From assembly GCA_005223125.1 (NCBI GenBank), contig NJBH01000001.1, forward strand, positions 96,001 to 160,000: a stretch of DNA of 64,000 nt, read 5' to 3'. Shown in pieces: positions 1 through 64,000 of the stretch. A program made the translations under genes and the position numbers. This DNA is from Promethearchaeota archaeon Loki_b32 (GTDB taxonomy: Archaea > Asgardarchaeota > Lokiarchaeia > Sigyniarchaeales > SOKP01). A model generated the notes under the pieces. The model saw only the letters and a program-made list of their open reading frames with translations, searched no databases and was not told the origin of the DNA. Each line of letters begins with the position of its first letter. Positions within the stretch are counted from its first letter, which is position 1.

Positions 1-1364
1 TTAACATTGGGCAAATTATATTTCTCAAAAGCCGGTTTCCAATCATGAAGGCGAACTCGTCCTAATCCTCGGGCTGCTCCTTGGTTGAAAAGGAAATCAT
101 CATTTTTAATATTGTCCTGTCGAGGAACTTCCTCATATTTCTTATGATTCATGAAGAAATTTAGCATGAATTTTAAAATTAAGGCAATATTCACATGAAC
201 CGTCCCCTCGAGTTTTGGTAAAGCGCGAATATCTATAGCTGCGTTCTCGAAATACATATCTTTCTCAAAACCTTTTGCCGCAATAACGTCCCATAAGAGA
301 TTGATAACTTCCTCTCCTTGTGTTGTTGTTTTCATTTTCATTACTGGAGCATAAAGTAGGTAGCGCCGATCTTTTTTAGAAGCTACGCGCATGTAATCAG
401 CAGTTCGTAATCCAAATAATTTCATAGCGACTAACCGTGTATAGGCATCTACAAAATTTTGTTTAACGTGTTGAAAATCAGTAACATACATATTATATAA
501 TCTACGATGAGCAGCATGATGAATAGCTTCATAAAATGCATGCGTACAAATGCCAATTGAAGCCCAACCTAAATTATATTTACCCACATTTACAGTATTG
601 AGTGAAGCATTCCATGCATCTTCTCCTTTAGAAAGAATATCTTCTTCAGTTATGGGATAATCATGTAGAGCAAAATTTGCTACAAAGTTTTGGCTATCGC
701 AAACATTTTTTTTCAGTTCATAATTTTTGTGTTTATAATTTGCTACAAAAAATACATATTGATCTTTATTTTTCATGTCATATGGAGGGATATTACCATC
801 TATATCAGCAAGTTTACCAAAATTTGAAACCATCTCCGCTTCGTTACCATTACCAATATAATACTTCTCTCCATTAGCCCGATAAGTTTCATCTTCTTGT
901 AGTGTAAGTTTCATCTCAGTTGCATAGATATCCGCTCCGTGAGCTTTTTCTGAAAGACCAAATGCAAATATCGCTCCTTCTCTAAGTAATCGAGCTGCCT
1001 TCTTCTTAATTTCTTCATTATTACTCATCCATATGGGTCCAAGTCCTAGAATGGAGACTTGCCAAGTATACCAATAATTAAGACCATAAAATGCTAGAAT
1101 TTCGTTAAATTCGCAAATACGCCACGTATCCCAACGATAATTCTCATCTTCACCGTATGGAGTGGGTGTTAGAAGCTGTGCAAAAATATTGTTGTTTTTT
1201 TGAAACTCAATAAAATCAGAATACCACACCCTTTCGTGATAATCTTCTTTTAGTTTTGCTTTCCCCTTCTTTTCGAAAAAATCAATAGTTTTAAGCATAA
1301 TCTCCTTAGACTTCTCATCGGGATAATAGCGATCATGCTTTTTAGGATTTAATAAAATTGTCAT
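1..1364 (-). CDS. Acyl-CoA dehydrogenase family protein (partial; runs off the window start)
   Basis: Not in the ORF track because it has no stop in the window. Manual translation from ATG at 1364 gives MTILLNPKKHDRYYPDEK..., then FAFGLSEKAHGAD, LNTVNVGKYNLG and KLEGTVHVN, which are typical acyl-CoA dehydrogenase motifs. Confidence 0.88.
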   Translation of the reverse strand, partial: MTILLNPKKHDRYYPDEKSKEIMLKTIDFFEKKGKAKLKEDYHERVWYSDFIEFQKNNNIFAQLLTPTPYGEDENYRWDTWRICEFNEILAFYGLNYWYTWQVSILGLGPIWMSNNEEIKKKAARLLREGAIFAFGLSEKAHGADIYATEMKLTLQEDETYRANGEKYYIGNGNEAEMVSNFGKLADIDGNIPPYDMKNKDQYVFFVANYKHKNYELKKNVCDSQNFVANFALHDYPITEEDILSKGEDAWNASLNTVNVGKYNLGWASIGICTHAFYEAIHHAAHRRLYNMYVTDFQHVKQNFVDAYTRLVAMKLFGLRTADYMRVASKKDRRYLLYAPVMKMKTTTQGEEVINLLWDVIAAKGFEKDMYFENAAIDIRALPKLEGTVHVNIALILKFMLNFFMNHKKYEEVPRQDNIKNDDFLFNQGAARGLGRVRLHDWKPAFEKYNLPNV

Positions 1365-1561
1365 TAGTTTTTATTTCTCTCATCAATTATTTAATTAATT
1401 TTAAAAATCGTTAAGAAATTTTAAAAATTTAGATTAGTTAAGAAAATAATTAAAATATCCACATTTCTTAAAATTAAAGAAAAATTATAAATTATCTGGA
1501 GTTGGAATAATTTAAAAAAAAGTTACTGATCACATCTTTTACTAATTCCTTAAAATTGGAT

Positions 1562-2422
1562 TTAATGGGAATTGTCCTCCCAATGAATCAGATCGACTTG
1601 TTGTTCTGTGATATTAAAGCCGAATGATTTATAAAGGCCTGTAGCCCGAGTATTTTTAACATGGACTCGAAGACCTACTCTCTCCAGACCTAAGTCCTTT
1701 AATCTTTCAAGAGTATATAGCAAAATTTGCTTACCAAACCCTTTAGATCTGAATTCAGGTGCAACACCAATATTATTTAAATTATTTTGGGAATTTGGAG
1801 TTAGATTCAAAATTCCAATCATTTTATTTTCCTTATAAACATTATAAAGTTCTTGCATTTCATACCAAAAATTAAGAAGCATGTCAGGTACTCCAGCTAA
1901 GTTCACCGTGGTTTCTCCCTCATAAGAACCATCAGTACAATGGCCTACTGACTCTAAAAATTCTCTAACTTTATCTTTTTCGACTTTTTCGAATCTAAGT
2001 ATTTCTGGGGGGCTAGAGATATCATCTAATGATCGATCCATCCTGTACCAACGCGCTTTTTCCTTAAAGCCTTGTTCTTTGAAAGTTTGGATAACTTTTG
2101 TCTGCTTCTCGGGTATGCTAGGTGCAAAAACATATTTAACGCTATGATCTTTTCCCTTACTTAAAGTCTTTTTAGCGATCTCCTCAATACAATTTTGGGA
2201 TTTCTCATAATCTAAGATTTGTATCATGCACAATGGTGTTCCTATAGGGGCTATTAAATTCACAGGTTCCTTGCCATAATAGACTATTGCAACTGGGTTT
2301 GATGCACATAAAAAGAGCCAATATTTTAGTCCCATCGATTCATATGTTTGTACATACTTCAATATCTTCTCTCTGAATTGCTCGATTTTAGAATCTTTAT
2401 GTGAGATAATTTGTAAATTCAT
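1562..2422 (-). CDS. GNAT family N-acetyltransferase (tandem GNAT domains)
   Basis: C-terminal acetyl-CoA motif IGVAPEFRSKGFGKQIL and NTRATGLYKSFGF. Confidence 0.85.
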   Translation of the reverse strand: MNLQIISHKDSKIEQFREKILKYVQTYESMGLKYWLFLCASNPVAIVYYGKEPVNLIAPIGTPLCMIQILDYEKSQNCIEEIAKKTLSKGKDHSVKYVFAPSIPEKQTKVIQTFKEQGFKEKARWYRMDRSLDDISSPPEILRFEKVEKDKVREFLESVGHCTDGSYEGETTVNLAGVPDMLLNFWYEMQELYNVYKENKMIGILNLTPNSQNNLNNIGVAPEFRSKGFGKQILLYTLERLKDLGLERVGLRVHVKNTRATGLYKSFGFNITEQQVDLIHWEDNSH

Positions 2423-2506
2423 AAATATCTAAAAATATTATGGAATTTGAAGTTAATTATTTATTAAATGTATAGAAATAAATTAGGATTTTAATTTCAT
2501 AAGACA

Positions 2507-4453
2507 ATGAGTTATGATAAAATTTTTAAAGGAAAACGGGGAGATGAAAAGTTCTATTTAGGCAATGAGGCGATAGTTCGAGGCGCTTTAGAAAGTGGTA
2601 TTGATGTTTACACTTATTATCCGGGCACACCCAGCTCAGAAGTTGGAGAAACTTTTATGGAAATTTTCAAAGAAGTAGGAATGAAATGGGTGGAACGCAG
2701 CATCAATGAAAAAGTCGCAATAGAAGTTGCAGGAGCAGCGTACGCTAGAGGAGCGACAGTGATGGTAGGGATGAAAAATGTAGGATTGAATGTTGCCTCC
2801 GATCCATTATTTGCTCTTGCTACCACACGTCCAAAAAATAAGAATTCCGCAATGGTAATTTTAGTTGCTGATGATCCTCAACAACATTCGAGTGCGGTAG
2901 AAATGGATTCAAGATATTTCTTAAAAATATTTAAAATACCAGCATTAGAACCGAGCAATCCTCAGGAATGTTTAGAATTTACTAAAGAAGCATTTAAAAT
3001 ATCAAGAGAATTAAAACTTCCTGTAATATTAAGGACTGTCACAATGATTTCTCATGCCAGAAGTAACGTGATTGTTGGGGAAATAAAACCTTCTGGGATT
3101 AGAGATGATTTTAATTTATCAAAAGAGGTTAACGTTGCTTTGAGACTTTACTTCTTAGAGTTAAAAGAAGAACATATATATAATAGATTGAATCAAGCTT
3201 TAGAGATTTCAGAGAATAGCCCATTGAATAAAATTGAAAATGAAAATATAAAAAATAAATTTGATTTAGGAATTATTACAAGCGGTGTATCTTATAGTTA
3301 TGTAGGTGATACTTTAGATTTTCTTGAGCTTGAAGCACCAATACTTAAGATTGGCTTCATAAATCCACTTCCAGAAAGAAAAATTGTGGTGTTTCTAAAA
3401 CAATTTAAACAGATATTTGTTATTGAAGAAAATGATACCTATCTCGAAACTCAAATTTTGGCAATTGCTCACAAAAATAGTCTTAATGTGAAAATTCATG
3501 GGAAAGATCCTTTTTCTTACTCAAAAGAAAATAAATTATTATCTATTGTAGGAGAATTAAATCCTACTAAAATCGCTTTAGCGTTAATGAAAATAACAGA
3601 TATAAAGCCAAAAATAGATTTAAACCAAATTAGTAAGAAGAAATATGATACCTTAGCGAGAAATCCCATAATGTGTCCGGGATGCCCCCATAGAACAACA
3701 GGATATGCTTTACAAAAAGCTATAAAAAAAATTAAATTAATTTCAGGAAAAAACATTTACTTTTACCAAGATATTGGGTGTTATACACTTTTAGCTTTTC
3801 CTCCATTTTCTTTTGCTAATGTTAAGTATTGCATGGGTTCTAGTATAGCCTTAGCTCAGGGAGTTGCTCAAACAAGTGAAAGTTTTAATATAGCAATTAT
3901 AGGAGATGGAACATTTTTTCATTCTGGGATACCTGCGCTTTTAAATGGAATATATAATAAAACTCCAATTTTGGTGTTAATATTAGATAATGGGTGGATC
4001 GGGATGACAGGCCAGCAACCCCATCCTGGGAGTGATACACGCTACTACAAAGAGGGAAGCTCTAAGAAAGCTATTAATCTAGAAGAATTCTTAAACGGTA
4101 CGGGAGCAAATGTTAACGTAATTAAGCATTATGAAAATAATGATAATGAATATTTCCTAAAGTTAAGTAAACTTATTTATGAAAAAAGCCTCGATGTCAT
4201 AAATAATAAAAATTTACATGTTATTATTATTAAGGACGAATGTATTCAAAAAACTATTAAAAGACAAGCGCCCGTTTTAAGATATATTGATAATGAGTTA
4301 TGTAATAATTGTGGTATATGTTATAGGAAATTTTTATGTCCTGCTATTGATATTAGCGAGGAATTAGTCTATATTGATCAAAATCTATGCCTAGGTTGCG
4401 GTATATGTGAAATGATTTGCCCAAATAAAGCTATTCATAGGGAGGAGCTATAA
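2507..4453 (+). CDS. iorA: Indolepyruvate:ferredoxin oxidoreductase alpha subunit
   Basis: GNEAIVRG, YPGTPSSE, NEKVA, MKNVGLNVASD, MCPGCPHR, DIGCY, TPP motif GDGTFFHSG...N and two C-terminal 4Fe-4S motifs. Confidence 0.93.
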   Translation: MSYDKIFKGKRGDEKFYLGNEAIVRGALESGIDVYTYYPGTPSSEVGETFMEIFKEVGMKWVERSINEKVAIEVAGAAYARGATVMVGMKNVGLNVASDPLFALATTRPKNKNSAMVILVADDPQQHSSAVEMDSRYFLKIFKIPALEPSNPQECLEFTKEAFKISRELKLPVILRTVTMISHARSNVIVGEIKPSGIRDDFNLSKEVNVALRLYFLELKEEHIYNRLNQALEISENSPLNKIENENIKNKFDLGIITSGVSYSYVGDTLDFLELEAPILKIGFINPLPERKIVVFLKQFKQIFVIEENDTYLETQILAIAHKNSLNVKIHGKDPFSYSKENKLLSIVGELNPTKIALALMKITDIKPKIDLNQISKKKYDTLARNPIMCPGCPHRTTGYALQKAIKKIKLISGKNIYFYQDIGCYTLLAFPPFSFANVKYCMGSSIALAQGVAQTSESFNIAIIGDGTFFHSGIPALLNGIYNKTPILVLILDNGWIGMTGQQPHPGSDTRYYKEGSSKKAINLEEFLNGTGANVNVIKHYENNDNEYFLKLSKLIYEKSLDVINNKNLHVIIIKDECIQKTIKRQAPVLRYIDNELCNNCGICYRKFLCPAIDISEELVYIDQNLCLGCGICEMICPNKAIHREEL

Positions 4454-5055
4454 TGAATTTTGATAGTTATACTATAGTAGTTACTGGTTTAGGAGGGCAA
4501 GGTTTAATTAGATTTTTACAAATTTTAGGAAATGCTTTAATGATTAAAGGATATAAAGTTATGACTTCTGAGACTCATGGCCTTAGTCAGAGAGGAGGAA
4601 AAGTGTCATGCTTCCTTCGTTTCGGAAATAAATTACCCGCTCCAATCCCAATGATAGGATCAGCGGACATAATTCTAAGTTTAGAAGAGAGTAGCATCTT
4701 GGATGTATTATATTATGCTAAACCCGATAAAAGTACGAATTTAATAATATCCACTTACGAGAAACAGCAAATTGACACAAAATACCCTTCTCTGGAGTAT
4801 CTATTAAGTGTTCTATATGAAAATTCTGAAAATATTTATTTTATTCCAGTTTCGGAGATAGCAGTAAAACATACGGGAAATTTAAAGGCTATGAATAGTG
4901 TTATATTAGGCTACATTCTAAAATTCTTACCCTTAGACAGTAATGATCTTGAAGAATCTTTAATACAACATTTTTCAGAGAAGAATTTAGAATTAAATCT
5001 AAAAGGATTTAAAGAGGGTCAAAAATTACAGTCGATTTTATCAGAAAATGAGTAA
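4453..5055 (+). CDS. iorB: Indolepyruvate:ferredoxin oxidoreductase beta subunit
   Basis: GLGGQG and SETHGLSQRGG motifs; translationally coupled to iorA (TAATG overlap). Confidence 0.92.
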   Translation: MNFDSYTIVVTGLGGQGLIRFLQILGNALMIKGYKVMTSETHGLSQRGGKVSCFLRFGNKLPAPIPMIGSADIILSLEESSILDVLYYAKPDKSTNLIISTYEKQQIDTKYPSLEYLLSVLYENSENIYFIPVSEIAVKHTGNLKAMNSVILGYILKFLPLDSNDLEESLIQHFSEKNLELNLKGFKEGQKLQSILSENE

Positions 5056-5067
5056 TAAATTTTAAAT

Positions 5068-6441
5068 CTACAAATGCTTTTGAAGGTTTACAATCTTTTT
5101 TCCTAGTTTTTTAATTCTGGATTCATTCCCATTAAAGTCTTGGACGTCTTTTAGTATTTTTAAACATTGTTGATAATAGTTAATAGCATTAATGTAATCC
5201 TTTCTTTTCTCAGCTTTTTCTCCTGCTTTTAAGGCATAATCCAAATCTAATCCTTTAATCTTTTTATCAAGTTCTAAAACCAAGAACGATATCCTACCAA
5301 TGTCTTCCTTGAAATCAAAACCAGTTGCTAAAAAGAGAGCTTTTTCATATTCTTTTTGTGCTTCCTTATATATTAAAGCTTTTTCAGCAGTTTCTCCTTT
5401 TTTAGTATAGGATTTAATAGCTTTACTAACTTCTTCTTCACTCATATATTTAGCTTTTTCTTTTAATTCATGTATAGCGTCATCATTAGCAATAATAGGG
5501 GAAATTAATTCGTTATTAGCAAGTCGAGTTGCTTCTGTTTCTTGAAATCTTAGAATATTATTTTCAGCAATCTCGATTGTAGTAGGAATTATAAAATTAT
5601 TTTTTAAAAGTTGAGAAATTTCATAGAGGATAACATTCGCATCGATTTTAACGATTTTTTGAACTTCATCGATTAAATTGATGATAAAAAAGAATTGTTT
5701 TGAAGCCAATAATTGTTTAGCAAAATCTATAATAGCTTTTTGTATAGGGTTTTTTTTAATTCTTTCTAAGGTATCTGGTAAAAATATATGAGTTAAAGTC
5801 ATCGGGAATACCAACATGATATTGAATGTATCAATTATGAAATCAATAGTATCTTCGAAGTCAAGCTTTCGAGTACTAATAAATCTTTCTAGTTTACCCA
5901 AATATCTTGCTTCATATTCATTTAAAAATTCTGATACAAGGATTTTCAAACTATCAGAAGCTTTATGATCTAATACCAAACAAATTCTAATGAATTCTCT
6001 ATTTTTTAGTAAAATATTGAATGTCTCATATTGAAATTCATAAAAAGGATGGACTTTTCCATTACTTATCATACCATTTGAATTGCTGCCCGATTCGGAG
6101 AAAGTTATATTTGCCTGAATGAATCCCGTTAATAGTTGAGTATCTACACCTGCTCCTGAAATTGGATAATCTACTAATGGTAACCCCGAATCTTTAGCGA
6201 TTAATAAAATGTGTTTAATATTTAGAACATCTAAAAACTTTTGCCAGTTTAAATCCTGAAACATCTGGGTCCGTCTTTCCTCAGAATCAATTATCGTAAA
6301 TTTTAAATTTTGTTTAAGATCTAAACCAAATTTTTCAAGTTGAGCTTTAACACACTCTTTACAGTGATCTGGATATCTCTGACAATTATTTTTGTCAATT
6401 CCGCAATTAAACCCTACAGGACTAATCTGAAAATATACCAT
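5068..6441 (-). CDS. Asgard-type protein with N-terminal 4-Cys cluster, longin/roadblock-like domain and C-terminal TPR-like helices
   Basis: ILLIAKDSGLPL...LLTGFIQANITFS resembles the cytoplasmic domain of 35638..37896. The C-terminus has TPR-like helices (AINYYQQCLKIL). Confidence 0.6.
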   Translation of the reverse strand: MVYFQISPVGFNCGIDKNNCQRYPDHCKECVKAQLEKFGLDLKQNLKFTIIDSEERRTQMFQDLNWQKFLDVLNIKHILLIAKDSGLPLVDYPISGAGVDTQLLTGFIQANITFSESGSNSNGMISNGKVHPFYEFQYETFNILLKNREFIRICLVLDHKASDSLKILVSEFLNEYEARYLGKLERFISTRKLDFEDTIDFIIDTFNIMLVFPMTLTHIFLPDTLERIKKNPIQKAIIDFAKQLLASKQFFFIINLIDEVQKIVKIDANVILYEISQLLKNNFIIPTTIEIAENNILRFQETEATRLANNELISPIIANDDAIHELKEKAKYMSEEEVSKAIKSYTKKGETAEKALIYKEAQKEYEKALFLATGFDFKEDIGRISFLVLELDKKIKGLDLDYALKAGEKAEKRKDYINAINYYQQCLKILKDVQDFNGNESRIKKLGKKIVNLQKHL

Positions 6442-6636
6442 TTAGAACCAATACTTCAATTTAATAATTTTAATTGTAATAATAAGTATTAAAAACATTT
6501 ATGTTAATTTTTTCTTATCAACAATCTCTGCAAATAATTATTATATTCATTCTTTTTATTGTTTTATACTCACTTTAGATTCTGTACTAATATAACGAAA
6601 AATTAAATGTCAAAAAAATGGAAGCAACTTTTCTAT

Positions 6637-6766
6637 TTAGAGAAATCATTGTAATAATACAATCTAGGAATAAACACTTTTTTTCTATAAGACTAAGAAC
6701 AACTTGAGCAAAATCTGGTTTAATGTCGTCTTCAATCACTAGTTCAGAAAGGAGAATGTATTTAAT
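6637..6766 (-). pseudogene. Remnant of the C-terminus of a longin-like-domain protein paralogue
   Basis: Manual translation KYILLSELVIEDDIKPDFAQVVLSLIEKK aligns without gaps to the C-terminus of 35638..37896 (HFFLNSLLPGKECSPKDIEIIINLIEKN). One extra A in the A7 run would continue it as VFIP. There is an in-frame stop upstream. Confidence 0.4.
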
Positions 6767-6849
6767 TCAGAAAAAATGAAAACTATTAATAGTAGATTTA
6801 AAAGAATTGGGAAAAAAAAAAATAAAGTTACTTAAATTGGATTTTTAAT

Positions 6850-7884
6850 TTACACTTGATACCTTTGATCAATAATAGTTTGAAATTGCATGTTTGAATG
6901 AGGTTGGTCTTGATAACCACCTCGTTTTGAAACAAGATAAAACTGTACCATAGATTTATTATATTCTAAAGTAATTCCTCGCCATTTATTATCATTCGAA
7001 TTAAATTCTACAACATTTCCAAGTGCTACTCCTTTTCTTGCAGAGTAATCAAGGTTCAATCCTGCTAAAGTCTTTATAAGTTCATCATGGTATTCATTAA
7101 CTTTACGTTGAGGTTTATCTTTAAATCTTAATGCTTCAATGGAGAAAGCTTTAATAATATCGTTGCTCATGGTATTCCATACTTCTTTGTTTGTATAAAA
7201 TTCAATCCCAATAAACTCACCATTAATAAACACGGCAATTCCACACTGATTTTGTACTCTTTTAAAGTGTTTTACGAAATTTTCAGTTTGTTTTTCAGAT
7301 TCTTTAGTTATCTCGAGATAACTTTGAGTTGGCGCAATTGATGATGCGTAATTCATCTCTACTCTATGTGATTGAATCTCATTCCACACCCCACTTTGGC
7401 CTGCAGCTGAAATGGCTTGATATGCTACATTAGGATGAAGCCTTGTACTTGAAGATTTGAATCCACGACTTTTGCTATAGTTCCACCTCGATTGTTCCAC
7501 ACATTTAGCAGGTATAGTATATTTTTGTTTATTTGTTCCAGGATTTTCACTGACTATGCTTTGTTTTCCTCCAACAGGTAATAATATTGGCTCCCAGATT
7601 GTTCTATCCTGTTTTCCCCCGCGAACTGTCATTCCGAATGGAATTAATATTTGTTTATCACTTTTATTTACAACTTCCAATTGACCAACTGTTTCAGTTT
7701 CAATAATCTCGATTAATTCTAATTCTTCTGCTTCCTTTATACTGATATAATCAATAAATTTTTCGTCTTGAACGATGAGTGGAATAACTGTCATGTTTTT
7801 ATAAACTTGAGGAGTATCTAATTTAAGATAACTTAAAGGATTTTTAAATAAGGTCTTTACAATTTGGATACTTTCATTTTTCAA
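6850..7884 (-). CDS. ARPP-1 (DUF6569) family domain protein
   Basis: Family hallmark motifs V..L.V.N.SD..ILIP.G..V.GGKQDR, CVEQSRW and QSGVW; TTG start. Confidence 0.75.
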   Translation of the reverse strand: MKNESIQIVKTLFKNPLSYLKLDTPQVYKNMTVIPLIVQDEKFIDYISIKEAEELELIEIIETETVGQLEVVNKSDKQILIPFGMTVRGGKQDRTIWEPILLPVGGKQSIVSENPGTNKQKYTIPAKCVEQSRWNYSKSRGFKSSSTRLHPNVAYQAISAAGQSGVWNEIQSHRVEMNYASSIAPTQSYLEITKESEKQTENFVKHFKRVQNQCGIAVFINGEFIGIEFYTNKEVWNTMSNDIIKAFSIEALRFKDKPQRKVNEYHDELIKTLAGLNLDYSARKGVALGNVVEFNSNDNKWRGITLEYNKSMVQFYLVSKRGGYQDQPHSNMQFQTIIDQRYQV

Positions 7885-7886
7885 AC

Positions 7887-8333
7887 TTAATCATCCTCTT
7901 TTTTTTCATTTTCATTTTTTATACGTTTATTTTTTTCAGGCAAATTTTCTTCATAAAGCGGACTTATAAACTGATTTACTATATCTTTTCCATTTTTAGT
8001 AAGCTCTACTCCTTGAATGACTTTTAATTTTCCACTTTTACTTATTCCATTAATCCTAACACCTTTTCCTTTTGGTACTTCAGTTTCAGAGAATTCTTTC
8101 TTATGAGTTTTTACTAATCCACCCTTCTTTAGAGCATTTAAATGATAGTTTATATTTTGTCTATCAACCCCAATGTTTTTAGCGATCTGAGCAGGAATCT
8201 CTGGGCTTTCCGAAAGTTGCTGTAATATATCAGCCCTTACAGGGCTTCGAAATACAAGTCCTACTTTTTCAAAAATCGGTTTTTTCTTCTCTTTTTCTTC
8301 CTTTTTTGCCATAAATTTCACGTTTTTTTGCAA
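7887..8333 (-). CDS. ArsR-family winged-helix transcriptional regulator (likely start ATG at 8312)
   Basis: FRSPVRADILQQL...PAQIAKNIGVDRQNINYHLNALKKGGLV; its stop lies 2 nt from the ARPP-1 start. Confidence 0.85.
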   Translation of the reverse strand: MQKNVKFMAKKEEKEKKKPIFEKVGLVFRSPVRADILQQLSESPEIPAQIAKNIGVDRQNINYHLNALKKGGLVKTHKKEFSETEVPKGKGVRINGISKSGKLKVIQGVELTKNGKDIVNQFISPLYEENLPEKNKRIKNENEKKEDD

Positions 8334-8343
8334 AATAAAATTA

Positions 8344-8368
8344 TACAGTAAAAAAAGTTTTTACTGTA
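8344..8368. promoter_or_regulatory. Perfect 11-bp inverted repeat, putative ArsR operator
   Basis: TACAGTAAAAA-AAG-TTTTTACTGTA lies between a minus-strand TTTATATA box (~8390-8397) and the arsR start. Confidence 0.6.
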
Positions 8369-8442
8369 AAAATTGTATAATCATTTTCATATATAAATGT
8401 TCCTACTTTTGTTAAATTTAAACTATAGAGGAATGTATACAT

Positions 8443-9330
8443 TTGGATTTAGAAATCTTTACTATTACAACTGCTGTTATATTATGTGGCTTAGCAATAA
8501 TTCATGCAATATTTGATGGATCTTCTAATCGTATTCAACGATTATTAATGCTGGCAACTCTATTTATATACGGTATTTTCCTAGAATATATAGGAATTAT
8601 GTCAGGACATCATTATTATGCAGAAGAAACCGTTATGTTTTTTGAGGTGGTGCCTTTATCAATTCCACTAGCATGGGTGGGAATCATTTATAGTGCAATG
8701 ATTATTGCTGAACACTTAAAATTATCTCTATGGATGCGTATTCTAACGACGACTTTCATTGCTCTTAGCTTAGATTGGGGCATGGATCCTATTTCAGTAG
8801 ATTTAGGTCTATGGACTTGGACACACGAAGGCGGTTCTTTTTTTGGAATACCCAGCTTTAATTTTACTGGTTGGTTTTTAATACCGATTGCATTTTTAAT
8901 ACCATATAATTTAAACTGGAGTACTGAAAAGAAAAGATTAAGAATTTTGACTATTCGGGAAATCGATAATAATGATTCAATGAATCGAAAAATCTACACT
9001 CTTTTTCTAGTAGTTCCATTAGGTTTAATATTAATGATGGGGATCGGATCTATAACTTTAGTACCATTTTTTTATAACTTACCATTAGTAATTGTTATTA
9101 TCTTTGAATTTCTAACAATACTTATTGCTTCATTCATGATTATCTTCAACTTCCAGAATCTAAAACGTGTGAATTGGTATGACTTGATACCTCCAATTGT
9201 TCTAATATATGTTGCCTATAGTCACATTTTATTAGGTTTTTTCACAGGTCAAATTGTTTTAAGTATACATATGATCCTAACAACATTCCCATTAGTATTA
9301 GCATTAATCTTCACTCTGTGGAAAAGGTAA
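8443..9330 (+). CDS. CruF-like (carotenoid biosynthesis protein, DUF422 family) membrane protein
   Basis: E..G, VPLSIPLAW, D...DP....G.W.W and GIP..NF.GW motifs; multiple TM helices. Confidence 0.75.
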   Translation: MDLEIFTITTAVILCGLAIIHAIFDGSSNRIQRLLMLATLFIYGIFLEYIGIMSGHHYYAEETVMFFEVVPLSIPLAWVGIIYSAMIIAEHLKLSLWMRILTTTFIALSLDWGMDPISVDLGLWTWTHEGGSFFGIPSFNFTGWFLIPIAFLIPYNLNWSTEKKRLRILTIREIDNNDSMNRKIYTLFLVVPLGLILMMGIGSITLVPFFYNLPLVIVIIFEFLTILIASFMIIFNFQNLKRVNWYDLIPPIVLIYVAYSHILLGFFTGQIVLSIHMILTTFPLVLALIFTLWKR

Positions 9331-9475
9331 TAATTGAAAATTCTTATCAATCAAAGGAAAAGAATAATAAAAAGTTAGTTATATAGTATTGAGTATTAAA
9401 AAATATAAGAAAATGATTGATAAATTAGATTCTTTGATTAACACTATGGATTAATAAACTTAAACATTCGAAGAT

Positions 9476-10903
9476 TTAACTTTGTATTTCAATTGCTTTA
9501 TAATTATCAGTTGATTCTTTTCCACGTTCTATGTAAAAGAATTTGCTTGTTTCAGGGTTGAATTTTTCTTTTAAGATACTAAGTGCTTCTAATCCCTTTT
9601 GAAACTCATCACAAATAAAAAAGTCTATACTTGCATATCCATGTTCTGGCCAAGTGTGAAGTGCTGCGTGGCTAGTTTCTAATATTGCTGCTACACTGTA
9701 GCCAAATGGATGATAATTATGATTATAAATATCAATAACTTTCAGTTTTGCAGAAGTAAGTGAATCTAGAAATGCTTGAAATATAGTTTTATTATCCATG
9801 AGTATCTCTTTAGAAGTAAACCGCATTTCTCCAGTGAAGTGATATCCAATAGGGCGAAAAGTTAATTCTCTCCCATTTTTTAATTCAGAAGTATAGAGAG
9901 GCTGTGATTCATAGGTATAATTAGAGGGCGTGTTTGTAGTTATAACCGATTGTAGATAATAAAGATGGCTAAATTGCCCTATAATACTTGCTCCTGCGTA
10001 ATGGTTAAAATTAGGAAGCATCTCTTTAACAATAAATCCATGATCTAATATTGATAATTGTACTTTTAATGTTTCTTCGGGAGGTTTATTTCCAAAACAT
10101 AAAAAGCATTTTTTACCTATTACTGGATACAGTTTTCCTTTAATAGTAATGTTAGATTTAAGAACTTCTCTAGCTCTTTTTAAAAATAAGCGTAAGCCTT
10201 CATTAGTATAGGGGGGATCCATAACAACAATATCATAATTATTTTGTATTTCTTTAGGACATGGATTCCTTAAATCATGGTGTATAATATTAAAATTTAT
10301 TAATGATTTATCTAATGCTACTTTTGAAAGAAAGTCTAAAATTCGCTCATCGACATCCAAAACAGTGATTTCTTTTGCTAATCCAGTTAAAGCGACTGCG
10401 ATTGACGTTGCATCATCATCACCAAGGAATATAATTTTCCTTCCTTCAATCTCTCCCCTTTTAAGCAAATAAAAAGTACGTTTTAAAATTGTTAGTAAAT
10501 TTGCATGAGATTGATCTAAAGCATATTCTGCTTTTGGACGATCATTTAAATATGTTTGTATTTCCTTTAGATAAGAAAATTCTTGTGGTATCTCGTCTAA
10601 AGTAAAATTAAACGTATTAGGAAAAGGATCGTAATCGAGAACCAAATTTAAATTACTTTCCACCCATTTTTTTCCTTTTTCACCAAGAAATTTTTTATCA
10701 GCTATAATATCTGCTTTAACTAGCTCTCCCCTTGCTGCTGCTAGAGCAGGAATAGCGATTCCAGTTTTTTGAGCTACTTTTTTATTTTTAAGTATGGGAA
10801 AGCGATACATAATTAAAAGAATTGATCTAATTCCTTCCATACCTTCAGCTAATTGTGCTTTACTAGCTATTTTTGTAAGTATTTCTTCGGTTTCTGTATC
10901 CAT
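9476..10903 (-). CDS. bpsA: Fusion of branched-chain polyamine synthase (BpsA/DUF43) and pyruvoyl-dependent S-adenosylmethionine decarboxylase (SpeD-like)
   Basis: BpsA motifs RP.....DQ, IFLGDDD.TS, LDVDERIL, HDLRNP and DPPYT..G..LFL.R. The C-terminal ~125 aa carry G.H, PFGYS...LETSHAALHTWPEHGYASIDFF.C, an AdoMetDC signature. Confidence 0.85.
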   Translation of the reverse strand: MDTETEEILTKIASKAQLAEGMEGIRSILLIMYRFPILKNKKVAQKTGIAIPALAAARGELVKADIIADKKFLGEKGKKWVESNLNLVLDYDPFPNTFNFTLDEIPQEFSYLKEIQTYLNDRPKAEYALDQSHANLLTILKRTFYLLKRGEIEGRKIIFLGDDDATSIAVALTGLAKEITVLDVDERILDFLSKVALDKSLINFNIIHHDLRNPCPKEIQNNYDIVVMDPPYTNEGLRLFLKRAREVLKSNITIKGKLYPVIGKKCFLCFGNKPPEETLKVQLSILDHGFIVKEMLPNFNHYAGASIIGQFSHLYYLQSVITTNTPSNYTYESQPLYTSELKNGRELTFRPIGYHFTGEMRFTSKEILMDNKTIFQAFLDSLTSAKLKVIDIYNHNYHPFGYSVAAILETSHAALHTWPEHGYASIDFFICDEFQKGLEALSILKEKFNPETSKFFYIERGKESTDNYKAIEIQS

Positions 10904-11167
10904 GATCTTATCGTTATAGTATCAAAAACAGCTTTTTTTGATTAACTCTAATAAAATTTAGCATAGAATCGTTAATAATGTTTTCTTTTATTTATTAGCA
11001 CTTTTCACCTATTTTGGTAATTCCATAAATAGCTGGTTAAAGGATAAAAGAATTTAGTTTAGAATTAATAAAATACGAATAAACTTCGCTTGAATTACAA
11101 GATTAAGTTTATAAATTGTACGATCTAATTTATCATAGAATTAAAATCTATTTTAAACAAAAAGAAT

Positions 11168-12001
11168 ATGAATGATTCTAATAATATCGGACATTATGAG
11201 ATTTCCGATTTTCCTAAAGCTAGAATCCCGATTTCAGACTTCCTTGCATTAGGAGATAATAAGCATTATGTGAAAGGATTAATTGAATTTGATGTGACAG
11301 AAGGAAGAAATAAAATTCGAGAACATGAGAAGAATACAGGAGAAAAAATATCTTTTACAGCTTGGCTTTGTAAGTGTATTGGACAAGCAGCAAGTGAATT
11401 CAAGGAAGTCCATTCTATGATGATGGGAAAGAATAAAATTATCAAATTTGATGATGTTGATATTTCTATAACAGTTGAGAAAACTGTTAATGGTAACAAG
11501 TCTCCAATGCCACTTGTTATTAGAAAAACGAATAATAAGACGATTAAACAGATCAATGACGAAGTAAGAGCTGCACAATCTGAAGAAGTAAGTGGAGCAG
11601 CAGTGTTAGGTACTCATGATCTAAAGAAGAAAATGAAATATTATCTTTCTCTCCCAAAATTTATTAGGAAATTTTTGATAAAGCGTAGATTAAAAGATCC
11701 AATTAAAGTCAAACAAATTATGGGAACAATTATCGTTACCTCTGTTGGGATGTTTGGGAACCTTTATGGATGGCTAATTCCTACTACATTTCACCCATTA
11801 GCATTTGGAATAGGCGGAATCACAAAAAAACCAGGAGTTATTGAGGAAAAAATTGAAATTCGGGAATTTTTAGCAATAACAGTTTTATTCAATCATGATG
11901 TTGTTGATGGAGCTCCAGCAACACGATTCATTTCTCGATTGGGAGAATTAATAGAGACAGGGTTTGGACTCCTTAACTTAGAATCTTTTATTTTCTTTTA
12001 A
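11168..12001 (+). CDS. 2-oxoacid dehydrogenase E2-type acyltransferase, catalytic domain only
   Basis: GTIIVTSVGMFG and FNHDVVDGAPA.RF motifs; no lipoyl domain. Confidence 0.85.
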   Translation: MNDSNNIGHYEISDFPKARIPISDFLALGDNKHYVKGLIEFDVTEGRNKIREHEKNTGEKISFTAWLCKCIGQAASEFKEVHSMMMGKNKIIKFDDVDISITVEKTVNGNKSPMPLVIRKTNNKTIKQINDEVRAAQSEEVSGAAVLGTHDLKKKMKYYLSLPKFIRKFLIKRRLKDPIKVKQIMGTIIVTSVGMFGNLYGWLIPTTFHPLAFGIGGITKKPGVIEEKIEIREFLAITVLFNHDVVDGAPATRFISRLGELIETGFGLLNLESFIFF

Positions 12002-12050
12002 TCCCTTTGAATTACTGAAGGGTTTCTAAAAAAATTGGAATTTTATTCTA

Positions 12051-13049
12051 TCAAAAATCAATATCTTGCCCTATTCCATCTTTTAATGCACGGTCGTAAA
12101 CTAATTTTCCAACAGCGACGTCTTGTGCACTTATTCCAACAGATTTAAAAATTGTAATTTCTGAATCTGATGTACGTCCTGAGATATTTCCATTAATTAT
12201 TCCTCCTATTGAAATTATATCGTTTTCCCTTATAACTCCTTCATTAATAGGGATTATATAATCACCAGCTTCCGCCAGACAAGCTTCTTTCAATCCTGCT
12301 GTAAGCAATGAAGCTCTTTTAATTATGACAGAATCCAATTCGCGAGCTTCTGGTGCATGGGCCCCTATAGATGAGATATGAGTTCCCTCAGATACTTTGT
12401 CTCCCGAAAATAAAGGTGTGGTACTAGTAGTTGCTGCTACAATTATATCTGTGTCCGTAAGAAGATCATCTCCTGAATTTACAATTTCAATTTCAATCCC
12501 TAATTCATTTTCCAGTTCTTTTTTGAAACCGTCAGCAACCTCTTTCTTCAAGTCATATACTTTGCATTTTTCTAATTTTTCATTTAATCCCCAAAAGACA
12601 GCAGATACTTGCTTTCTTGCTTGAACTCCCGCACTATAAATACCCATTGTAGTACTATTTTTTCTAGCTAGATATTTAACTGAAACACCCGTAGCTGCCC
12701 CAGTTCTCATAGCAGTTATTAAACTTCCATCCATAATTCCAACGATGTCACCAGTGTTGATATCTTGAACCATTACTTTCGCTAAAACTGTAGGCATATT
12801 ATACCTATCGGGATTTTGTTTATAGACGGATACGATTTTAGTAGCTAGAGCATTCATTTCCCCTCCAATTATACCAGGCATTATTAAGGTTAACCCGGGG
12901 GCAGGATCTGTTATTGCTATTCGTTGAGGGACTAATGCGTTTCCTAAAGATAATTGTTTGTAAGCTTCTTCTACGTATTCTAAAGCATCTGGCATAGTTA
13001 ATAGCTGAGTGACATTTTCTTTTGTTAATATTCTTACCATTTTTACCAA
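12051..13049 (-). CDS. Ornithine cyclodeaminase / mu-crystallin family protein (possibly archaeal-type alanine dehydrogenase)
   Basis: MPG...K.VSVY..N, ITAMRTGAA, ATTSTTP, HISSIGA, FKSVG.SAQD. Confidence 0.9.
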   Translation of the reverse strand: MVKMVRILTKENVTQLLTMPDALEYVEEAYKQLSLGNALVPQRIAITDPAPGLTLIMPGIIGGEMNALATKIVSVYKQNPDRYNMPTVLAKVMVQDINTGDIVGIMDGSLITAMRTGAATGVSVKYLARKNSTTMGIYSAGVQARKQVSAVFWGLNEKLEKCKVYDLKKEVADGFKKELENELGIEIEIVNSGDDLLTDTDIIVAATTSTTPLFSGDKVSEGTHISSIGAHAPEARELDSVIIKRASLLTAGLKEACLAEAGDYIIPINEGVIRENDIISIGGIINGNISGRTSDSEITIFKSVGISAQDVAVGKLVYDRALKDGIGQDIDF

Positions 13050-13162
13050 TTCAGCTCTAATTTAAAATATACTAATATTTTATATATAAAATTATGAATT
13101 TCAAATGAATTTAAATATAAATATATTGTAAGAAAGAAGAAGAATAAACCACAAATTTTAAG

Positions 13163-13540
13163 ATGCCTGACTTTGAGAATATAATGAAAAACAATGAGCT
13201 TTCAGAGGTAACTGCTAATTTCTTTGTATTATATAAAGATGAAGAGACTTGGTTTAATGGTTGGGTTTCATTAGAGCCTTCTCTTGAAGAATTCATTTCT
13301 ACAATTCGAGACGAGATTGAATATTCATGGGATTTAGAAAATATTGATATAGAAGATTATTTAATTTTCCATATTGATATTGAGGATAAAAATAACATGA
13401 AAGAAATAAAAGAAGATCAATATTATCAATGGGTTATGCAATTTGAAGAGATTTTCATTGTAGTTTTACATAAAGATATAAAGTATCGAATAATAGAAAA
13501 TATCCCACCTGTATTCGAATGGTTTATGGGGACAATATAA
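13163..13540 (+). CDS. Hypothetical acidic protein
   Basis: 125-aa ORF with normal composition, co-oriented 15 nt upstream of the methyltransferase. Confidence 0.6.
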   Translation: MPDFENIMKNNELSEVTANFFVLYKDEETWFNGWVSLEPSLEEFISTIRDEIEYSWDLENIDIEDYLIFHIDIEDKNNMKEIKEDQYYQWVMQFEEIFIVVLHKDIKYRIIENIPPVFEWFMGTI

Positions 13541-13555
13541 AATGAGGTTGTAATT

Positions 13556-14302
13556 TTGAATTCATTGTATATTCTCTTAATAATTATCGGAATTAATATG
13601 GTAATAATTCTCATCTATAGCTTACCTCGAAAGAAGAATTTAAGAGAACCGAGTATGGAAGGTCTTGATAGTCCAGAGGTTGCAGCAGCATTCGAAAAAG
13701 TGACAAATTTATTACCATTTAAACTCTTACATAGAAAAGTGTTATCTCAATTAAAACTATATAACCTTAAGGATAGTTTACTTGATGTAGGTTGCGGTCC
13801 CGGGAATTTAATTATTCAAGTTGCTAAGAAATATCCAAGTCTAGATTTAATTGGAGTTGACTTATCATCTGAAATTCTTGAATTAGCTAAGAAGAAAGCA
13901 GTTGAAAATAACTTAAATGAGAAAATTGTTTTTAAAATAGGATCTGTGGAAAGTTTGCCCTTTCCAGATAAATCAGTTGATTTTATACTTAGTACACTTT
14001 CTCTTCATCATTGGGAAGACCCTAAACAAGCTTTTGAAGAAATATTTCGTGTATTGACAGATGGGGGTGTTTTATTGATTTTTGATTTTCGTAGAGATGC
14101 AAGAAAATTTTTCTATGGATTGTTAAAATTTGCCACGAAAGTTGTGGTGCCAAAAGCTTTAAAAAAAATTAATGAACCATCAGGTTCTCTTAAAGCTGGC
14201 TATGTTTTTTCGGAAATAAGCCAAATAATTTCTCAGACTTCTTTTAGTAATGTGTATATTAAGCCATATCTGGCATGGATGTTTATTAAATTGGATAAAT
14301 AA
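13556..14302 (+). CDS. Class I SAM-dependent methyltransferase with N-terminal membrane anchor
   Basis: LLDVGCGPG, GVDLS, SLPFPDKSVD, SLHHW; GAGG SD before a TTG start. Confidence 0.9.
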   Translation: MNSLYILLIIIGINMVIILIYSLPRKKNLREPSMEGLDSPEVAAAFEKVTNLLPFKLLHRKVLSQLKLYNLKDSLLDVGCGPGNLIIQVAKKYPSLDLIGVDLSSEILELAKKKAVENNLNEKIVFKIGSVESLPFPDKSVDFILSTLSLHHWEDPKQAFEEIFRVLTDGGVLLIFDFRRDARKFFYGLLKFATKVVVPKALKKINEPSGSLKAGYVFSEISQIISQTSFSNVYIKPYLAWMFIKLDK

Positions 14303-14329
14303 AGGGGAATATATAAGGAGTAAACTATA

Positions 14330-14845
14330 CTATAAGCGTTTGTAAATGTGTGAGACCAATTTTAAAAAAAACTCCTGTACACCGGTACCTATTTTTGCAC
14401 TCGTTTCATAATAAGCACAAGCATTCAACTGTTTTTTAATGTTTTCCGAATCTTCATCTTGAATTATTTTATTATCTTTATTTATTAAATCAAGTTTATT
14501 TCCAACAAGTACACTAGAATAATTAGTTAATACTTTTTCTATTTCATTTTTCCAGTTAATTAGATCTTCAAAAGTATTCCTTCTTGTCAAATCAAAAACA
14601 TATACTATTCCCTTGGCACCCTTATAAAATTCGTGTCTAACCCATTTAAAGTGTTCTTGACCCGCCAAATCCCATATCTGTAATATAATTGGATTTCTAA
14701 CATTAGAAATTTTAATATGCTTTACAAAAAAATTAGAACCTATCGTAGAACCTACATTTGGGGTAAATCGCCTTTCCAAATATTGGTGAAGTAATGTAGT
14801 TTTACCTACTCCAAAATTACCAACGATACAAATTTTATAAAGCAC
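14330..14845 (-). CDS. Rab-like small GTPase (eukaryotic signature protein)
   Basis: G1 GNFGVGKT, G2 STIG, G3 WDLAGQE, G4 NKLD, G5 ETSAK; no C-terminal Cys prenylation motif. Confidence 0.92.
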   Translation of the reverse strand: MLYKICIVGNFGVGKTTLLHQYLERRFTPNVGSTIGSNFFVKHIKISNVRNPIILQIWDLAGQEHFKWVRHEFYKGAKGIVYVFDLTRRNTFEDLINWKNEIEKVLTNYSSVLVGNKLDLINKDNKIIQDEDSENIKKQLNACAYYETSAKIGTGVQEFFLKLVSHIYKRL

Positions 14846-15085
14846 TCTTGAACCCTTGTCTAAAAGAAAAATAGATTTTTCTTAATATTATTATGATATA
14901 AGTCTTATAATTATATATGTTTAATTAAACCAAAAAATAAAGATATATTACATATTTGAGTAATCTCTGAGCAAATTATTATTAAAGAAATAACTTAATT
15001 ACTTTAGAATAATCAGTGGTAAATATAAGCAAGGTTTCTTTTTTTTTATATAATTCATTTTCATTAAAATTCAAAATGCATAAAA

Positions 15086-15765
15086 TTGAATTTATCTTTT
15101 GAAATTAAAGTTATTTTTGATGATAAATGCCCTAAACCGGGATTTTTATCGGGTTTTGGTTTTTCTGCCTTGGTATATAATTATTTTACTGATAACTTTT
15201 CCTTGTTTGATACTGGTGGAAATGCTAATATTTTAATCCATAATATCAATGAATTCAATGTTGATATTTCAGCTATCAAGAATGTTATAATTTCTCACAA
15301 TCACCATGATCATGCTGGAGGTTTAGATATATATTTCAAATTAATCCGAATATTGAGATTTATGTTCCAATAGATAATTTAAAATCGTTTTCTAGGATAT
15401 TTCCGAATAAGCAAGTTCATGGTGTTTCAGATATGATAGAAATTGAAAAAAATCTAATAATTTCAGGTCAAGTTAATGGAAGCTTTATATCAGAACAATC
15501 TGTTTTTCTAAAAACTAAAAATAATGAAATAATTATATTAGTGGGGTGTGCTCATCCAAGTTTAGAAAAATTTATTATGAAAGCTCAAAAGATTACTGGT
15601 ATTAGAGCTGTAATTGGGGGATTTCATGGTTTTAAAAAATTATCCTATTTAAAAGATATTGATTTTATAGGGGCTTGTCATTGTTCGAAATACTATAATT
15701 TAATAAAAGAAACGTTTCCAAGGCAATATAAACGTATTTGTCTTGGAGATAATTATATCTTCTAA
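15086..15765 (+). pseudogene. MBL-fold metallo-hydrolase split by a frameshift (ORFs 15086..15373 and 15433..15765)
   Basis: The first ORF has GFS, FDTG and SHNHHDHAGGL; the second has GCAHP, IGGFH and CHC. The downstream frame continues seamlessly (IFQINPNIEIYVP...) from an (AT)4 run at 15327-15334. Confidence 0.8.
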
Positions 15766-16118
15766 AAGCATTAAAATTAACATTAATATCAATTTTTTAA
15801 ATTTGAATATAATTTTTTTGAATAAAACCAATCTATGAATCTCTTAAGGTTAAAGAGTTATATCTTTTTTTTCTATTACTGTTTATTGAATCAAGAGCTT
15901 TTAATTTTGAATTAGAAATCTTAAAATTAAAATAAAAATAAAAGATTAATGATTAAATATAAAGATTATTAATTTAAGGTTTTTAGCTTATTATTTCCCA
16001 TAATTTTCCTTCAACATACATATTTTAAAAAGTATTTTTAGATAAATTAGGGATGACTAAAAAATTTATATAATAATTAAACCTAATACATTTAATAAGA
16101 AAATTAAGGTGAATAAGT

Positions 16119-16679
16119 ATGGAATTATTTCCTGCCTTATCAATAGGATGGTTAAATGGTTGGCTTCCTCTTGTGATTTATGTTTCAATAAAAATTATTA
16201 TAACATCTACCTGCCCAAAAGAAGTAAAAACAAGGTTAATTGATAGAAAAGGATGGACAAAAACACAAATAGTTATGACAACAATAGGTAAATCATTTAC
16301 TCTTATAAATATTATTTTATTATTTCTTTCACCATTAAAATTTGGTTCTGTTGAATTTATTATTGGGATTATTTTATATTTTATAGGAATAATAGCTTTG
16401 AGCATTGCTATAATTAATTTTAAAAATGCACCTTTAGGAAAACCAATCACTACCGGATTTTATAAAATATCCCGCAATCCACAATTATTTAGTATTTATA
16501 TTCTTTTTCTTGGACATATACTTATGATTGGGTCATGGATATCGCTAATTATACTTCTAATTTCGATTTTTGGCTCATATTATAGTATTTTAGGAGAAGA
16601 AAAAAGACTTAATGAACGATATGGCGATTCATATTTAGAATACAAGGAAAAAGTTCCACGATATTTTATATTTTTTTAG
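16119..16679 (+). CDS. Isoprenylcysteine carboxyl methyltransferase / PEMT family membrane protein
   Basis: ITTGFYKISRNPQ and EEKRL.ERYGDSY.EY...VPRY. Confidence 0.85.
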   Translation: MELFPALSIGWLNGWLPLVIYVSIKIIITSTCPKEVKTRLIDRKGWTKTQIVMTTIGKSFTLINIILLFLSPLKFGSVEFIIGIILYFIGIIALSIAIINFKNAPLGKPITTGFYKISRNPQLFSIYILFLGHILMIGSWISLIILLISIFGSYYSILGEEKRLNERYGDSYLEYKEKVPRYFIFF

Positions 16680-16852
16680 AATATACAGATTATAAACAAT
16701 GTGATTAAAATTGGTGAATTAAAATAATAGAAGCAATATACATAAAATCTTTTTTTATATTTAGCCCAATTTGGTTTTGGAGTATTTTATTTATCAGTTT
16801 AATCTTACCATTAGTAATAACAATATTAATATAAAAATGAGGATATGAAATT

Positions 16853-16918
16853 TTGAAGATATTAATTTATGGAGCAGGCGTATTAGGCAGTCTTTATGTG
16901 GCAAAATTTGCCGCATAA
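16853..16918 (+). pseudogene. N-terminal remnant of a ketopantoate reductase-like Rossmann protein
   Basis: TTG-started MKILIYGAGVLGSLYVAKFAA-stop, with a GxGxxG dinucleotide-binding motif and an upstream GAGG. Confidence 0.55.
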
Positions 16919-16941
16919 TTGATCAAATCATAAAATTCTTT

Positions 16942-17160
16942 TTAGTAACGTTTTTTCATCCAAATAATATACTGGATTCTTGTACATAGTAAAATTCCCG
17001 CAAGGAGTAATGCAATACCTATAGCCATTAATAATGGAGAAGCTGTTTCTGGTGAATCTACATAACTTACAGTCCAAAAAACAAGTAAAATTATTGCTAT
17101 AAGTATTATTAACAAAGAAATATTTCTAATCTTTTCATCTAATTTATCTAATTCTTTCAT
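16942..17160 (-). CDS. Small two-TM membrane protein
   Basis: 72 aa with two hydrophobic helices. Confidence 0.6.
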   Translation of the reverse strand: MKELDKLDEKIRNISLLIILIAIILLVFWTVSYVDSPETASPLLMAIGIALLLAGILLCTRIQYIIWMKKRY

Positions 17161-17280
17161 TTTCCTATAATTAGGGATAAAATATTTTCATTTAATATTC
17201 ATATTAAACCTAATATATTTATTAAAGAGAAAGAAAATATTTACATTCCATATTTATTTTACATTTATTTAAAGGAAAAG

Positions 17281-19344
17281 ATGAATAAGCAGAAGGAAGG
17301 AACAGTATATACACCTGAGAAAATAACTAATTATATTTCGAAGGCTACAATTGAAAAATATCTATTAGAAAAAATAAATAATAAATTCAAAACTAATATT
17401 CAGAGTTCTAATAAATTATTTGAAAAATATATTCAAAAAGAGAATAATGGACAAGTTTTCATAGATTTTTTTATTCCTAAGCGAGAAAAAGAGCAATTTG
17501 AATATATTTTTAAAGTTTTAAAGGATATAACAGTTTTAGATCCAGCTGTAGGAAGCGGACACTTTTTAATCGCCGTGTTAAAAATCATAGAACAATATTA
17601 TTTTAACTTAAGAAGCTTAGGAATAATAAATTGGTCAAATTACAAAATAAAAGAACATATTATATCAAATAATTTATTTGGAGTCGATATCGAGAATGAA
17701 GTTATTGAAATTACAAAACATAGGTTAATTTCAATGCTTTCAGATTTAATAAATAATCTGAGTGATCATAAGAAGTTACCAAATATTAATTCAAATTATA
17801 GAGTTGGTAATGCGATAATTGGTTTTATAAGACAATCAGAAATTACAAATCCCTTATATACAAACTTAATTGATTGCTTTTATGAAGAGATCAAAAGTGT
17901 ATTTCAGACTCATAAGGATTTAAGGAAGATTAAGCTAACAGAAAAAGAAAAGAAAGCAATGCTATTGAGTTTAAAGCCCTTTCATTGGTTTTATGAATTT
18001 CCAGAAGTTATTTTAAAAGGGGGTTTTGATGTTATCATTGAAAATCCACCATATATTTCAAATAAACAATTAAGTCCTCTCGAGAAGGCAATATATCAAA
18101 AAAGGTTCAAGACCCCAAAGGGTTTATTGAATACATTTGGAATCTTTATTGAACGTTCTATTAAATTGTGTCATTCGGATTCAAAGATAAGCTATATTGT
18201 TCACAAAAACATAATTCGTTCAAATAATTATGACTTACTAAGAAAATACCTATTGGAGAATACTAAAATTGAAGAAATCACTGACTTAGGTGCTGGAGCT
18301 TTTGAATTTGTGACTGCTGAGACTGTAATTATAATAATAACGGCAAGAGCACCTCCAGAAGATCATAAAATATTAATAAAAGCTAAATTTCCTGAACAAA
18401 GATGTTTTACACCCCAAGAATTATCTATAAAGCACATACTTCAGAAGACATTTTTAGAACAAGATAATTATAATATCAATTTAAACCTCCAAAATGAGGA
18501 ACTTGAAATCATTAATTATATTAAAGAGAATAAGGATTGTGAATTAAAGAAATATTTTGAAGCAAAAACTTGTATAGCTACTGGAGATGATGAGAAATTC
18601 TTAGCAGATCATAAAGTTAATAATTCCTTTAAAAAAACGCTTAGAGGTAAAAATATTGGGCGCTTTTTCATAGATTTTAATGAATTGTATGTTAATTATG
18701 AGAAAAAAGCACTCCATAGGGCAAGAGATGAAAAAATTTTCCAAAAGCCTGAGAAACTAATCATGCAAACAATTGCAAATAATTTAACTGTAGCATATGA
18801 CAATAAAAATTATTATCCTTTAAGTACATGTATCGCTATCATACCCAAAGATGATTTAGATAATAAATTTAGTATAAAATATCTTCTCCTGTTAATGAAT
18901 TCAAAATTAATGAATTTCTATTATGATTTTGTATTTAATTTAGGTGCACATCTAACAACAGAGATTTCTGTTAATAATATCAATCGATTACCACTCAATT
19001 CACTTGATAATTATGCAGATTTTAGCATTCTGGCGGATGTTATGAACCGTATGAATGATAGTGAGATTAATAGAGAAGAAAACAAAGATTATATAGAATT
19101 TTTAAGTGAATTAATAAATCTCTTAATTAATGAAATTGTATTTTTTGATAAATTCCAATTAGATGGATTAAATACAGATTTAATACACCTTATATCCCAT
19201 TATATCTCAAATGTAAAGCTTCATTCAATTGATCAGATTCAGGAATGTATTAAAAATATGCAAAATGATGAAAATATAAAAATCGAAACAAATTATATTA
19301 AAAAGCATCCATGGGTTAAAATAATTGAAGAATATTTTAGATAA
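17281..19344 (+). CDS. N6-adenine DNA methyltransferase, Eco57I/TaqI-like (gamma class) with C-terminal target-recognition domain
   Basis: G.VYTP, VLDPAVGSGHFL, NNLFGVDI, FHWFYEFPEV and GGFDVIIENPPY. The C-terminal region (LRGKNIGR, LLLMNSKL..FYY) is TaqI-C-like. Confidence 0.9.
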   Translation: MNKQKEGTVYTPEKITNYISKATIEKYLLEKINNKFKTNIQSSNKLFEKYIQKENNGQVFIDFFIPKREKEQFEYIFKVLKDITVLDPAVGSGHFLIAVLKIIEQYYFNLRSLGIINWSNYKIKEHIISNNLFGVDIENEVIEITKHRLISMLSDLINNLSDHKKLPNINSNYRVGNAIIGFIRQSEITNPLYTNLIDCFYEEIKSVFQTHKDLRKIKLTEKEKKAMLLSLKPFHWFYEFPEVILKGGFDVIIENPPYISNKQLSPLEKAIYQKRFKTPKGLLNTFGIFIERSIKLCHSDSKISYIVHKNIIRSNNYDLLRKYLLENTKIEEITDLGAGAFEFVTAETVIIIITARAPPEDHKILIKAKFPEQRCFTPQELSIKHILQKTFLEQDNYNINLNLQNEELEIINYIKENKDCELKKYFEAKTCIATGDDEKFLADHKVNNSFKKTLRGKNIGRFFIDFNELYVNYEKKALHRARDEKIFQKPEKLIMQTIANNLTVAYDNKNYYPLSTCIAIIPKDDLDNKFSIKYLLLLMNSKLMNFYYDFVFNLGAHLTTEISVNNINRLPLNSLDNYADFSILADVMNRMNDSEINREENKDYIEFLSELINLLINEIVFFDKFQLDGLNTDLIHLISHYISNVKLHSIDQIQECIKNMQNDENIKIETNYIKKHPWVKIIEEYFR

Positions 19345-19394
19345 AAAAAATTAAAAAAAAAATTTTGTTTAAAAATATAATATATCCTCGTTAA

Positions 19395-19700
19395 TTACAA
19401 ACTTTTTCCTGATACCTTAACCGCATCTCTCATTGACAATGCTGTCTCAATTTTCATTGCAAAGCCTTCTATCTTCCAGAATGGAGCAAATAATTTTCCA
19501 ATTTCGATTAGGGCTTCATCTGCATTTCCTTTTTCTACCATTATAATATTATAACCCTTTATTCCACGATTTTCGTCAGGAAGTGCAAATGTTTGCCACT
19601 TCTTTACAATAGATGGAATTTTGCCTTTAACCTCTTGAAATATTTTGAACCATTCATCTACTTTATTATATGGGGTCCATTGGGTTGTTATAAAAATCAT
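19395..19700 (-). CDS. Hypothetical protein (small alpha/beta)
   Basis: 101-aa ORF with GAGGTG SD and an A-rich (minus-strand T-rich) tract downstream. Confidence 0.7.
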   Translation of the reverse strand: MIFITTQWTPYNKVDEWFKIFQEVKGKIPSIVKKWQTFALPDENRGIKGYNIIMVEKGNADEALIEIGKLFAPFWKIEGFAMKIETALSMRDAVKVSGKSL

Positions 19701-19848
19701 TTAAGTTTCACCTCTCTAATTCTATTTATTAAAATCTTTTAGATTAAAAACAAGAAATATTGTTATCAAAATATATTTAAATTTTTACTTTTTTGTAGCT
19801 AAAGCTAGAAATTCATATTAGAAATTGTTAATTTGATAGAATTATAAA

Positions 19849-20355
19849 ATGTCAAGAAATAACTCTTCATCCTTCAAAGTTAAACTTAAAATCCAAATGA
19901 ATAATTTAATAACTATTTATGAACAAAAAGCTGAATGTGGCATATTCTTTAAGCTTAATCCAAATAAAACACCTTTAGAGATTCTTGGGGTATTAGACTT
20001 TTTAAAAGATAAGATGAAGAAATGGGGGAATACGAATCTCTTTAGTTATCATGGTCGACTATTTAGTGAAGGAGATGTTCTTGTAGTCGGAGCTAGAAAT
20101 TTAGAAGAAGCTATAAGTATAATAATATATATGTATTTAACCAACATCGTTGACAATGAAGTTGGAATTAATTATCTAATTGAAAAGTTAGGGTCGTCAA
20201 GTGATCTTGAATTTTTTTTAAGAAATGAAATTTCAGATTATATAAAGACAGGGTTTCCAACAAATCCTGATTTGGAATTTGAATTAGTAAATCACTTAAA
20301 TAAAATAATCAATATTAAGAACAATAATACATCTATCAATAGTGGAAAAAACTAA
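19849..20355 (+). CDS. Hypothetical protein
   Basis: 168-aa ORF filling the intergenic space; no motif recognised. Confidence 0.65.
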   Translation: MSRNNSSSFKVKLKIQMNNLITIYEQKAECGIFFKLNPNKTPLEILGVLDFLKDKMKKWGNTNLFSYHGRLFSEGDVLVVGARNLEEAISIIIYMYLTNIVDNEVGINYLIEKLGSSSDLEFFLRNEISDYIKTGFPTNPDLEFELVNHLNKIINIKNNNTSINSGKN

Positions 20356-20379
20356 TCTCTTACTTATTTTAATCTAACG

Positions 20380-21660
20380 TTAAATAAGTTTTTCGTTTTT
20401 ATGTCTTTTAACATTTCTAGAGAGATATATAAGAGATAATAAAACAGCGAGTCCAAGAAATACTAAAAACACATGAATTCCATATATAAACACCTCGACA
20501 ACATATCCAGCAAAAATAGGGGTTAACCCAAAACCAATCCCTACTACTATTTCATTTATTGTAGAATATTTTGAAGTGTTTTCTGCTGCTCCGTATTCAA
20601 GCATAATTTTCATTCCGCAACCATGAATTAAACCTAAAAATAGTCCAACAATTGGAGTTACTATTGAAATATATAGTATATCTCCTGCAAGAAAAATTGT
20701 AAGAGCAACTAAAACAACAACAAAGATACTTATTAAAGAAGCTATTTTTCTGCGATATACTTTCATTGAATTTATCCAAGTTAGACCTAATAGTTGCATG
20801 AATTGAATTCCACATTGGACAAGATAAGTTAGATAAGGGGGTCTTCCAAAAGCTTTTAATAGTACTGGATACCCAAAAATAAAAACGGATTTCGATATAG
20901 CTAAAAACATAATACTAACCCAAGAGAAGAGTACAGGGTAAACAATCATAGGTGTTTTCGAATTAATAACAAAATCCTCTTCAATATCTAAGTGGGAAAT
21001 TGGATCTTCTGATTGATAAATTATGGTTTTATTTGAAATCTCAGTTTTTGTGTCCTTTTGTATGAAAAAACCAATTGGAATTAATAAAAATGATAATAAC
21101 CAAGAAACATTCATAGCAAAATAATCACTCCAAGATAAAGCCCAAAGAAAGCCGACAAGTAGGCCAATAATGAAACCCGAATTCCATGAGAGATTAAATA
21201 ATGCAAAATTCTTTTTTGATTTTTTAATACTACTTACTTTTTGCCACCTACTTAATAGGTTAAGACAATTAGGCCAAAATAATCCCATTGTTAGCCCCAA
21301 TAAAATTCGACACACAATTAAGAACCAAGCTTCAGGATAAAATATTTGAGCTCCAGTTAAAACTGGTGTTAAGAAACAATTTAATAAAAGAGCATTACGA
21401 ATTCCTAAATATTTCTTAGTAACAAATTGCCCAATTATAGGAGCAATAATATATGATAGTGCTCCTGCAGAAGATATGAAACCTAATGTACTCTCACTTA
21501 TATCTATAACAAAATAGAGATAGTTTGATAAAGCTCTTTCAAATATAGAAACATAAAATAATCGTATAAATGCCAGTAAAAAAACTGGCCATACTCGATA
21601 AGCATCTGATGAGTTATTAGCAAAGTTATTTTTGTTTCGGGCTTTATATGATGTTTCCAT
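20380..21660 (-). CDS. MFS transporter
   Basis: About 12 TM helices, with RILLGL.MGLFWP typical of MFS. Confidence 0.85.
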   Translation of the reverse strand: METSYKARNKNNFANNSSDAYRVWPVFLLAFIRLFYVSIFERALSNYLYFVIDISESTLGFISSAGALSYIIAPIIGQFVTKKYLGIRNALLLNCFLTPVLTGAQIFYPEAWFLIVCRILLGLTMGLFWPNCLNLLSRWQKVSSIKKSKKNFALFNLSWNSGFIIGLLVGFLWALSWSDYFAMNVSWLLSFLLIPIGFFIQKDTKTEISNKTIIYQSEDPISHLDIEEDFVINSKTPMIVYPVLFSWVSIMFLAISKSVFIFGYPVLLKAFGRPPYLTYLVQCGIQFMQLLGLTWINSMKVYRRKIASLISIFVVVLVALTIFLAGDILYISIVTPIVGLFLGLIHGCGMKIMLEYGAAENTSKYSTINEIVVGIGFGLTPIFAGYVVEVFIYGIHVFLVFLGLAVLLSLIYLSRNVKRHKNEKLI

Positions 21661-21756
21661 AGAAATAAACCAACCCTAAAAAGTTAAGATGTAAAATAAT
21701 GATTCCCTCATATATTTTATGAACTAGCTAAAAATGCCTATTTCGAGCATTTTAGA

Positions 21757-22371
21757 TTATTTTCTTAATTTTGGCAGAAACATTGGTACTTTTTTCTTAT
21801 AATCCTCATATTCATTGCCAAATTCTTTGATTAACTCCTTCTCTTCTTTCCATGAAATGAGGAAATTTAATAAAATCACAATTGGAGTAGTTATTAAAGA
21901 ATAGAAAGAAGAAAGGAGAAAGCAAATACCTATATGTGCCAAAATTCCTCCAAAATATTGGGGATGACGAATTACTGAGTATAACCCTGAGGACACAACT
22001 TTTTCTGCTCTATGTGTTTCTGCAACTTTTAGAGATGTTTCTTTTACACTTCCTATGCCAAACCATGCACCGATTAGAATAAAAGGGATAGAAATCATGA
22101 AATGCATCAATGGAATTGATAAATTTATGATAGGAATATCTAATACTATATTTTCTAATATTGGTAAAGTAAAATGAGGTTGAGGTGAAAGCCAAACTCC
22201 AAACCAAAAAATAAAAAAACCCCATCCTGAGAACATACCGAGAGCGTCACCAATTTTAGTTCCTTTATCTTTTCCATACTTATTCTGAAGTTTTATATGT
22301 TCAACTGAGATAAAATGAAGTGGTACCATTACACACATGCCAAGAATAAATATTATAAACCAAAAATACAT
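21757..22371 (-). CDS. Isoprenylcysteine carboxyl methyltransferase / PEMT family membrane protein
   Basis: VVSSGLYSVIRHPQY and EEKELIKEFGNEYEDYKKKVP. Confidence 0.88.
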   Translation of the reverse strand: MYFWFIIFILGMCVMVPLHFISVEHIKLQNKYGKDKGTKIGDALGMFSGWGFFIFWFGVWLSPQPHFTLPILENIVLDIPIINLSIPLMHFMISIPFILIGAWFGIGSVKETSLKVAETHRAEKVVSSGLYSVIRHPQYFGGILAHIGICFLLSSFYSLITTPIVILLNFLISWKEEKELIKEFGNEYEDYKKKVPMFLPKLRK

Positions 22372-22493
22372 GATATTACTTTTATTAGAGATTTTTTTTA
22401 TTTGAATCTTTATGTGTAAGATTTCCAGGACAATTTTATCCGTTTACTCTTATAATTATTAAATGAATACCAAAAAAAAGATAATGTTATTTT

Positions 22494-22985
22494 TTATTCG
22501 TTTGCTATGTATCTTTGAATACAACTTTTATCTCCCTTAGTAAGCATGTTTGGTACTTCTATTTTAAGTTTGGGATTGTATCCTTTTAAAATAGCTTCAT
22601 CAATATAATCACAGTAGATTTTACCATATTCTAATTTATCCCAATCCTTACACCCATCACAAAAGACACATTGTCTTATTATAAGCTCCACATTACCATC
22701 TACAATGTTAATTTTGTATTTTGTGGTTTGATCGCCATCGAAAGTGCTGTATATAAAATAATTCTTTAATGTTAACTCTTTTCCTAGTGATTTCACAATT
22801 TCTGCAATTTCTTGACCCCTTCTTTCTCCGAATTTCTCAACAGCATTTATAATGGTTTCTTTCCCTTTCTCTCCAAATTGGGAAATAACCTCTTCTGTGA
22901 GGTTACAAAAAAGTCGGGCAAAAAAGTTAAATAAATTAATTTTATACTTATTTCCAACTTCTCCCATTTCTATTAAAACATCCAT
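22494..22985 (-). CDS. L-2-amino-thiazoline-4-carboxylate hydrolase / V4R-like family protein
   Basis: FGEKG...I..AV..FG..RG, C.F...., G..YC..ID.AI..GYNP and L..GD..C. Confidence 0.75.
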   Translation of the reverse strand: MDVLIEMGEVGNKYKINLFNFFARLFCNLTEEVISQFGEKGKETIINAVEKFGERRGQEIAEIVKSLGKELTLKNYFIYSTFDGDQTTKYKINIVDGNVELIIRQCVFCDGCKDWDKLEYGKIYCDYIDEAILKGYNPKLKIEVPNMLTKGDKSCIQRYIANE

Positions 22986-23229
22986 TAAATCTTCATTTGT
23001 GAAACCTTTACTCTCATTTGGAATTTAAAACACACCTCATTTTACATTTATGTTAATATAATAAAATAACATGATAGGCAAATATATGAATTATTTGATA
23101 AAAACAAAACGCATCATTTTGGGGCCACTTAGAAATTATACGAAACTCATTTTAGGAAAATCATTTAGCATAAACTTATTAGAAAGAAATACTTACATTT
23201 CATAACCCCGATTTGTATAGGTTTTTTAA

Positions 23230-23484
23230 ATGGGAAAAGGAACAGTTAAATGGTTTAACAAAAAAAAGGGCTATGGGTTCATAACTCCAGATGATGGGTC
23301 TCCTGATATCTTTGTTCACTATTCTGCTATAGAAGGGGAATCTGATGAATTCAAGATTGTTTATGAAGGAGATATCGTGGAATATGAGATTACAGAAGGT
23401 GAAAAAGGACCACAAGCTACTGATGTGACTGTAACTGAAAAAGGACCTCGAACAAGTACCCAAGGCCGAAGATCTTTTTATTAA
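23230..23484 (+). CDS. cspA: Cold-shock domain protein
   Basis: [11 protein letters not shown]1 KGYGFI, RNP2 IFVHYS and KGPQA.DV. Confidence 0.95.
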
Positions 23485-23729
23485 TAAGATTGGTTAATAA
23501 TTAGAAGAAAGAGTAAATGGTTTAAGTATTAGGAATTTTGGAAGATATGAAATATATGAAAAGGGGTTCTTGACTTTTTTTAGTATTATTTTATATCTTA
23601 CAGATTCTCTTTTTTTTATTTTTATAATTTTAAGGATTTTTTCTATTATAAATCAATATTAGAGGAATTTGAATTCTATAATTAGAAAATATCTAATAAT
23701 TTAAAAATAGAAATAAAATTTTATGTGTA

Positions 23730-24314
23730 TCATTCTTTTTTGTAATTATTTCCTACAACAAATGCTTTACCAATGTTCTCAGAAAGTTTCCAATAATAGT
23801 TATCAATTGAGTATAATATAGGATTTAGTTTTTGAATATCAGGAATTTCATTTGTTAAGTAATAATCGTCTGCGTAAGCTTGTATTATTTGCCCAATAAA
23901 AATTTCATGACTTTTTTCTGCCCCAGTAATCTCCTTTGTAGGAATTGTTTTTATAACCTTACATTCAAGATTTAATGGAGCATGCGTTATCATTGGTGCT
24001 GTCTTTAATTCTCCGTAAAATACGTCAAATATCTCTGATTTATCCACTTCCTCTCCGGAATTTATCCCACAATAATCTGTAATTTCAATCATGCCTTCGG
24101 AAGGTGTATTTACACTGAATGTTTGGTTTTCTTTTATACCTATATTTGTATAATGAGTTTCATAGGAGGATATAGAAATCAATGGTGGTTTATGTTCTAC
24201 AATACCAACAAAAGCGAGTGGTTCAAAGTTCGGCTTTCCGTTTACGGTTGCCCCAACAAGCACAACAGGCATAGGAAATAAATAAGGTCCTATTTTAATT
24301 TTATTTTTCATCAT
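23730..24314 (-). CDS. Flavin reductase-like family protein
   Basis: PMPVVLVGA, GKPN, FSVN.P, CG..SG...DK, AP.I...P..LECKV and HEIFIG. Confidence 0.88.
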   Translation of the reverse strand: MMKNKIKIGPYLFPMPVVLVGATVNGKPNFEPLAFVGIVEHKPPLISISSYETHYTNIGIKENQTFSVNTPSEGMIEITDYCGINSGEEVDKSEIFDVFYGELKTAPMITHAPLNLECKVIKTIPTKEITGAEKSHEIFIGQIIQAYADDYYLTNEIPDIQKLNPILYSIDNYYWKLSENIGKAFVVGNNYKKE

Positions 24315-24389
24315 TATAATCTTTTTATGATTATTTTATTTATTAATCCAATTATTTTAAATTAATAGTTCATATATTTGAATTTTCTG

Positions 24390-25910
24390 TTAGATTGTAT
24401 ATGATTCATTGTCTTTCAACAGAACAGCATTTTCAAAATTATTACTAAACCACTCAGGGGAATCAGTGTGTACAGGAATAACAATATCAGGATCTATATT
24501 TTCAATTGCTTTAATTAAATCAGATTTTGATACATGTCCAGAAGCATGATAACCTTTAGTAAATCGAGGTTTAAATTTATTATATTCCTCAATAATGTCA
24601 AATCCAACAATCTCAAAATCAAAAAATTTAAGCCAATTGTTTAAACGAAGAAAGTCAAATTCAGACTCTTCCTCGAATGCTTCACTGGAAGAATAAATGT
24701 ACAGTCCTTTATTTGGCTTAATATCTAATAAATTTTTAATGTCATAAAGAGAAAAACAGATCATAAATTTATCTTGTTCTTTTGATATATCGGAAGGATC
24801 TATAAAATTTACTTCTCTTTCTATATTTAAAAGGAATTTTTCCCAACCTTTGCTAGTAATTTTTAAATCTCGATAAACTCTTAAATCCTTTATCCTATCA
24901 ATATTGTCTGCTTTATTAAGAGCATTAAGTAAAAATGCATCTTTAGCAGTAATTATCATTGTTCTTCCTAATTTTTTAGCAATTAAATCAAACATTTCCA
25001 GTCTCTCAAAATTTCGTGCAGTGAAATCTGCAACAATAAGACCCTTTGCTTCCTCAGCTGTTTTTAAACAATTATTATATACAATCTCCTCAGATTCATT
25101 GATATCTCCTCTTGCAGCTCTAGTCCCTTCAATTATTAAGATAGATGCGTCTTTGGCATTTTTGAGGAACTCTTCACTCTTATTTCGCTTTTTTCCATGA
25201 AGTCGAAAATCGCCAGTATATGCGACAGTGTTATCACCAGAGATAATATAGGCTGTTGCTCCATATATTGAATGATCTACCTCATAAGCGTTTATTTCAA
25301 AACTAGAAGAGTAATCTTTTAGGAGTGATAGATTACCTTCATCGAATTTTTTTCTGCTTTTAGTAGTTAATGTAAAGAAATCATGAAGTGATTCGGAGAA
25401 ATTTTCTGTACAAATGAAATCACGGCCAATATCCTTATATCTATCAGTTTCCAAAATTCTCCCATCTCCTTTTGGTGCCTTAAGTGAATAATAAACTACA
25501 TCAGAACCAAGCATAGGAGAAGAACTATCTATCAATGCTTTAAGAAGCATAATAGTAGAGGGAGATGCAATAATAGGATAGTCTGGTTTAAGCAAACCAA
25601 TATTTCCACAATGATCCATATGTGCATGACTGAGAAGTATAGCCTCCACATTCAATGATGGATATGAAGAAATATCTAAATCTCTAGGGATTAAATCTTT
25701 TCTGTAGATATCAAGTTTAGGGATTAAATTTAGATAAATAAGATCATGTATCCCTCTCATAGATCGGGGGGAAATAAACTGTTGGAAAAAATCTCCATAT
25801 TTTTTGAAATTCATGCCAAAATCAAGGAAAATTCCATGACCTTTTTCTTCAATATATATTTTATTTCCTCCAATTGTATTATTTCCATCAAAAATTTGTA
25901 TAGATGTCAT
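24390..25910 (-). CDS. Beta-CASP MBL-fold ribonuclease (RNase J-like)
   Basis: IGGNKI, LDFG, SHAHMDH, VDHS, YTGDFR.HG, IEGT, HASGH and PVHT. Confidence 0.85.
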   Translation of the reverse strand: MTSIQIFDGNNTIGGNKIYIEEKGHGIFLDFGMNFKKYGDFFQQFISPRSMRGIHDLIYLNLIPKLDIYRKDLIPRDLDISSYPSLNVEAILLSHAHMDHCGNIGLLKPDYPIIASPSTIMLLKALIDSSSPMLGSDVVYYSLKAPKGDGRILETDRYKDIGRDFICTENFSESLHDFFTLTTKSRKKFDEGNLSLLKDYSSSFEINAYEVDHSIYGATAYIISGDNTVAYTGDFRLHGKKRNKSEEFLKNAKDASILIIEGTRAARGDINESEEIVYNNCLKTAEEAKGLIVADFTARNFERLEMFDLIAKKLGRTMIITAKDAFLLNALNKADNIDRIKDLRVYRDLKITSKGWEKFLLNIEREVNFIDPSDISKEQDKFMICFSLYDIKNLLDIKPNKGLYIYSSSEAFEEESEFDFLRLNNWLKFFDFEIVGFDIIEEYNKFKPRFTKGYHASGHVSKSDLIKAIENIDPDIVIPVHTDSPEWFSNNFENAVLLKDNESYTI

Positions 25911-26093
25911 CTTTTTGGTAAAATTTTTTGTTTTATTAATTAATGTCCATCCCTAAGATATTACTATAAGAATCCTTTTTAATTGATTACTTTTTTTAAT
26001 TTTATCTAGAAATTTTATTAATGTTTAGTTCTTGTAATGCATTAGCTTATTTTGTGAAATTCATTTTTCATAAATCCAATGAGATGAAAAAAT

Positions 26094-27599
26094 ATGGAAC
26101 ATAGAGTAAAGTTAACATTTTATGGGGGCATAAATAAAGTTGGTGGAAATAAGGTTCTTTTGGAGGATCTTGGTTATGATGTAAAAATATTTCTAGATTT
26201 TGGAATAAATACTAGTGAGTTTTCCAAGTTTCGAAAAGATTTCCCTTATACTAATGAAATTAAAGCATTAACAGATTGTCATGTATTACCTCGAGAAATT
26301 GATATTCCAATTAAAGACATTTATTCAAAGTACTTTATATTTAATCATACTAATTCACAATATCCTCAAAAAGTAAAGGAGTGTGAAGGAAAAGTCGATC
26401 CTCCAACAGATCTTGATGGAATTTTGATTTCTCATCCTCATAGAGACCATTATAGAGGTATATCATTTGTAAATCGTAACATACCAATTTATACAGGAGT
26501 AGTTACCAAAAGAATTATCAAAGCGTATTCAAGAAGTTCAGCTCAAAGATTTGAAAATTTCTTACATGGCTTAAAGTGGATACTGTTTAGGACCGGAAAT
26601 GTTATCCAGATTAAGAAATTGGTGATTTACCCTATTCATGTTGACCATTCAATACCTGCGGCTTATGGTTTTATTATTTGTACCTCTGCTGGAATCATTG
26701 TCTATACAGGTGATTTTAGAATGCATGGCCCCCTTCAGTTAATGACTGCTGATCTAATAAAGAAAGTTAAGGATGTATGTAAAACAAAGGGACAAATAGA
26801 AAGTGATTTTACATATAGAGAGGGAAGAGTAATTGCACTGATTTGCGAAGGAACGCATATACATAAAGGTTCAATTGAATCCGAAAGAATTGTAAAAAGG
26901 CATTTAAGAAAATTATTTAAAATTATTCCTTTTGATTATGCTATTGTTCAGTATGGAAGAGTAGACTGGGATCGATTCAGAACTTATGTCGATATTGCTA
27001 AAAAATATAATTGGAAGTATATAATTTCCGACAAGGATGCATATTTTTATAATCGTTTAAATAAAAAAGCAATATATGATTCTATGAAAGATCCAAACAT
27101 AGAAAACACTGATAATATTGTTATTCTCTTACAAGAAAAACGTAAATTTCAGTGGAAAGAAGATGTTAATCAAATGTTAAAAAATATTGGAAAAAGTGAA
27201 AGAATTATGCATTTAAGTGATTTAAAAGATTTAAATAAAAATTTTTTCTTATATATTACCTCTATTTATGATTATGATATAATTAAGAATTATTTACCAA
27301 AAGATTTAAGAGGAGTATTTATTTCTTCCAACGTAGATCCATATGCTGAGGAATATCGAATGGATAAAAGATTTATTTCAACAGATTTGTTAGATCGTGG
27401 TGTTCCTTCTTACCGTGTTCATGCTTCGGGACATTCAAAACCACATGATATAATTAGATTTGTAAACGAGATTAATCCTGAAAAATTAATTCCAATCCAT
27501 ACTGAGCATCCCGACTTTTTTAGAAAATTATTCAAGGGAGAGAGATTAGAAGTAGTCTTACCGATATATAATATTCCATTTGACATTACTTCTTCATAA
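26094..27599 (+). CDS. Beta-CASP MBL-fold ribonuclease (RNase J-like), paralogue
   Basis: VGGNKV, LDFG, SHPHRDH, VDHS, YTGDFRMHG, CEGT, HASGH and PIHTE. Confidence 0.85.
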   Translation: MEHRVKLTFYGGINKVGGNKVLLEDLGYDVKIFLDFGINTSEFSKFRKDFPYTNEIKALTDCHVLPREIDIPIKDIYSKYFIFNHTNSQYPQKVKECEGKVDPPTDLDGILISHPHRDHYRGISFVNRNIPIYTGVVTKRIIKAYSRSSAQRFENFLHGLKWILFRTGNVIQIKKLVIYPIHVDHSIPAAYGFIICTSAGIIVYTGDFRMHGPLQLMTADLIKKVKDVCKTKGQIESDFTYREGRVIALICEGTHIHKGSIESERIVKRHLRKLFKIIPFDYAIVQYGRVDWDRFRTYVDIAKKYNWKYIISDKDAYFYNRLNKKAIYDSMKDPNIENTDNIVILLQEKRKFQWKEDVNQMLKNIGKSERIMHLSDLKDLNKNFFLYITSIYDYDIIKNYLPKDLRGVFISSNVDPYAEEYRMDKRFISTDLLDRGVPSYRVHASGHSKPHDIIRFVNEINPEKLIPIHTEHPDFFRKLFKGERLEVVLPIYNIPFDITSS

Positions 27600-27733
27600 T
27601 TTTTGTAAAAGCTTATCATTTTTATGCAATAATTTACATTTAAATCTCTTTTCTAGATTTTTTAATAATACTTATAGACTGCCTTTAAATTAAAAAACAA
27701 TACTTTAAATAAGAATTATCAATAGTAGAAAAC

Positions 27734-28969
27734 ATGAATCAAAATATCCAAGAACAACCTAATAGTTATTCAAAATGGCTTGAATTTGCAATATTTTTGC
27801 TATTTCTATTAGGTCCTTTGACTGGCAACATTATCAATGTCTTATTTAGTGTTCTTTCTACCGATTTTCAAGTCACACCGGGTAATATATTAATTGCTAT
27901 TCCAGCATTTATGTTTCCATTTGCTATTACACAACTTTTTTCTGGTGCGATTTCAGATATAAAGGGTAGAATCCCAGTATTAATTGTAGGGTTAGTTTTA
28001 TTTGGGATTGCAATGCTGACAGCGGCATTATCTTTTAATTTAGAGATGTATATTGTAGCAAATATTATAGGAGGAGTGGGTTTTGGTTTTATTAATCCTG
28101 TTCTTATAGCACTGATGGCAGATATTACAACTCCTTCAAATATTCCGAAGAAAATGGGATATCTGGGTGCGAGCGCAAATTTGGGGGTTGGTATTGGTCC
28201 TTTAATTGCCTCTCAGATGATTTTAATTAGTTGGCAGTCTATATATGTATTATTTATCATTATTACTTGCTTCTGTTTAATTTATTTTATTACTGTTAAA
28301 AGACCTCCTCAAAAAATCCCTGAAGAATCAGGCATTCATATAGTATTCTCTCAGCTTTCAATTGAATGGCGGCGAATTGCAGTAATTCTAATGATATTAT
28401 CTGCCTTTTTACTAGCTCATACATATATAGCTATAAATATCTGGACTTCGAAAACATTGGCAGAAGCGCATGTATTAAACGAAACGCTAATAGGAATAAT
28501 TCTTGGTTTAGCAGGTTTTGGAGCAGCAATAACGGGATTAATTACAGGGTATTTAATAAAATATAAGAGTGTGAAGGTCCCTTTATTCACGGGTTCATTA
28601 ATATTACTTTGCTCACTCACGATCTTATTGATTATTGGAGATATTTCCAATCCGGAAGCATTTACCTTTTTAGCAATAGGTTGGATCCTAGCAGGATTTT
28701 CCGGAGGAATGCTTTTTACCTCAATTACTTATTATAGTCAAGTTTTATCTCCTGAAAGACGTGGTGTTTTAGCAGGATTATTAACAGCAGGTTATTTTAC
28801 AGGGATTGCATTAGTCCCAACAACACTAGCACCATTCTCAAATGCTTTTGGTATTACTGGTATTTATAGTGCTATTCTGATATCATCTGTAATTTTTATT
28901 ATAGTTACAATTTTGTTATATAATTTAGCTAAAATTATAATTTCAGAAAACCAAAAAGCTTTACATTAA
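27734..28969 (+). CDS. MFS transporter (DHA1-like drug/H+ antiporter family)
   Basis: Motif A GAISDIKGR, G.GIGPLI and about 12 TMs. Confidence 0.88.
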   Translation: MNQNIQEQPNSYSKWLEFAIFLLFLLGPLTGNIINVLFSVLSTDFQVTPGNILIAIPAFMFPFAITQLFSGAISDIKGRIPVLIVGLVLFGIAMLTAALSFNLEMYIVANIIGGVGFGFINPVLIALMADITTPSNIPKKMGYLGASANLGVGIGPLIASQMILISWQSIYVLFIIITCFCLIYFITVKRPPQKIPEESGIHIVFSQLSIEWRRIAVILMILSAFLLAHTYIAINIWTSKTLAEAHVLNETLIGIILGLAGFGAAITGLITGYLIKYKSVKVPLFTGSLILLCSLTILLIIGDISNPEAFTFLAIGWILAGFSGGMLFTSITYYSQVLSPERRGVLAGLLTAGYFTGIALVPTTLAPFSNAFGITGIYSAILISSVIFIIVTILLYNLAKIIISENQKALH

Positions 28970-29097
28970 ACACATCTCTCTCTTTCTCACTGGTTTTTAT
29001 AGTTTTATCTAATTCTTTTCCTAATTCATCATTTGGGAAGTTTGTTTCGTTCACAAATATTAGAAAATAAAAGAAAATAAATATTTATTTTAGTTTT

Positions 29098-29424
29098 TTA
29101 AGATTTAATCATTATTAACATCATCTTAAACTTTTCTGGGGCATTTAAAGCATGTGGTTCATTTGCGGGTAATATTATCATTTGACCTTCTTTTAATACA
29201 AATTTTTCACTTGATATAAATATTTCAGCTTCTCCATCAAAAACATAAACTAGTGCATCAAATGGGGCAGTATGTTCACTTAATCCTTCTCCTTTATCAA
29301 AAGAAAATAAGGTTACAGTACCAACATCTTTATTAATCAAAGCTCTACTAACGACAGAATTTTCTTGATAATCAAGCATAGATCCTAAATTCATTTTAGC
29401 TTTCTTTGTATTTTGATTACTCAT
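29098..29424 (-). CDS. Cupin domain protein
   Basis: TLFSFDKGEGLSEHTAPFDA and LPANEPHAL. Confidence 0.9.
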   Translation of the reverse strand: MSNQNTKKAKMNLGSMLDYQENSVVSRALINKDVGTVTLFSFDKGEGLSEHTAPFDALVYVFDGEAEIFISSEKFVLKEGQMIILPANEPHALNAPEKFKMMLIMIKS

Positions 29425-29578
29425 AATTTTATCAATCTCATATATTCATTTATTTTATAAGAATTATAAAGAAAAATTCAATTTAAACATAAAACCGAAC
29501 ATGTTTAATTTGATAATTCTCAATTATCCCCTGAATACACATAGGAGATATAAAAATATTAAAAAGAAGAAAATCCAA

Positions 29579-29995
29579 CTACATTTCTATTGGAACACGC
29601 CATTCCACGCCGCATTCGCCGCAATGGTACTTTTTACCATACATACGGGGATAGTCACATATTAGGTGAGTTTTATCGAGTATTTCTCGTATAAGAGGTT
29701 TATTATTATTCCCACATTTGGGACATTCTCTTCTTGAAACTCCTTGGAGAATTTTTCCTTTACCCATTTCGAGAGGAACTACATCTTGAGAAAAGATTGA
29801 TTCTGAAATAACGATTTCTTTTTGTTGTTTAATAGGTTCAATTTCTGGCTCTGGTTGTACTTTATATGTCTGATCTCTGCTTTCTAATTCAGCAATTCTC
29901 TTTTTCAGAACTTCATTCTCTTTCATTAATTCTTTTATGATGATTTCGTATTCTTGAGGAGTAAAATCTTTTTTATCTGTCATTTCTTTACTCAT
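29579..29995 (-). CDS. Coiled-coil plus C-terminal zinc-ribbon protein
   Basis: Likely start is ATG at 29995 (MSKEMTDKK), not 30079. It has the heptad LMKENEVLKKRIAELE and the Zn ribbon CPKCG...CGECG. Confidence 0.75.
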   Translation of the reverse strand: MSKEMTDKKDFTPQEYEIIIKELMKENEVLKKRIAELESRDQTYKVQPEPEIEPIKQQKEIVISESIFSQDVVPLEMGKGKILQGVSRRECPKCGNNNKPLIREILDKTHLICDYPRMYGKKYHCGECGVEWRVPIEM

Positions 29996-30132
29996 TTTTT
30001 TTAAGTTTATTTTGAATAAAAAAGTAAATATTCTATAAAAACATAATAGAGGTTGTATTAAAAAACTTAAGGAAATCAAAAATTAAAGGATGTAAAAAAG
30101 ATTTTTAAACTTTTAATTTATTTATTTTTATA

Positions 30133-31026
30133 TTGTACTTGAGAGAGTGTATAATGCAACTATTTAACATTAGTGATAAGGGAGAATTAATAAAGATAGA
30201 TAAGTTAAATTTTGAGGAAGATGATGTTTATCTTGTTGACGATGGGGAAAAGAATACGATTTATATTTGGGTTGGATTGAAAGTACCTCAGAATAAAAAA
30301 GACATTACTGCCGACATTGCAAGAAAATTGGATAAAGAACGAGGTGGATCTGCTAAAATTCTCATAATGAAACAAAAAAGAGAATATGGTTCTTTTTTAG
30401 CGATGATGCATGATCTTAAAAAGGGATTGATACCGGGTAAAACTATTGAACGAAGACCAGAATTCGTGTTTGAAATACCTCCCGAAAGTATCAAATCTAT
30501 AGGACTTGATGGAACTCCAGAAGAGAGAGAAATCAAGATTGAAACAAGAATAGGACAATGGCTTCAGCAAATTAAAGATTATAGAAGGGTTGAACCACAA
30601 AAAAAACTGCAAGAAACTTCAGATGCTGTAAAATTCATTAAGTTTAAAGAATCTCCAGATAAAGTAGAAGTAAATGGTAAATCAGAATTAGAAGCACGGT
30701 TAAAACAAACTGAAGAACGTAGAAAACTTGAACCTGAAGTTGTAGAGTTAAAGCCAGAAGAGCCTGACTTAAAAACACAAGTCAAAGAAACTGCATATTA
30801 CTTATCACTGGATAGATACTCATACAATGAATTGTGTTGGATGTTGGCTGAAAAAATCCAGAAAATGAACATTGATATGCCATCAATCGCAGATATAAAA
30901 AAAAAAGCGGAAGAAGTCTTCAATTCAAGCTGTACATATGATGAACTCTGTTGGTTAAATGCAGAAATGGATATATTGATCGAAAAAAGCTTTCTCGAAA
31001 AGGAAAAGAAGGAATTTAATTATTAA
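30133..31026 (+). CDS. Gelsolin-domain protein with C-terminal helical 'domain X' (1DGelX-type architecture; likely start ATG at 30154)
   Basis: Gelsolin repeat signature DDVYLVD...IYIWVG...ARKLD.ER.G...Q..E...F, followed by a twice-repeated AYY/AEE...Y(N/D)ELCW..AE motif. Confidence 0.82.
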   Translation: MYLRECIMQLFNISDKGELIKIDKLNFEEDDVYLVDDGEKNTIYIWVGLKVPQNKKDITADIARKLDKERGGSAKILIMKQKREYGSFLAMMHDLKKGLIPGKTIERRPEFVFEIPPESIKSIGLDGTPEEREIKIETRIGQWLQQIKDYRRVEPQKKLQETSDAVKFIKFKESPDKVEVNGKSELEARLKQTEERRKLEPEVVELKPEEPDLKTQVKETAYYLSLDRYSYNELCWMLAEKIQKMNIDMPSIADIKKKAEEVFNSSCTYDELCWLNAEMDILIEKSFLEKEKKEFNY

Positions 31027-31056
31027 AAAATATAAATTTAAAATTTTTGACTATTT

Positions 31057-31362
31057 TTATCCACAACAACTATTGTTTTGAGGATTTTTAGCAACATATC
31101 GTGCATTCCATAAACATCCACATCCTTTTTTCTCTTGTAAAACAATTGCCATTGTTGGACAATTTCGTTTGCAAGCAGAACATTCTGTACAGCGTTCTGC
31201 TTCATAAATTTCGTATGTTCCGCCATCATTTTGTATAGGGATTCCAAATGGGCATACCTCACCACATATCCCACACCCTGTGCATAAATCAGGATTGATG
31301 AAAATTTTAGGAATGACTACTGACATCCTTATTTCTGTGGTTTTTGACGCTATTTTTACCAC
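31057..31362 (-). CDS. hgcB: HgcB-like 2[4Fe-4S] ferredoxin
   Basis: CTGCGICGEVCP and CTECSACKRNCP, then GCGC and a C-terminal vicinal CC (SCCG); lies directly downstream of the hgcA-like gene. Confidence 0.8.
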   Translation of the reverse strand: MVKIASKTTEIRMSVVIPKIFINPDLCTGCGICGEVCPFGIPIQNDGGTYEIYEAERCTECSACKRNCPTMAIVLQEKKGCGCLWNARYVAKNPQNNSCCG

Positions 31363-31419
31363 CTCATTTTTATTCTCTTATTTAATAATAGTTTTTATTC
31401 TTATTTATTTTATTTTTTT

Positions 31420-33108
31420 CTAAAATATTAGGTAAAAAATAATACCTATAGCTAAGGTTATTAGGCTAATTATCAATACAATCATATTGATTTTACTAAA
31501 ACTGGGATATTCATCTTGGATTTCACTTGGACTTGTTGCCATAGTATATCCACTATATGACATTGTAGAGAAGAATGCTAACCAAAAGTAAAAGCAAGAG
31601 CTCAACAGAAGAAAGGGTATTGACCCATGAAAAAGCCAAGAAACACTACTTAATAGGAAAACATTAATAGTACCATAAATTAACCCTTTTGTAATAAATT
31701 TGCGAGTGAAATTAGTGATAGGAAAGATTACCATTATTATTGCATTTGTTATTATAATCCAGAGCCAGATCTCACCCACTAACCACAATTTGTTCATATC
31801 TATAGTGTTAAAGAGAGCTAAACCGAGTAAAATTAAAAATAATACAAAACTTGGCATTAAAAATATTTTTCGTATTAAAAAAGTTGTATGCGTTATTGCT
31901 GCTCTTAAACGATGAGAGGCAGTAAATTTTGCCAATTTCATTTTGTCGGTTTTTCTAGCAGGTCTTTCTTTTAAGAACTTGGGCAAATGTTTTGCCCATA
32001 TAGGACCATATAAAACATTAAAAGGAAAGTCAGGAGCCTCACTTTTTAATACTGGTACTGCTATTCCTCCTGCAGCAAGTTGAGGTAAAATTATAGTTTT
32101 CTTTTTCGTAATTTTAGCAATACCCGTAGCTCCTACCGCTTCTATTAATTGTTTGTTCCCAAAATTATCTCCCCGTGCTGCACACCATACATTTATACCT
32201 TTAGAATCAACACATAATACCCAAGCATCTATTCCTTTAAGAGAACGCATAACTTTAATATATGTATAAAGATAATTAGCAGTTACTATAATAGGAGACT
32301 TTTCATCAGGTGTTCCAGATTGATAAATGCCTGGTTCAATTGGTACGTGATCTACTTGTCCTGTAAAAATACAGCGATAGATGCTCATTTGAGATCTAAA
32401 TCCTTTAAATTTTCTAAGACTAGGGCGGTAGTATCCTGGTTCTTTTAAATTTTCATCCTCTACCTTTTTTAATTCAATTACTTGAATAGATCCATGACTC
32501 CATTTTTTTTCTGCTACCATCTTAAAACCTATAGGTTCTAAATAATTGAAAAACCACTTTACTAGAAAAGTACTTTCTAATCGTAGTCTTCTTAATTTTT
32601 TTCTGTACCTCCACCGCTTTATGTTAAATAAAATTTTCCAAATACCTGAAGGAACAAATTCAGCTGCTAAAATCATCCGACCATTCGGTTTCAAAGTTTT
32701 CCATGCATTTCTTAGAAAGACCTGTTGTTCAAATGGCCTAAGTTCTGAAAGCATAAAAGTACTAACAATTAGATCTTTAGAACTATCTTCTACGGGTAGA
32801 TCGCTGATGGAACCTATTTGATATAGAAGTTTTGTACGTTCTTCAGAAGGATAATTTTTCATGGCAGTATTTATCATTTGTAAGTTTTTATCTATTGCAA
32901 GAACATTATTTCCTTTTAAAGCCATTTTTTTAGCAAGAGTTCCTGTCCCACATCCTACTTCTAAGATAATCTGTGGTGCTTTTATCCTTTCTAGTACCCA
33001 ATCATGAACTTTGATATTTGTACCTTTAGTAAGTGCTGTGAATTTTGATTCATATGTTTCTGGTTCTAATTCCAACTTTCTCATATAGACTACAGCGATT
33101 TTAATCAC
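31420..33108 (-). CDS. hgcA: Class I SAM methyltransferase fused to an HgcA-like corrinoid-binding + transmembrane protein
   Basis: The N-terminal ~215 aa have ILEVGCGTG, IVSTFMLSEL and LKPNG. They are followed by PGIY..G.PDEKSPIIVTANY, cap helix GINVWCAARG, LPQLAAGG and YGPI.A..LP.FL. The C-terminal TM bundle ends in MSYSGYTMATSPSEI, like HgcA MNFTG.T..TS.SGV. Confidence 0.82.
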   Translation of the reverse strand: MIKIAVVYMRKLELEPETYESKFTALTKGTNIKVHDWVLERIKAPQIILEVGCGTGTLAKKMALKGNNVLAIDKNLQMINTAMKNYPSEERTKLLYQIGSISDLPVEDSSKDLIVSTFMLSELRPFEQQVFLRNAWKTLKPNGRMILAAEFVPSGIWKILFNIKRWRYRKKLRRLRLESTFLVKWFFNYLEPIGFKMVAEKKWSHGSIQVIELKKVEDENLKEPGYYRPSLRKFKGFRSQMSIYRCIFTGQVDHVPIEPGIYQSGTPDEKSPIIVTANYLYTYIKVMRSLKGIDAWVLCVDSKGINVWCAARGDNFGNKQLIEAVGATGIAKITKKKTIILPQLAAGGIAVPVLKSEAPDFPFNVLYGPIWAKHLPKFLKERPARKTDKMKLAKFTASHRLRAAITHTTFLIRKIFLMPSFVLFLILLGLALFNTIDMNKLWLVGEIWLWIIITNAIIMVIFPITNFTRKFITKGLIYGTINVFLLSSVSWLFHGSIPFLLLSSCFYFWLAFFSTMSYSGYTMATSPSEIQDEYPSFSKINMIVLIISLITLAIGIIFYLIF

Positions 33109-33202
33109 GCCTTTTTATTGTATTTTTTATTGATTGTAAATTAAAAAAAAATAAATATTTATATCTTATAATTTTTAATTTAGATTTAATTGATATATTT
33201 CC

Positions 33203-33238
33203 CTTTAACAACAACCTTCTTTTGATTCCTCATCATCA
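33203..33238. repeat. 36-bp direct repeat, copy 1 (encodes DDEESKEGCC-stop on the minus strand)
   Basis: ctttaacaacaaccttcttttgattcctcatcatca is 35/36 identical to 34090..34125. Confidence 0.9.
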
Positions 33239-33326
33239 TGTTAATATTTATCTCTTCTTTTTGGGGGGATTCAAAATTCAGTGAAATAACCTCATAAAGT
33301 AATTTAGGCAATTTATTAATAATTGT

Positions 33327-33914
33327 TTATTTCTGAAGCAGTTTTGTTGCATTTAGAATGTTAAATCCAAGAATTTCTGCTTGTTTTAACTGGTTTTCTT
33401 GGTTTAAAATATCGCCTGGTTTGTCAGCTACAGCTTTTACCCCAAATAAATCACCTGGAACACATATAATTCCACATGAGAGCATCCATGTATAAATGGC
33501 ATTAAGTGTTATTGTTTGACCTCCCGTTGTTCCACCACCAACCGCAATAGCTCCACCTACTCTCCCTTCTAAAGGTTTTTCGACATCTACCGCAAAGTGT
33601 CTATCAAGTAAGGAGAGTAATTGAGCACTAACATTTAGGAAATAAACAGGACTTGAGATTATAATCGCATTACACCATCGAAACGCATCATAAATTCCTT
33701 GCATATCATCATTAATAACACAAGTACCCGTTTCCCTACATGAGTCGCAGGCATTACAAGGTTTAATTTCTAATTCGCTTAAAAGAAAAATTTTAACATT
33801 CCATCCATTATTTTCAAAAGGTTTTAGAGCATACCTTAAGAGGATTTCACTATTCCCTTTCTTCCTTGGAGTCCCTGATATACCAATAACATTCATTTTT
33901 TTTTTTGAACTCAA
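33327..33914 (-). CDS. Flavodoxin-like iron-sulfur flavoprotein (Isf / NADPH-dependent FMN reductase family)
   Basis: GTPRKKGNS, Isf Cys motif CNACDSC.....C, SPVYF. Confidence 0.88.
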   Translation of the reverse strand: MSSKKKMNVIGISGTPRKKGNSEILLRYALKPFENNGWNVKIFLLSELEIKPCNACDSCRETGTCVINDDMQGIYDAFRWCNAIIISSPVYFLNVSAQLLSLLDRHFAVDVEKPLEGRVGGAIAVGGGTTGGQTITLNAIYTWMLSCGIICVPGDLFGVKAVADKPGDILNQENQLKQAEILGFNILNATKLLQK

Positions 33915-34089
33915 TAATAATTTTGTTAATAGATTATTTTACAAATAATATTTTTTTGATTGCAGTTTTTCTACAAATTGTATTTACTAACTTTTGTATC
34001 CAATCTGTATTTTTTATTGAAATAAAACTGAAAAAAATAAAAATTTTGATCTTATAAATTTTAATATAACCTTAAAGTGAATTCTTTTA

Positions 34090-34125
34090 CTTTAACAACA
34101 CCCTTCTTTTGATTCCTCATCATCA
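34090..34125. repeat. 36-bp direct repeat, copy 2
   Basis: ctttaacaacacccttcttttgattcctcatcatca; the single mismatch to copy 1 is synonymous (GGG/GGT). Confidence 0.9.
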
Positions 34126-34169
34126 CTTTTTGTTTCTTCAGTACAACATTCTTTATCTTTATCTCCCAT
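34092..34169 (-). CDS. Unannotated 25-aa acidic Cys-Cys micropeptide (putative metal-binding)
   Basis: MGDKDKECCTEETKSDDEESKEGCC-stop, with a GAGGT SD 8 nt upstream and its own BRE/TATA plus palindromic operator. Confidence 0.7.
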   Translation of the reverse strand: MGDKDKECCTEETKSDDEESKEGCC

Positions 34170-34209
34170 ATGTAATTACCTCTTTGTTTAAAATTTAATT
34201 TTTAATTAT

Positions 34210-34227
34210 TAGTTAGGTTCCTAACTA
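34210..34227. promoter_or_regulatory. Palindromic operator 1 (putative MarR site)
   Basis: TAGTTAGG-TT-CCTAACTA, abutting a minus-strand CGAAACA-TTTAAATA BRE/TATA-like element upstream of the micropeptide. Confidence 0.78.
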
Positions 34228-34299
34228 TTTAAATGTTTCGTTCCGTATAATTAAGCTCCTAACAAAGATTTAGAGAGATGATAATCTCGCGTAAAACTA

Positions 34300-34764
34300 T
34301 TAGGGTTTTAGTGCGTTTAACAATTTTTGGAGTAATTCTCCCAATATTATGATCTCTTCTTGTTTAATTCCAGGACAACAACCGTTTACAATCGTTTCTA
34401 AAGGAGGGGTAACATTTTTTAAATCTTTCCCTTTTTTTGTAAGCTTAACGAAGAGACTTCTTCTATCGTGAGGATTCGATTCACGAGAGACTAATTTTTT
34501 CTTTTCCATTGTGTCTACCACACCTGTAATTGTAGATCTAGAACAATTACATGTCTCTGCTAAATCTTTAAATTGTTGACTATCAACGCTCCATAATTCC
34601 CTCAGAATGAAATGTTGAGTTGGTGTAAGCTCTAATTCTTGAATATTATCACGTTCCAATTTTTCGTATTTTTTGCTTAAAATATTTATAAGTTCAAAAA
34701 CATCAACAATCTCTTTGGGTTGACAGCAATTATTAGGGGATTCGGGGGTTTTATCTCTACTCAT
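34300..34764 (-). CDS. MarR-family transcriptional regulator with vicinal cysteine pairs
   Basis: LTPTQHFIL, SRSTITGVVDTMEKKKLV.R...DRRS..V.LT.KG. The Cys motifs are NNCCQ, CNC and GCCP. Confidence 0.92.
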   Translation of the reverse strand: MSRDKTPESPNNCCQPKEIVDVFELINILSKKYEKLERDNIQELELTPTQHFILRELWSVDSQQFKDLAETCNCSRSTITGVVDTMEKKKLVSRESNPHDRRSLFVKLTKKGKDLKNVTPPLETIVNGCCPGIKQEEIIILGELLQKLLNALKP

Positions 34765-34806
34765 TTTTTTTTCAGATGATTAGGGTTTTTTTTAATTTTT
34801 AATTAT

Positions 34807-34824
34807 TAGTTAGGTTCCTAACTA
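34807..34824. promoter_or_regulatory. Palindromic operator 2 (putative MarR autoregulatory site)
   Basis: Identical TAGTTAGG-TT-CCTAACTA, abutting a minus-strand TTTATATA box upstream of marR. Confidence 0.8.
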
Positions 34825-35010
34825 TATAAAATTATTTGAAATTTCCACTTGATAAATGATAAATTTTTTTATTTTCCATAAATTAACCTGGAAATTTTAT
34901 TATTTAATAAAATAAAAGAAATATGCTTATATTGGATAATTAGTTAATTTTAAATATTCTTTTTTTTTGTCAATACATAAAAATAATATTCAAAAAAAGA
35001 GGTAATCTAG

Positions 35011-35592
35011 ATGGAAAGTAATAATGATTTGAGTGAGAAACAATATTGGAAGGATGTTATAAAAAAACATCAAAGTGCATTTATAGTATTAATAGTAGCA
35101 GGCGTTTGCGTAATTGTAGGAGCTTTTTTAGTATTGTTTTGGGTTATAGAGATAAATCCCTTCGTCAATCCACGTACAGGTACCTTTGACGATTGGACAC
35201 TAAATTATATCGTTGGCATTACTATTCTTACAATTTTATCGGAGTTGCTATTTGTAGGTATTCCAACAGGAATATTTTTTGTCTTAGGAGGATATTTATA
35301 TTGGCGTAAATTACCTGAAGAAGAAAAGCAAGAATTCAAGGATAGAGAGAAGAAAAAGACTCATAGAAAAAAAGAATACGGCGGGGGCGGTGGTTTTAGC
35401 TTCTTTATGTTTATAGCTTATTGTATTTATATTGCTGTCGACGGAAATTACAATGCAACTTTTGGTAGCCAACCATTTAGTTATTGGATTTATTCATGGC
35501 TCTTAACTCTAATGTGGATATTCATAGTATTTGGTATTCCCATAGGAATTCTACTTATTTCATACTATATATACAAATGGAGAAAAAAATAG
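35011..35592 (+). CDS. Hypothetical four-TM membrane protein with a poly-Gly linker
   Basis: GAGGT SD, four hydrophobic segments, and a charged loop ending in GGGGG. Confidence 0.75.
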   Translation: MESNNDLSEKQYWKDVIKKHQSAFIVLIVAGVCVIVGAFLVLFWVIEINPFVNPRTGTFDDWTLNYIVGITILTILSELLFVGIPTGIFFVLGGYLYWRKLPEEEKQEFKDREKKKTHRKKEYGGGGGFSFFMFIAYCIYIAVDGNYNATFGSQPFSYWIYSWLLTLMWIFIVFGIPIGILLISYYIYKWRKK

Positions 35593-35606
35593 ATATAATT
35601 TACTAA

Positions 35607-35621
35607 TTTTTTTTTTTTTTT
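35607..35621 (+). terminator. Oligo(dT) archaeal-type terminator candidate
   Basis: Run of 15 T just downstream of the 35592 stop, between convergent genes. Confidence 0.4.
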
Positions 35622-35637
35622 AATTTCAATTATCTTC

Positions 35638-37896
35638 TCAAAAAATCTGAAAGACATTTTTTTCTATGAGATTAATGATAATTTCTATATCTTTGGGAGA
35701 ACATTCTTTTCCTGGCAATAAAGAATTCAAGAAAAAATGTTCAGAATTATTGCTTTTCATGAAAGAAATTGCTTTATTGACAAATGCTCTTTCGGTCTGA
35801 CTTAGTTTAACTTTTTCTAACTTATCAATTTTTGTTAGAATTATTGGATAAGTTATCGTAGTATTTAGATGGTGTTTTAGGAATTTTTCAATTGACTTAA
35901 ATGGTTTTATATCCCCAGTAAATTCTTCAATTAATTTACCATAGTATTTGTAGAGGTCATATGTTAAATCTTCAAGAGAATATAAAAAGACTGAAGAAGG
36001 ATGCTCTTTCATGATTAAAATTAGTCGTAGAGTTACAAATTCAGTCATAATAATAACTGAATCTTTATATTCTAATTTGATGGTCTGTGATGTATCTTCA
36101 ATCTTTATTAACTCAATTCCAAAGGAGTGAATAGCTTGTAAAAATCCGGAAATCATTGTTGCGTCAATTTGTTTCTCTGTAAACTTTTGTTGATATACGT
36201 TTAACCCAGATTTTTTATCTGATACAATAATATAATCTAAGTTTAATACATCCATATATTTATCATGGAGTTTCCGAGATTCTTCTATTCTTCTAATTCT
36301 ATATTTTTTAATTTTTTGGTAAGAGAATATGCTAGCAGTGCCAATTGCAATTACAAGTATTACACTTATAACAATCCAAATTGGTTCTACAGTAAATGGA
36401 ACTGGTGGTATTGTTAATTGAAATTCTTGAGATTGAAATCCTATGTCTGTTGCATTGTTCCAAAAGATTTTTGCAGTGTAGGTTCCCTCAATTGAATTTG
36501 AAGGTATTAAATAAGTAAAAAACGTTTCTTCTGATACTACCTCTTTTATTATTGGTTCTTCAAGACCAAAACCTATTGGATTTATTAGATTAAATGTAAG
36601 GTTTCCATCTACAAAAGGCATATTAACAGTAAATTGTAATTCTGAACCGGGTTCCCATTCTAAAATAGGAAGGTTTAAGTTAAAACCAATATTTGGTGAA
36701 TTTGCTGTTATCTTCCATTCAATTCCACCATTTAATGTATTATTAGGAATAATAATTGTATTTTCATCAAATAAAATTTCCGAAGTTTTATTTTCCCAGA
36801 TTTCTCCTAATTTTTGATATACAGTTAGATTATCCCAATTTTTTGGATAAAAGAATTGAAAAAATTGATAATCATAAAATCGTTCGATTACAGGAGTCAA
36901 TGTCCAAACATTTGGGGAATCTTGATTTATTAATCCTGAACCATCACACGTTAATTGCGTTTCTAAATTAAAAGCATAGGTTAAATTGAAGATTAAGTTT
37001 ATCGATTTATTGAAAATAATAGGAATAGTAATATTATGTTCACTTGGAGCAAGATGTATACTTTCGTTTAAAAAACCAGTTCCAGGAGCAACTCCGTCTG
37101 AAATTGGATAGTAAATTCCATCAATATCAGCAGTCATATTAATTTCTTCTGGATAAAACTGACCTACCACTTTTTGGTCTAATTTGTATAGAAAGGGTTC
37201 TCCTGTAGACCCATTAGTCCATTCCCCAATATATTCCGATATATATAAATTTGGATTCGTTGGATTATTGGTAGAAAGCCAATCGTATCCACCATTATCT
37301 TGCGGTAGCATTTCTGTTCCATTCATTACTAAAAAATAATTTCCGGGATTAAGAAAGATTGGGGTAGAAAAATTTTGAATGTACCATTTTATCACGCTTG
37401 ATATATTTATTTGTGTGGACCCATAAATAGTTTCATTTGGTCGATTTAAGACAGAATTATATCCATTAATTTGAACAGATACATTAACTGTGGTAAATGG
37501 AGCATTCTCATCTCCATATATATGGACACCATAAATTTCTGTAGGGTCGATGATATTTATTTGCACTGCGAGTCCTTTTCTGCCTTTATATAAATCTTTC
37601 CCTCCAAAAATATCAGTTTCGATATCTTTAATTTCCCGTTTAGATTGAATATCAGTAATATTTAACTCAATATTAGTTAAATTCCAAGTTTCAGAGGTTA
37701 AAGGAAATACAATTGAGCTAGTGTTTAATATTTCACCATTGGCTTCTCCAAATTCTAATATTTTAAATTCAGAATTTACTATGTAAAGGTCTCCATTACT
37801 TTGAGCATTTGAAAAAGAAACAAAAGCATTTGAAATAAGAGCAAGACTACAAATAAATAACAAAACTATTATTATTTGATTATTTTTTTTATGCAA
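35638..37896 (-). CDS. Single-pass membrane protein: signal peptide, large Asn-rich extracellular region, TM helix, cytoplasmic longin/roadblock-like domain
   Basis: N-terminal hydrophobic signal, many N-x-S/T sequons, TM IWIVISVILVIAIGTASIFSY, then YIIVSDKKSGLNVY...MISGFLQAIHSFGIEL. Confidence 0.75.
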   Translation of the reverse strand: MHKKNNQIIIVLLFICSLALISNAFVSFSNAQSNGDLYIVNSEFKILEFGEANGEILNTSSIVFPLTSETWNLTNIELNITDIQSKREIKDIETDIFGGKDLYKGRKGLAVQINIIDPTEIYGVHIYGDENAPFTTVNVSVQINGYNSVLNRPNETIYGSTQINISSVIKWYIQNFSTPIFLNPGNYFLVMNGTEMLPQDNGGYDWLSTNNPTNPNLYISEYIGEWTNGSTGEPFLYKLDQKVVGQFYPEEINMTADIDGIYYPISDGVAPGTGFLNESIHLAPSEHNITIPIIFNKSINLIFNLTYAFNLETQLTCDGSGLINQDSPNVWTLTPVIERFYDYQFFQFFYPKNWDNLTVYQKLGEIWENKTSEILFDENTIIIPNNTLNGGIEWKITANSPNIGFNLNLPILEWEPGSELQFTVNMPFVDGNLTFNLINPIGFGLEEPIIKEVVSEETFFTYLIPSNSIEGTYTAKIFWNNATDIGFQSQEFQLTIPPVPFTVEPIWIVISVILVIAIGTASIFSYQKIKKYRIRRIEESRKLHDKYMDVLNLDYIIVSDKKSGLNVYQQKFTEKQIDATMISGFLQAIHSFGIELIKIEDTSQTIKLEYKDSVIIMTEFVTLRLILIMKEHPSSVFLYSLEDLTYDLYKYYGKLIEEFTGDIKPFKSIEKFLKHHLNTTITYPIILTKIDKLEKVKLSQTERAFVNKAISFMKSNNSEHFFLNSLLPGKECSPKDIEIIINLIEKNVFQIF

Positions 37897-37987
37897 AATT
37901 ACCCGTAAAACACTGTTACATTTTTGTACTTTAATTAAAACAAATAACTATTTTTCTAAATATTACACGAAATATTGACTTATATAA

Positions 37988-39307
37988 TTGTATGTTATAA
38001 AAAATAAAAAAAAAAGAAGAATCATTTTGAGAATCATAAATAAAGGGATGATGGATTGGTTTGGAATGTTTCCATCCTCCACGTTTGCAGATAATACATG
38101 CCATTTAATAGCGGGGATGGCCAATACTGGAGTTATTGAAACCGAAGAAGGATTGATTATATTTGATCTTCCGATGAAACAATATGGTAAGAAATTATTC
38201 AGAGAAATCCGAGCTATAACAAGTAAGAAGGTTAAATATATAATTTTCTCACATGGACATTTTGACCATTGTTTTGCGTATGAACCTTTTATTGAAGAAA
38301 TTAACGAGAAAAGATGGGAGATGCCACAAGTAATAGCTCATGAAAATTGCATAAAGAGGTTTAAAAAATATAAGATGTTGGATAGATATCATGATTGGCT
38401 TAATAAGCAACAATTTGCATCTATGGGAGTGGGACGGCAAAAATTTTTAGTAACCGCCCAAGAAACTCTCGAACCTACAATAATAATGAGAGGTGATAAA
38501 CCTTATACTTTTAAGCTAGGTGAATGTACTTTTGAACTGTATCATGATATTGGTGAAACAGATGATTCAATCTGGTTATGGGTCCCCGAAAAAAAGCTTA
38601 TATGTGCAGGAGATTTGTTTGTATCTTCATTTCCTAATGTTGGTAACCCATATAAAGTTCAACGTTATCCAAAAGAATGGGCTTTAGCAATGGAGAAAAT
38701 GTTAGCAAAAAATGCTGAATATTTAATTCCCGGTCATGGCCCTCTAATTGAAGGTGACGACAAAGTAAGAGATGTGCTTTCAATTACAGCTGAAGCAATG
38801 CATTTTGTACATGATGAAGTAGTGAAAAGGATGAACGAAGGCAAATGGTTTGAACAGATTTATCATGAAATGCTTGATATTTATCCTGATAAATTTAAAA
38901 ATCATCATCACCTGAGAGAAATGTACGGTTGTTATAGATTTGCGATTCATGCTACGTATAGACTTTACCATGGCTGGTATAATAGCGGAAATCCTACGGA
39001 TCTTTTCCCTGCAAAATCTACTGATATTGCCAAAGAATTTTTACTGATTAATTCAGAGGAAAAATATCTTGAACATGCAAAATCTCTATATAATGAAAGA
39101 AAATTGCAGTTAGCTCTTCATTTTCTAGACGTTATAATTCATGGAATTGAAACAAATCATAATGAATTTCTCTTAGAGGCTATGAAATTAAAGTATAAGA
39201 TACTTAGACAAAAATCAAAAAAAGAACCATCTTTTATAGCTTCGAATATCATAGCTAATTCTGCCCTTCAAATTAAAAAAAGATTAAAAGAACTAGAAGA
39301 AAACTAA
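37988..39307 (+). CDS. Alkyl sulfatase-like MBL-fold hydrolase (SdsA/BDS1 family)
   Basis: SHGHFDH, GETDD, GDLF...FPN.GNP, PGHG and Y.LY.GWY..GNP..L.P. The true start is probably one of the internal ATGs near 38045. Confidence 0.82.
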   Translation: MYVIKNKKKRRIILRIINKGMMDWFGMFPSSTFADNTCHLIAGMANTGVIETEEGLIIFDLPMKQYGKKLFREIRAITSKKVKYIIFSHGHFDHCFAYEPFIEEINEKRWEMPQVIAHENCIKRFKKYKMLDRYHDWLNKQQFASMGVGRQKFLVTAQETLEPTIIMRGDKPYTFKLGECTFELYHDIGETDDSIWLWVPEKKLICAGDLFVSSFPNVGNPYKVQRYPKEWALAMEKMLAKNAEYLIPGHGPLIEGDDKVRDVLSITAEAMHFVHDEVVKRMNEGKWFEQIYHEMLDIYPDKFKNHHHLREMYGCYRFAIHATYRLYHGWYNSGNPTDLFPAKSTDIAKEFLLINSEEKYLEHAKSLYNERKLQLALHFLDVIIHGIETNHNEFLLEAMKLKYKILRQKSKKEPSFIASNIIANSALQIKKRLKELEEN

Positions 39308-39354
39308 AAATTATTGAAATAAATTCTTAGAAATGAAAAAAAAAGGAATTTAAT

Positions 39355-40761
39355 TTATAAATCCATTTCCTTTATCTTCTTTTGATTTTCACTTACTTTA
39401 TCTGGAGTTAAATCATACATTAACCAAAACACGATAATTCCAATTACAAGTAATATAAATGGAATCAAAGATTGATGAAAATGAATACCCCAAATGGCTA
39501 ATTCTGTTTGAGTAGAACTTCCTTCAACAAACCCTGTAAGTGTATGAACAGTAGCGATTGTAAGTGCCATTACAATAACGCCTATTCGTCCAAAGAATTG
39601 TTGAAAACCAGTATATACTCCTTCCTCTCGTCTTTTTGTTATTACTACTGCGTTATCAATTACATCTGAAGATACCGGAAATATCATTATCCAAAAACCT
39701 CCCATGCCTAATCCCCAGAGAAACATATCAAATACTATTAACCAATAATCTCTAAGAAACGTTATTGGCAGTGTAAAAGCAACTAGAATTAAAGAAGAAA
39801 TTACCATCACTTTTTTATTATTCTTTACTTTATGTGAGTATATCGTCCAGAAAGGAGTAGAAATTAATACTCCAACAAGGAAAGCTGCAAATATAAAAGT
39901 CGTGGCATCTCCTGGCATTCCAAGGGAATATTTAACAGTGTATGGAACGGAAGCTTGCATCGTTTCTACTAAAGACTGATATAGCATATATAATACCATG
40001 AAAATTATAAATGGTTTCTGTTTTAATGCCGCTTTAAGAGTCTTGAAGAATGATATATGCTCGCGTTCTCCCTCTTGAGAAGATAAATAAAGATCAATGG
40101 TATATTGATCTTCACGTGAACCGGGAATAGCAATTGCGAAACCAATAAATGTAATTATAGCTAATACAATACCTTGAACTCCAAATGAAGGAAAATTTCC
40201 ATAGTTAAAGATCAATGGTGGTACTATAGCTCCTATCGCAACTCCTACAACTCCTATCATAATATAAATACCACTAGCAGTTCTTCGCTCTTGATCTGAT
40301 CGATATTTATCAGGAAATAATGACTGAAAATTTACAAATAATATTGAATGAAATGTGTCAAAGAGACATGTGGTAAACAATAGCCAAAAAAAAAGAATCC
40401 ACTCACCAGATACGGCATTGTAAGTTGGTGGCATAAATATAAGCATATAAGTAAATCCCCAGGGTAAGCCCCCAATCAAAATCCAGGGAAATCGCCTTCC
40501 CCATTTTTTTGTAAATTTAAAGGGTCGATTTGTTATATATCCAATAAAGGGATCATTAAACATGTTATAAATCGCGAAAAGTACAAATGCTAAACCAATC
40601 AACCAAACGTCTAATCCAAGTTCAGCCTCATAAAAAAAGAATGCAAACATTGAAAATGCAATTCTGAGAAGTTCTCTAGAAAATGAGTTGAACCCATAAG
40701 AAGCCATACCTAATTTGCTGTGTTTAATTTGGATTTCATCTGTTTCCATTTTAATAACCAT
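39355..40761 (-). CDS. GPH (MelB-like) family MFS transporter
   Basis: NDPFIGY, KWGRRFPWI, SDVID......RREGVY. Confidence 0.88.
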   Translation of the reverse strand: MVIKMETDEIQIKHSKLGMASYGFNSFSRELLRIAFSMFAFFFYEAELGLDVWLIGLAFVLFAIYNMFNDPFIGYITNRPFKFTKKWGRRFPWILIGGLPWGFTYMLIFMPPTYNAVSGEWILFFWLLFTTCLFDTFHSILFVNFQSLFPDKYRSDQERRTASGIYIMIGVVGVAIGAIVPPLIFNYGNFPSFGVQGIVLAIITFIGFAIAIPGSREDQYTIDLYLSSQEGEREHISFFKTLKAALKQKPFIIFMVLYMLYQSLVETMQASVPYTVKYSLGMPGDATTFIFAAFLVGVLISTPFWTIYSHKVKNNKKVMVISSLILVAFTLPITFLRDYWLIVFDMFLWGLGMGGFWIMIFPVSSDVIDNAVVITKRREEGVYTGFQQFFGRIGVIVMALTIATVHTLTGFVEGSSTQTELAIWGIHFHQSLIPFILLVIGIIVFWLMYDLTPDKVSENQKKIKEMDL

Positions 40762-40939
40762 ATTTTTATTTGTATTAATTAACTTATTTTGAAAATAAGG
40801 CGAATTTGTTTTAAATAGATAAATATTATTCGATTACATATATATAGTTATTATTTCAAATTTGAGAAACATAATTATCTTTTTCCTTAAGACTATCGAA
40901 AATAAATAAATTCCAAGTCATAAACATCTGGGATTTAAT

Positions 40940-42472
40940 CTAAGTTCCAGCAATTCTTTTAGGATATTTTGTTTGAGCTTTTAAGTTTTCTCGTAACATT
41001 TTATTTACAAGGTCAAATCTTTTATCTCTAAAATTTCGATCATACCAAAGATTATTTACTTCAAGTGGATCGTTTTTGCGGTCATAAATATCACCAAAAT
41101 TATCTAAAGTATCATAAACTGTTAATTTAAAATCTTCTGTAACAAGATGTCTTATTCTAGCTTCGAGAGTGCCTACTTCCTCATCATTCTCTATTAATAC
41201 ACTATCTCTTACCTTCTGCTTAGGATTCATTAAAATAGGAGAAATATCATAACCTTGCATATCTGGAGGGTGGTGTCTTTCTTTAATATCTAGAAGATTT
41301 AGAATTGTTTTAGGGTAATCAATTGAACTCACTAAAGAGTCAGATATTTCTCCCAGTTTTGTTAATTGAGGTACTTTCCATATCAATGGTAATTGTAAAA
41401 CACCATTAAAAGGACATGGACCCTTAAATAGAAGCCCATGGTCACCCATTAAATCTCCATGATCACTCATAAAGATAACAATTGTATTCTTTGAATATCC
41501 CGATTTTTCCAATGAAGCTAAAATTTGACCTATATTATAATCGACATATGCTATTGCCGCGTAAGTTAATGCTGTTATCTTGCGCACTTCTTCTTCTGTG
41601 GATTCACGGAGGAAGGCTTTTTTAAAAGGTGGATTTTTTAAATGATAGCCCAAATACTCATGATTATACAAATTCTTTATATCATTAAAGTTAGCTGGAA
41701 GCTCAATATCTTCTGGTTTATATTGATCTCGATATTTTGTAGGTGGATATAATGGATAATGTGGATCGGGAAATGAACAATGTAAATAAAAGGGTTTATT
41801 CCCATAATTTCCATTTGAATATCTTTCAAGGAATGCTAAAGTTCTCTCAGCAACCCAAGTGGTGTTGTAAAAATCATCTGGTATTGGATCACAAAAAAGG
41901 CTAAATAGATTATCATAGTTCTTAACTCTTTGCTTCATATCTTCAGCAATTTCAGGAACTCTTTCTTCTAACCATTCTGTATAATGTCCCGCACACACGG
42001 TTCCATTTCCAGATATCACTTCAACTTCGTTATAGCCATAATAAGGTGACGGAAAATTATTTCTTACTGGATAACTATTATTTCTACTAAGAGACCAATC
42101 AGTCAAACTTTCTGCCGATCTACTCTTATGTTTAAATGGACCCAACCAGTATTGATGGTGTATTTTCCCCAAGGCCGCCGTATGCCATCCTCGTTTCCTA
42201 AGAGTTTGAATGATTGTAGGAATATCCTGTCGTAAATTTATTCCATTACTTCTAACACCATGAACATTGGGATAGACTCCTGTAATTAACGTTGCTCTAT
42301 TTGGCATACAGATTGGATTAGTACAAAAATGATTTGTAAATCTGAGGCCCTCTTTAGCTAATCTATCAAGGTTAGGAGTTTTTACTGTTTGATTCCCTGC
42401 GCAATTCATATGATCCGCGCGCATTGCATCAGTTATAATGAATAAGACATTTAATTTTTCACTCATAGCCAT
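40940..42472 (-). CDS. Formylglycine-type sulfatase
   Basis: NVLFIITD, CMPNRA (CxPxR), GKIH, SFPDPHYP, SDHGD. Confidence 0.92.
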   Translation of the reverse strand: MAMSEKLNVLFIITDAMRADHMNCAGNQTVKTPNLDRLAKEGLRFTNHFCTNPICMPNRATLITGVYPNVHGVRSNGINLRQDIPTIIQTLRKRGWHTAALGKIHHQYWLGPFKHKSRSAESLTDWSLSRNNSYPVRNNFPSPYYGYNEVEVISGNGTVCAGHYTEWLEERVPEIAEDMKQRVKNYDNLFSLFCDPIPDDFYNTTWVAERTLAFLERYSNGNYGNKPFYLHCSFPDPHYPLYPPTKYRDQYKPEDIELPANFNDIKNLYNHEYLGYHLKNPPFKKAFLRESTEEEVRKITALTYAAIAYVDYNIGQILASLEKSGYSKNTIVIFMSDHGDLMGDHGLLFKGPCPFNGVLQLPLIWKVPQLTKLGEISDSLVSSIDYPKTILNLLDIKERHHPPDMQGYDISPILMNPKQKVRDSVLIENDEEVGTLEARIRHLVTEDFKLTVYDTLDNFGDIYDRKNDPLEVNNLWYDRNFRDKRFDLVNKMLRENLKAQTKYPKRIAGT

Positions 42473-42587
42473 CAGAATTTAGTTTTTTATTTGAAAATTT
42501 ATCTCTTTTATGGTATTTTAATAATATCAATACTATAAAGATAAATATATAGATATTCGATTTTTTTTAATTAATGAAAATCTAACC

Positions 42588-43685
42588 TCAACATTGATTC
42601 TTCATAATGTGAATGTTTCTCTTTTCAAGTTCTTTCTTAAATTGCTCAAGATTTAAATCTGAACAACCCTCTGGTGGAAATACCCCCTGAGATTTGATAT
42701 CTCCATTAAAAATCATTTGAGCTATAATAGACGCGGGTATTGAGGTTAATTTTGCCACTGGACCTAAAACAGTATAAGATAAATGAGCTTTTTTTTGATC
42801 TTTTATACCAATAACATCACTTCTGAAAGCGGAGATTATTTCTCTTTCTTCAACTTTACCAGTAATAAGGGGAAAAATTCTTAGAAAAAATTTAACAATT
42901 AACTTCATAATTTTTACATGTTTAACTGGGATTAATTTATCAAGGATTTTTGTTAGCAAAATATCTGATTCTGGTAAAACTCCACCCTTACAAATCGCTT
43001 CATTTGTTTCTATATATCGCGGGAGGGTTACAGGTTCAGGGTGACCAACATAGTATAAAGGGACTGAACCTAAAGGTGCAGGAAATTTTACAACCTCTCT
43101 ATCAGTTAGAGCTCTGATATTTACCCATTTTCCATTAATAAATTGTGGGACTTTTCCCATGGCAATATGAGCCCAATGGGCTAATTGTCCAAATCCAATT
43201 GTTTCACCAGTGTCCTCAAACCATAAAACTCTAATAGAATCAACTTTATCCATTTGATCTGCTCCTAATTTTGCCATAATATTTGTTAGTCCTGCCGATG
43301 CTCCAGAATTAATTAGAAATGTTAAACCTTCACGCTCAACAATCTTATTTAAATTTAGAAATGTCAAAGTAGCATCATGATCATCGCATATATCAACATA
43401 ATTTATTCCCGCTTGAATAGCTGCTTTTGGAATATAATCACCAAACATAAAGTAAGGCCCAATATTATTAACCACTAATTTATGATTTTTAAGTACTTCC
43501 ACTAAATTATTAAAATCCATGACGTCTAATTTCTGAAATGATGCTCTGCTTCCAAGTTTTTGAGCAAGATGATTTCCTTCTTGTTCTCTAATATCTGCTA
43601 AAGTAACATCAAAACCACTATTTACAAGATCTAAAGCGATATATCTGCCAATCTCTCCACATGCACCTAAAATAATAATACTCAT
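42588..43685 (-). CDS. Saccharopine dehydrogenase-like oxidoreductase
   Basis: LGACGEIG, NNIGPY, GINYVDICDD, GHPEPVTLP and GVFPPE. Confidence 0.85.
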   Translation of the reverse strand: MSIIILGACGEIGRYIALDLVNSGFDVTLADIREQEGNHLAQKLGSRASFQKLDVMDFNNLVEVLKNHKLVVNNIGPYFMFGDYIPKAAIQAGINYVDICDDHDATLTFLNLNKIVEREGLTFLINSGASAGLTNIMAKLGADQMDKVDSIRVLWFEDTGETIGFGQLAHWAHIAMGKVPQFINGKWVNIRALTDREVVKFPAPLGSVPLYYVGHPEPVTLPRYIETNEAICKGGVLPESDILLTKILDKLIPVKHVKIMKLIVKFFLRIFPLITGKVEEREIISAFRSDVIGIKDQKKAHLSYTVLGPVAKLTSIPASIIAQMIFNGDIKSQGVFPPEGCSDLNLEQFKKELEKRNIHIMKNQC

Positions 43686-43858
43686 TTATACTCCTTTTTT
43701 TTCATTTTGTTAATTTTTATTGAATATTCTACCTTGTTTTTTTAAAAGCACAATTACAAATAAAGACCATAATAAATCATTGGGTATTCAAAAGTTACCA
43801 TTAATCATCAAATAATATAATTTTACTGTTAAAAATAAAAAAATAATATATAAAAGGA

Positions 43859-44440
43859 TTAAGATTTAAGTTTCTTGAGTAAATAAACAAAATTCTTGCC
43901 TAAATTTTTAAATGTGTTGATTCCTTCTTCATCGTCCAATACTTCTCCGGGATTTCTTCCAATGCCCAAATTCCAATAACTAGAGCCTACTACGAACATT
44001 TGCTTAATCAAAAAGAAGTAGTTTATGCTGGAGAATACATGATTTGCACCAGCTCTCCTAACTGCTACAACAGCAGCACCAATCTTATGTTTTAAATGAC
44101 CTCCAGTTGCATATCCGGCTCGTTCAATTAAAGCTTTTGTACTTGTTGATAAATCAGAAAAGTAAGTTGGAGATCCTATAATTATCCCATCAGATTCTAG
44201 CATTTTTTCAATGTACTCATTCATATTATCTCCTTCAATAGTACATCTTTGGTCATCATTGTCAATGCATTGATAACAAGCAGTACAACCCTGTAATCTT
44301 TTATTACCAATCCAAATTATTTCGCAATCAATCCCTTCAGCTTTCAATTCTTCCATAACAGTATTTAAGCAATGAAATGTATTTCCTTCTTTTCTTGGAC
44401 TTCCATTAAATAATACAACCTTCATTAATATTGACCTCAA
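43859..44440 (-). CDS. Flavodoxin-like iron-sulfur flavoprotein (Isf family)
   Basis: NGSPRKEGNT, GCTACYQC......C, GSPTYF, RRAGA and SSYWN. Confidence 0.9.
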   Translation of the reverse strand: MRSILMKVVLFNGSPRKEGNTFHCLNTVMEELKAEGIDCEIIWIGNKRLQGCTACYQCIDNDDQRCTIEGDNMNEYIEKMLESDGIIIGSPTYFSDLSTSTKALIERAGYATGGHLKHKIGAAVVAVRRAGANHVFSSINYFFLIKQMFVVGSSYWNLGIGRNPGEVLDDEEGINTFKNLGKNFVYLLKKLKS

Positions 44441-44510
44441 AAATTATAATTGTTGAATTATTTTTCAATAATTATTACAACGCTTTTAATTTTTATAAAA
44501 AATAACATAA

Positions 44511-44966
44511 GATATAAGGGGATATTTATTTTGGCTTGGTTTTATTTTAGGTTTATGTTGGGAACTTCCATTATCAATAGCAAACGAGATTAGTAATTTT
44601 CCTCCTGCAAGATTTATAATTCCAACTCCGTTACCATCTCCAATTTCAACTATAATAATAACTCATAGTTTATGGGATGGAGGTTTATTCCTATTGGGAA
44701 TTTGGTTTGTAACTTTAATATGTAAAAAACCAATTTTTGAGAAATTTAAAGCGTGTGAATTAACTGTATTGATTATTTATGGTCAATTATCTGAATTGAT
44801 TGTAGAATTAACAAGTACCTTTAGTAATGCTTGGGAATACATTGAATATTGGTGGAATCCTACATTATTTTTGTTTAATGGCCATAATATTACACTTATG
44901 CCTCAATTGATCTGGCTAGCAGCCCCAATTGTTTTTTATTTTATTGCGCTTAGGTTGAAATTCTAA
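44511..44966 (+). pseudogene. Membrane protein, apparently 5'-truncated or degraded
   Basis: The frame is open from 44511 (GYLFWLGFILGLCWE...HSLWDGGLFLL...) well before the TTG at 44694. In-frame stops at 44496 and 44508 leave no start codon. Confidence 0.5.
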
Positions 44967-45055
44967 TTTTTCAAAAAAGAATTATAGAATTTTACCATAA
45001 CTATTTTAGAGTTAATTTTTTATTTTTTCATAAAATAAAGAAATGAAACCATTCC

Positions 45056-46303
45056 ATGGACCCTAATATACCGAATCGTCCTGAATTACTTGCTCCCTGT
45101 CAAGATTGGGACTCTTTAAAAATTATAAGTGGAATACCAAACGCTATATATTTCGGAGTTGAGAAATATAATATGCGTGCCAAGGCTAAAAACTTTAAGA
45201 GAAAAGATTTAAAGAAAATTGTTGAATTTTGCCATAACCAAAATCCACCTATGAATGTTTATTTAACAACAAATATCCTGGTTTATGATTCAGAATTACA
45301 GGATTTAGAGAACTTAATTTCAGAAGCAAAAGAATCGGATATTGACACAATTATTGCCCATGATCTCGCGACAATTCGAATAGCTAAACGTAATAATATG
45401 AAATTTCATATTTCAACACAAGCCAATGTTTCAAATATTGAAGCTGCTAAATTTTACGAGGAATTAGGGGCTGAAAGGATTATTTTAGCAAGAGAACTGT
45501 CATTAAAACAAATTAAACTCATTAAACATTTACTTTCAAAAACTAAAATCGAATGTTTTGTACATGGTTCAATGTGCACATCAATTTCAGGAAGATGCTA
45601 CTTTTCAGCTACTATCTGTGATTCTGAAGAATATTCTGCAAATCGAGGAAATTGTATTCAACCTTGTCGAAGGGAGTGGAGAGTTATTGATGATGAGAAA
45701 AATGAATTTATCTATAACGGACAAATGTTTTTAAATGCAAAAGATCTTTGCATGATTGAATACATACCAGAGCTTATTGATGCAAATATCGATGCCTTTA
45801 AAATTGAAGGCCGAATGAAAGACCCCTTTTATATAAAAACAGTTACGGAATGTTATCGAGAAGCAATAGATAGTTTTTTTAATGGTACATATAAAAAAGA
45901 AAAAATTGTGAACTGGCTAAAAAGATTATCAATAGTATATAATCGAGGATTTCACACAGGTTTTTATTTTCAAAGACCAACTATCGAAGATATTGAATTA
46001 GAAAAGAGAGGTAATGTGTCTCAATACAAAAAAAAATATTTAGGAAAAATCCTTTCCTATGATGGAAATAGCAAATCTGCTAATGTTTTATTAGAAAGCT
46101 TAGAATTTCCTTTAAAAGTTGGCGATGAAATTATCATAATGGGACCTAATACTTATACTGTTGAAACTATAAAAAAGATGATTTATAAAGGAGAGAAGAT
46201 AAAAAGTATATCTAGAAAGAGATATAGCGATCCTGTAAGAATAAATCTTCGTATAAATAAAGAAGTTGAAATTAACGATAAAATTTATATCATAAAAAAA
46301 TGA
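45056..46303 (+). CDS. Peptidase U32 family protein (Fe-S RNA hydroxylase-like, TrhP/RlhA group)
   Basis: PELLAP, HISTQAN, ILAREL, FVHGSMC..ISGRC, NRGNC.QPCR and FKIEGRMK. Confidence 0.9.
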   Translation: MDPNIPNRPELLAPCQDWDSLKIISGIPNAIYFGVEKYNMRAKAKNFKRKDLKKIVEFCHNQNPPMNVYLTTNILVYDSELQDLENLISEAKESDIDTIIAHDLATIRIAKRNNMKFHISTQANVSNIEAAKFYEELGAERIILARELSLKQIKLIKHLLSKTKIECFVHGSMCTSISGRCYFSATICDSEEYSANRGNCIQPCRREWRVIDDEKNEFIYNGQMFLNAKDLCMIEYIPELIDANIDAFKIEGRMKDPFYIKTVTECYREAIDSFFNGTYKKEKIVNWLKRLSIVYNRGFHTGFYFQRPTIEDIELEKRGNVSQYKKKYLGKILSYDGNSKSANVLLESLEFPLKVGDEIIIMGPNTYTVETIKKMIYKGEKIKSISRKRYSDPVRINLRINKEVEINDKIYIIKK

Positions 46304-46355
46304 TTTTTATCTGAAAGATCTCTCCAAACATAGCATTATAGTTTCAATTTTAAAA

Positions 46356-47030
46356 ATGAACTTTGAAGAAAAGAGAAAGCGACTGGTTGAAAGCCTCAAA
46401 GATAGAGGAATTTTAACGAAACCAGAAGTAATCAAAGCAATGTTAATCGTACCAAGACATAAATTCGTACTAAAAGATGCTGAATCAAGCGCTTATATGG
46501 ATTCACCCCTTTCGATTGGACTAGGACAAACCATTAGTGCCCCTCATATGAATGCTATGATGTGTGAGTATCTGGAATTGTCGGAGGGGGATAAAGTTTT
46601 AGAAATTGGAACTGGTTCAGGATATCATGCCGCATTATGTGCCGAATTAGTTGCGCCAGAAAATTCGGAAAATCCTGGTCATGTAATCACAATAGAACGT
46701 CATGAAGAATTAGTAAAAAATGCAAGAGAGAGTCTAAAGGAAACCGGATATGAACACAAGGTTACAGTTATCCATGGAGATGGTACATTAGGATATCCAA
46801 AAGAAGCTCCTTTTGATAAAATTCTAGTTACAGCAGCGTCACCTTCAAAAATTCCTGTTCCATTGCGAGACCAGTTAAAAGAGGGAGGAATTCTTTGTAT
46901 TCCAACAGGATCTAAAAGTTTTGCTCAAAATTTATATGTAATAAGAAAACAGGGAGAAAATTTTGATACTAAGAAAATAACAGGGGTGAGATTTGTTCCG
47001 TTAATAGGTCGTTGGGGCTTTGATGAATAA
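46356..47030 (+). CDS. pcm: Protein-L-isoaspartate O-methyltransferase
   Basis: VPRHKFV, GQTISAPHM, VLEIGTGSGY, GDGTLGY...APFDKI.VTA and VRFVPL. Confidence 0.95.
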   Translation: MNFEEKRKRLVESLKDRGILTKPEVIKAMLIVPRHKFVLKDAESSAYMDSPLSIGLGQTISAPHMNAMMCEYLELSEGDKVLEIGTGSGYHAALCAELVAPENSENPGHVITIERHEELVKNARESLKETGYEHKVTVIHGDGTLGYPKEAPFDKILVTAASPSKIPVPLRDQLKEGGILCIPTGSKSFAQNLYVIRKQGENFDTKKITGVRFVPLIGRWGFDE

Positions 47031-47080
47031 GTAAATTAATTTAATATAATTCTAATATAAATAATTCTGTAAAAATCTTA

Positions 47081-48976
47081 TTATATTTTCTCAAGGTTTT
47101 GATAAGTTTTCCAAGGCATACCTACATTTTTATTATACTTGATAAGAATTTCATTTAACCTAAGAAGTAGCAATTCTGGCTTGTAAAGCCACGCTTTGAA
47201 GTGGTTAAAACTAATACATCTTATTCTTTTAATGTCAAAATTTTGTTTAAATAAAAGCCCATAAAAACATATCTGAGGTAATGAATGAAAGAACCTCCGC
47301 TTTAATGTTCCCCTACTTGTCAATACACTTGGTTTATAATCTGCTATTACTATGTTATTTTTCCATAATAATAAAATATCTGGGTGCCCAGTTAGATATA
47401 ATTTTTTACTAATTGGTTTCCATATAGGAATCTCAATTCCAGCACAATTCTTGTAATTTTGAACTATTTTAATCGTGATGGATTCATGAGTAGGTAATAA
47501 ACTGTATGCAGATAAATCATTGTTTTTATAAAGATTTGGTTGAGCATAAATCATCAAATCGTATAATATCTTGTAGATCTCTTCATTTTCCTTTAATTTT
47601 TTTTTATGGCAAGATTTATAGAATACTTCTTTTATTAAACCAAGAGCTTTCAACTTTCTTACAATTTGTTCCCTATCTTTATATTTAATTCCCTTTATTC
47701 TAAACTTCGAAATTCTAGGTTGTATATCATAATTTTTAAAAACTTTCTGTGAAGGTCCCACAGTCGTGATTTTTGTCAAATAAGAAGTTAATTTAGGAAA
47801 TTTAATTAATAGTTTTAAACAATTCTTTGAAAGGATAGGATCTGGGTGTTGGCTTATTGGGTGTACTACTTTATATCTTTTTAAGCGTCGATATTCGTCA
47901 ATTGCATCTAAACCTATTTCTAAATTTGCTTCCGATAAGTTTTGTACAACTGCTTCTTCCATCTTATCCACAGTCGCTTTAGAAAATACAGATTTTCTGG
48001 CAAATGATGTATACAAAAAATCTTTGCTTAATAATATCAATCTGCTTAATTTGCTATAATTAATATATTCATTAAACTCATTAGAAAATGCAGATTGTAA
48101 AATTTCAATTAATTCTATCTCTGGCTGATTTGGAGCAATTTCCTCTATTTTAAATCCTTTTAAAATGTTATACTCCTCTAAGGAATCTAGACTTCTCTCT
48201 TGATTAATACCTGATAGGTTTTTTTCAATAAATTCTTTTATTTTATTAATAGAATATCGAGTAAACTTTCCTTTTCTTTCTAAAGCTTTATTAATGAAAC
48301 GTCTACTGGTAATCATTTCACTTAAACTAGCAATTGAAATTGGCTTTTTTAACTCATTTGACAGTGTTTCTTGTAAAATCATAACTAAATCAATTTCTGC
48401 TTGATTTAGAGCTCTAGAGTTAAGTTTATAACCTTTAATAATTCTATAATCGTTTATCGCATTCAGAGCTCTTTTTTGGTCATCTCCGGTTAATTTTTCT
48501 TTACTTGCCTCTTCCATTTTATCAGTTGTAAATTTTTTAAAAGTATATTCTTTTCTTAACGCTTTAGATATAGTATCTTTACTTGATATCATCCTCGATA
48601 AATTAGAGAGGGGAATAAACTCTCCTAAATTGTTTGAAAATATTTCATGTAAGCTTTCAATTAAATCTATTTCTGCTTGGTTAGGGGCATCTCCTTTTGT
48701 TTTGTAACCTTTAACAATTTTATATTCGTTAATAGCAATCAAAGCTTTCTTTAAATTATTATTTGATAAGTTTTCCCTAAGCACCTTTTCAATTTTATCA
48801 ATAGTAAATTTACTAAAAGCTTGTTTTTCTCTTAAACATCTAGTAATCAAATCTTTGCTTGCTATTATTTCAGATAACAAAGAAAGAGATATTTCTCTTC
48901 CCATTTCGTTTGAAAAACCTTTTTGTAAGACTTCTATTAAATATGATTCTGGGGGGATTGTTTGCTTAAATTTCAT
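47081..48976 (-). CDS. Protein with four tandem ~92-aa helical repeats and a C-terminal PD-(D/E)xK nuclease domain
   Basis: Repeats begin near aa 5, 97, 189 and 281. The C-terminus has EIPIW, GHPDIL, IADYKP and PQ...YG (RecB-like nuclease motifs). Confidence 0.75.
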   Translation of the reverse strand: MKFKQTIPPESYLIEVLQKGFSNEMGREISLSLLSEIIASKDLITRCLREKQAFSKFTIDKIEKVLRENLSNNNLKKALIAINEYKIVKGYKTKGDAPNQAEIDLIESLHEIFSNNLGEFIPLSNLSRMISSKDTISKALRKEYTFKKFTTDKMEEASKEKLTGDDQKRALNAINDYRIIKGYKLNSRALNQAEIDLVMILQETLSNELKKPISIASLSEMITSRRFINKALERKGKFTRYSINKIKEFIEKNLSGINQERSLDSLEEYNILKGFKIEEIAPNQPEIELIEILQSAFSNEFNEYINYSKLSRLILLSKDFLYTSFARKSVFSKATVDKMEEAVVQNLSEANLEIGLDAIDEYRRLKRYKVVHPISQHPDPILSKNCLKLLIKFPKLTSYLTKITTVGPSQKVFKNYDIQPRISKFRIKGIKYKDREQIVRKLKALGLIKEVFYKSCHKKKLKENEEIYKILYDLMIYAQPNLYKNNDLSAYSLLPTHESITIKIVQNYKNCAGIEIPIWKPISKKLYLTGHPDILLLWKNNIVIADYKPSVLTSRGTLKRRFFHSLPQICFYGLLFKQNFDIKRIRCISFNHFKAWLYKPELLLLRLNEILIKYNKNVGMPWKTYQNLEKI

Positions 48977-49211
48977 TTCCTTTATTAGGTAGGTGAAGAA
49001 TTCATAATAATATAAATAGAATGTGAGCTCTAGTTTTTCTATCTATTATTTTTTAACAAATTAAAAATAATAAAATCTCAGAACATATCATGAATGCAAA
49101 TCTGTAATAAGTTTTTATTTAACATATAAAAAGAAACTAGTTTCTATATTTATCTATAATTGGAAAGTATGGTTTTGAATCCTAGAATTATAAATTGATT
49201 TATAGTTTGAT

Positions 49212-49352
49212 TTAACTGTACTTTCCCTTCTTATATTTATCTTTTAGCCTTTTTCTGATCATTCTTACATAATCCGATCTATCAATGCACGCTTGAAGAT
49301 TTTCATCACAGCAATTCCAACTACGACATTCCGTATTATTAGAATTTCTCAT
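49212..49352 (-). CDS. Unannotated 46-aa small basic protein (paralogue A)
   Basis: MRNSNNTECRSWNCCDENLQACIDRSDYVRMIRKRLKDKYKKGKYS; aligns without gaps to 49521..49664. Confidence 0.55.
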   Translation of the reverse strand: MRNSNNTECRSWNCCDENLQACIDRSDYVRMIRKRLKDKYKKGKYS

Positions 49353-49520
49353 AATAAATCTTGTATTAATCATACATCTAATTAGGATTCAATAATTAAA
49401 AGAGAAAATGAATATAAGAAAGTAAGGGTTATGACTATAAAATGAATTAGATAATTTCTTTAAATTCTATAATGATAGAAAGAAAAAGAATTATAATACC
49501 TGAGTTCTAACACTAAATAT

Positions 49521-49664
49521 CTATTTTTGAAATTTTTTTTTTAGTTTTTCTTCTAATAACTTTTTTCGAACGGTTTTGACGTGATTATTCTTTTCAATAT
49601 TATGTTTCAATGATTTCTTATTGTAAGTCCAGCCATTCCGTTTACCATTTCCGTTTACTCCCAT
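49521..49664 (-). CDS. Unannotated 47-aa small basic protein (paralogue B)
   Basis: MGVNGNGKRNGWTYNKKSLKHNIEKNNHVKTVRKKLLEEKLKKKFQK, with a TATA-like element at ~49716-49728. Confidence 0.55.
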   Translation of the reverse strand: MGVNGNGKRNGWTYNKKSLKHNIEKNNHVKTVRKKLLEEKLKKKFQK

Positions 49665-49795
49665 AAGTGTCAAAACCAATGCAAATTTTATGTTTTATAG
49701 TTGTTATTAGACCCTTTATATATATAAAACTAATTAAAATCGACAAAATTCTTACGTGCTTCTACAGATTTGTAAGAAATACAAAGGTTTATATA

Positions 49796-51970
49796 TTAAT
49801 AAATTTGAATTTTTAGATGAAATTCTAAATGCTTCTCAAGTTTAATAACAGGAGTAATATTAATTCCCTGATAAATCTCTTTATAGCCCTCATCTGTATA
49901 AGTGTATGTAATTATCGGGAATTTTGTAATTTTAATTGAATCACTTTTACTTGAAATACCAATTTCAAAATTTAAATCATATATTTCGTCATAAGCTTTA
50001 AAATGAGAACCCATATATTGAAAAGGTTCTAATAATTTAGTATTTTCTTTATCCTTAAAATCCACCTGTTTGCTTTCCCAATGGAACTTATTTGGATCCC
50101 CATTAAAGAAGAAAGGTATATCCACTGCTATATTTAGATATTTAATTATACGGTCTAGGATTTTTTCATTTTCAGGAATCTCCTCGAAATTAATTCTTAA
50201 AATTACTTCAATTTCGTTTTCTTCGGCATATATATCTTTTGTAATTCGCACAGGATGTCTTTCAATAGAATCTGGATCTTTAATACTACCCATTTTTTCC
50301 ATTTCTATGATAGCAATTTTGCCTTCTTTTTCGCTACTTGTAACATTGAAGTTTTCATCAACAAAATCTCCAAACTCATAATATTGATCTGCTTGGATTT
50401 GTTCAAGTGTTACATCATTGTGAAGGATTCTAAGGCGTAATAGACTTCTTCTGAATCGATCAACTAAAACTTCCATTTTTTCAAGTTTCTTACTATCATG
50501 GTAAGCTTCTGGCCATCTTGTTAATGTATTTAACAAATTATATGATTTAGGTTTATAATCCAACTCGAAAATAGTTCCCCCATCGTTAGGATTAATATAA
50601 ACATTAAAAACATCAGATTCAATTATGTAGTCCGACTTGCTATCCTTATTAAAATCGATGGGTGTGACATAAATGTAGGTTTTCATTTTTGGATTAACTA
50701 AAGAATTGATATCATCTATTATTTTCTCAGCATTTATTAAATGAGTATAAACTGAAAATCGTAGAAATTGCAAATAAACACCTCCAAATAAGCCATGCCA
50801 GTAACAATCATTACATTGAGCTTTGTAAATCTCATCCCATGCTTCCGCTATTTTTTTTAATATCACAGAGATAAGTAGTTCGTTATCAATTTTAAGTAAA
50901 TTTTCTTCTGTACTTATAAGTTTATTTCTAACATGAATCATCTTCTTGTGCATATTATTAGATTCTGGATATTTTATCAAAAAATATCTCCAAAATCCAC
51001 CACGAAGAAATTGATAAGTCTCCTTCTTTTCCTCATCATCCTTTAGTGATTTTCTTATTTTCTTGAAATTTTTCCGAATATCTGTAGGTAAAACCCATTC
51101 TTCCATCTTATCATAACTAGCTGTTGGAAGATAAACTAAACTTTTTGCTGGAAATTGGTTCAGATACTCAGAAAGGGTTATAGATTTGATCCATGAATTG
51201 TTTTGTATTTGTTCGAAAAATGCTGGAATAAAGGGTTTACCTTCGTCTCCCTCTTCATGACCTTGACCCTCTACATAGCAGATTTGGTGTGTAGTTCCCC
51301 AAACACCCATTTTCTCAGCGTCAGATATGAATAAAACGCACCTATCACCTTTTTCATCCGCAGCTTTTTTCAAATAGTCGATTGACATATATGTGGGCTT
51401 CCAAGGGGTTAAGTACCTCAATTCTTCATTAATTGGAAATATTCTTAGTGTTTTTCCTTCATCCTCCGTAATATAGGAATAGAAAGTCTCTTGTTCAGTA
51501 ATCCCGGTGGATCTAAAATGATTATCATCTACGATAACATATTTTAAGCCAGCATCATTTAGGAAAGAAGGGTAATTTGGTTCCCATACCCTTTCTGATA
51601 ACCAAGCGCCCTTAACCTCAAGTCCAAATTCATTTTTTATTAAATCAGATAATTTTTTCATTTGAGCTATTTTATCACGATAAGGAATTATTGCAAATAT
51701 AGGTTCATAATAACCCCCTCCAATAATCTCTATTTGTCCTCTTTTTGCCATAACTTTCAATTTCTCTATAAAATCGGGTTTATTCTTTAAAAGCCATTCT
51801 AGTAAATTACCCGAAAAATGAAGTGTAAATTTAACATCTTCAAATTTAAAAATATTATCAATAAGGGGTTTATAGGATTTCTTATACACATCCTCAAATA
51901 CTCGAGAGAAATTGTCGACAGGTTGGTGGAAATGAAAGACATTTAAAAAGTTAATACTCTTTTGAGTCAT
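49796..51970 (-). CDS. GH57 family alpha-amylase / 4-alpha-glucanotransferase
   Basis: HFHQP, GGGYYEP, WLSERVW, DAEKMG, AQCNDCYWHG and a C-terminal beta domain. Confidence 0.9.
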   Translation of the reverse strand: MTQKSINFLNVFHFHQPVDNFSRVFEDVYKKSYKPLIDNIFKFEDVKFTLHFSGNLLEWLLKNKPDFIEKLKVMAKRGQIEIIGGGYYEPIFAIIPYRDKIAQMKKLSDLIKNEFGLEVKGAWLSERVWEPNYPSFLNDAGLKYVIVDDNHFRSTGITEQETFYSYITEDEGKTLRIFPINEELRYLTPWKPTYMSIDYLKKAADEKGDRCVLFISDAEKMGVWGTTHQICYVEGQGHEEGDEGKPFIPAFFEQIQNNSWIKSITLSEYLNQFPAKSLVYLPTASYDKMEEWVLPTDIRKNFKKIRKSLKDDEEKKETYQFLRGGFWRYFLIKYPESNNMHKKMIHVRNKLISTEENLLKIDNELLISVILKKIAEAWDEIYKAQCNDCYWHGLFGGVYLQFLRFSVYTHLINAEKIIDDINSLVNPKMKTYIYVTPIDFNKDSKSDYIIESDVFNVYINPNDGGTIFELDYKPKSYNLLNTLTRWPEAYHDSKKLEKMEVLVDRFRRSLLRLRILHNDVTLEQIQADQYYEFGDFVDENFNVTSSEKEGKIAIIEMEKMGSIKDPDSIERHPVRITKDIYAEENEIEVILRINFEEIPENEKILDRIIKYLNIAVDIPFFFNGDPNKFHWESKQVDFKDKENTKLLEPFQYMGSHFKAYDEIYDLNFEIGISSKSDSIKITKFPIITYTYTDEGYKEIYQGINITPVIKLEKHLEFHLKIQIY

Positions 51971-52061
51971 TTATAGGTACACTATTTTTATGGGATTAAA
52001 TATATGTAAAAATTTTTACTTATAAAAGATAACTAATTATATTATTGAAAATTGAAAATGA

Positions 52062-53792
52062 TTGAGTTTTATGATAAATTATTTTGATAAAAATGTGATT
52101 CAAGGAATCTCTAATTCCAACGAGTTTAAAGGATGGCTTCTCTCAAGAAGATGGTTCGGGGATAAATCAGCTTTGTCAAATTTGGAGTTTGATGTCATTC
52201 TTCAGTATTTTGAAATAATTGCTGAGAGAATTTTTCTCACAATAATTGAAGTCAAAACCTCTGATTACTCAAAAACTTATTTTCTTCCATTAATTTATTA
52301 CAGAAAAATTGAAGCAATTCTAGACTCCAGCGAAAAAACACATTCCAATATTGTAAATTTAACTGAAAATACATTCAGTAAAAAGCTAGCTATAACTATC
52401 GAAAATGAACAAAAAGTCATAACACTTAATTTACTGGAAGCTGAGTTTTGTCTTTTTTTCTGGAAAAAATTACTTTTTGATACGAGCATCTCAGAAAAAT
52501 ATCCCTCTCTGGAAATGGAATTATCACTCTATAACAAACAATTTGAAGATGAGGTTAATATGAGAAAAGTACAAAACTTAATAGAAGCAGGATTATACCC
52601 AGATCGATATGAACTTTCCATAAATCAATTGGGAAAAGGAAATACTACCAACATCTTGTTTTCGCTAAATATTTCGAATAAAAGAGTACCAGACCATAAA
52701 CCAATTTCTTATGTATTAAAATCTTATAAGGATTATTCTACAAGTATAGAACCCTCCATGTTATATGTTTTAGTTAAAAATAAATTTCCCAACACTCCGA
52801 AAATTTACGGAACAATTAAAGTACGTGATAAAGAAACTATTGGGATAATTGAGAGTGTTCCAAATATAGGAAATTTAGGTGATATTTATTGGAACGACCT
52901 TAATAATATGATAGATTCTGTATTTAAAGATATTAATAAAGATTACTCAAGATTTAGTGAAAAATCTAATATATCTCAATTAATTAAAGAGAACTGCATA
53001 AAAACAATTTCAGTTTCCTCCGAGATTGGGACATATATCAAGAAATTACATGAATCTTTAATTCTACCCGATCAAAAACAGTATAGTCTAGAATCAGTTG
53101 AAAGTAATGCATATCTCAAAAATTATACAGATGGATTGAATTCGATGATTTCAGATTTGTTAAGTCACATGACTAATCAACCAGAGAGTGCTTTTTTCAA
53201 CTTACCTAAAATAAGTTCAATCTTAGTAGATATTAAAGATGTTATTGAGAGGTTTCGTGCAGATTTTGAGAAACCAATTATTAATATTCAACCTGTTCAT
53301 CAAGATTTACATATGGAGCAAATTCTATATAATAAAATTGATGATCAATACAATTTTTATTTTATAGATTTTGAAGGTGACCCTCAACTTTCTTTAGAGG
53401 AGAAAAAAGGCAAATTTCCTATTGAAAAGGATTTAGCCTCATTTTTAAGGGCTCTTAGTTATATAAAATTCAACACATTACTTAGGTTTATTGATAAAAA
53501 CATTATTAATAAAGAGAAGTATGAAGTACCTGAAGAAATTCTTTACAATCTATTTTTTAGAAGGGCGGCTAGACCATTAAACAAAGTTTTAGATATCCTT
53601 CTCGATATTATTAACACATGGGAGTCTAAATTAATTGGAAAAATACTAAAAAATCTTAACGCAGATAATATCCTGATTACATATTTCTATATCGAAAGAG
53701 CACTTCATGAATTAAATTATGAAATTTTATTTCGACCGAATATGATCATCATTCCCATATTGGGGTTAAAAGAGATCATTGAAAAAAGTTGA
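52062..53792 (+). CDS. Maltokinase (Mak/Pep2)-like kinase
   Basis: N-cap WLLSRRWFGDK; aminoglycoside-kinase-type HQDLHMEQIL, IDFEGDP and KDLASFLRALSY; C-terminal E.ALHELNYE...RP....IP..G. Confidence 0.85.
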   Translation: MSFMINYFDKNVIQGISNSNEFKGWLLSRRWFGDKSALSNLEFDVILQYFEIIAERIFLTIIEVKTSDYSKTYFLPLIYYRKIEAILDSSEKTHSNIVNLTENTFSKKLAITIENEQKVITLNLLEAEFCLFFWKKLLFDTSISEKYPSLEMELSLYNKQFEDEVNMRKVQNLIEAGLYPDRYELSINQLGKGNTTNILFSLNISNKRVPDHKPISYVLKSYKDYSTSIEPSMLYVLVKNKFPNTPKIYGTIKVRDKETIGIIESVPNIGNLGDIYWNDLNNMIDSVFKDINKDYSRFSEKSNISQLIKENCIKTISVSSEIGTYIKKLHESLILPDQKQYSLESVESNAYLKNYTDGLNSMISDLLSHMTNQPESAFFNLPKISSILVDIKDVIERFRADFEKPIINIQPVHQDLHMEQILYNKIDDQYNFYFIDFEGDPQLSLEEKKGKFPIEKDLASFLRALSYIKFNTLLRFIDKNIINKEKYEVPEEILYNLFFRRAARPLNKVLDILLDIINTWESKLIGKILKNLNADNILITYFYIERALHELNYEILFRPNMIIIPILGLKEIIEKS

Positions 53793-53802
53793 AATTAATT
53801 TT

Positions 53803-54465
53803 TTATTCAGTGTCTTCTTCAGATAGTTTTGCAAATTCAAAGGAATAATGTGAAGAAGAGATCTCAATTGGTTGTACTTGCTTTTGATAAGCAGTTCTTA
53901 TTTTACTTTGATCTTGGATTTTAGATGTGACCCAATTTGCATCAAATTCACCTTGCTGGAAAAGTCTCCATATAAAGGCTTCAACAAACTTCTGCGATCC
54001 AAATTTCTTGTCTATTAAAACATAATTATTCTCATCAATAAAGTTACGAAAAAACCCTAGATTTTCACATAGATCTACTTTATAATAGATATCATCTAAT
54101 TTACCATTTATTCTTGCACAATCATTAATAAAACGAGCTAATTTATCTCCTAACCTAATTTGTTCATCTTCGTCCTCTTCCTTAATAAGTTTCCGTAAAT
54201 AACTTCTTTTAATCACAATAAAATCTCGATCATTTAATGATTGGAGTGACCCCTTCTGTTTCATTATATATTTTGATATTTCCAAATAATTTCTAATGAG
54301 ATCTGCTTTAGAGATACCCATTTTTCTGCGAACTTTATCAAGATTATTATTTAAATCTTCATCAATTCTAACAGTTATAACGCTTGTTGAATCTTTTAAT
54401 TTACTTCGTCTATCTGAAACCAATTTTCTTGAAATTGCTGACTTTTGAGTGGGATTTCGACTCAT
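53803..54465 (-). CDS. Ribbon-helix-helix (CopG-like) domain protein
   Basis: VITVRIDEDLNNNLDKVRRKMGISKADLIRNYL, followed by an uncharacterised domain. Confidence 0.8.
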   Translation of the reverse strand: MSRNPTQKSAISRKLVSDRRSKLKDSTSVITVRIDEDLNNNLDKVRRKMGISKADLIRNYLEISKYIMKQKGSLQSLNDRDFIVIKRSYLRKLIKEEDEDEQIRLGDKLARFINDCARINGKLDDIYYKVDLCENLGFFRNFIDENNYVLIDKKFGSQKFVEAFIWRLFQQGEFDANWVTSKIQDQSKIRTAYQKQVQPIEISSSHYSFEFAKLSEEDTE

Positions 54466-55266
54466 TTGTTATCTTTTCTTATCTTTTTATTTGTAATATT
54501 TGTATTAAATTAATTATTTAAGTAACATAAGTAACTTATAATTATAAATGATTGTATTTTACATTTTTATTCAAAAAAGATATGAAAGTAAATATTCATA
54601 TTATTGACATCTGTATTAAATATTACTTGAATATTGTTATAGATGTCTTGATTTAATCCTTTTTATATTAGCATCATTAGATATTCCGTTAATTTAAATT
54701 TAATATAAGATCTAAGGCTTAAAGAAATTTTATTATACATTCAAACGGCAAACATATTGATATATTTTTTAATAAGCTTCATATAAACTTTATGAGCAAT
54801 TTTTCTAATATTGAAATTGATTAGTATTTTTTGGAAATTAACAAAAAAGATAATAAAATCATAAAAATTCATGAAATTTTATCTTAATGGGAATTTCATG
54901 GTATTTTTAATAATTTTTAGTAATATTTTTATTATAAATAAGATTTGTACTTTAAATATATTTTGATTATATTGTAGATCTTATTTATATAATGATGAAT
55001 TATATTACCCTAAGTATGAAAATCATCCCAATTTCTGCAATTATGAAATCCTTGAAGTATTTAATTTTGTTAAAAGAACACTTCATTAAATAAACAATCC
55101 TAAATATAAAAACAAGTCATGCTAATTTTCAATATCAATTGTAAATATTGTAATAATATGTAATATAAAATTACAAAAGATACACGAGGTAAATATAAAT
55201 ACCGTCAAAAATATTGAGATAATGTATATAACTATTAGAAATTTATTAAGGGTTGGATAAAAAGTC

Positions 55267-55590
55267 ATGGAAATTACACAAATTGGTATTTTAGAAGTCA
55301 ATTTACAAAATAAATCTGAATCAATAACTATAAAATCAGATGAGAAGATTGAAAAGATTGTAAAGGCCCTGTCCTCACGAACAAGGCGTCAAATTCTCCA
55401 TCACATTCAAGAAGAACCAATGGATGTTTCACATATTGCTGCTAGTTTACAAATGACTGAAGCCAATATATCCGCTCAAATTAAGAAACTTGAAGAAGCA
55501 GGACTAATTGATTGTTCTTATTCGTCTGGAAATCATGGGGTACGAAAAATCAGCCGGTTAAAATTCAATAAGCTTATAATAGAATTTTAA
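55267..55590 (+). CDS. ArsR-family transcriptional regulator
   Basis: KALSSRTRRQIL...DVSHIA..L......ISAQIKKLEEAGLI. Confidence 0.88.
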   Translation: MEITQIGILEVNLQNKSESITIKSDEKIEKIVKALSSRTRRQILHHIQEEPMDVSHIAASLQMTEANISAQIKKLEEAGLIDCSYSSGNHGVRKISRLKFNKLIIEF

Positions 55591-55688
55591 ACACTTTCAG
55601 ATTTAAAGAGTGGGCTTCTGATAGGGATCTAAATCTATTTCCATACTTTTTATTATGAAAAATAAAATAATTCAATTACCAATTTAAC

Positions 55689-57269
55689 TTAGTTGGTAAC
55701 TTTTACTGGTTTTGTTGTTTTTTTCACTATAGGAACAAGTTCTTTTTCTTTTCCAACAATTCTCGGTCTACTTGTAATTAAAGATTTATTTGCTTCTCCC
55801 TGTACCATATATTCTCTTAATTCATCAGAGATCATTGATGATGTCATACCCATTGAGTGAAGCATATCTAATCCGCTCACAATCACTGTTTTAGCAAATC
55901 GAGGTATATTTCGCATCATCCAATTGAATTTTCCAAACGGGTTAATGTATCTTTTTGCCATAAATTTAAGCCATCCATTAAGATAGTACGCAGAATACGC
56001 TTCACCAACTAATTGAAACATTTCATTATTGGTTAGTTGTTCTGTCCGCATCATAGGATGAAACAAATCATAATGCCTATAATCATTACTAGTAATCATA
56101 TTTTTCTCTGACATTTCATTATAAAAGTCAGTACCAGGAAAAGCTGTAATTGGTGTGAATTGAATACATGTTAGATTAAGAGATTTCGCAAATTGAATGT
56201 TTTGTCTCACCATTGTTTTAGTCTCTCCGGGATATCCAATGATTACCCCTCCAAAAATCGAGATTCCACGATCTTGAAGTAATGAGACGACCTTTCTAAC
56301 CATATCAGGAGTTGTATTTTGTTTATTCATCGCATCAAGGCTTTGTTGATGTACCGACTCGATACCAAGAAAAACCTGTCTCATACCTGCTTTATGCATT
56401 AAGTCAATTAACCAAGGATTTCGATATAACGAATCAGCTCGAGACTGACATGAAAAAAGCATTTTATTTGGAATTCCTGAACGAATCATAGTTTCAAGAA
56501 TCTCTTTAGTTCGCTTTATTTTAATAGTAAAATTATCTTCACAGAAAAAGATAAAATCATTTTTCCAATCAATGTCATAAATTTCTTGCATTATTCGCTT
56601 AGTTGATTTTGTTCGATAAGTTACACGACTATCAGAATTTCTCCACATTTTTATAATACAACAGAATTTACAATTATGTGGACATCCTCGCGAGGTTTCA
56701 AGTTGAGCAACTCTTGCACCTAAATAAATATATTTTTTATCGTCTAACAAATCTCTACGAGGCATAGGAAAATTATCTAAATTAGGCTCTAATTTTCTAT
56801 CCTTGTTATGAAGAACTTGTCCTTCTTTATTTTTAAATGAAATTCCGTCGATATTTCTTAATACTTTTTCATCTATATTTCCATCGAGATATTCTACAAG
56901 TTCGCGAAAAGTGTGTTCTCCCTCATTTCGAACTGTATAATCTATAGCAGGGTGTTTTGCTACAAATTCAGGAGCTAAAGTTGGCTGATATCCTCCAATT
57001 ATAGTTGTACAACCTTGTTCTTTTGCCATTTGAGCTACTTCAAATGCATGTGAGATTTGAGGTGTCATACTTGTGAGAGCTACTATGTCACTCTGATTCA
57101 ATAATGAACGAAATTTCTTTTCATTATATTTATGAACCTTAAAATCAAATAATTTGGCGTCATGTTCTGGAACCATCGCAGCAATTGAAATTAAATTTAA
57201 AGGAGGTCCTTTAATTATTGCATCAAGTCCAGAACTTAGTCGAGCAGGATTAACATATAAAATCTTCAA
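55689..57269 (-). CDS. Cobalamin-dependent radical SAM protein (class B)
   Basis: N-terminal B12-binding domain (PPLNL, IIGGYQPT, NEGE), then ETSRGCPHNCKFC and GIES. Confidence 0.92.
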   Translation of the reverse strand: MKILYVNPARLSSGLDAIIKGPPLNLISIAAMVPEHDAKLFDFKVHKYNEKKFRSLLNQSDIVALTSMTPQISHAFEVAQMAKEQGCTTIIGGYQPTLAPEFVAKHPAIDYTVRNEGEHTFRELVEYLDGNIDEKVLRNIDGISFKNKEGQVLHNKDRKLEPNLDNFPMPRRDLLDDKKYIYLGARVAQLETSRGCPHNCKFCCIIKMWRNSDSRVTYRTKSTKRIMQEIYDIDWKNDFIFFCEDNFTIKIKRTKEILETMIRSGIPNKMLFSCQSRADSLYRNPWLIDLMHKAGMRQVFLGIESVHQQSLDAMNKQNTTPDMVRKVVSLLQDRGISIFGGVIIGYPGETKTMVRQNIQFAKSLNLTCIQFTPITAFPGTDFYNEMSEKNMITSNDYRHYDLFHPMMRTEQLTNNEMFQLVGEAYSAYYLNGWLKFMAKRYINPFGKFNWMMRNIPRFAKTVIVSGLDMLHSMGMTSSMISDELREYMVQGEANKSLITSRPRIVGKEKELVPIVKKTTKPVKVTN

Positions 57270-57536
57270 AGTTCTATCTCTCTACCATATTAAAACCTTA
57301 TTGAATAAAAAAATTTAATCCTTATAAACTTTTTGTTGTATCTACATAGCTGTGAAAAATACAAAGAATGCTTAAAAACACAATACAGAAAAATAATATA
57401 GAGCTATTAAGTTGTAATTATAAACATTCTTTTCATAGCAGACAATTAAGTTTTTATAATTTTTAAGTAGGTATTGAAGCAATCTGATTTAACTATCAAA
57501 TATCTTAAAAATATAAGCGTCTAATAACATCATATT

Positions 57537-58676
57537 TTATTTAAAATAATCAATCAGAGTGTTTTTTATCATTTCAAAATGTCCTAAATGGGCTTTTGAA
57601 AGATCATCAAGAGTTTCTTTAATTCCCAGCTTCTCAATTCTAGTAGTTATTTTGTAATAAGGTGAGTCTTTCAATTTTTTTACTAAAGGTTTATTTTTCT
57701 CAATATCTTTTAATAAATATTCAATTGAATTGAGTTGGTGAGTATCCAGCATTCCTAAGATGATTGCCATTAACATTGTGTCAAATGTAATTCTTAAAAT
57801 TACTTCATGATCGAAATCCGATTTTATTGGAAATAAATAAGATTTAAGCATAGAGATTGACTCTTTAAAAAGTTCAAAAGCCTCATTACTAAGTTCTTTA
57901 ATCCTCTCATTATGAGAACGATTTTCTGATGCTCTCAAACATAATGCTGATACAGTTTGATATTCTGCAACAAAATGTATGAATCGAGCTTTAGTATTTA
58001 GATATGTATCTTTTGATTCTTCCTCATCTATCATAGTATCTAAATCATTTAAAGATTTTCGAAAATAGGTAGCAATATCATTGAATTTTTTAGCAGAAGC
58101 CTCGAAATCTTTCTTCGATAACAGGTTAAATGCCTGTTTTTCTTCTTGCTCATAAAGTTCATCGAATTTATTTATTTTCATAACTGCTTTTAATATCAAA
58201 CGTTTACCTACATCTTTCTTTATTCTAGATCGTTCAAAAGATTGCCCAGCTTTTAGGAGAAGTATTGAAGAAAGATTATTATACTCCTCAGGATCAGTTT
58301 GATATAAATAACCTGAGGCTTTTTCCCAAGATTCTCCAGCAGTCTCCCAATCATGCATATTAAATGAAATATTACCTAATTGAATTAATAATTTAGCAGA
58401 AACTTCGTATAATTTTAATTCTTCAGTCTTTCGAACAATAGATTTTAATCTATAAATAGCTTGAATATTATTCTTAAATCTCGAGATTATTTGAATAATT
58501 CTTATGTAAAGTTCATCTAATTTAATATAACTCCCAAGATCAAGATAGATTGACGCTGCTTTTTCATAAAAGTCAATAGCTTCTTTTCCTTTTCCACGAT
58601 CAGCAAGAGTTTCTGCTTGGTCTATTAATTTTATAGCTTCCAGCTCTTTCTCATCACTATAGCTACTATTACTCAT
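57537..58676 (-). CDS. All-helical TPR-like / SNAP-like protein
   Basis: AIDFYEKAASIY, AGESWEKAS, LLKAGQSFE and ASAKKF helical repeat motifs. Confidence 0.6.
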   Translation of the reverse strand: MSNSSYSDEKELEAIKLIDQAETLADRGKGKEAIDFYEKAASIYLDLGSYIKLDELYIRIIQIISRFKNNIQAIYRLKSIVRKTEELKLYEVSAKLLIQLGNISFNMHDWETAGESWEKASGYLYQTDPEEYNNLSSILLLKAGQSFERSRIKKDVGKRLILKAVMKINKFDELYEQEEKQAFNLLSKKDFEASAKKFNDIATYFRKSLNDLDTMIDEEESKDTYLNTKARFIHFVAEYQTVSALCLRASENRSHNERIKELSNEAFELFKESISMLKSYLFPIKSDFDHEVILRITFDTMLMAIILGMLDTHQLNSIEYLLKDIEKNKPLVKKLKDSPYYKITTRIEKLGIKETLDDLSKAHLGHFEMIKNTLIDYFK

Positions 58677-58845
58677 ATTTTTCTCCTTTTAGCTAAAAAT
58701 ATAGTAAAAAACGGATTCGTTTAATATTTCTATACAATTTGCATAGACTTAATTAAGATATTAAAACCTTAGTATTAATAGCTTTTTATCGATACTTTTT
58801 TAATTTCTATATCTCTTTATTAAAAATTACCATACTTTTTTATTT

Positions 58846-59730
58846 TTAAAATTGTTTAAAGAGCTTTATATTTCTACTTCTTATTATTTCTCTGAATTCT
58901 ACTGATTGATACGCTGAACTAAATGATTCTTTTGCATCTTCAATTGCTCCATAAAAAATGAAATTAGAAAACCAGGTTGCAATAAACATTATACTCGCTC
59001 GCCTATATCGTGTGTGGTATTTTATATTTAAACGTGGGGAAGAATATTGAAAAAGAAAAAGATTTGGTGCAGTACCAACAGGGAGTTTCAACGATGTACT
59101 AACCAATTGGTGCGTTTCAAGTATATGAGCTAGACTTTCTAAATTAACAACTCCCCCATCAATCCAAAGTTTTTCAACACCAATCTTTTTTAATCCCTCA
59201 ATTATACTCACATTATTAGGTTGGTTTTTCTCCGTAATATATGCATATCTTTGGGTCGATGTCATATTTTCCGAGCCGAGTATTAAAATTACAACAGATT
59301 TAAGCTTGTATCTTTGTATGATTTCAATTTCTTTTTTATTTTTTAGATTTGAAATTGTATTATATATGTATTGATCCGATTTGATTCCATTTTCTGTAAG
59401 ATATTCAATTCCGGCTACTCTTGATTCAAAATTTCCTCCTAGTACGAATGGAGGATTAAAGTGATCTAAATAAAATTCTAGATATCTGATCATTGATTTA
59501 GGTGTGGTTGCAGATATTTCTAATAAATTCGGAATTTTATATTTTTTTGATAATGATTGTTGTGTCTCAATGCGTTTCATAGCTTTTTGAGTGTTAAAAA
59601 TTTCGGGATTTTTCCTGTCTACAAGAGTTTCATTCTGATAAAAAATTGTACCAATTAGGAGGGGAGGTGAACTAAATTTTCCTCTTTCTAATTTTATATT
59701 CCCATAAGTATAATATTCAGAATCATCCAT
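58846..59730 (-). CDS. mtrH: MtrH-family pterin-binding methyltransferase (divergent)
   Basis: P.LIGTIFY, F...KA...I..Q, TP..M.RYLEF, IYNTI, LPVG and FYG.IE. Confidence 0.72.
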   Translation of the reverse strand: MDDSEYYTYGNIKLERGKFSSPPLLIGTIFYQNETLVDRKNPEIFNTQKAMKRIETQQSLSKKYKIPNLLEISATTPKSMIRYLEFYLDHFNPPFVLGGNFESRVAGIEYLTENGIKSDQYIYNTISNLKNKKEIEIIQRYKLKSVVILILGSENMTSTQRYAYITEKNQPNNVSIIEGLKKIGVEKLWIDGGVVNLESLAHILETHQLVSTSLKLPVGTAPNLFLFQYSSPRLNIKYHTRYRRASIMFIATWFSNFIFYGAIEDAKESFSSAYQSVEFREIIRSRNIKLFKQF

Positions 59731-59905
59731 TTTTTTAGATCAACTATTGATTATAAGAATTACAAACTATTTAATCTGCTTAATTTTTCAAGGGATAGAG
59801 ATATTTCTAAATTTTTCCTATGCAATTTAAAATAGGAATTAAAAGTTAGAAGACTATTAATTGTGTAAGAATTAAAAAATTCTACTAAATAAAGAAATTT
59901 AAAAG

Positions 59906-60166
59906 TTGATTAAAATGAATGATGAAAAAATTTCATATGTTAATATTGCAGCGTATTATCTTGCACAAAAAGGCTACACCTATGATAAATTATGTTGGAT
60001 GTTAGCAGAGAGACAATTACTAGTTCAAAGAGACCAAAGATATAATCAAGAAGATAGAATAAAAGAAAAAGCAGCAGAAATATTTTTTTCTGGTCCAGAC
60101 TACGATGTTTTATGTTATTTAATTTCGGAAATAGATATTCTGATGAAATTAGGAAAAATTAAATGA
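59906..60166 (+). CDS. Stand-alone homologue of the gelsolin C-terminal domain X (likely start ATG at 59915)
   Basis: AAYYLAQKGYTYDKLCWMLAE...IKEKAAEIF.S...YDVLCYLISE.DIL matches the C-terminus of 30133..31026. Confidence 0.8.
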   Translation: MIKMNDEKISYVNIAAYYLAQKGYTYDKLCWMLAERQLLVQRDQRYNQEDRIKEKAAEIFFSGPDYDVLCYLISEIDILMKLGKIK

Positions 60167-60295
60167 AGAATATAAAATCTCAATCATAGATTTTGTTGAA
60201 GTAGCCTTAAAGAGTATGGAAAATAACTTTCAAATAGTTATTTCTATAGATCGTTTTAAATGAGAGAAAAAAAACCATTCATATAATACAGACCC

Positions 60296-61501
60296 TTAAT
60301 AAAGGTGGAGCCGTATATCACAGTTTTTACAATGACCTTCTTTCAACTTCTTAAAACAATCCTCATGATATAGAGCATTGCATTTAAGATTACCACATTG
60401 AACTGCTGATTGACCTTTCTCGAAGATCAAATGACATACAGGGCATGCATTAAAAATAGCTTCATCTCCAAGCACAGCAACATCTTGAATATATTTAGCT
60501 GGTATAATTTCTGGTTTCTGAGCAGGCTCTTCTTTCAATCCTTTGGTAAGAACACGTAATTTCTGAATTTGCGTGACTTCAATGGGTATTTTTAAAAGAT
60601 AAAAACAGTGAGGACATCTAGCAGTTCCAGATCTCTTTACTTTATGATCTTTCTGAGAATCTGCCCACGCACCTAAACAGTGTATATGAAATGGTGTAGT
60701 ACAATTAGGACAATATCTCCCTGTAACATAAAAAGAACCTTTAGTGTAAGGATTTTGATCAGAGAAGCATATAGAACACTTTTTGAAATCAACTTCTCCC
60801 CGTATCTGCTTTACGCGTTGTTCTTGATCTCTTGTTAAATCCTGAACTCTTAATAAATTTGCAGCTATTTGTCTAAGAAACGCGGGATTTTCGATAAGAG
60901 TCTCCTTACTTGCTCCATAAGTTTTATAATTATCTTCAGCGATTTCTTTGGCAGATCTAGTTAAAGATTCTAGGTCATTATTATAAAAGTATCGCCCACC
61001 TGTTATATCGCTTATTCTCTTTAATAGATTATCCTGTCTTGTATTTGCTATACCAAAAGTATCAATTCTGATGCTTAATCCTTGAGCAATACGTGCCATT
61101 TTTAATGGATCAACCGCAGTTTTCATGTAATTTCCATCTGATATCAAAACGATTCGAGGTGTTTTAGCACCAATTTTACGTAATTCTGCTATTAAAGTTT
61201 TAATCGATAAAGCTAAAGCGTCACCCATAGCTGAATAGCCTCCACAAGTTAGAGAGTCCAAAGCATCATTGAGATTATTCCCAAAACTTGAGGTGGCAAA
61301 ATCTATAATTTTTTTAGCTTTATCAGAATATTCTATTACTGCAAAAGCACTTAAATTGTCTAAGTTAAACCTTTCGTTAGCTAAAGTTTTAGCAGCAGAA
61401 ATGCAACAAGTAAATCGATTAGGTGTGAAATCCTTTCTAAACATAGATCTTGACGTATCTATACAAATAACAAGATCTTCAGGTATTCTATTCTCTGACA
61501 T
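60296..61501 (-). CDS. VWA domain (Ssl1/Rpn10-like) plus two RING-like zinc fingers
   Basis: IDTSRSM...DFTPNR MIDAS, ISDG and TGGRY. Zinc fingers are CSIC...CPNC...HIHC...W...CPHC and CPVC...C....C...HEDC...CKNC. Confidence 0.82.
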   Translation of the reverse strand: MSENRIPEDLVICIDTSRSMFRKDFTPNRFTCCISAAKTLANERFNLDNLSAFAVIEYSDKAKKIIDFATSSFGNNLNDALDSLTCGGYSAMGDALALSIKTLIAELRKIGAKTPRIVLISDGNYMKTAVDPLKMARIAQGLSIRIDTFGIANTRQDNLLKRISDITGGRYFYNNDLESLTRSAKEIAEDNYKTYGASKETLIENPAFLRQIAANLLRVQDLTRDQEQRVKQIRGEVDFKKCSICFSDQNPYTKGSFYVTGRYCPNCTTPFHIHCLGAWADSQKDHKVKRSGTARCPHCFYLLKIPIEVTQIQKLRVLTKGLKEEPAQKPEIIPAKYIQDVAVLGDEAIFNACPVCHLIFEKGQSAVQCGNLKCNALYHEDCFKKLKEGHCKNCDIRLHLY

Positions 61502-61717
61502 TGTCTGTTTTTAGCATATATTGTATTAAGTAATGAAAATGACCGTTTTGATTCAATCGATTTTTTATACTTTTATTAATTACTAATTAATTAATACTGC
61601 TTCAATTAGATAAAGTTTTTTTTTAAGAATATTAATATATATTTAATAATACCTTTTAGTACTAGTAAAGATAAGAATATTAGTTAAAAGAAAAATTACA
61701 AATAAACTTGATACATA

Positions 61718-62926
61718 ATGTCTGAAAATAGTAGCAAGAGTGTAGCAATTAAAGATTTCTTTAAAAGTAATGTTCTAATTAATGAACTTGATGAGGTTTT
61801 AAGATTTAAACCTGATTCCCTAATAGGAGTCGATAAAATTAGCTCTGATCATCTATATAATAATGGGATAAAAACTATTGAAGATTTAGCTAATTTATCA
61901 GTATCAAATCTCCCTGAGATAAAAGAGATTCTACCTAAAATGTTATTGAAATGGGTAAAAATTGCTCAGGTAATACAAAAAAATATCAAAGAACAGCTGC
62001 GCCGCCATAAGAAAATTTTGATGTTGGGACTCGATGCAGCAGGCAAGACTTCTATACTCGCAGTTCTTCAAGATAAATTTTCAATTATTAAATCTCTTTT
62101 ACCTACAAGGGGGGTAAAGAGAGAGAAATTGGACTTCTTTGGATATCCGATAATCTCCTGGGATTTAGGTGGACAAGTACAATATAGAGAGAAGTTGTAC
62201 TTCAATAGACCAGAATTGTTTTTCACTGAAGCAGATATTATATTGTATGTAGTTGATAGCCAGGACCCAGATAGAATTCCTGAAGCAGTAAACTACTTCC
62301 GAGAAGTATTAAAGGTTTTGGAAGATTTACATGAAATACCTTCTTTTTTGATTGTATTAAGTAAGAGTGATCAAGATATTCGTAAAACTCTCCAATGGCA
62401 ACAAAATGTAACAAGCATAAAAAATAAATTTAATAGTATAGCTGATGAATTTGACGAATTCTCGATTGATTATTGTGATTCTACAATTTTTCAAAGAGAA
62501 ACAATAATGCAAATGTTCAGTATCGCATTAAAGAAAGTGTCTGATACATCTGAAATAATCGAAAATATACTCGAAGAGTTTACACATCAAGTAGATGCAA
62601 AAGCTTCAAGTTTAGTATCAATGGATGGGCTTATTTTTGGAACTTATACCGGTTCTGATACAGACGAAATGCTGGTAAATAATACAGCTTTATTACTTCA
62701 AACACTTTCAAATTTCTATAATTCAATAGGTTTAATAAGGGAAAAGTCAATAAAACTGGAATTACCACTCAATGGATTTACTATCCGTGGAGAAAAATTA
62801 TTTGAATACTCAGAATTGCAAATACCCGTATATTTATGGATGCTTTCAGAAAATCCAGAATTGTTAGAAAGTAAAATTAATTACTTTAGAGAACAATTAC
62901 TTCCGTTGATTAACCTCTTTCTTTGA
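61718..62926 (+). CDS. HhH-like domain + Arf-like small GTPase + C-terminal roadblock-like domain
   Basis: LIGVD......L...GIKTIEDLA, then GLDAAGKT, PTRG, WDLGGQ, YVVDS and SKSD; C-terminal ASSLVSMDGLIFG. Confidence 0.85.
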   Translation: MSENSSKSVAIKDFFKSNVLINELDEVLRFKPDSLIGVDKISSDHLYNNGIKTIEDLANLSVSNLPEIKEILPKMLLKWVKIAQVIQKNIKEQLRRHKKILMLGLDAAGKTSILAVLQDKFSIIKSLLPTRGVKREKLDFFGYPIISWDLGGQVQYREKLYFNRPELFFTEADIILYVVDSQDPDRIPEAVNYFREVLKVLEDLHEIPSFLIVLSKSDQDIRKTLQWQQNVTSIKNKFNSIADEFDEFSIDYCDSTIFQRETIMQMFSIALKKVSDTSEIIENILEEFTHQVDAKASSLVSMDGLIFGTYTGSDTDEMLVNNTALLLQTLSNFYNSIGLIREKSIKLELPLNGFTIRGEKLFEYSELQIPVYLWMLSENPELLESKINYFREQLLPLINLFL

Positions 62927-62990
62927 ATATCTTTATGTAATTTTTAAAGATTTAATCTATCTCTTTTAAGAATTTTAAATTCGATGATAT

Positions 62991-63209
62991 TTAGTTTAAT
63001 TCCAATTCCTTATTTGCCGCAAGTAAGAACTCATTACTCTTATCTAGCAATTTAATCGCATTATCTAATTTTTCAGCTATAGATTTTAAACCTTTTTCTT
63101 TAGCAATATCTCGCCATTTTAAAAAATTTTCTTTATGTGAATCATTATGATCTGCCCAATGTTTACATAATTTTGATAATTTTAAAATGTCTTTATCTTG
63201 TTTATCCAA
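62991..63209 (-). CDS. Small helical protein with HWxxHNxxH motif (putative metal-binding)
   Basis: LCKHWADHNDSHKENF; TTG start. Confidence 0.7.
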   Translation of the reverse strand: MDKQDKDILKLSKLCKHWADHNDSHKENFLKWRDIAKEKGLKSIAEKLDNAIKLLDKSNEFLLAANKELELN

Positions 63210-63459
63210 AATATCTCACATCTTTAACATTTATCTAATTTAGTAATGAAATTAAGCTTTACACATTAACTTTTGGGTTTTCTATTTGAATAGATTTAAA
63301 TAATCATAGCTTCTTATTGAATTACTTATATTAAATCAGAATTGAAAGAATATGCAATTTTGAATGTTGATAATTCTTAATGAAAATAACATATTTCTTA
63401 TTAAAGTTATGCATATCCAAATATTTTTATACAAAAATTTCTATTATTTATAAAAAAAT

Positions 63460-63858
63460 ATGGTGAAAAATATGAAAAGAGGAAACCAATATTATAGTGT
63501 TGAAGCAGATCAAGAAATAAACAGAGTTCATTTTGTAATGCAAGGTGAAATTCCTGAAGTAGAGGCTGTTACTAATTTTGAAGCAGATTGGCATACAACT
63601 GTAGGCGAATTAAAGCCTGGATTCACGATTCTAGGTGATCTAAGTAAGTGTGCACCACTCCCTGAGGATGTAGAAGCTCTAAATCAAAAAGTACAAGGGT
63701 GGATAATGCAACAAGGATGTAGTAAAGTTGCACAATTAGTTGGCGATTTGACTGTAATGAGTCAAGTTAATGCATTCGCTGAGAGATCAGGGATGAAAAA
63801 TATCCTTAGAGCATTCAATATTCGCAGAACTGCTGAAATGTGGCTAGATATGAAGTAA
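63460..63858 (+). CDS. STAS/SEC14 (SpoIIAA-like) domain protein
   Basis: GFTILGDLS, G..KVAQLV and AF.....AE.WLD. Confidence 0.7.
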   Translation: MVKNMKRGNQYYSVEADQEINRVHFVMQGEIPEVEAVTNFEADWHTTVGELKPGFTILGDLSKCAPLPEDVEALNQKVQGWIMQQGCSKVAQLVGDLTVMSQVNAFAERSGMKNILRAFNIRRTAEMWLDMK

Positions 63859-64000
63859 ATATTAAATAAAGATGTTTTTAGGTTATCTTTAAGAATTACA
63901 AATTCTTGAAGGTATTTTTTTTTTCTATGTTTAATTATATATAAAATGACATTAAACATGTGAATAATTAATTTAAAAGAAAAAATGTTTTGATAAATCA

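Follow-up and report, generated by a model that had tools for sequence, protein, structure and literature searches.

The open reading frame (ORF) at 31420..33108 on the minus strand of the window, the whole 64,000 nt stretch of Promethearchaeota archaeon Loki_b32 DNA analysed, encodes a 562 aa fusion of a CpaM-like SAM methyltransferase with an HgcA-like corrinoid domain and transmembrane (TM) bundle. The fusion is widespread and a variant of a known CpaM/HgcA-like system; it is neither canonical HgcAB nor the missing methyl loader of canonical HgcAB. The association of the methyltransferase with corrinoid proteins was already known to NCBI curators, as the family name and GenBank annotation attest, and some fusions are already annotated as CpaM in GenBank. 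No paper describing the CpaM–corrinoid pairing turned up in the literature library searched, although the study of Asgard hgcA by Zhang et al. (2023) may mention the N-terminal methyltransferase. New here are the clean division that CpaM makes between canonical and non-canonical HgcA-like branches, and the arsenic context of the lineage with the cap motif NVWCAARG, to which the fusion belongs.

The ORF runs from a GTG start at 33108 to 31420 over 562 codons with no internal stops; translation may actually begin at Met9 (33084), which is invariant. A check of the reading frame bears out the preliminary description of a class I SAM methyltransferase, a corrinoid domain with a Cys-bearing cap helix and a TM bundle united in a single ORF, and both motifs that it named were recovered, ILEVGCGTG at 32967–32941 (aa 48–56) and NVWCAARG at 32193–32170. 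The junction between the methyltransferase and corrinoid domains is bridged by assembled contigs in three runs from three studies, and the contig comparison at the window locus revealed no indels inside the ORF among the matches listed. The best homologues, at least 120, share 65–97 % identity over 91–100 % of the length, and all contain both the methyltransferase and PF03599. An assembly artefact is ruled out by the junction-bridging contigs and these near-full-length homologues. AlphaFold models the fusion as a single confident unit (pLDDT 91.4, pTM 0.87), for which the top Foldseek match is the published HgcAB model 9a0b; a sequence search matched no solved HgcA-family structure to the fusion. 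The suggested Asgard origin is confirmed: the nearest loci are from Promethearchaeota, and Promethearchaeum syntrophicum MK-D1, a cultured member of the same order with a complete genome, has a fusion homologue at 55 % identity. A sigma-70 promoter and terminator scan of the window gave nothing above chance, and sigma-70 models are unsuited to archaea.

The methyltransferase domain (32467..33093, minus strand, aa 6–214) contains the SAM-binding motif I at 32941..32967. Its resemblance to corrinoid-protein-associated methyltransferases, proposed earlier, is upheld by a CpaM (NF043040) score of 135 bits against at most 48 for any other methyltransferase family. The score is below the CpaM cut-off of 180, which some other fusions of the NVWCAARG lineage exceed, and the window domain represents a divergent subfamily. 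The GxGxG motif is conserved and Asp73 is present in 71/71 orthologues; together with a dN/dS of about 0.07–0.12 in the orthologue alignment, this indicates that the domain is under purifying selection, with its SAM motifs intact across the 71 orthologues. A word-index search for stand-alone relatives returned mostly fragments of fusions. ArsM (NF008823) is likewise a class I SAM methyltransferase and is found in ars operons behind the same type of MarR. However, the window domain lacks the arsenic-binding Cys set of ArsM (its sole conserved Cys is the motif I Cys53), and ArsM uses no cobalamin. An ArsM-type methyltransferase was rejected because the score, 43 bits, is below the cut-off of 263 and because the window domain groups with CpaM, apart from ArsM, in a methyltransferase tree.

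The corrinoid-binding domain (PF03599/CFeSP-like, 31909..32388, minus strand, aa 241–400) carries a variant cap helix, NVWCAARG (32170..32193, minus strand), with the putative cobalt ligand Cys309 encoded at 32184–32182. Cys309, the counterpart of the cap-helix Cys of canonical HgcA, is invariant in 71 orthologues, and NVWCAARG was found in 116 of the 120 top homologues; for the remaining four, the search pattern matched a different stretch first. The TM bundle that follows (31423..31908, minus strand) contains five hydrophobic segments within aa 408–562, in agreement with the helices of the AlphaFold model and with the approximately five C-terminal TM helices of canonical HgcA. Over aa 255–553, to which the HgcA match extends, the NCBIfam scores are 172.8 bits for the HgcAB-like fusion family NF043039 (cut-off 285) and 172 for HgcA, NF040863 (cut-off 275), with which canonical HgcA controls score 436 and 454 bits. 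The CdhE profile NF003195 gives only 69.8 bits against a cut-off of 306. CdhE/AcsC does share a homologous corrinoid-binding domain and, through AcsE, a dedicated methyltransferase as cobalt loader, but CdhE has no cap Cys and no TM domain, and its partner is a TIM-barrel folate/pterin methyltransferase. Identity with CdhE/AcsC is ruled out by the scores, by a 100/100 split of the whole HgcA family from CdhE in the corrinoid-domain tree and by the genome's own CdhE, which lies elsewhere, on contig C44.

Within the same 65-row tree, the window protein falls outside a 100/100 clade of canonical NVWCAAGK proteins and also outside a 99/95 clade of the fused HgcAB type. It belongs to a third group, with the NVWCAARG cap, supported at 85/81 overall and at 96/90 for the two main Asgard subgroups within it; a larger quick tree gives the same picture. 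Asgard sequences were likewise placed outside the canonical subtree by Lin et al. 2023 (PMC10083202). AU tests on the base of the family (p 0.52 and 0.40) reject neither rooting. They are compatible with the window lineage as sister to canonical HgcA (p-AU 0.40) and with either order of events, loss of CpaM by canonical HgcA or its gain by the others. Thus, the earlier assignment of an HgcA-like corrinoid domain stands in that the domain is HgcA-like and not CdhE, but it lies outside the canonical clade and below the HgcA cut-off. By sequence and phylogeny it is neither CdhE nor canonical HgcA and belongs to a separate NVWCAARG lineage.

The ferredoxin gene (31057..31362, minus strand, 101 aa) starts 57 bases after the fusion ORF. 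It is, as described before, a 2[4Fe-4S] ferredoxin with a C-terminal CC: two CxxCxxCxxxC motifs (Cys27/30/33/37 and Cys58/61/64/68) are followed by Cys81 and Cys83, the GCGC segment, and by the terminal Cys99–Cys100. Cys81 lies 13 residues past the last cluster Cys, like Cys73 of HgcB from Pseudodesulfovibrio mercurii ND132, so that the HgcB arrangement of two cluster motifs, a Cys about 12–13 residues later and a C-terminal Cys is present. In ND132, Cys73 and the terminal cysteines of HgcB are required for activity and are thought to carry metal (PMC7305189). Ferredoxins of the NVWCAARG lineage have GCGC at the Cys73 position and nearly always the terminal CC. Among the loci compared, the extra cysteines are kept only in lineages with a split ferredoxin; the fused HgcAB and 72 aa ferredoxin paralogues examined are without a CC tail. 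HgcB (NF040864) is the best match of the window ferredoxin, yet at 52.8 bits it is below the cut-off of 99, and the motif is CTECSA instead of the C(M/I)ECGA of HgcB. Hence the proposed identification as HgcB holds for the metal-handling cysteines and falls short in motif and score. Convergent with hgcB is a gelsolin-domain protein gene (30133–31026), syntenic across the genus; it is one of the eukaryotic-signature genes of Asgard archaea and has no connection with the module.

Whether the fused methyltransferase identifies a general methyl loader can be judged from where CpaM occurs. Anaerolineae carry both canonical and non-canonical HgcA-like genes and serve as a natural control. CpaM lies beside canonical hgcA at 0/16 loci; 11 of these 16 genomes are without CpaM, two have weak distant matches and three have CpaM elsewhere, in two cases at a second, non-canonical locus and in the third in a 529-codon frame. 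By contrast, a fused or immediately preceding CpaM occurs at 18/18 non-canonical Anaerolineae loci and at all Asgard non-canonical loci with upstream DNA. The survey of fused versus adjacent genes that had been proposed separated non-canonical from canonical loci with no exception in the sets examined. At least four fusion or fission changes map to the methyltransferase tree, which mirrors the subgroups of the corrinoid tree. The CpaM–corrinoid partnership within the non-canonical branches is tight.

The partnership also extends to a split pair in MK-D1, in which a second cassette (chromosome ~2,412,400–2,414,250) pairs a stand-alone CpaM with an HgcAB-like fusion gene immediately downstream. 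Each of the two exceeds its cut-off (HgcAB-like 372 bits), and there are no ars genes nearby. A single cultured organism therefore holds both architectures. Structure prediction for this paralogous pair gave a binding score of 0.39, the highest among the controls being 0.01, with at least 89 % of contacts shared between runs and a partner pLDDT of at least 80. Among solved pairs 58/80 reach the mark used, 7 of the 80 with a score of 0.60 or less; among mismatched pairs 2/110 reach it, both at 0.60 or less. The prediction lends weak support to binding, as passes this low are more often wrong unless binding was likely beforehand.

Canonical HgcAB needs no such partner. The purified protein binds SAM with a KD of 33 μM and is methylated at 0.15 per second without a third protein, and the route from SAM through Co(I) to Cys-on methylcobalamin has been demonstrated for it (PMC11588087). 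The preliminary description had taken the fusion for a Rosetta stone naming the enzyme that loads the methyl group in mercury-methylating HgcAB. This claim is not supported: because CpaM is missing from all 16 canonical loci and HgcAB takes SAM unaided, mercury methylation does not have its missing loader in CpaM, and the Rosetta-stone logic applies to the non-canonical branches only.

It is accordingly improbable that the window encodes a bona fide mercury-methylating HgcAB whose fused methyltransferase is a general loader for HgcA. The likeness is real: a CFeSP-type domain with the cobalt-ligand Cys, five TM helices, a downstream ferredoxin with the Cys73 equivalent and terminal CC, a frequent link to ArsR, HgcAB as top structural match and a sister relation that the AU test leaves standing. 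Against it are the N-terminal methyltransferase, the separate clade, scores below both the HgcA (172 < 275) and HgcB (53 < 99) cut-offs, and the canonical loci and biochemistry above. The cap NVWCAARG departs from the canonical N(V/I)WC(A/S)(A/G/S)GK, and with CTECSA it falls outside the high-stringency hgcA/hgcB motif definitions of the consensus protocol (10.1101/2022.03.14.484253). Additionally, tested organisms with non-canonical fused HgcAB gave no methylmercury (PMC4646819).

Among the loci read, methyltransferase, corrinoid-TM and ferredoxin parts form one cassette in four architectures: a fused methyltransferase–corrinoid-TM protein with a separate ferredoxin, as in the window; a separate methyltransferase with a fused corrinoid-TM-ferredoxin, the named HgcAB-like family; all three genes separate; and all three fused. 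The fused HgcAB type was first described from Pyrococcus furiosus. It shares with the window the methyltransferase family, the order of parts and a non-canonical cap, but the fusion is reversed, with the window methyltransferase fused and the ferredoxin a separate gene. The window protein also belongs to a separate lineage and scores below both cut-offs of that type (173 < 285 and 135 < 180), and its lineage alone keeps the extra HgcB cysteines and has ties to ars genes. Triple fusions of 590–660 aa occur at seven loci (L065, L066, L072, L074, L110, L183 and L184), in several Asgard families and on metagenome contigs of bacterial appearance. Fusions are also found in bacteria, namely Anaerolineae and Ca. 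Abyssubacteria. The HgcA profile matches 227/400 Asgard genomes at E <= 1e-20, a count in which weak matches (about 1e-21 to 1e-26), probably CdhE, are included; one genome passes the HgcA cut-off. The strong matches are mostly 550–610-codon frames, and CpaM is present in 204 of the same 400 genomes. The sole canonical hgcA–hgcB pair among them (L070, G397:C110, 436 bits) may have been acquired by transfer or misbinned, the contamination being 9 %. A canonical HgcA from Anaerolineae lies inside a 556 aa ORF (L115:1495-3165, minus strand) with ~240 extra N-terminal residues, an extension that presumably resembles DUF169.

The neighbourhood of the fusion suggests regulation by thiol chemistry. 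A Cys-rich MarR regulator (34300..34764, minus strand) has CC near both ends and CxC in mid-protein. The palindrome TAGTTAG-N4-CTAACTA, a putative MarR operator, lies at 34210..34227 ahead of the run of peptide, fusion and hgcB, with a second copy at 34807..34824 upstream of marR, through which MarR may regulate itself. These two are the only exact copies of the 18 bp palindrome in the 4.1 Mb genome, and relatives have it in the same place; a wider regulon was rejected, there being no further copy genome-wide at up to one mismatch. Ahead of the fusion is a gene for an acidic 25 aa peptide bearing one CC pair close to either terminus (34092..34169, minus strand), kept in at least 13 related loci. 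Between them, an iron-sulfur flavoprotein/FMN reductase-like gene (PF03358, 33327..33914, minus strand) is part of a variable 887 bp insert, missing in related strains and present at the same place in some relatives. The insert is flanked by a 24 bp direct repeat (33215..33238, minus strand, and 34102–34125) that duplicates the end of the CC-peptide gene; the insert-free joint 33214–34102 is present in all four runs, and contigs from four studies are without the flavoprotein gene. No arsR or acr3 adjoins the fusion in the window. However, the closest paralogue of the MarR in the window genome (C37:117289-119894) is directly upstream of two tandem arsM, and one related locus, L185, has the order marR-arsM-DUF166-fusion-ferredoxin.

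Across 76 NVWCAARG fusion loci, arsR, acr3 or arsM lies within 3.5 kb in 35 (ArsR with a CVCE motif 34, Acr3 18, ArsM 1) and the Cys-rich MarR, usually with the CC peptide, at 14, one of which is the arsM locus and has both; the profiles for ArsR and MarR derive from these fusion neighbours, a bias towards finding such regulators here, and the counts are not independent because the loci are related, about two being duplicates. At other CpaM loci such a neighbour was found in 1/37. In MK-D1 the genes run arsR (divergent), acr3, fusion, ferredoxin; the Acr3, encoded 48 bp upstream, scores over its cut-off. Directly before the fusion of a second Asgard class lies the gene for an unrelated ArsR; the ArsR proteins of the two classes share 22 % identity and are differently oriented. 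Among MarR repressors, Cys-bearing ones responsive to As(III)/Sb(III) have been described (10.1101/2021.08.12.456183), and methylcobalamin is able to methylate As(III) non-enzymatically (PMC6950371). The ars context of the orthologues is the strongest functional clue to the substrate, since three different thiol-based regulators point to arsenic. Many arsR-acr3-fusion loci also have two small genes after the ferredoxin (L159:7363-8141 and similar), one with a CACxW motif and no Pfam or NCBIfam match and the other possibly ubiquitin-like with no NCBIfam match; copies occur near acr3 genes on contigs C28 and C32 of the window genome.

Several observations count against an arsenic or antimony acceptor. 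Neither ars genes nor MarR are nearby at 28/76 loci, canonical hgcAB is near ars genes too (3/12), the window genome already holds two ArsM, and deletion of hgcAB in ND132 caused no clear loss of As(III) resistance (10.1101/2022.10.17.512643). A role of the fusion as a stand-in for a missing ArsM is not supported by a hand count in family f1, in which ArsM is present in ~32/96 genomes with the fusion and 15/38 without.

The acceptor could instead be organic and membrane-associated, such as a lipid, a quinone-like carrier or a cofactor, with the ars neighbours reflecting co-regulation or stress islands. The methyltransferase fold resembles the phospholipid N-methyltransferase PmtA (TM-score 0.77 by target) and Coq5, and CpaM combines a hydrophobic helix with an N-terminal motif like that of UbiE/MenG. 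Other CpaM lineages are also without ars genes and extra HgcB cysteines, and the module is present in about half of Asgard genomes, often as two paralogues. Yet the NVWCAARG lineage has a basic helix in place of the hydrophobic one, and an organic acceptor leaves unexplained why this lineage alone combines the HgcB cysteines with three thiol-based regulators. Such an acceptor is unlikely for the window fusion; it may hold better for the fused HgcAB paralogues.

The best model retains from the preliminary description a self-contained path from SAM through a corrinoid to a metal(loid), as a two-polypeptide, metal(loid)-inducible relay at the membrane. We infer cobalamin binding, methyl transfer from the CpaM-type domain to cobalt, the direction of transfer and the substrate as follows. 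The HgcB-like ferredoxin would reduce the corrinoid to Co(I), and the fused domain would bind SAM and pass its methyl group to Co(I), yielding Cys-on methylcob(III)alamin. Through its GCGC and terminal CC the ferredoxin would deliver a soft metal(loid) bound to thiols, which would then accept the methyl group as a radical or carbanion. In the NVWCAARG lineage the acceptor would most likely be trivalent arsenic or antimony (or a thio or organo form); such metalloids are likelier than mercury because the lineage is a separate branch, often among arsenic-resistance genes. The module would serve detoxification together with Acr3 export, with mercury methylation at most a side reaction. By converting the methyl cation of SAM into a radical or carbanion donor, the relay could reach electrophilic acceptors beyond direct attack by ArsM, which may be why fusion and ArsM are both kept. 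On the genomic evidence the methyl relay itself, leaving the acceptor aside, is probable; with an As/Sb-type acceptor, belief and doubt are evenly balanced.

Part of the remaining doubt concerns the direction of the chemistry. The corrinoid–ferredoxin core might perform reductive or reverse reactions, such as dehalogenation or organometalloid demethylation, with the methyltransferase only occasionally reactivating cobalamin at the expense of SAM. SAM-dependent reactivation of oxidised corrinoid enzymes is established, as in methionine synthase, and flavoprotein and thioredoxin/DsbD-like genes are found at some loci. Dechlorination of CCl4 by canonical HgcAB has been reported in a preprint (10.64898/2026.04.26.720869). 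However, a strict 1:1, repeatedly fused methyltransferase would better fit a role in every turnover, and the metal-handling cysteines with ArsR/MarR control indicate metal(loid)s rather than halomethanes, which makes this doubtful.

The native role of HgcA-family proteins has been a long-standing question because mercury methylation is co-metabolic. The NVWCAARG lineage brings together a donor-binding domain, a cobalamin carrier, an electron/thiol shuttle and a regulator hinting at the substrate in one module, which MK-D1, an Asgard archaeon in culture, carries directly behind acr3. HgcAB can be expressed in E. coli (PMC11588087), which makes the question of native role testable. Since about half of the 400 Asgard genomes hold HgcA-like genes and one is over the cut-off, counts of mercury methylators may be wrong; surveys could use a CpaM next to or fused with the HgcA-like gene as a simple marker, which told non-canonical from canonical loci in every case in the sets examined. 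More tentatively, and with the balance leaning against it, the lineage may be a cobalamin-dependent, ArsM-independent As/Sb methyltransferase in a family that was ancestrally a SAM–CpaM–corrinoid relay, from which HgcAB would have arisen by loss of the methyltransferase partner.

Follow-up and report, generated by a model that had tools for sequence, protein, structure and literature searches.

The native function of the HgcAB family, the maker of neurotoxic methylmercury, is an open question, as was its methyl donor until 2024. In bona fide HgcAB the methyl group comes from SAM (PMC11588087), and bacterial hgcAB is linked to ars genes and placed under an ArsR-like regulator (PMC7438021; bioRxiv 10.1101/2022.10.17.512643). 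In Pseudodesulfovibrio mercurii ND132, HgcA and HgcB (NF040863/NF040864) are co-transcribed with such a regulator. The CpaM (NF043040) and HgcAB-like (NF043039) families, which make up the uncharacterised "fused HgcAB" paralog group, comprise a class I SAM methyltransferase, an HgcA-type corrinoid and transmembrane protein and an HgcB-type ferredoxin. Systems such as SmtB-SmtA (a sensing repressor with a metallothionein) and ArsR/ArsD combine a Cys-based repressor with a small Cys-rich product and an operator that overlaps the promoter. As(III) and soft metals are bound by vicinal Cys pairs.

The locus described here lies in a 64,000-nucleotide stretch (the window) of the 4.13 Mb genome of Promethearchaeota archaeon Loki_b32. 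As the original prediction held, its five genes are co-oriented, all on the minus strand: marR (34764..34300, 154 aa), the gene of a 25-aa peptide, MGDKDKECCTEETKSDDEESKEGCC (34169..34092), an FMN_red/Isf gene (33914..33327, with the ATG at 33896 as likely start), a methyltransferase-HgcA-like fusion gene (MTase::hgcA, 33108..31420, 562 aa) and an HgcB-like gene (31362..31057). The predicted vicinal CC pairs are likewise present, as NNCCQ and GCCP in MarR, twice in the peptide and as SCCG at the end of HgcB. Gaps of 130-220 bp had been given between the genes, which agrees with spacers of 130, ~177-195 and ~218 nt but not with the hgcA-hgcB spacer of only 57 nt. A single inducible regulon, as originally proposed, was not demonstrated: the operator is confined to the marR and peptide promoters, and the modules also occur apart. 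We read the locus rather as two modules, marR with the peptide and the fusion enzyme with the HgcB-like ferredoxin. On balance we favour the view that these adjacent modules both serve thiol-binding metal(loid)s and work in the manner proposed below.

Residues 1-215 of the fusion protein form a CpaM-like class I SAM methyltransferase domain (Pfam Methyltransf_11/25), which aligns to positions 2-215 of the 216 in the CpaM profile. An HgcA-type corrinoid domain follows at residues ~255-392 (CdhD-like PF03599 at 241-346, 49.2 bits against a cut-off of 24.8), with the cap helix GINVWCAARG and its Cys309 (codon at 32182-32184), and then five transmembrane helices (397-432, 438-465, 471-494, 497-521 and 527-561; AF2, pLDDT >88). 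The AF2 model (pLDDT 95.5, pTM 0.92) confidently predicts one rigid assembly, and among PDB folds it matches the HgcAB model 9a0b_A best. The HgcB-like protein is a 2x[4Fe-4S] ferredoxin (Fer4 families) with the CX2CX2CX3CP motifs CTGCGICGEVCP and CTECSACKRNCP; a KGCGC Cys after the second motif and the C-terminal SCCG complete a layout as in classical HgcB. Common to ND132 HgcAB and the window are the Cys-on corrinoid cap helix, the five transmembrane helices and a dicluster ferredoxin with terminal CC, to which a SAM donor (only proposed for the window) and linkage to a metal(loid) regulator and ars genes may be added by analogy.

The label "HgcA" of the original prediction holds for this architecture, but not for membership in the classical methylator clade or for the curated HgcA and HgcB score cut-offs. 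The fusion scores 172.0 bits against HgcA (NF040863, cut-off 275), 172.8 against HgcAB_like (NF043039, cut-off 285; its HgcB is a separate gene), 135.4 against CpaM (NF043040, cut-off 180; its domain is fused and not a stand-alone protein of ~220 aa, and true CpaM of relatives reach 230-258 bits) and 43.2 against ArsM (NF008823, cut-off 263). The HgcB-like protein reaches 52.8 bits against NF040864 (cut-off 99), with CTECSAC in place of C(M/I)ECGAC. Of the HgcA cap-helix motif N(V/I)WCA(A/G)GK the Co-ligating Cys is present and the GK is lost. GINVWCAARG is invariant in the Loki and Thor fusions, AAGK occurs in all 50+ unfused HgcA representatives, and hgcA motif filters of the standard type (AAGK) would overlook the whole branch. 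In a quick ML tree the fusion falls outside the classical HgcA methylator clade (SH-aLRT 100), as do all MTase-associated forms, whether fused or beside a stand-alone CpaM, all of them without the cap-helix GK; the HgcAB-like proteins nest among the MTase-fused forms, apart from classical HgcA. The CpaM and HgcAB-like families are the nearest catalogued relatives of the fusion. They differ in the fusion point, with a separate CpaM and HgcA::HgcB as against MTase::HgcA and a separate HgcB in the window. Of 71 related genomes, 20 carry a true CpaM/HgcAB-like pair as an additional system, with no ars genes in its ~1.5-kb flanks, and a genome search found no such pair in the source genome. From ND132 HgcAB the window differs by the fused MTase domain, NVWCAARG and CTECSAC, the separate clade, MarR instead of ArsR and the presence of the micropeptide. 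As a natural fusion of a SAM methyltransferase with an HgcA-type protein, the enzyme provides genomic "Rosetta-stone" evidence for a SAM-to-corrinoid step.

MarR belongs to the winged-helix family PF01047 (58.8 bits against a cut-off of 24.6) and reached no equivalog in a search of the NCBIfam profiles. Its Cys pairs occupy residues 13-14 (NNCCQ) and 129-130 (NGCCPG), a CNC lies in the HTH region, and NGCCP is kept in all orthologs. A paralog with 57% identity is located in the same genome ahead of two arsM genes. In 6-7 loci, among them one of the source genome, a sister group of the CC-motif MarR subfamily is encoded immediately 5' of arsM. In locus L006 the regulator ahead of the peptide gene is not MarR but a divergent ArsR that has a CVC site. 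ArsR/SmtB regulators with a CVC site sense Cd and Zn too, which counts against the explanation we prefer. The peptide is acidic, with two vicinal Cys pairs (CC-x13-CC). Its orthologs, 25-38 aa long and with 2-3 CC pairs each, are found in 12 MarR-type loci and in L006, L192, L193 and L194, and all four Cys are invariant in 12 orthologs. With a mean pS of 0.45 and a mean pN of 0.21 (pN/pS ~0.5), it is, by its substitution pattern, a conserved coding gene. The marR-peptide pair occurs without the enzyme genes in three related genomes, and most relatives carry the enzyme pair without marR and the peptide. SmtB-SmtA and ArsR/ArsD may be likened to this pair; here, in contrast, the repressor is of the MarR family and the 25-aa, four-Cys peptide is non-homologous to metallothioneins or ArsD.

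The two identical operators of the original prediction are indeed present as identical 16-bp palindromes (AGTTAGG-AA-CCTAACT), contained in a 40-nt repeat (34194-34233 and 34791-34830) with 39/40 identical positions. A pattern search of the genome recovered just these two perfect copies, and elsewhere in the genome the palindrome with up to two mismatches is no commoner than a control pattern. It directly adjoins TATA-like boxes of the marR and peptide genes only. In the marR promoter (34791..34830, minus strand, 40 nt, near-identical to the peptide promoter), the TATA-like TTTATATA (34823-34830) touches the perfect operator AGTTAGGAACCTAACT (34808-34823). We interpret this copy as a recent, window-specific promoter duplication, because the marR promoters of relatives bear another site, TAAGGA-N13-TCCTAAC. 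In the peptide promoter (34194..34262, minus strand), an imperfect upstream half-palindrome, TTAGGAGCTTAA (34251-34262), precedes a BRE-like CGAAAC. Next come the TATA box TTTAAATA (34226-34233), the perfect operator (34211-34226) and a ribosome-binding site, GAGGT; 11 MarR-type relatives and the free-standing marR-peptide loci L193 and L194 keep this architecture. The palindrome search found no operator near the MTase::hgcA promoter, which likewise counts against the preferred explanation. As a conserved T8-9 run also follows the peptide gene, co-regulation of both modules is unproven; a separate promoter-like stretch lies ahead of MTase::hgcA.

The synteny comparison suggested with the original prediction recovered the order marR-peptide-MTase::hgcA-hgcB in 11 species-level genomes of the genus. 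Fusion and HgcB are present in 58 of the 68 family genomes and in 21/21 genus genomes, related genomes being non-independent samples, and the HgcB gene lies directly 3' of the fusion gene in essentially all of 80+ loci. In about half of the 54 compared loci the enzyme pair forms part of a compact operon, divergent from arsR and after the arsenite pump gene ACR3, with the order ArsR< (DUF166) ACR3> MTase::HgcA> HgcB> c8> c11> (ArsC) YdjM> and alignment gaps of ~40-70 nt. Two of these operons include ArsM (347 bits against a cut-off of 263), and in most Thorarchaeota loci examined arsR abuts the fusion. The source genome retains ArsR/ACR3/c8/c11 clusters without the enzyme pair. With the queries used, arsenic context around the fusion was not detected in three other Asgard families. 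An arsenic or metalloid link of the locus is supported by gene context, namely by the enzyme pair in ACR3/arsR operons, the MarR paralog before arsM and the exchange between ArsR and MarR. Because related species have the enzyme in arsenic-export operons, it probably acts on arsenic-like elements. Gene context thereby independently favours an earlier suggestion that the native target may be arsenic and not Hg. The sole invariant Cys of the MTase domain (residues 1-215) is C53, inside the SAM motif; ArsM-type As-binding cysteines are absent, which counts against this explanation.

In the mechanism that we propose, MarR would repress its own gene and the peptide gene from operators placed, in each promoter, after the TATA box and before the transcription start. 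Binding of As(III) or another soft metal(loid) to the conserved Cys pairs would release MarR from the DNA, and the freed promoter would yield the acidic peptide as a putative chaperone or buffer of small size. In the second module, the class I methyltransferase domain would pass a methyl group from SAM to the Cys-ligated corrinoid in the membrane domain related to HgcA. From there the methyl group may go on to a metal(loid) bound to thiol, with arsenic or an element chemically close to it as the most likely acceptor. Low-potential electrons for the regeneration of Co(I) would come from HgcB, and from Isf where present. MarR might control the enzyme module as well.

The high conservation of the fusion (65-80% identity across the family, where it is near-universal) is also compatible with a housekeeping role, that is, with methyl transfer or dehalogenation that depends on the corrinoid but has nothing to do with metal(loid)s, the ars-operon placement being historical. 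Such a role would also suit the ars-free contexts in other Asgard families and a preprint on halomethane dechlorination by HgcAB (bioRxiv 10.64898/2026.04.26.720869). We nevertheless regard it as unlikely, given the tight packing of the operon between ACR3 and Cys-rich small proteins and the association with a regulator in three arrangements (arsR, divergent in Loki and co-oriented in Thor, and marR); moreover, a fused SAM methyltransferase favours methylation over dehalogenation.

The Isf protein (PF03358, 101.5 bits) has an FMN_red fold and shares with Isf of Methanosarcina thermophila this flavodoxin-like fold and a compact cluster motif, but matched no family-specific model. The motif, read from the sequence as CX2CX2CX5C (CNACDSCRETGTC), fits CX2CX2CX4-7C, which we take to define Isf. 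ArsH was considered for this gene and rejected, as NCBIfam gave no ArsH match. Proteins of the Isf family reduce O2 and H2O2. For MarR, OhrR ranks with the top NCBIfam matches (2.2e-12), and the N- and C-terminal Cys positions of MarR resemble those of 2-Cys OhrR. Together with the free-standing marR-peptide-Isf set in one related genome, this could indicate a redox or oxidative-stress unit, in which MarR senses thiol oxidation, Isf reduces O2 and H2O2, and the peptide serves as a sacrificial thiol, guarding the adjacent oxygen-sensitive corrinoid/Fe-S enzyme. We give this reading slightly less credence still. Isf, which the original prediction had counted as a system component, is by its distribution a variable insertion, found at the corresponding position in the window and five other loci (6 of ~57) and missing from most marR-peptide loci; besides, L006 has ArsR instead of MarR ahead of the peptide, the sister MarR group stands upstream of arsM, and vicinal CC pairs would suit chelation better than peroxide sensing.

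Least probable seems a locus of true Hg methylation, in which Hg(II) would be the relevant substrate of the fusion and HgcB and in which MarR and the peptide would answer Hg, despite the retained cap-helix Cys, five transmembrane helices, two [4Fe-4S] motifs, mid Cys and C-terminal CC, the HgcAB fold match and the SAM donor of true HgcAB (PMC11588087), since the protein falls beyond the well-supported classical clade, has NVWCAARG instead of NVWCAAGK and scores under the NF040863 and NF040864 cut-offs, its relatives have arsenic genes and not mer genes as neighbours, and Lin et al. group Asgard sequences with the fused-HgcAB clade, of which the member tested, P. furiosus, did not methylate Hg (PMC10083202).

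Returning to the metal(loid) reading, a bolder and distinctly tentative version is that Lokiarchaeia possess a SAM/B12-dependent, membrane-bound HgcAB-type anaerobic arsenic/antimony methylase distinct from ArsM, which in one genus moved from ArsR/ACR3 to a MarR arsenic sensor controlling a 25-aa arsenic-binding peptide. If true, the HgcAB family would originally have acted on arsenic-type metalloids. Since the enzyme lies within Asgard arsenic operons, defined genes are at hand for a direct test of the arsenic hypothesis, and the MarR-micropeptide unit is a candidate for a new metal(loid) sensor class with a minimal Cys-pair peptide, small enough for in vitro tests.

A decayed copy of the peptide gene, likewise predicted, was found as a truncated relic within a duplicate at 33119..33240 (minus strand), which comprises the peptide end and the conserved intergenic segment before MTase::hgcA. 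Its ~120-nt segment 33119-33238 is ~80% identical to the source copy (34006..34125, minus strand), which spans the peptide 3' end and downstream intergenic DNA with a terminator-like T-run and an A/T-rich promoter-like stretch. The peptide part (33205-33240) retains the last 11 codons, HDDEESKEGCC-stop, preceded by a stop and without a start codon, and the decayed segment aligns to the spacer between peptide and MTase::hgcA in relatives that lack Isf.

All five co-oriented genes of the original prediction are present on the minus strand of 31057-34832, and the other elements it listed are likewise real, including the identical operators and a decayed copy of the peptide gene. A MarR-family regulator gene (34764..34300) is followed by a 25-aa ORF with two vicinal Cys pairs (34169..34092; MGDKDKECCTEETKSDDEESKEGCC) and by a flavoprotein gene of the FMN_red/Isf type, whose product contains CX2CX2CX5C (33914..33327). 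Next come a gene for a 562-aa fusion of class I SAM-methyltransferase domains with a corrinoid domain of the CdhD/HgcA type (MTase::HgcA; 33108..31420) and one for a two-cluster ferredoxin with C-terminal SCCG (31362..31057). The intergenic gaps also agree with the prediction, except that between hgcA and hgcB, which is shorter (57 nt). In the HgcB-like protein, the 12 residues before Met13 (31327-31362) are kept in the orthologs, with tblastn alignments beginning at residue 1, and the ORF opens with a GTG that is overlapped by a GAGGTG ribosome-binding site and followed 6 nt downstream by an ATA. The conserved upstream residues and the overlapping ribosome-binding site suggest that this gene may have a non-ATG start.

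A 40-nt repeat is found at 34194-34233 and 34791-34830 (39/40 identical). It contains the palindrome AGTTAGG-AA-CCTAACT, which is adjoined in both copies by a TATA-like box, TTTAAATA or TTTATATA. A search of the entire 4.13-Mb assembly recovered the perfect palindrome at two sites only, both in this locus, while versions with up to two mismatches were no commoner than a control pattern; as further perfect sites are lacking, no wider MarR regulon is visible. The promoter of the peptide gene is conserved in relatives that carry marR and the peptide gene beside the enzyme genes (CGAAAC, TATA and GTTAGGnnCCTAAC in this order, preceded by a second, imperfect site). In front of marR these relatives have a different site with wider spacing, and only in the window has the peptide-type promoter been copied before marR. 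A riboswitch or attenuator is not supported, because an Rfam scan of 30900-35100 gave no match at E up to 1 and the duplicated leader folds no better than its shuffles (z = -1.5).

The proposed single regulon of MarR, peptide and enzymes is not supported by the operator positions, since the palindrome is absent from the spacer that separates the peptide gene from MTase::hgcA. This spacer is conserved in relatives (114-183 nt) and holds a run of T8-9 (at about 34040-34055 and 33150-33165 in the window) and, ~25 nt ahead of the conserved start region, a segment rich in A/T. In a few genomes (the window's, L006, L095, L097, L102 and L192) the Isf gene lies between the two, as an insertion into the spacer. 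In the window this insertion goes with a duplication, the remnant of which is the peptide relic: ~120 nt (33119-33238) with ~80% identity to the source at 34006-34125, comprising the last 11 peptide codons and the downstream spacer but no start codon. An identification of Isf as ArsH was rejected because NCBIfam gave no ArsH match.

The synteny itself holds across relatives, where marR and the peptide gene stand beside the enzyme pair in 12 loci (11 species-level genomes), the micropeptide being found in every one of them. Its orthologs have 25-38 aa and 2-3 CC pairs; the four core Cys never vary, and the mean pN of 0.21 is below the mean pS of 0.45. The MarR-peptide pair is self-contained: G222 and G132 possess marR-peptide alone, and in G008 the order TM193< MarR> peptide> Isf> runs into unrelated genes, with the fusion gene elsewhere, after ACR3. 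In L006 a divergent ArsR takes the place of MarR before the peptide gene. The window's MarR belongs to a subfamily with a conserved (N/D)xCC(P/G/E)G motif, and members of the sister group (47-57% identity) immediately precede arsM in 6-7 loci. One of these loci is in the window's own genome, where a paralog (C37:119894-119394, 57% identical) stands directly before two tandem arsM genes. Judging from the replacement of MarR by ArsR and the arsM context of the paralogs, the probable signal of MarR is a metal(loid), in the simplest case arsenic. The C37 paralog has the motifs YCCSQ and KDCCGG, and three small DsrE/F/H-like ORFs lie downstream of its two arsM genes (region G000:C37:117289-119894, outside the window).

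The second module consists of the fusion and the HgcB-like ferredoxin. The three curated NCBIfam families nearest to the large protein are all matched below cut-off: HgcAB-like fusion (172.8 bits, cut-off 285), HgcA (172.0, cut-off 275) and CpaM, "corrinoid protein-associated methyltransferase" (135.4, cut-off 180), the whole profile of which is spanned by residues 6-214. For the ferredoxin the nearest family is HgcB (52.8 bits, cut-off 99), whose layout of two CX2CX2CX3CP motifs, then GCGC and a terminal CC it keeps. An AlphaFold2 model of the fusion (95-sequence alignment; pLDDT 95.5, pTM 0.92) consists of a Rossmann MTase, a corrinoid domain with a cap helix (307-312) and five TM helices; among PDB folds, its C-terminal part is matched best by the published HgcAB model 9a0b_A. 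An ArsM-like nature of the MTase domain was rejected on sequence and family search.

Close homologs with this fusion number more than 590; all named ones are Asgard archaea, and their sole annotation is "methyltransferase domain-containing protein". GINVWCAARG is invariant in 16 aligned homologs. No MTase-fused form among 1.84 billion cluster representatives has the Lys of the canonical NVWCAAGK motif, which is present in nearly all unfused HgcA. In a quick ML tree built on 115 rows of the HgcA domain, classical HgcA forms one clade (SH-aLRT 100), opposite to all MTase-associated forms, namely Loki and Thor fusions, bacterial fusions and HgcAB-like proteins after a stand-alone CpaM. This agrees with Lin et al., who placed Asgard sequences in the fused-HgcAB subtree, whose one tested member did not methylate Hg (PMC10083202). 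The MTase association is meaningful because SAM is the methyl donor of true HgcAB (PMC11588087).

The fusion occurs in 135 of 301 Asgard genomes, in 58/68 of the window's family and in 21/21 of its genus. About half of the 54 loci compared in this family read ArsR< (DUF166>) ACR3> MTase::HgcA> HgcB> c8> c11> (ArsC>) YdjM>, with alignment gaps of ~40-70 nt. Family searches confirmed ACR3, ArsR/SmtB with a CVC site and thioredoxin-type ArsC in the relatives' loci, and L017 and L113 have a bona fide ArsM (347 bits vs cut-off 263) between ACR3 and the fusion. In most Thorarchaeota loci the fusion (30% identical) directly adjoins a co-oriented arsR. The window's own genome has ArsR/ACR3/c8/c11 clusters elsewhere, without the enzyme pair. 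In the same quick ML tree, loci of the ArsR/ACR3 type surround the window's clade, which makes the TM193-...-gelsolin location with MarR a derived one. The genes for the 193-aa multi-pass membrane protein (35011-35592, plus strand) and the gelsolin-domain protein (30133-31026, plus strand) flank the cluster in all window-type relatives, also in those without marR, and form a conserved framework that received the modules. Near MTase::HgcA fusions of one Loki lineage and of bacterial (Chloroflexota-like) loci, a DGC-domain/GcvH-like protein is a repeated neighbour (L015:9959-10834, L035, L036).

Arsenic rather than Hg as the native target, as had been proposed, thus finds support in the relatives' arsR, ACR3 and arsM, but three other Asgard families (f24, f14, f17) yielded no ars genes near the fusion with Loki/Thor queries. 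In Lokiarchaeia the gene context of the MTase-fused HgcAB branch is that of arsenic detoxification, its putative role. Linkage of hgcAB to arsR/acr3/arsM is known from bacteria (PMC7438021; 10.1101/2022.10.17.512643), as is marR upstream of hgcA in two of them, while a different, TA-type regulator was proposed for archaea (PMC10349881); Asgard acr3 and arsM are documented (PMC10060404). Our literature search found no paper on MTase-HgcA fusions, CpaM or a MarR-peptide unit, and the fusions are unmentioned in the PNAS 2024 paper. The locus joins a putative new form of sensor-plus-thiol-peptide logic to a distinct MTase-fused HgcAB-family branch.

In 20 of 71 family genomes (L165, L168, L170-L173; e.g., G177:C99:10047-11512), the window's genome not being among them, there is also a separate second system, in which CpaM stands alone (230-258 bits, over cut-off) directly upstream of a ~365-aa HgcAB-like fusion; ars genes are absent within ~1.5 kb of it. 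The two small proteins encoded after HgcB in ars-type operons are uncatalogued, with no family in Pfam or NCBIfam searches. c11 (~115 aa; L017:9171-9521; own genome C32:56538-57342, C24:226648-227655) follows c8 and ends in ...QLQPDVGC or ...IVHAD. For c8 (~90 aa; L017:8744-9130, L108:9138-9407; own genome C28:323-529, C24:227791-227994, C32:59719-59928) the AF2 model (pLDDT 93.7) has a thioredoxin-like fold with only weak structure matches (E ~4e-3) and, where Trx has its active site, an invariant CxC. In some c8 copies the N-terminus is extended by CC-x4-5-CC repeats; this extension is similar to the window's micropeptide and to the N-terminus of ArsM.

Follow-up and report, generated by a model that had tools for sequence, protein, structure and literature searches.

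A microprotein with two vicinal cysteine pairs encoded beside a cysteine-rich MarR-family repressor in Lokiarchaea: a candidate sensor-plus-peptide module

In the SmtB-SmtA system of Synechococcus, a metal sensor of the ArsR/SmtB family controls a metallothionein gene. The arsenic metallochaperone ArsD (PF06953), about 120 residues long, adopts a thioredoxin-like fold and has ArsA as its partner, and in MerA and HgcB a flexible C-terminal vicinal cysteine pair acquires Hg(II). Members of the MarR_ars subfamily sense As(III)/Sb(III) via the vicinal Cys36 and Cys37 plus Cys157 (bioRxiv 10.1101/2021.08.12.456183), and hgcAB of Pseudodesulfovibrio mercurii is under the control of an arsenic- and SAH-responsive ArsR-like regulator (bioRxiv 10.1101/2022.10.17.512643). 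The principle of a metalloregulator coupled to a small thiol protein is known; at the locus described here it appears, by analogy, to be built from a MarR-family protein and a peptide of 25 residues. A literature search turned up no publication describing such a peptide.

In the window (the whole stretch of 64,000 nucleotides from Promethearchaeota archaeon Loki_b32 that was analysed), the first-pass annotation had marked a hidden ORF for an acidic 25-aa CC...CC peptide, preceded by a GAGGT Shine-Dalgarno site, BRE/TATA-like elements and an upstream palindrome. The ORF and all of these signals are present, on the minus strand. The gene (34092-34169) runs from the ATG at 34169 through 25 codons to a TAA at 34094-34092, and its acidic product has the form M-x6-CC-x14-CC, i.e. 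two CC pairs in 25 residues, the second of them at the C-terminal end. The Shine-Dalgarno sequence GAGGT (34178-34182, minus strand) lies 8 nt from the ATG, while direct reading identifies the promoter of the peptide gene (34226-34240, minus strand) as a BRE-like CGAAAC (34240-34235) and the TATA box TTTAAATA (34233-34226). The GC content of the ORF is 34%, versus 22% in its flanks. A gelsolin-domain gene and a GC content of 30% are in keeping with an Asgard (Loki-type) archaeon.

Cysteine accounts for 4 of the 25 residues (16%), which places the peptide at the low end of the range of roughly 15-30% found in metallothioneins, small proteins that lack aromatic residues and have their cysteines in CC/CxC/CxxC clusters. 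The AlphaFold model of the peptide has a mean pLDDT of 55 and no secondary structure, and the peptide is predicted to be intrinsically disordered. The Pfam search of the peptide reported no family at an E-value of 0.01 or better, and the ESM Atlas offered no usable neighbour (scores ≤0.81). Two further readings of the peptide were set aside: that of a RiPP precursor was rejected, as there is no conserved modifying enzyme nearby, and a prenylation signal resembling the CC of Rab proteins was considered and not adopted.

The pattern M-x(2-14)-CC-x(8-28)-CC-x(0-3)-stop has this ORF as its only small-ORF match in the 4.13-Mb genome, and orthologous ORFs were found in 32 species genomes, which bears out the earlier opinion that a chance ORF is unlikely here. 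All occurrences fall into one Lokiarchaeal family (two genera), so that the loci are not independent samples. A six-frame search with a profile detected the peptide ORF in 29 of the 54 species genomes of the genus, with inspection of the corresponding position in G022 adding a variant that ends in CxCxC, and in 3 of the 42 genomes of the sister genus (G and L numbers are our handles for genomes and loci); a truncated copy occurs additionally in G003. The profile search of 400 genomes of the phylum returned nothing convincing beyond the two genera; its sole outside match (G372, E-value 0.012) was rejected for not being an ORF of the CC...CC kind. Scanned with HMMER, 1.84 billion representative proteins yielded only six unnamed singleton relatives of 25-36 aa, hence no wider family, and no record for the window's own peptide. 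Gene callers almost never report the gene, which makes its product a hidden microprotein.

The alignment comprises 33 copies from 32 genomes, 25 to 36 residues long, in which Asp, Glu and Lys are unusually frequent. Every copy (33 of 33) has Met1 and the first CC pair, the terminal pair is kept in 31 of 33, and one Lys and one Ser are nearly invariant; the other positions vary, with many Asp, Glu, Lys and Ser residues. Aromatic residues are lacking from 31 of the 33 copies, a single Tyr being found in L032 and in the second copy of G068. At least 8 separate length changes are distributed among the copies, each of them a multiple of three; the spacers before the first CC pair and between the pairs vary over at least 10 different lengths, always with the frame kept, and some copies have gained a third CC pair through insertion or internal duplication. 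The Cys codons alternate between TGT and TGC across orthologues, the median pairwise dS is 0.65 with a dN/dS of 0.52, and a Shine-Dalgarno core of at least 4 nt is kept at 17 of 21 orthologues. The conservation expected of a real gene, with cysteines kept through synonymous changes, is therefore found: the first CC is invariant in spite of TGT/TGC swaps, and the indels are in frame only. We conclude from these comparisons that the ORF is a genuine coding gene, on which purifying selection acts chiefly at the Cys pairs.

Several copies have individual features. In G248 (L085), an internal duplication in the peptide gene adds a third CC pair. G068 (L087) has a second peptide copy directly before hgcA, with a decayed C-terminus. 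The truncated copy of G003 (L095) overlaps the start of the flavoprotein gene, and the adjoining HgcB-like gene has a different tail.

Upstream of the peptide gene, a cysteine-rich protein of 154 aa (34300-34764, minus strand) matches the Pfam family PF01047 (E-value 4.9e-16; 58.8 bits vs. a cut-off of 24.6) as well as 54 MarR chains from the PDB, and can be assigned by its predicted winged-helix domain to the MarR family of repressors. Its cysteines fall into three motifs, namely CC near the N-terminus, CxC within the turn of the HTH and GCC ahead of the last helix. The cysteine motifs are conserved in the orthologues (n=20): the GCC is found in 20 of 20 and the N-terminal CC in 12 of 20, the remainder having 2-3 spaced Cys residues instead.

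The putative operator is a perfect 8+2+8 palindrome of 18 bp (34210-34227), which shares 2 nt with the TATA box and lies between the latter and the expected transcription start. A repressor site between TATA and start is the classic archaeal position for blocking polymerase recruitment, and this is how we infer that repression would work here. An imperfect copy with 3 mismatches (34248-34265) lies on the far side of the BRE/TATA element and is kept in relatives as a GTTAGGAnCTTAAT-type site. A second perfect 18-bp copy (34807-34824) is located ~43 nt upstream of the marR start and implies autoregulation of the repressor. This second copy lies inside a 40-nt direct repeat of the peptide promoter (34194-34233 vs. 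34791-34830, 39 of 40 positions identical), which duplicates the TATA box, the operator and the early leader of the peptide gene.

At up to 3 mismatches the palindrome occurs 3 times in the window, compared with 0.29 expected, and the whole genome (4.13 Mb) contains 2 perfect operators and none with 1-2 mismatches. An operator with at most 2 mismatches precedes the peptide gene in all 29 MarR-linked loci (the relatives plus this window), and at the MarR-linked loci examined, BRE, TATA, palindrome and the imperfect far-side site make up one shared upstream block, while the 4 MarR-less peptide loci have no operator and a different promoter. Before marR itself the operator is found only in this genome, G001 and G022, which points to the peptide promoter as the conserved target. 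The view of the first-pass annotation that the peptide is the most direct target of the MarR protein thus stands, and the comparison of loci supports the peptide gene as its probable only conserved target. As a separate observation, a third GTTAGG-nn-CCTAAC palindrome of the genome (G000:C37:175546-175559, L043) lies ~165 nt upstream of a gene for a geranylgeranyl-reductase-like FAD oxidoreductase, and may be a chance match.

Analysis of the genomic neighborhood revealed that marR is the commonest of all neighbours of the peptide gene, adjoining it in 29 of 32 genomes, and that the pair occurs in two different chromosomal contexts. One of these includes the HgcA-like gene, which adjoins the peptide gene (loci counted with or without an intervening flavoprotein gene) in 21 of 32 genomes, or in 22 if G264 is counted, in which the HgcB-like gene follows directly instead. 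In 10 species MarR and peptide, with or without the flavoprotein, are found at loci that lack hgcAB, and 7 of these 10 loci share a setting with aldehyde-oxidoreductase-like and endonuclease-IV-like genes; the 8 of these 10 species that were searched for an HgcA-like gene all have one elsewhere. Conversely, at least 10 members of the genus and relatives in eight other genera possess an HgcA-like gene without the peptide. Since the pair persists without hgcAB and HgcA-like genes exist without the peptide, the unit is, as far as gene content can tell, the MarR-operator-peptide cassette, present or absent as a whole and often, not always, heading HgcAB-like genes. Across the genus, the presence of the peptide showed no correlation with that of arsM or hgcA. 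In four genomes (G002, G004, G025 and G026; alleles L123-L126) the site is empty: the same flanking genes, those for a 193-aa membrane protein and the HgcA-like protein, lie ~190 nt apart, and the MarR-peptide cassette is absent.

Clues to the ligand come from closely related MarRs, which immediately precede arsM in 12 loci (one of these belongs to the genome studied here) and exhibit 43-67% identity to two reference MarRs. The neighbouring arsM products score 332-340 bits on the model NF008823 (cut-off 263; 7 of 8 scanned over the cut-off). The operator of the arsM-linked MarRs differs from the peptide operator by one base per half-site, and in G038 an arsM-linked MarR carries the peptide-locus type. 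In the tree, the peptide-linked MarR clade (97/98) and the arsM-linked clade of the genus (100/99) are joined in a polytomy. The peptide-linked clade is never found beside ars genes in the loci examined, and in genomes without an ars-type MarR no operator of either type was found near the arsM genes. From these relationships we favour a thiophilic metalloid signal as the probable ligand class.

The arsM-linked loci have features of their own. The genome encodes a second cysteine-rich MarR (G000:C37:116400-122900, L068), whose HTH turn bears an ACCC motif. Two genes for arsenite methyltransferases and two of the DsrE/F-like type come after it, and the spacer contains a TTCGGATCCGAA-type palindrome immediately upstream of a TATA box. 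In 3 of 8 ars-type loci (L064 in G028, L069 in G026 and L070 in G033) a mini-ORF for a basic product of 40-54 aa, with a C-x3/4-C-(W/F)NPEN-like motif, holds the position of the CC peptide between marR and arsM; no clear ribosome-binding site was seen for these mini-ORFs.

Taken together, we give about an even chance to the reading of the locus as an autonomous sensor-plus-microprotein module that buffers or carries a thiophilic metal(loid). The cysteine-rich MarR and the peptide would form a two-gene module, with the FMN flavoprotein as a facultative third gene. The cysteine pairs of MarR would sense a thiophilic ligand, most likely of the As(III)/Sb(III) type, with Hg(II) or Cu(I) possible; the ligand-bound repressor would leave the operator and the acidic, disordered peptide would be produced, whose two vicinal Cys pairs may bind the same ligand, either to buffer it or to carry it to a partner. 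As the free ligand drops, MarR would rebind the operator, giving a feedback as in a pair of metalloregulator and metallothionein. A weak or missing terminator may allow read-through into the flavoprotein and HgcAB-like genes. The sequence makes it plausible that the peptide is a metallothionein- or chaperone-like thiol peptide. Against the module reading stand the unusual acidity of the peptide and a cysteine content (4 of 25) that is small by the standards of metallothioneins. Adjacent cysteines are poor chelators of one ion, for which reason stoichiometry and ligand of the peptide are guesses. The reading is further weakened in that the peptide's own MarR clade is never beside ars genes and joins the arsM-linked clade in a polytomy, and in that the peptide does not track arsM, and the iron-sulfur flavoprotein-type partner fits an oxidant response equally well.

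Such an oxidant response is the first of the alternatives, which we rank in the order thiol redox, carrier for the HgcAB-like pair, partner of MarR, leader peptide and, last, no gene at all. In a thiol-redox module, MarR would be a sensor of oxidant or disulfide stress of the OhrR/SarZ type and the peptide a sacrificial or relay dithiol, working with the flavoprotein, an FMN reductase resembling iron-sulfur flavoproteins, to protect a strict anaerobe; we regard this as rather unlikely, while placing it before the other alternatives. The flavoprotein gene (33327-33896, minus strand; PF03358, E-value 4.2e-29) encodes an FMN_red protein with a CxxCxxCx5C motif and follows the peptide gene in 15 of 32 genomes, spread over the two chromosomal contexts. 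Models and structures of the OhrR type match the MarR as well as those of any other MarR, and vicinal dithiols are redox-active. However, the flavoprotein is dispensable, being missing from 17 of 32 genomes, its gene is not preceded by the operator in scans of the window and the genome, and the close relatives of the MarR head operons for arsenite methyltransferases and not genes for oxidant defence.

Like marR, the peptide gene and the flavoprotein gene, the two genes farther downstream lie on the minus strand. The first (31420-33108) encodes a 562-aa fusion of a CpaM-type SAM methyltransferase with an HgcA-like corrinoid membrane protein, as identified with NF043040, NF040863 and Pfam. The CpaM model NF043040 gives 135 bits for its N-terminal domain (cut-off 180), and the fusion scores 172 bits on the HgcA model NF040863 (cut-off 275) and 173 bits on the model of the HgcAB-like fusion; its cap-helix motif is NVWCAARG and deviates from N(V/I)WCA(A/G)GK. 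The second (31057-31362) encodes an HgcB-like 2x[4Fe-4S] ferredoxin (NF040864, 52.8 bits vs. a cut-off of 99) with a conserved SCCG tail. With scores below the curated cut-offs, the pair is best called HgcAB-like only, with a CpaM-type domain. Full-length matches to the fusion (44-55% identity) occur in other genera and families of the order, which suggests that the fusion is probably old. Asgard sequences lie within the fused-HgcAB clade; the only member of this clade to have been tested showed no mercury methylation (PMC10083202).

This pair was at the centre of an earlier proposal, according to which the peptide is a dedicated metallochaperone of corrinoid methylation that clamps one soft-metal ion and hands it to the CC tail of HgcB. 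We consider such a hand-off unlikely. It would account for the 21 of 32 genomes (22 with G264) in which the peptide gene is directly upstream of the HgcA-like gene, for spacers between the two that go down to 84-99 nt, for the second copy of G068 that immediately precedes hgcA, and for the conserved SCCG tail; moreover, the three complete MarR-less copies and the truncated copy of G003 are all beside FMNred-hgcAB. Against it stand, however, the 10 species in which MarR and peptide are away from hgcAB, 8 of them with an HgcA-like gene elsewhere, and the HgcA-like genes without the peptide in at least 10 members of the genus and eight other genera; upstream of the latter, in 10 genomes of other genera and in the cassette-less members of the genus, no alternative small Cys-rich ORF was found. 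The deviating cap-helix motif, the scores below the curated cut-offs and the inactivity on Hg of the fused HgcAB-like member that was tested (PMC10083202) likewise speak against it. In its boldest form, the peptide would be the first accessory substrate carrier of corrinoid-dependent metal(loid) methylation, induced by an arsenic-type MarR and delivering thiol-bound As(III) or Hg(II) to the CpaM-HgcA-like/HgcB-like pair, which we likewise hold to be unlikely. Were it true, the Asgard locus would be a self-contained unit of sensor, carrier and methylase, and the native substrate class of HgcAB-like enzymes would be revealed.

Alternatively, the peptide could be neither buffer nor carrier, its target being MarR itself: by forming mixed disulfides with the MarR cysteine pairs, or by sharing a metal bridge with them, it would serve as a co-sensor or anti-repressor. 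The frequent company of marR (29 of 32), the CC pairs in acidic surroundings that MarR and peptide have in common and the joint loss of MarR and operator are consistent with this proposal, but three species (G015, G032 and G065) keep an intact peptide gene, under a new promoter and with FMNred-hgcAB retained, in the absence of MarR, and we find such a role improbable.

A leader peptide is a still weaker candidate, one we deem highly improbable: translation of the mini-ORF would tune read-through of an oligo-T terminator, for example according to the supply of Cys-tRNA, and the peptide itself would be functionless. Runs of T5 and T7 (34031-34043, minus strand), in the form of an archaeal oligo-T terminator, are found ~50 nt 3' of the stop codon, a terminator-like T-rich tract occupies the same place at most loci, and 28 of 33 copies have T runs of at least 5 before the next gene; the genes downstream encode Cys-rich Fe-S proteins, and the overall dN/dS is only moderate. 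Against this reading, the ORF is followed by a convergent gene in G017 and G022, where it ends the transcription unit and is hence not a mere leader, and in G245 and G011 over 450 nt separate it from the next co-directional gene. In addition, no conserved RNA pairs were found in the 3' block, and a codon-sensing leader would have no need of the conserved terminal position of the second CC or of the invariant Lys. The T runs belong to a conserved block of ~100 nt 3' of the stop codon (window positions 33992-34091, minus strand), which is present in relatives too. The block holds TATA-like AT tracts besides the T runs, and accompanies the peptide gene even where neither a flavoprotein nor an HgcA-like gene follows.

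Finally, that the ORF is no gene at all, i.e. a frame open by chance in a spacer rich in purines, or else a non-coding element conserved as DNA or RNA, is hardly credible: frame openness alone is weak evidence for coding, since the purine-rich sequence leaves the +2 frame of the stretch open in 26 of 33 copies as well, and public protein collections have only the six singletons, but the ATG, Shine-Dalgarno site, Cys codons and stop position are kept at a synonymous divergence of ~0.65, every indel is in frame, Rfam reports no match for 33800-34900 and no structure is conserved 3' of the ORF.

A cysteine-rich archaeal MarR with one defined target and one defined operator means that the inducer could be found by a simple DNA-binding assay, and the small size of the peptide makes for easy chemical synthesis and metal titration. 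If the inducer proves to be arsenic-like, the Asgard HgcAB-like genes would be linked with metalloid signalling, in line with what has been proposed for bacterial hgcAB, which would bear on what HgcAB-like enzymes are for. As a free-standing vicinal-cysteine peptide, the microprotein joins a short list of candidate metal(loid) carriers.

Compared with SmtB-SmtA, the arrangement is similar in that a predicted thiol- or metal-sensing repressor adjoins its single main target, the gene for a small Cys-bearing protein, with the operator at the target promoter and negative feedback expected. The two differ in that the sensor here has the MarR and not the ArsR/SmtB fold, the promoter is an archaeal BRE/TATA promoter, and the product is a strongly acidic chain of 25-36 residues that bears only two or three CC pairs, is unrelated in sequence to all families of metallothioneins and is only a putative metal binder. 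As in ArsD, the vicinal Cys pairs are proposed sites of As(III) binding and transfer, and the gene lies beside that of a repressor (an arsenic-responsive one in the case of ArsD); unlike ArsD, the peptide has neither a Pfam match to the ArsD domain (PF06953) nor its fold, being predicted to be disordered in the AlphaFold model. Like the tails of MerA and HgcB, it ends in a vicinal Cys pair, whereas those tails belong to large enzymes and the peptide stands free, with no mer genes nearby.

The peptide-linked MarR may resemble MarR_ars, as exemplified by AdMarR_ars of Achromobacter sp. As-55 (bioRxiv 10.1101/2021.08.12.456183), in its N-terminal vicinal Cys pair and further Cys near the C-terminal helices, and its close relatives sit upstream of an arsenic gene (arsM). 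The described members of that subfamily are bacterial and control arsV, arsP or arsN (bioRxiv 10.1101/2021.08.12.456183), whereas the peptide-linked clade controls, by our reading, a microprotein gene and not an ars gene; the location in an arsenic resistance or transformation operon expected of MarR_ars is found for the related clade (beside arsM, 12 loci) and not for the peptide-linked one. The hgcAB locus of P. mercurii ND132 (bioRxiv 10.1101/2022.10.17.512643) likewise has a metalloid-type regulator directly upstream of corrinoid methylation genes. There, however, the regulator is ArsR-like and co-transcribed with hgcAB, and no microprotein was reported (bioRxiv 10.1101/2022.10.17.512643), whereas here the regulated promoter appears to be that of the peptide gene, with the HgcAB-like genes at best targets of read-through.
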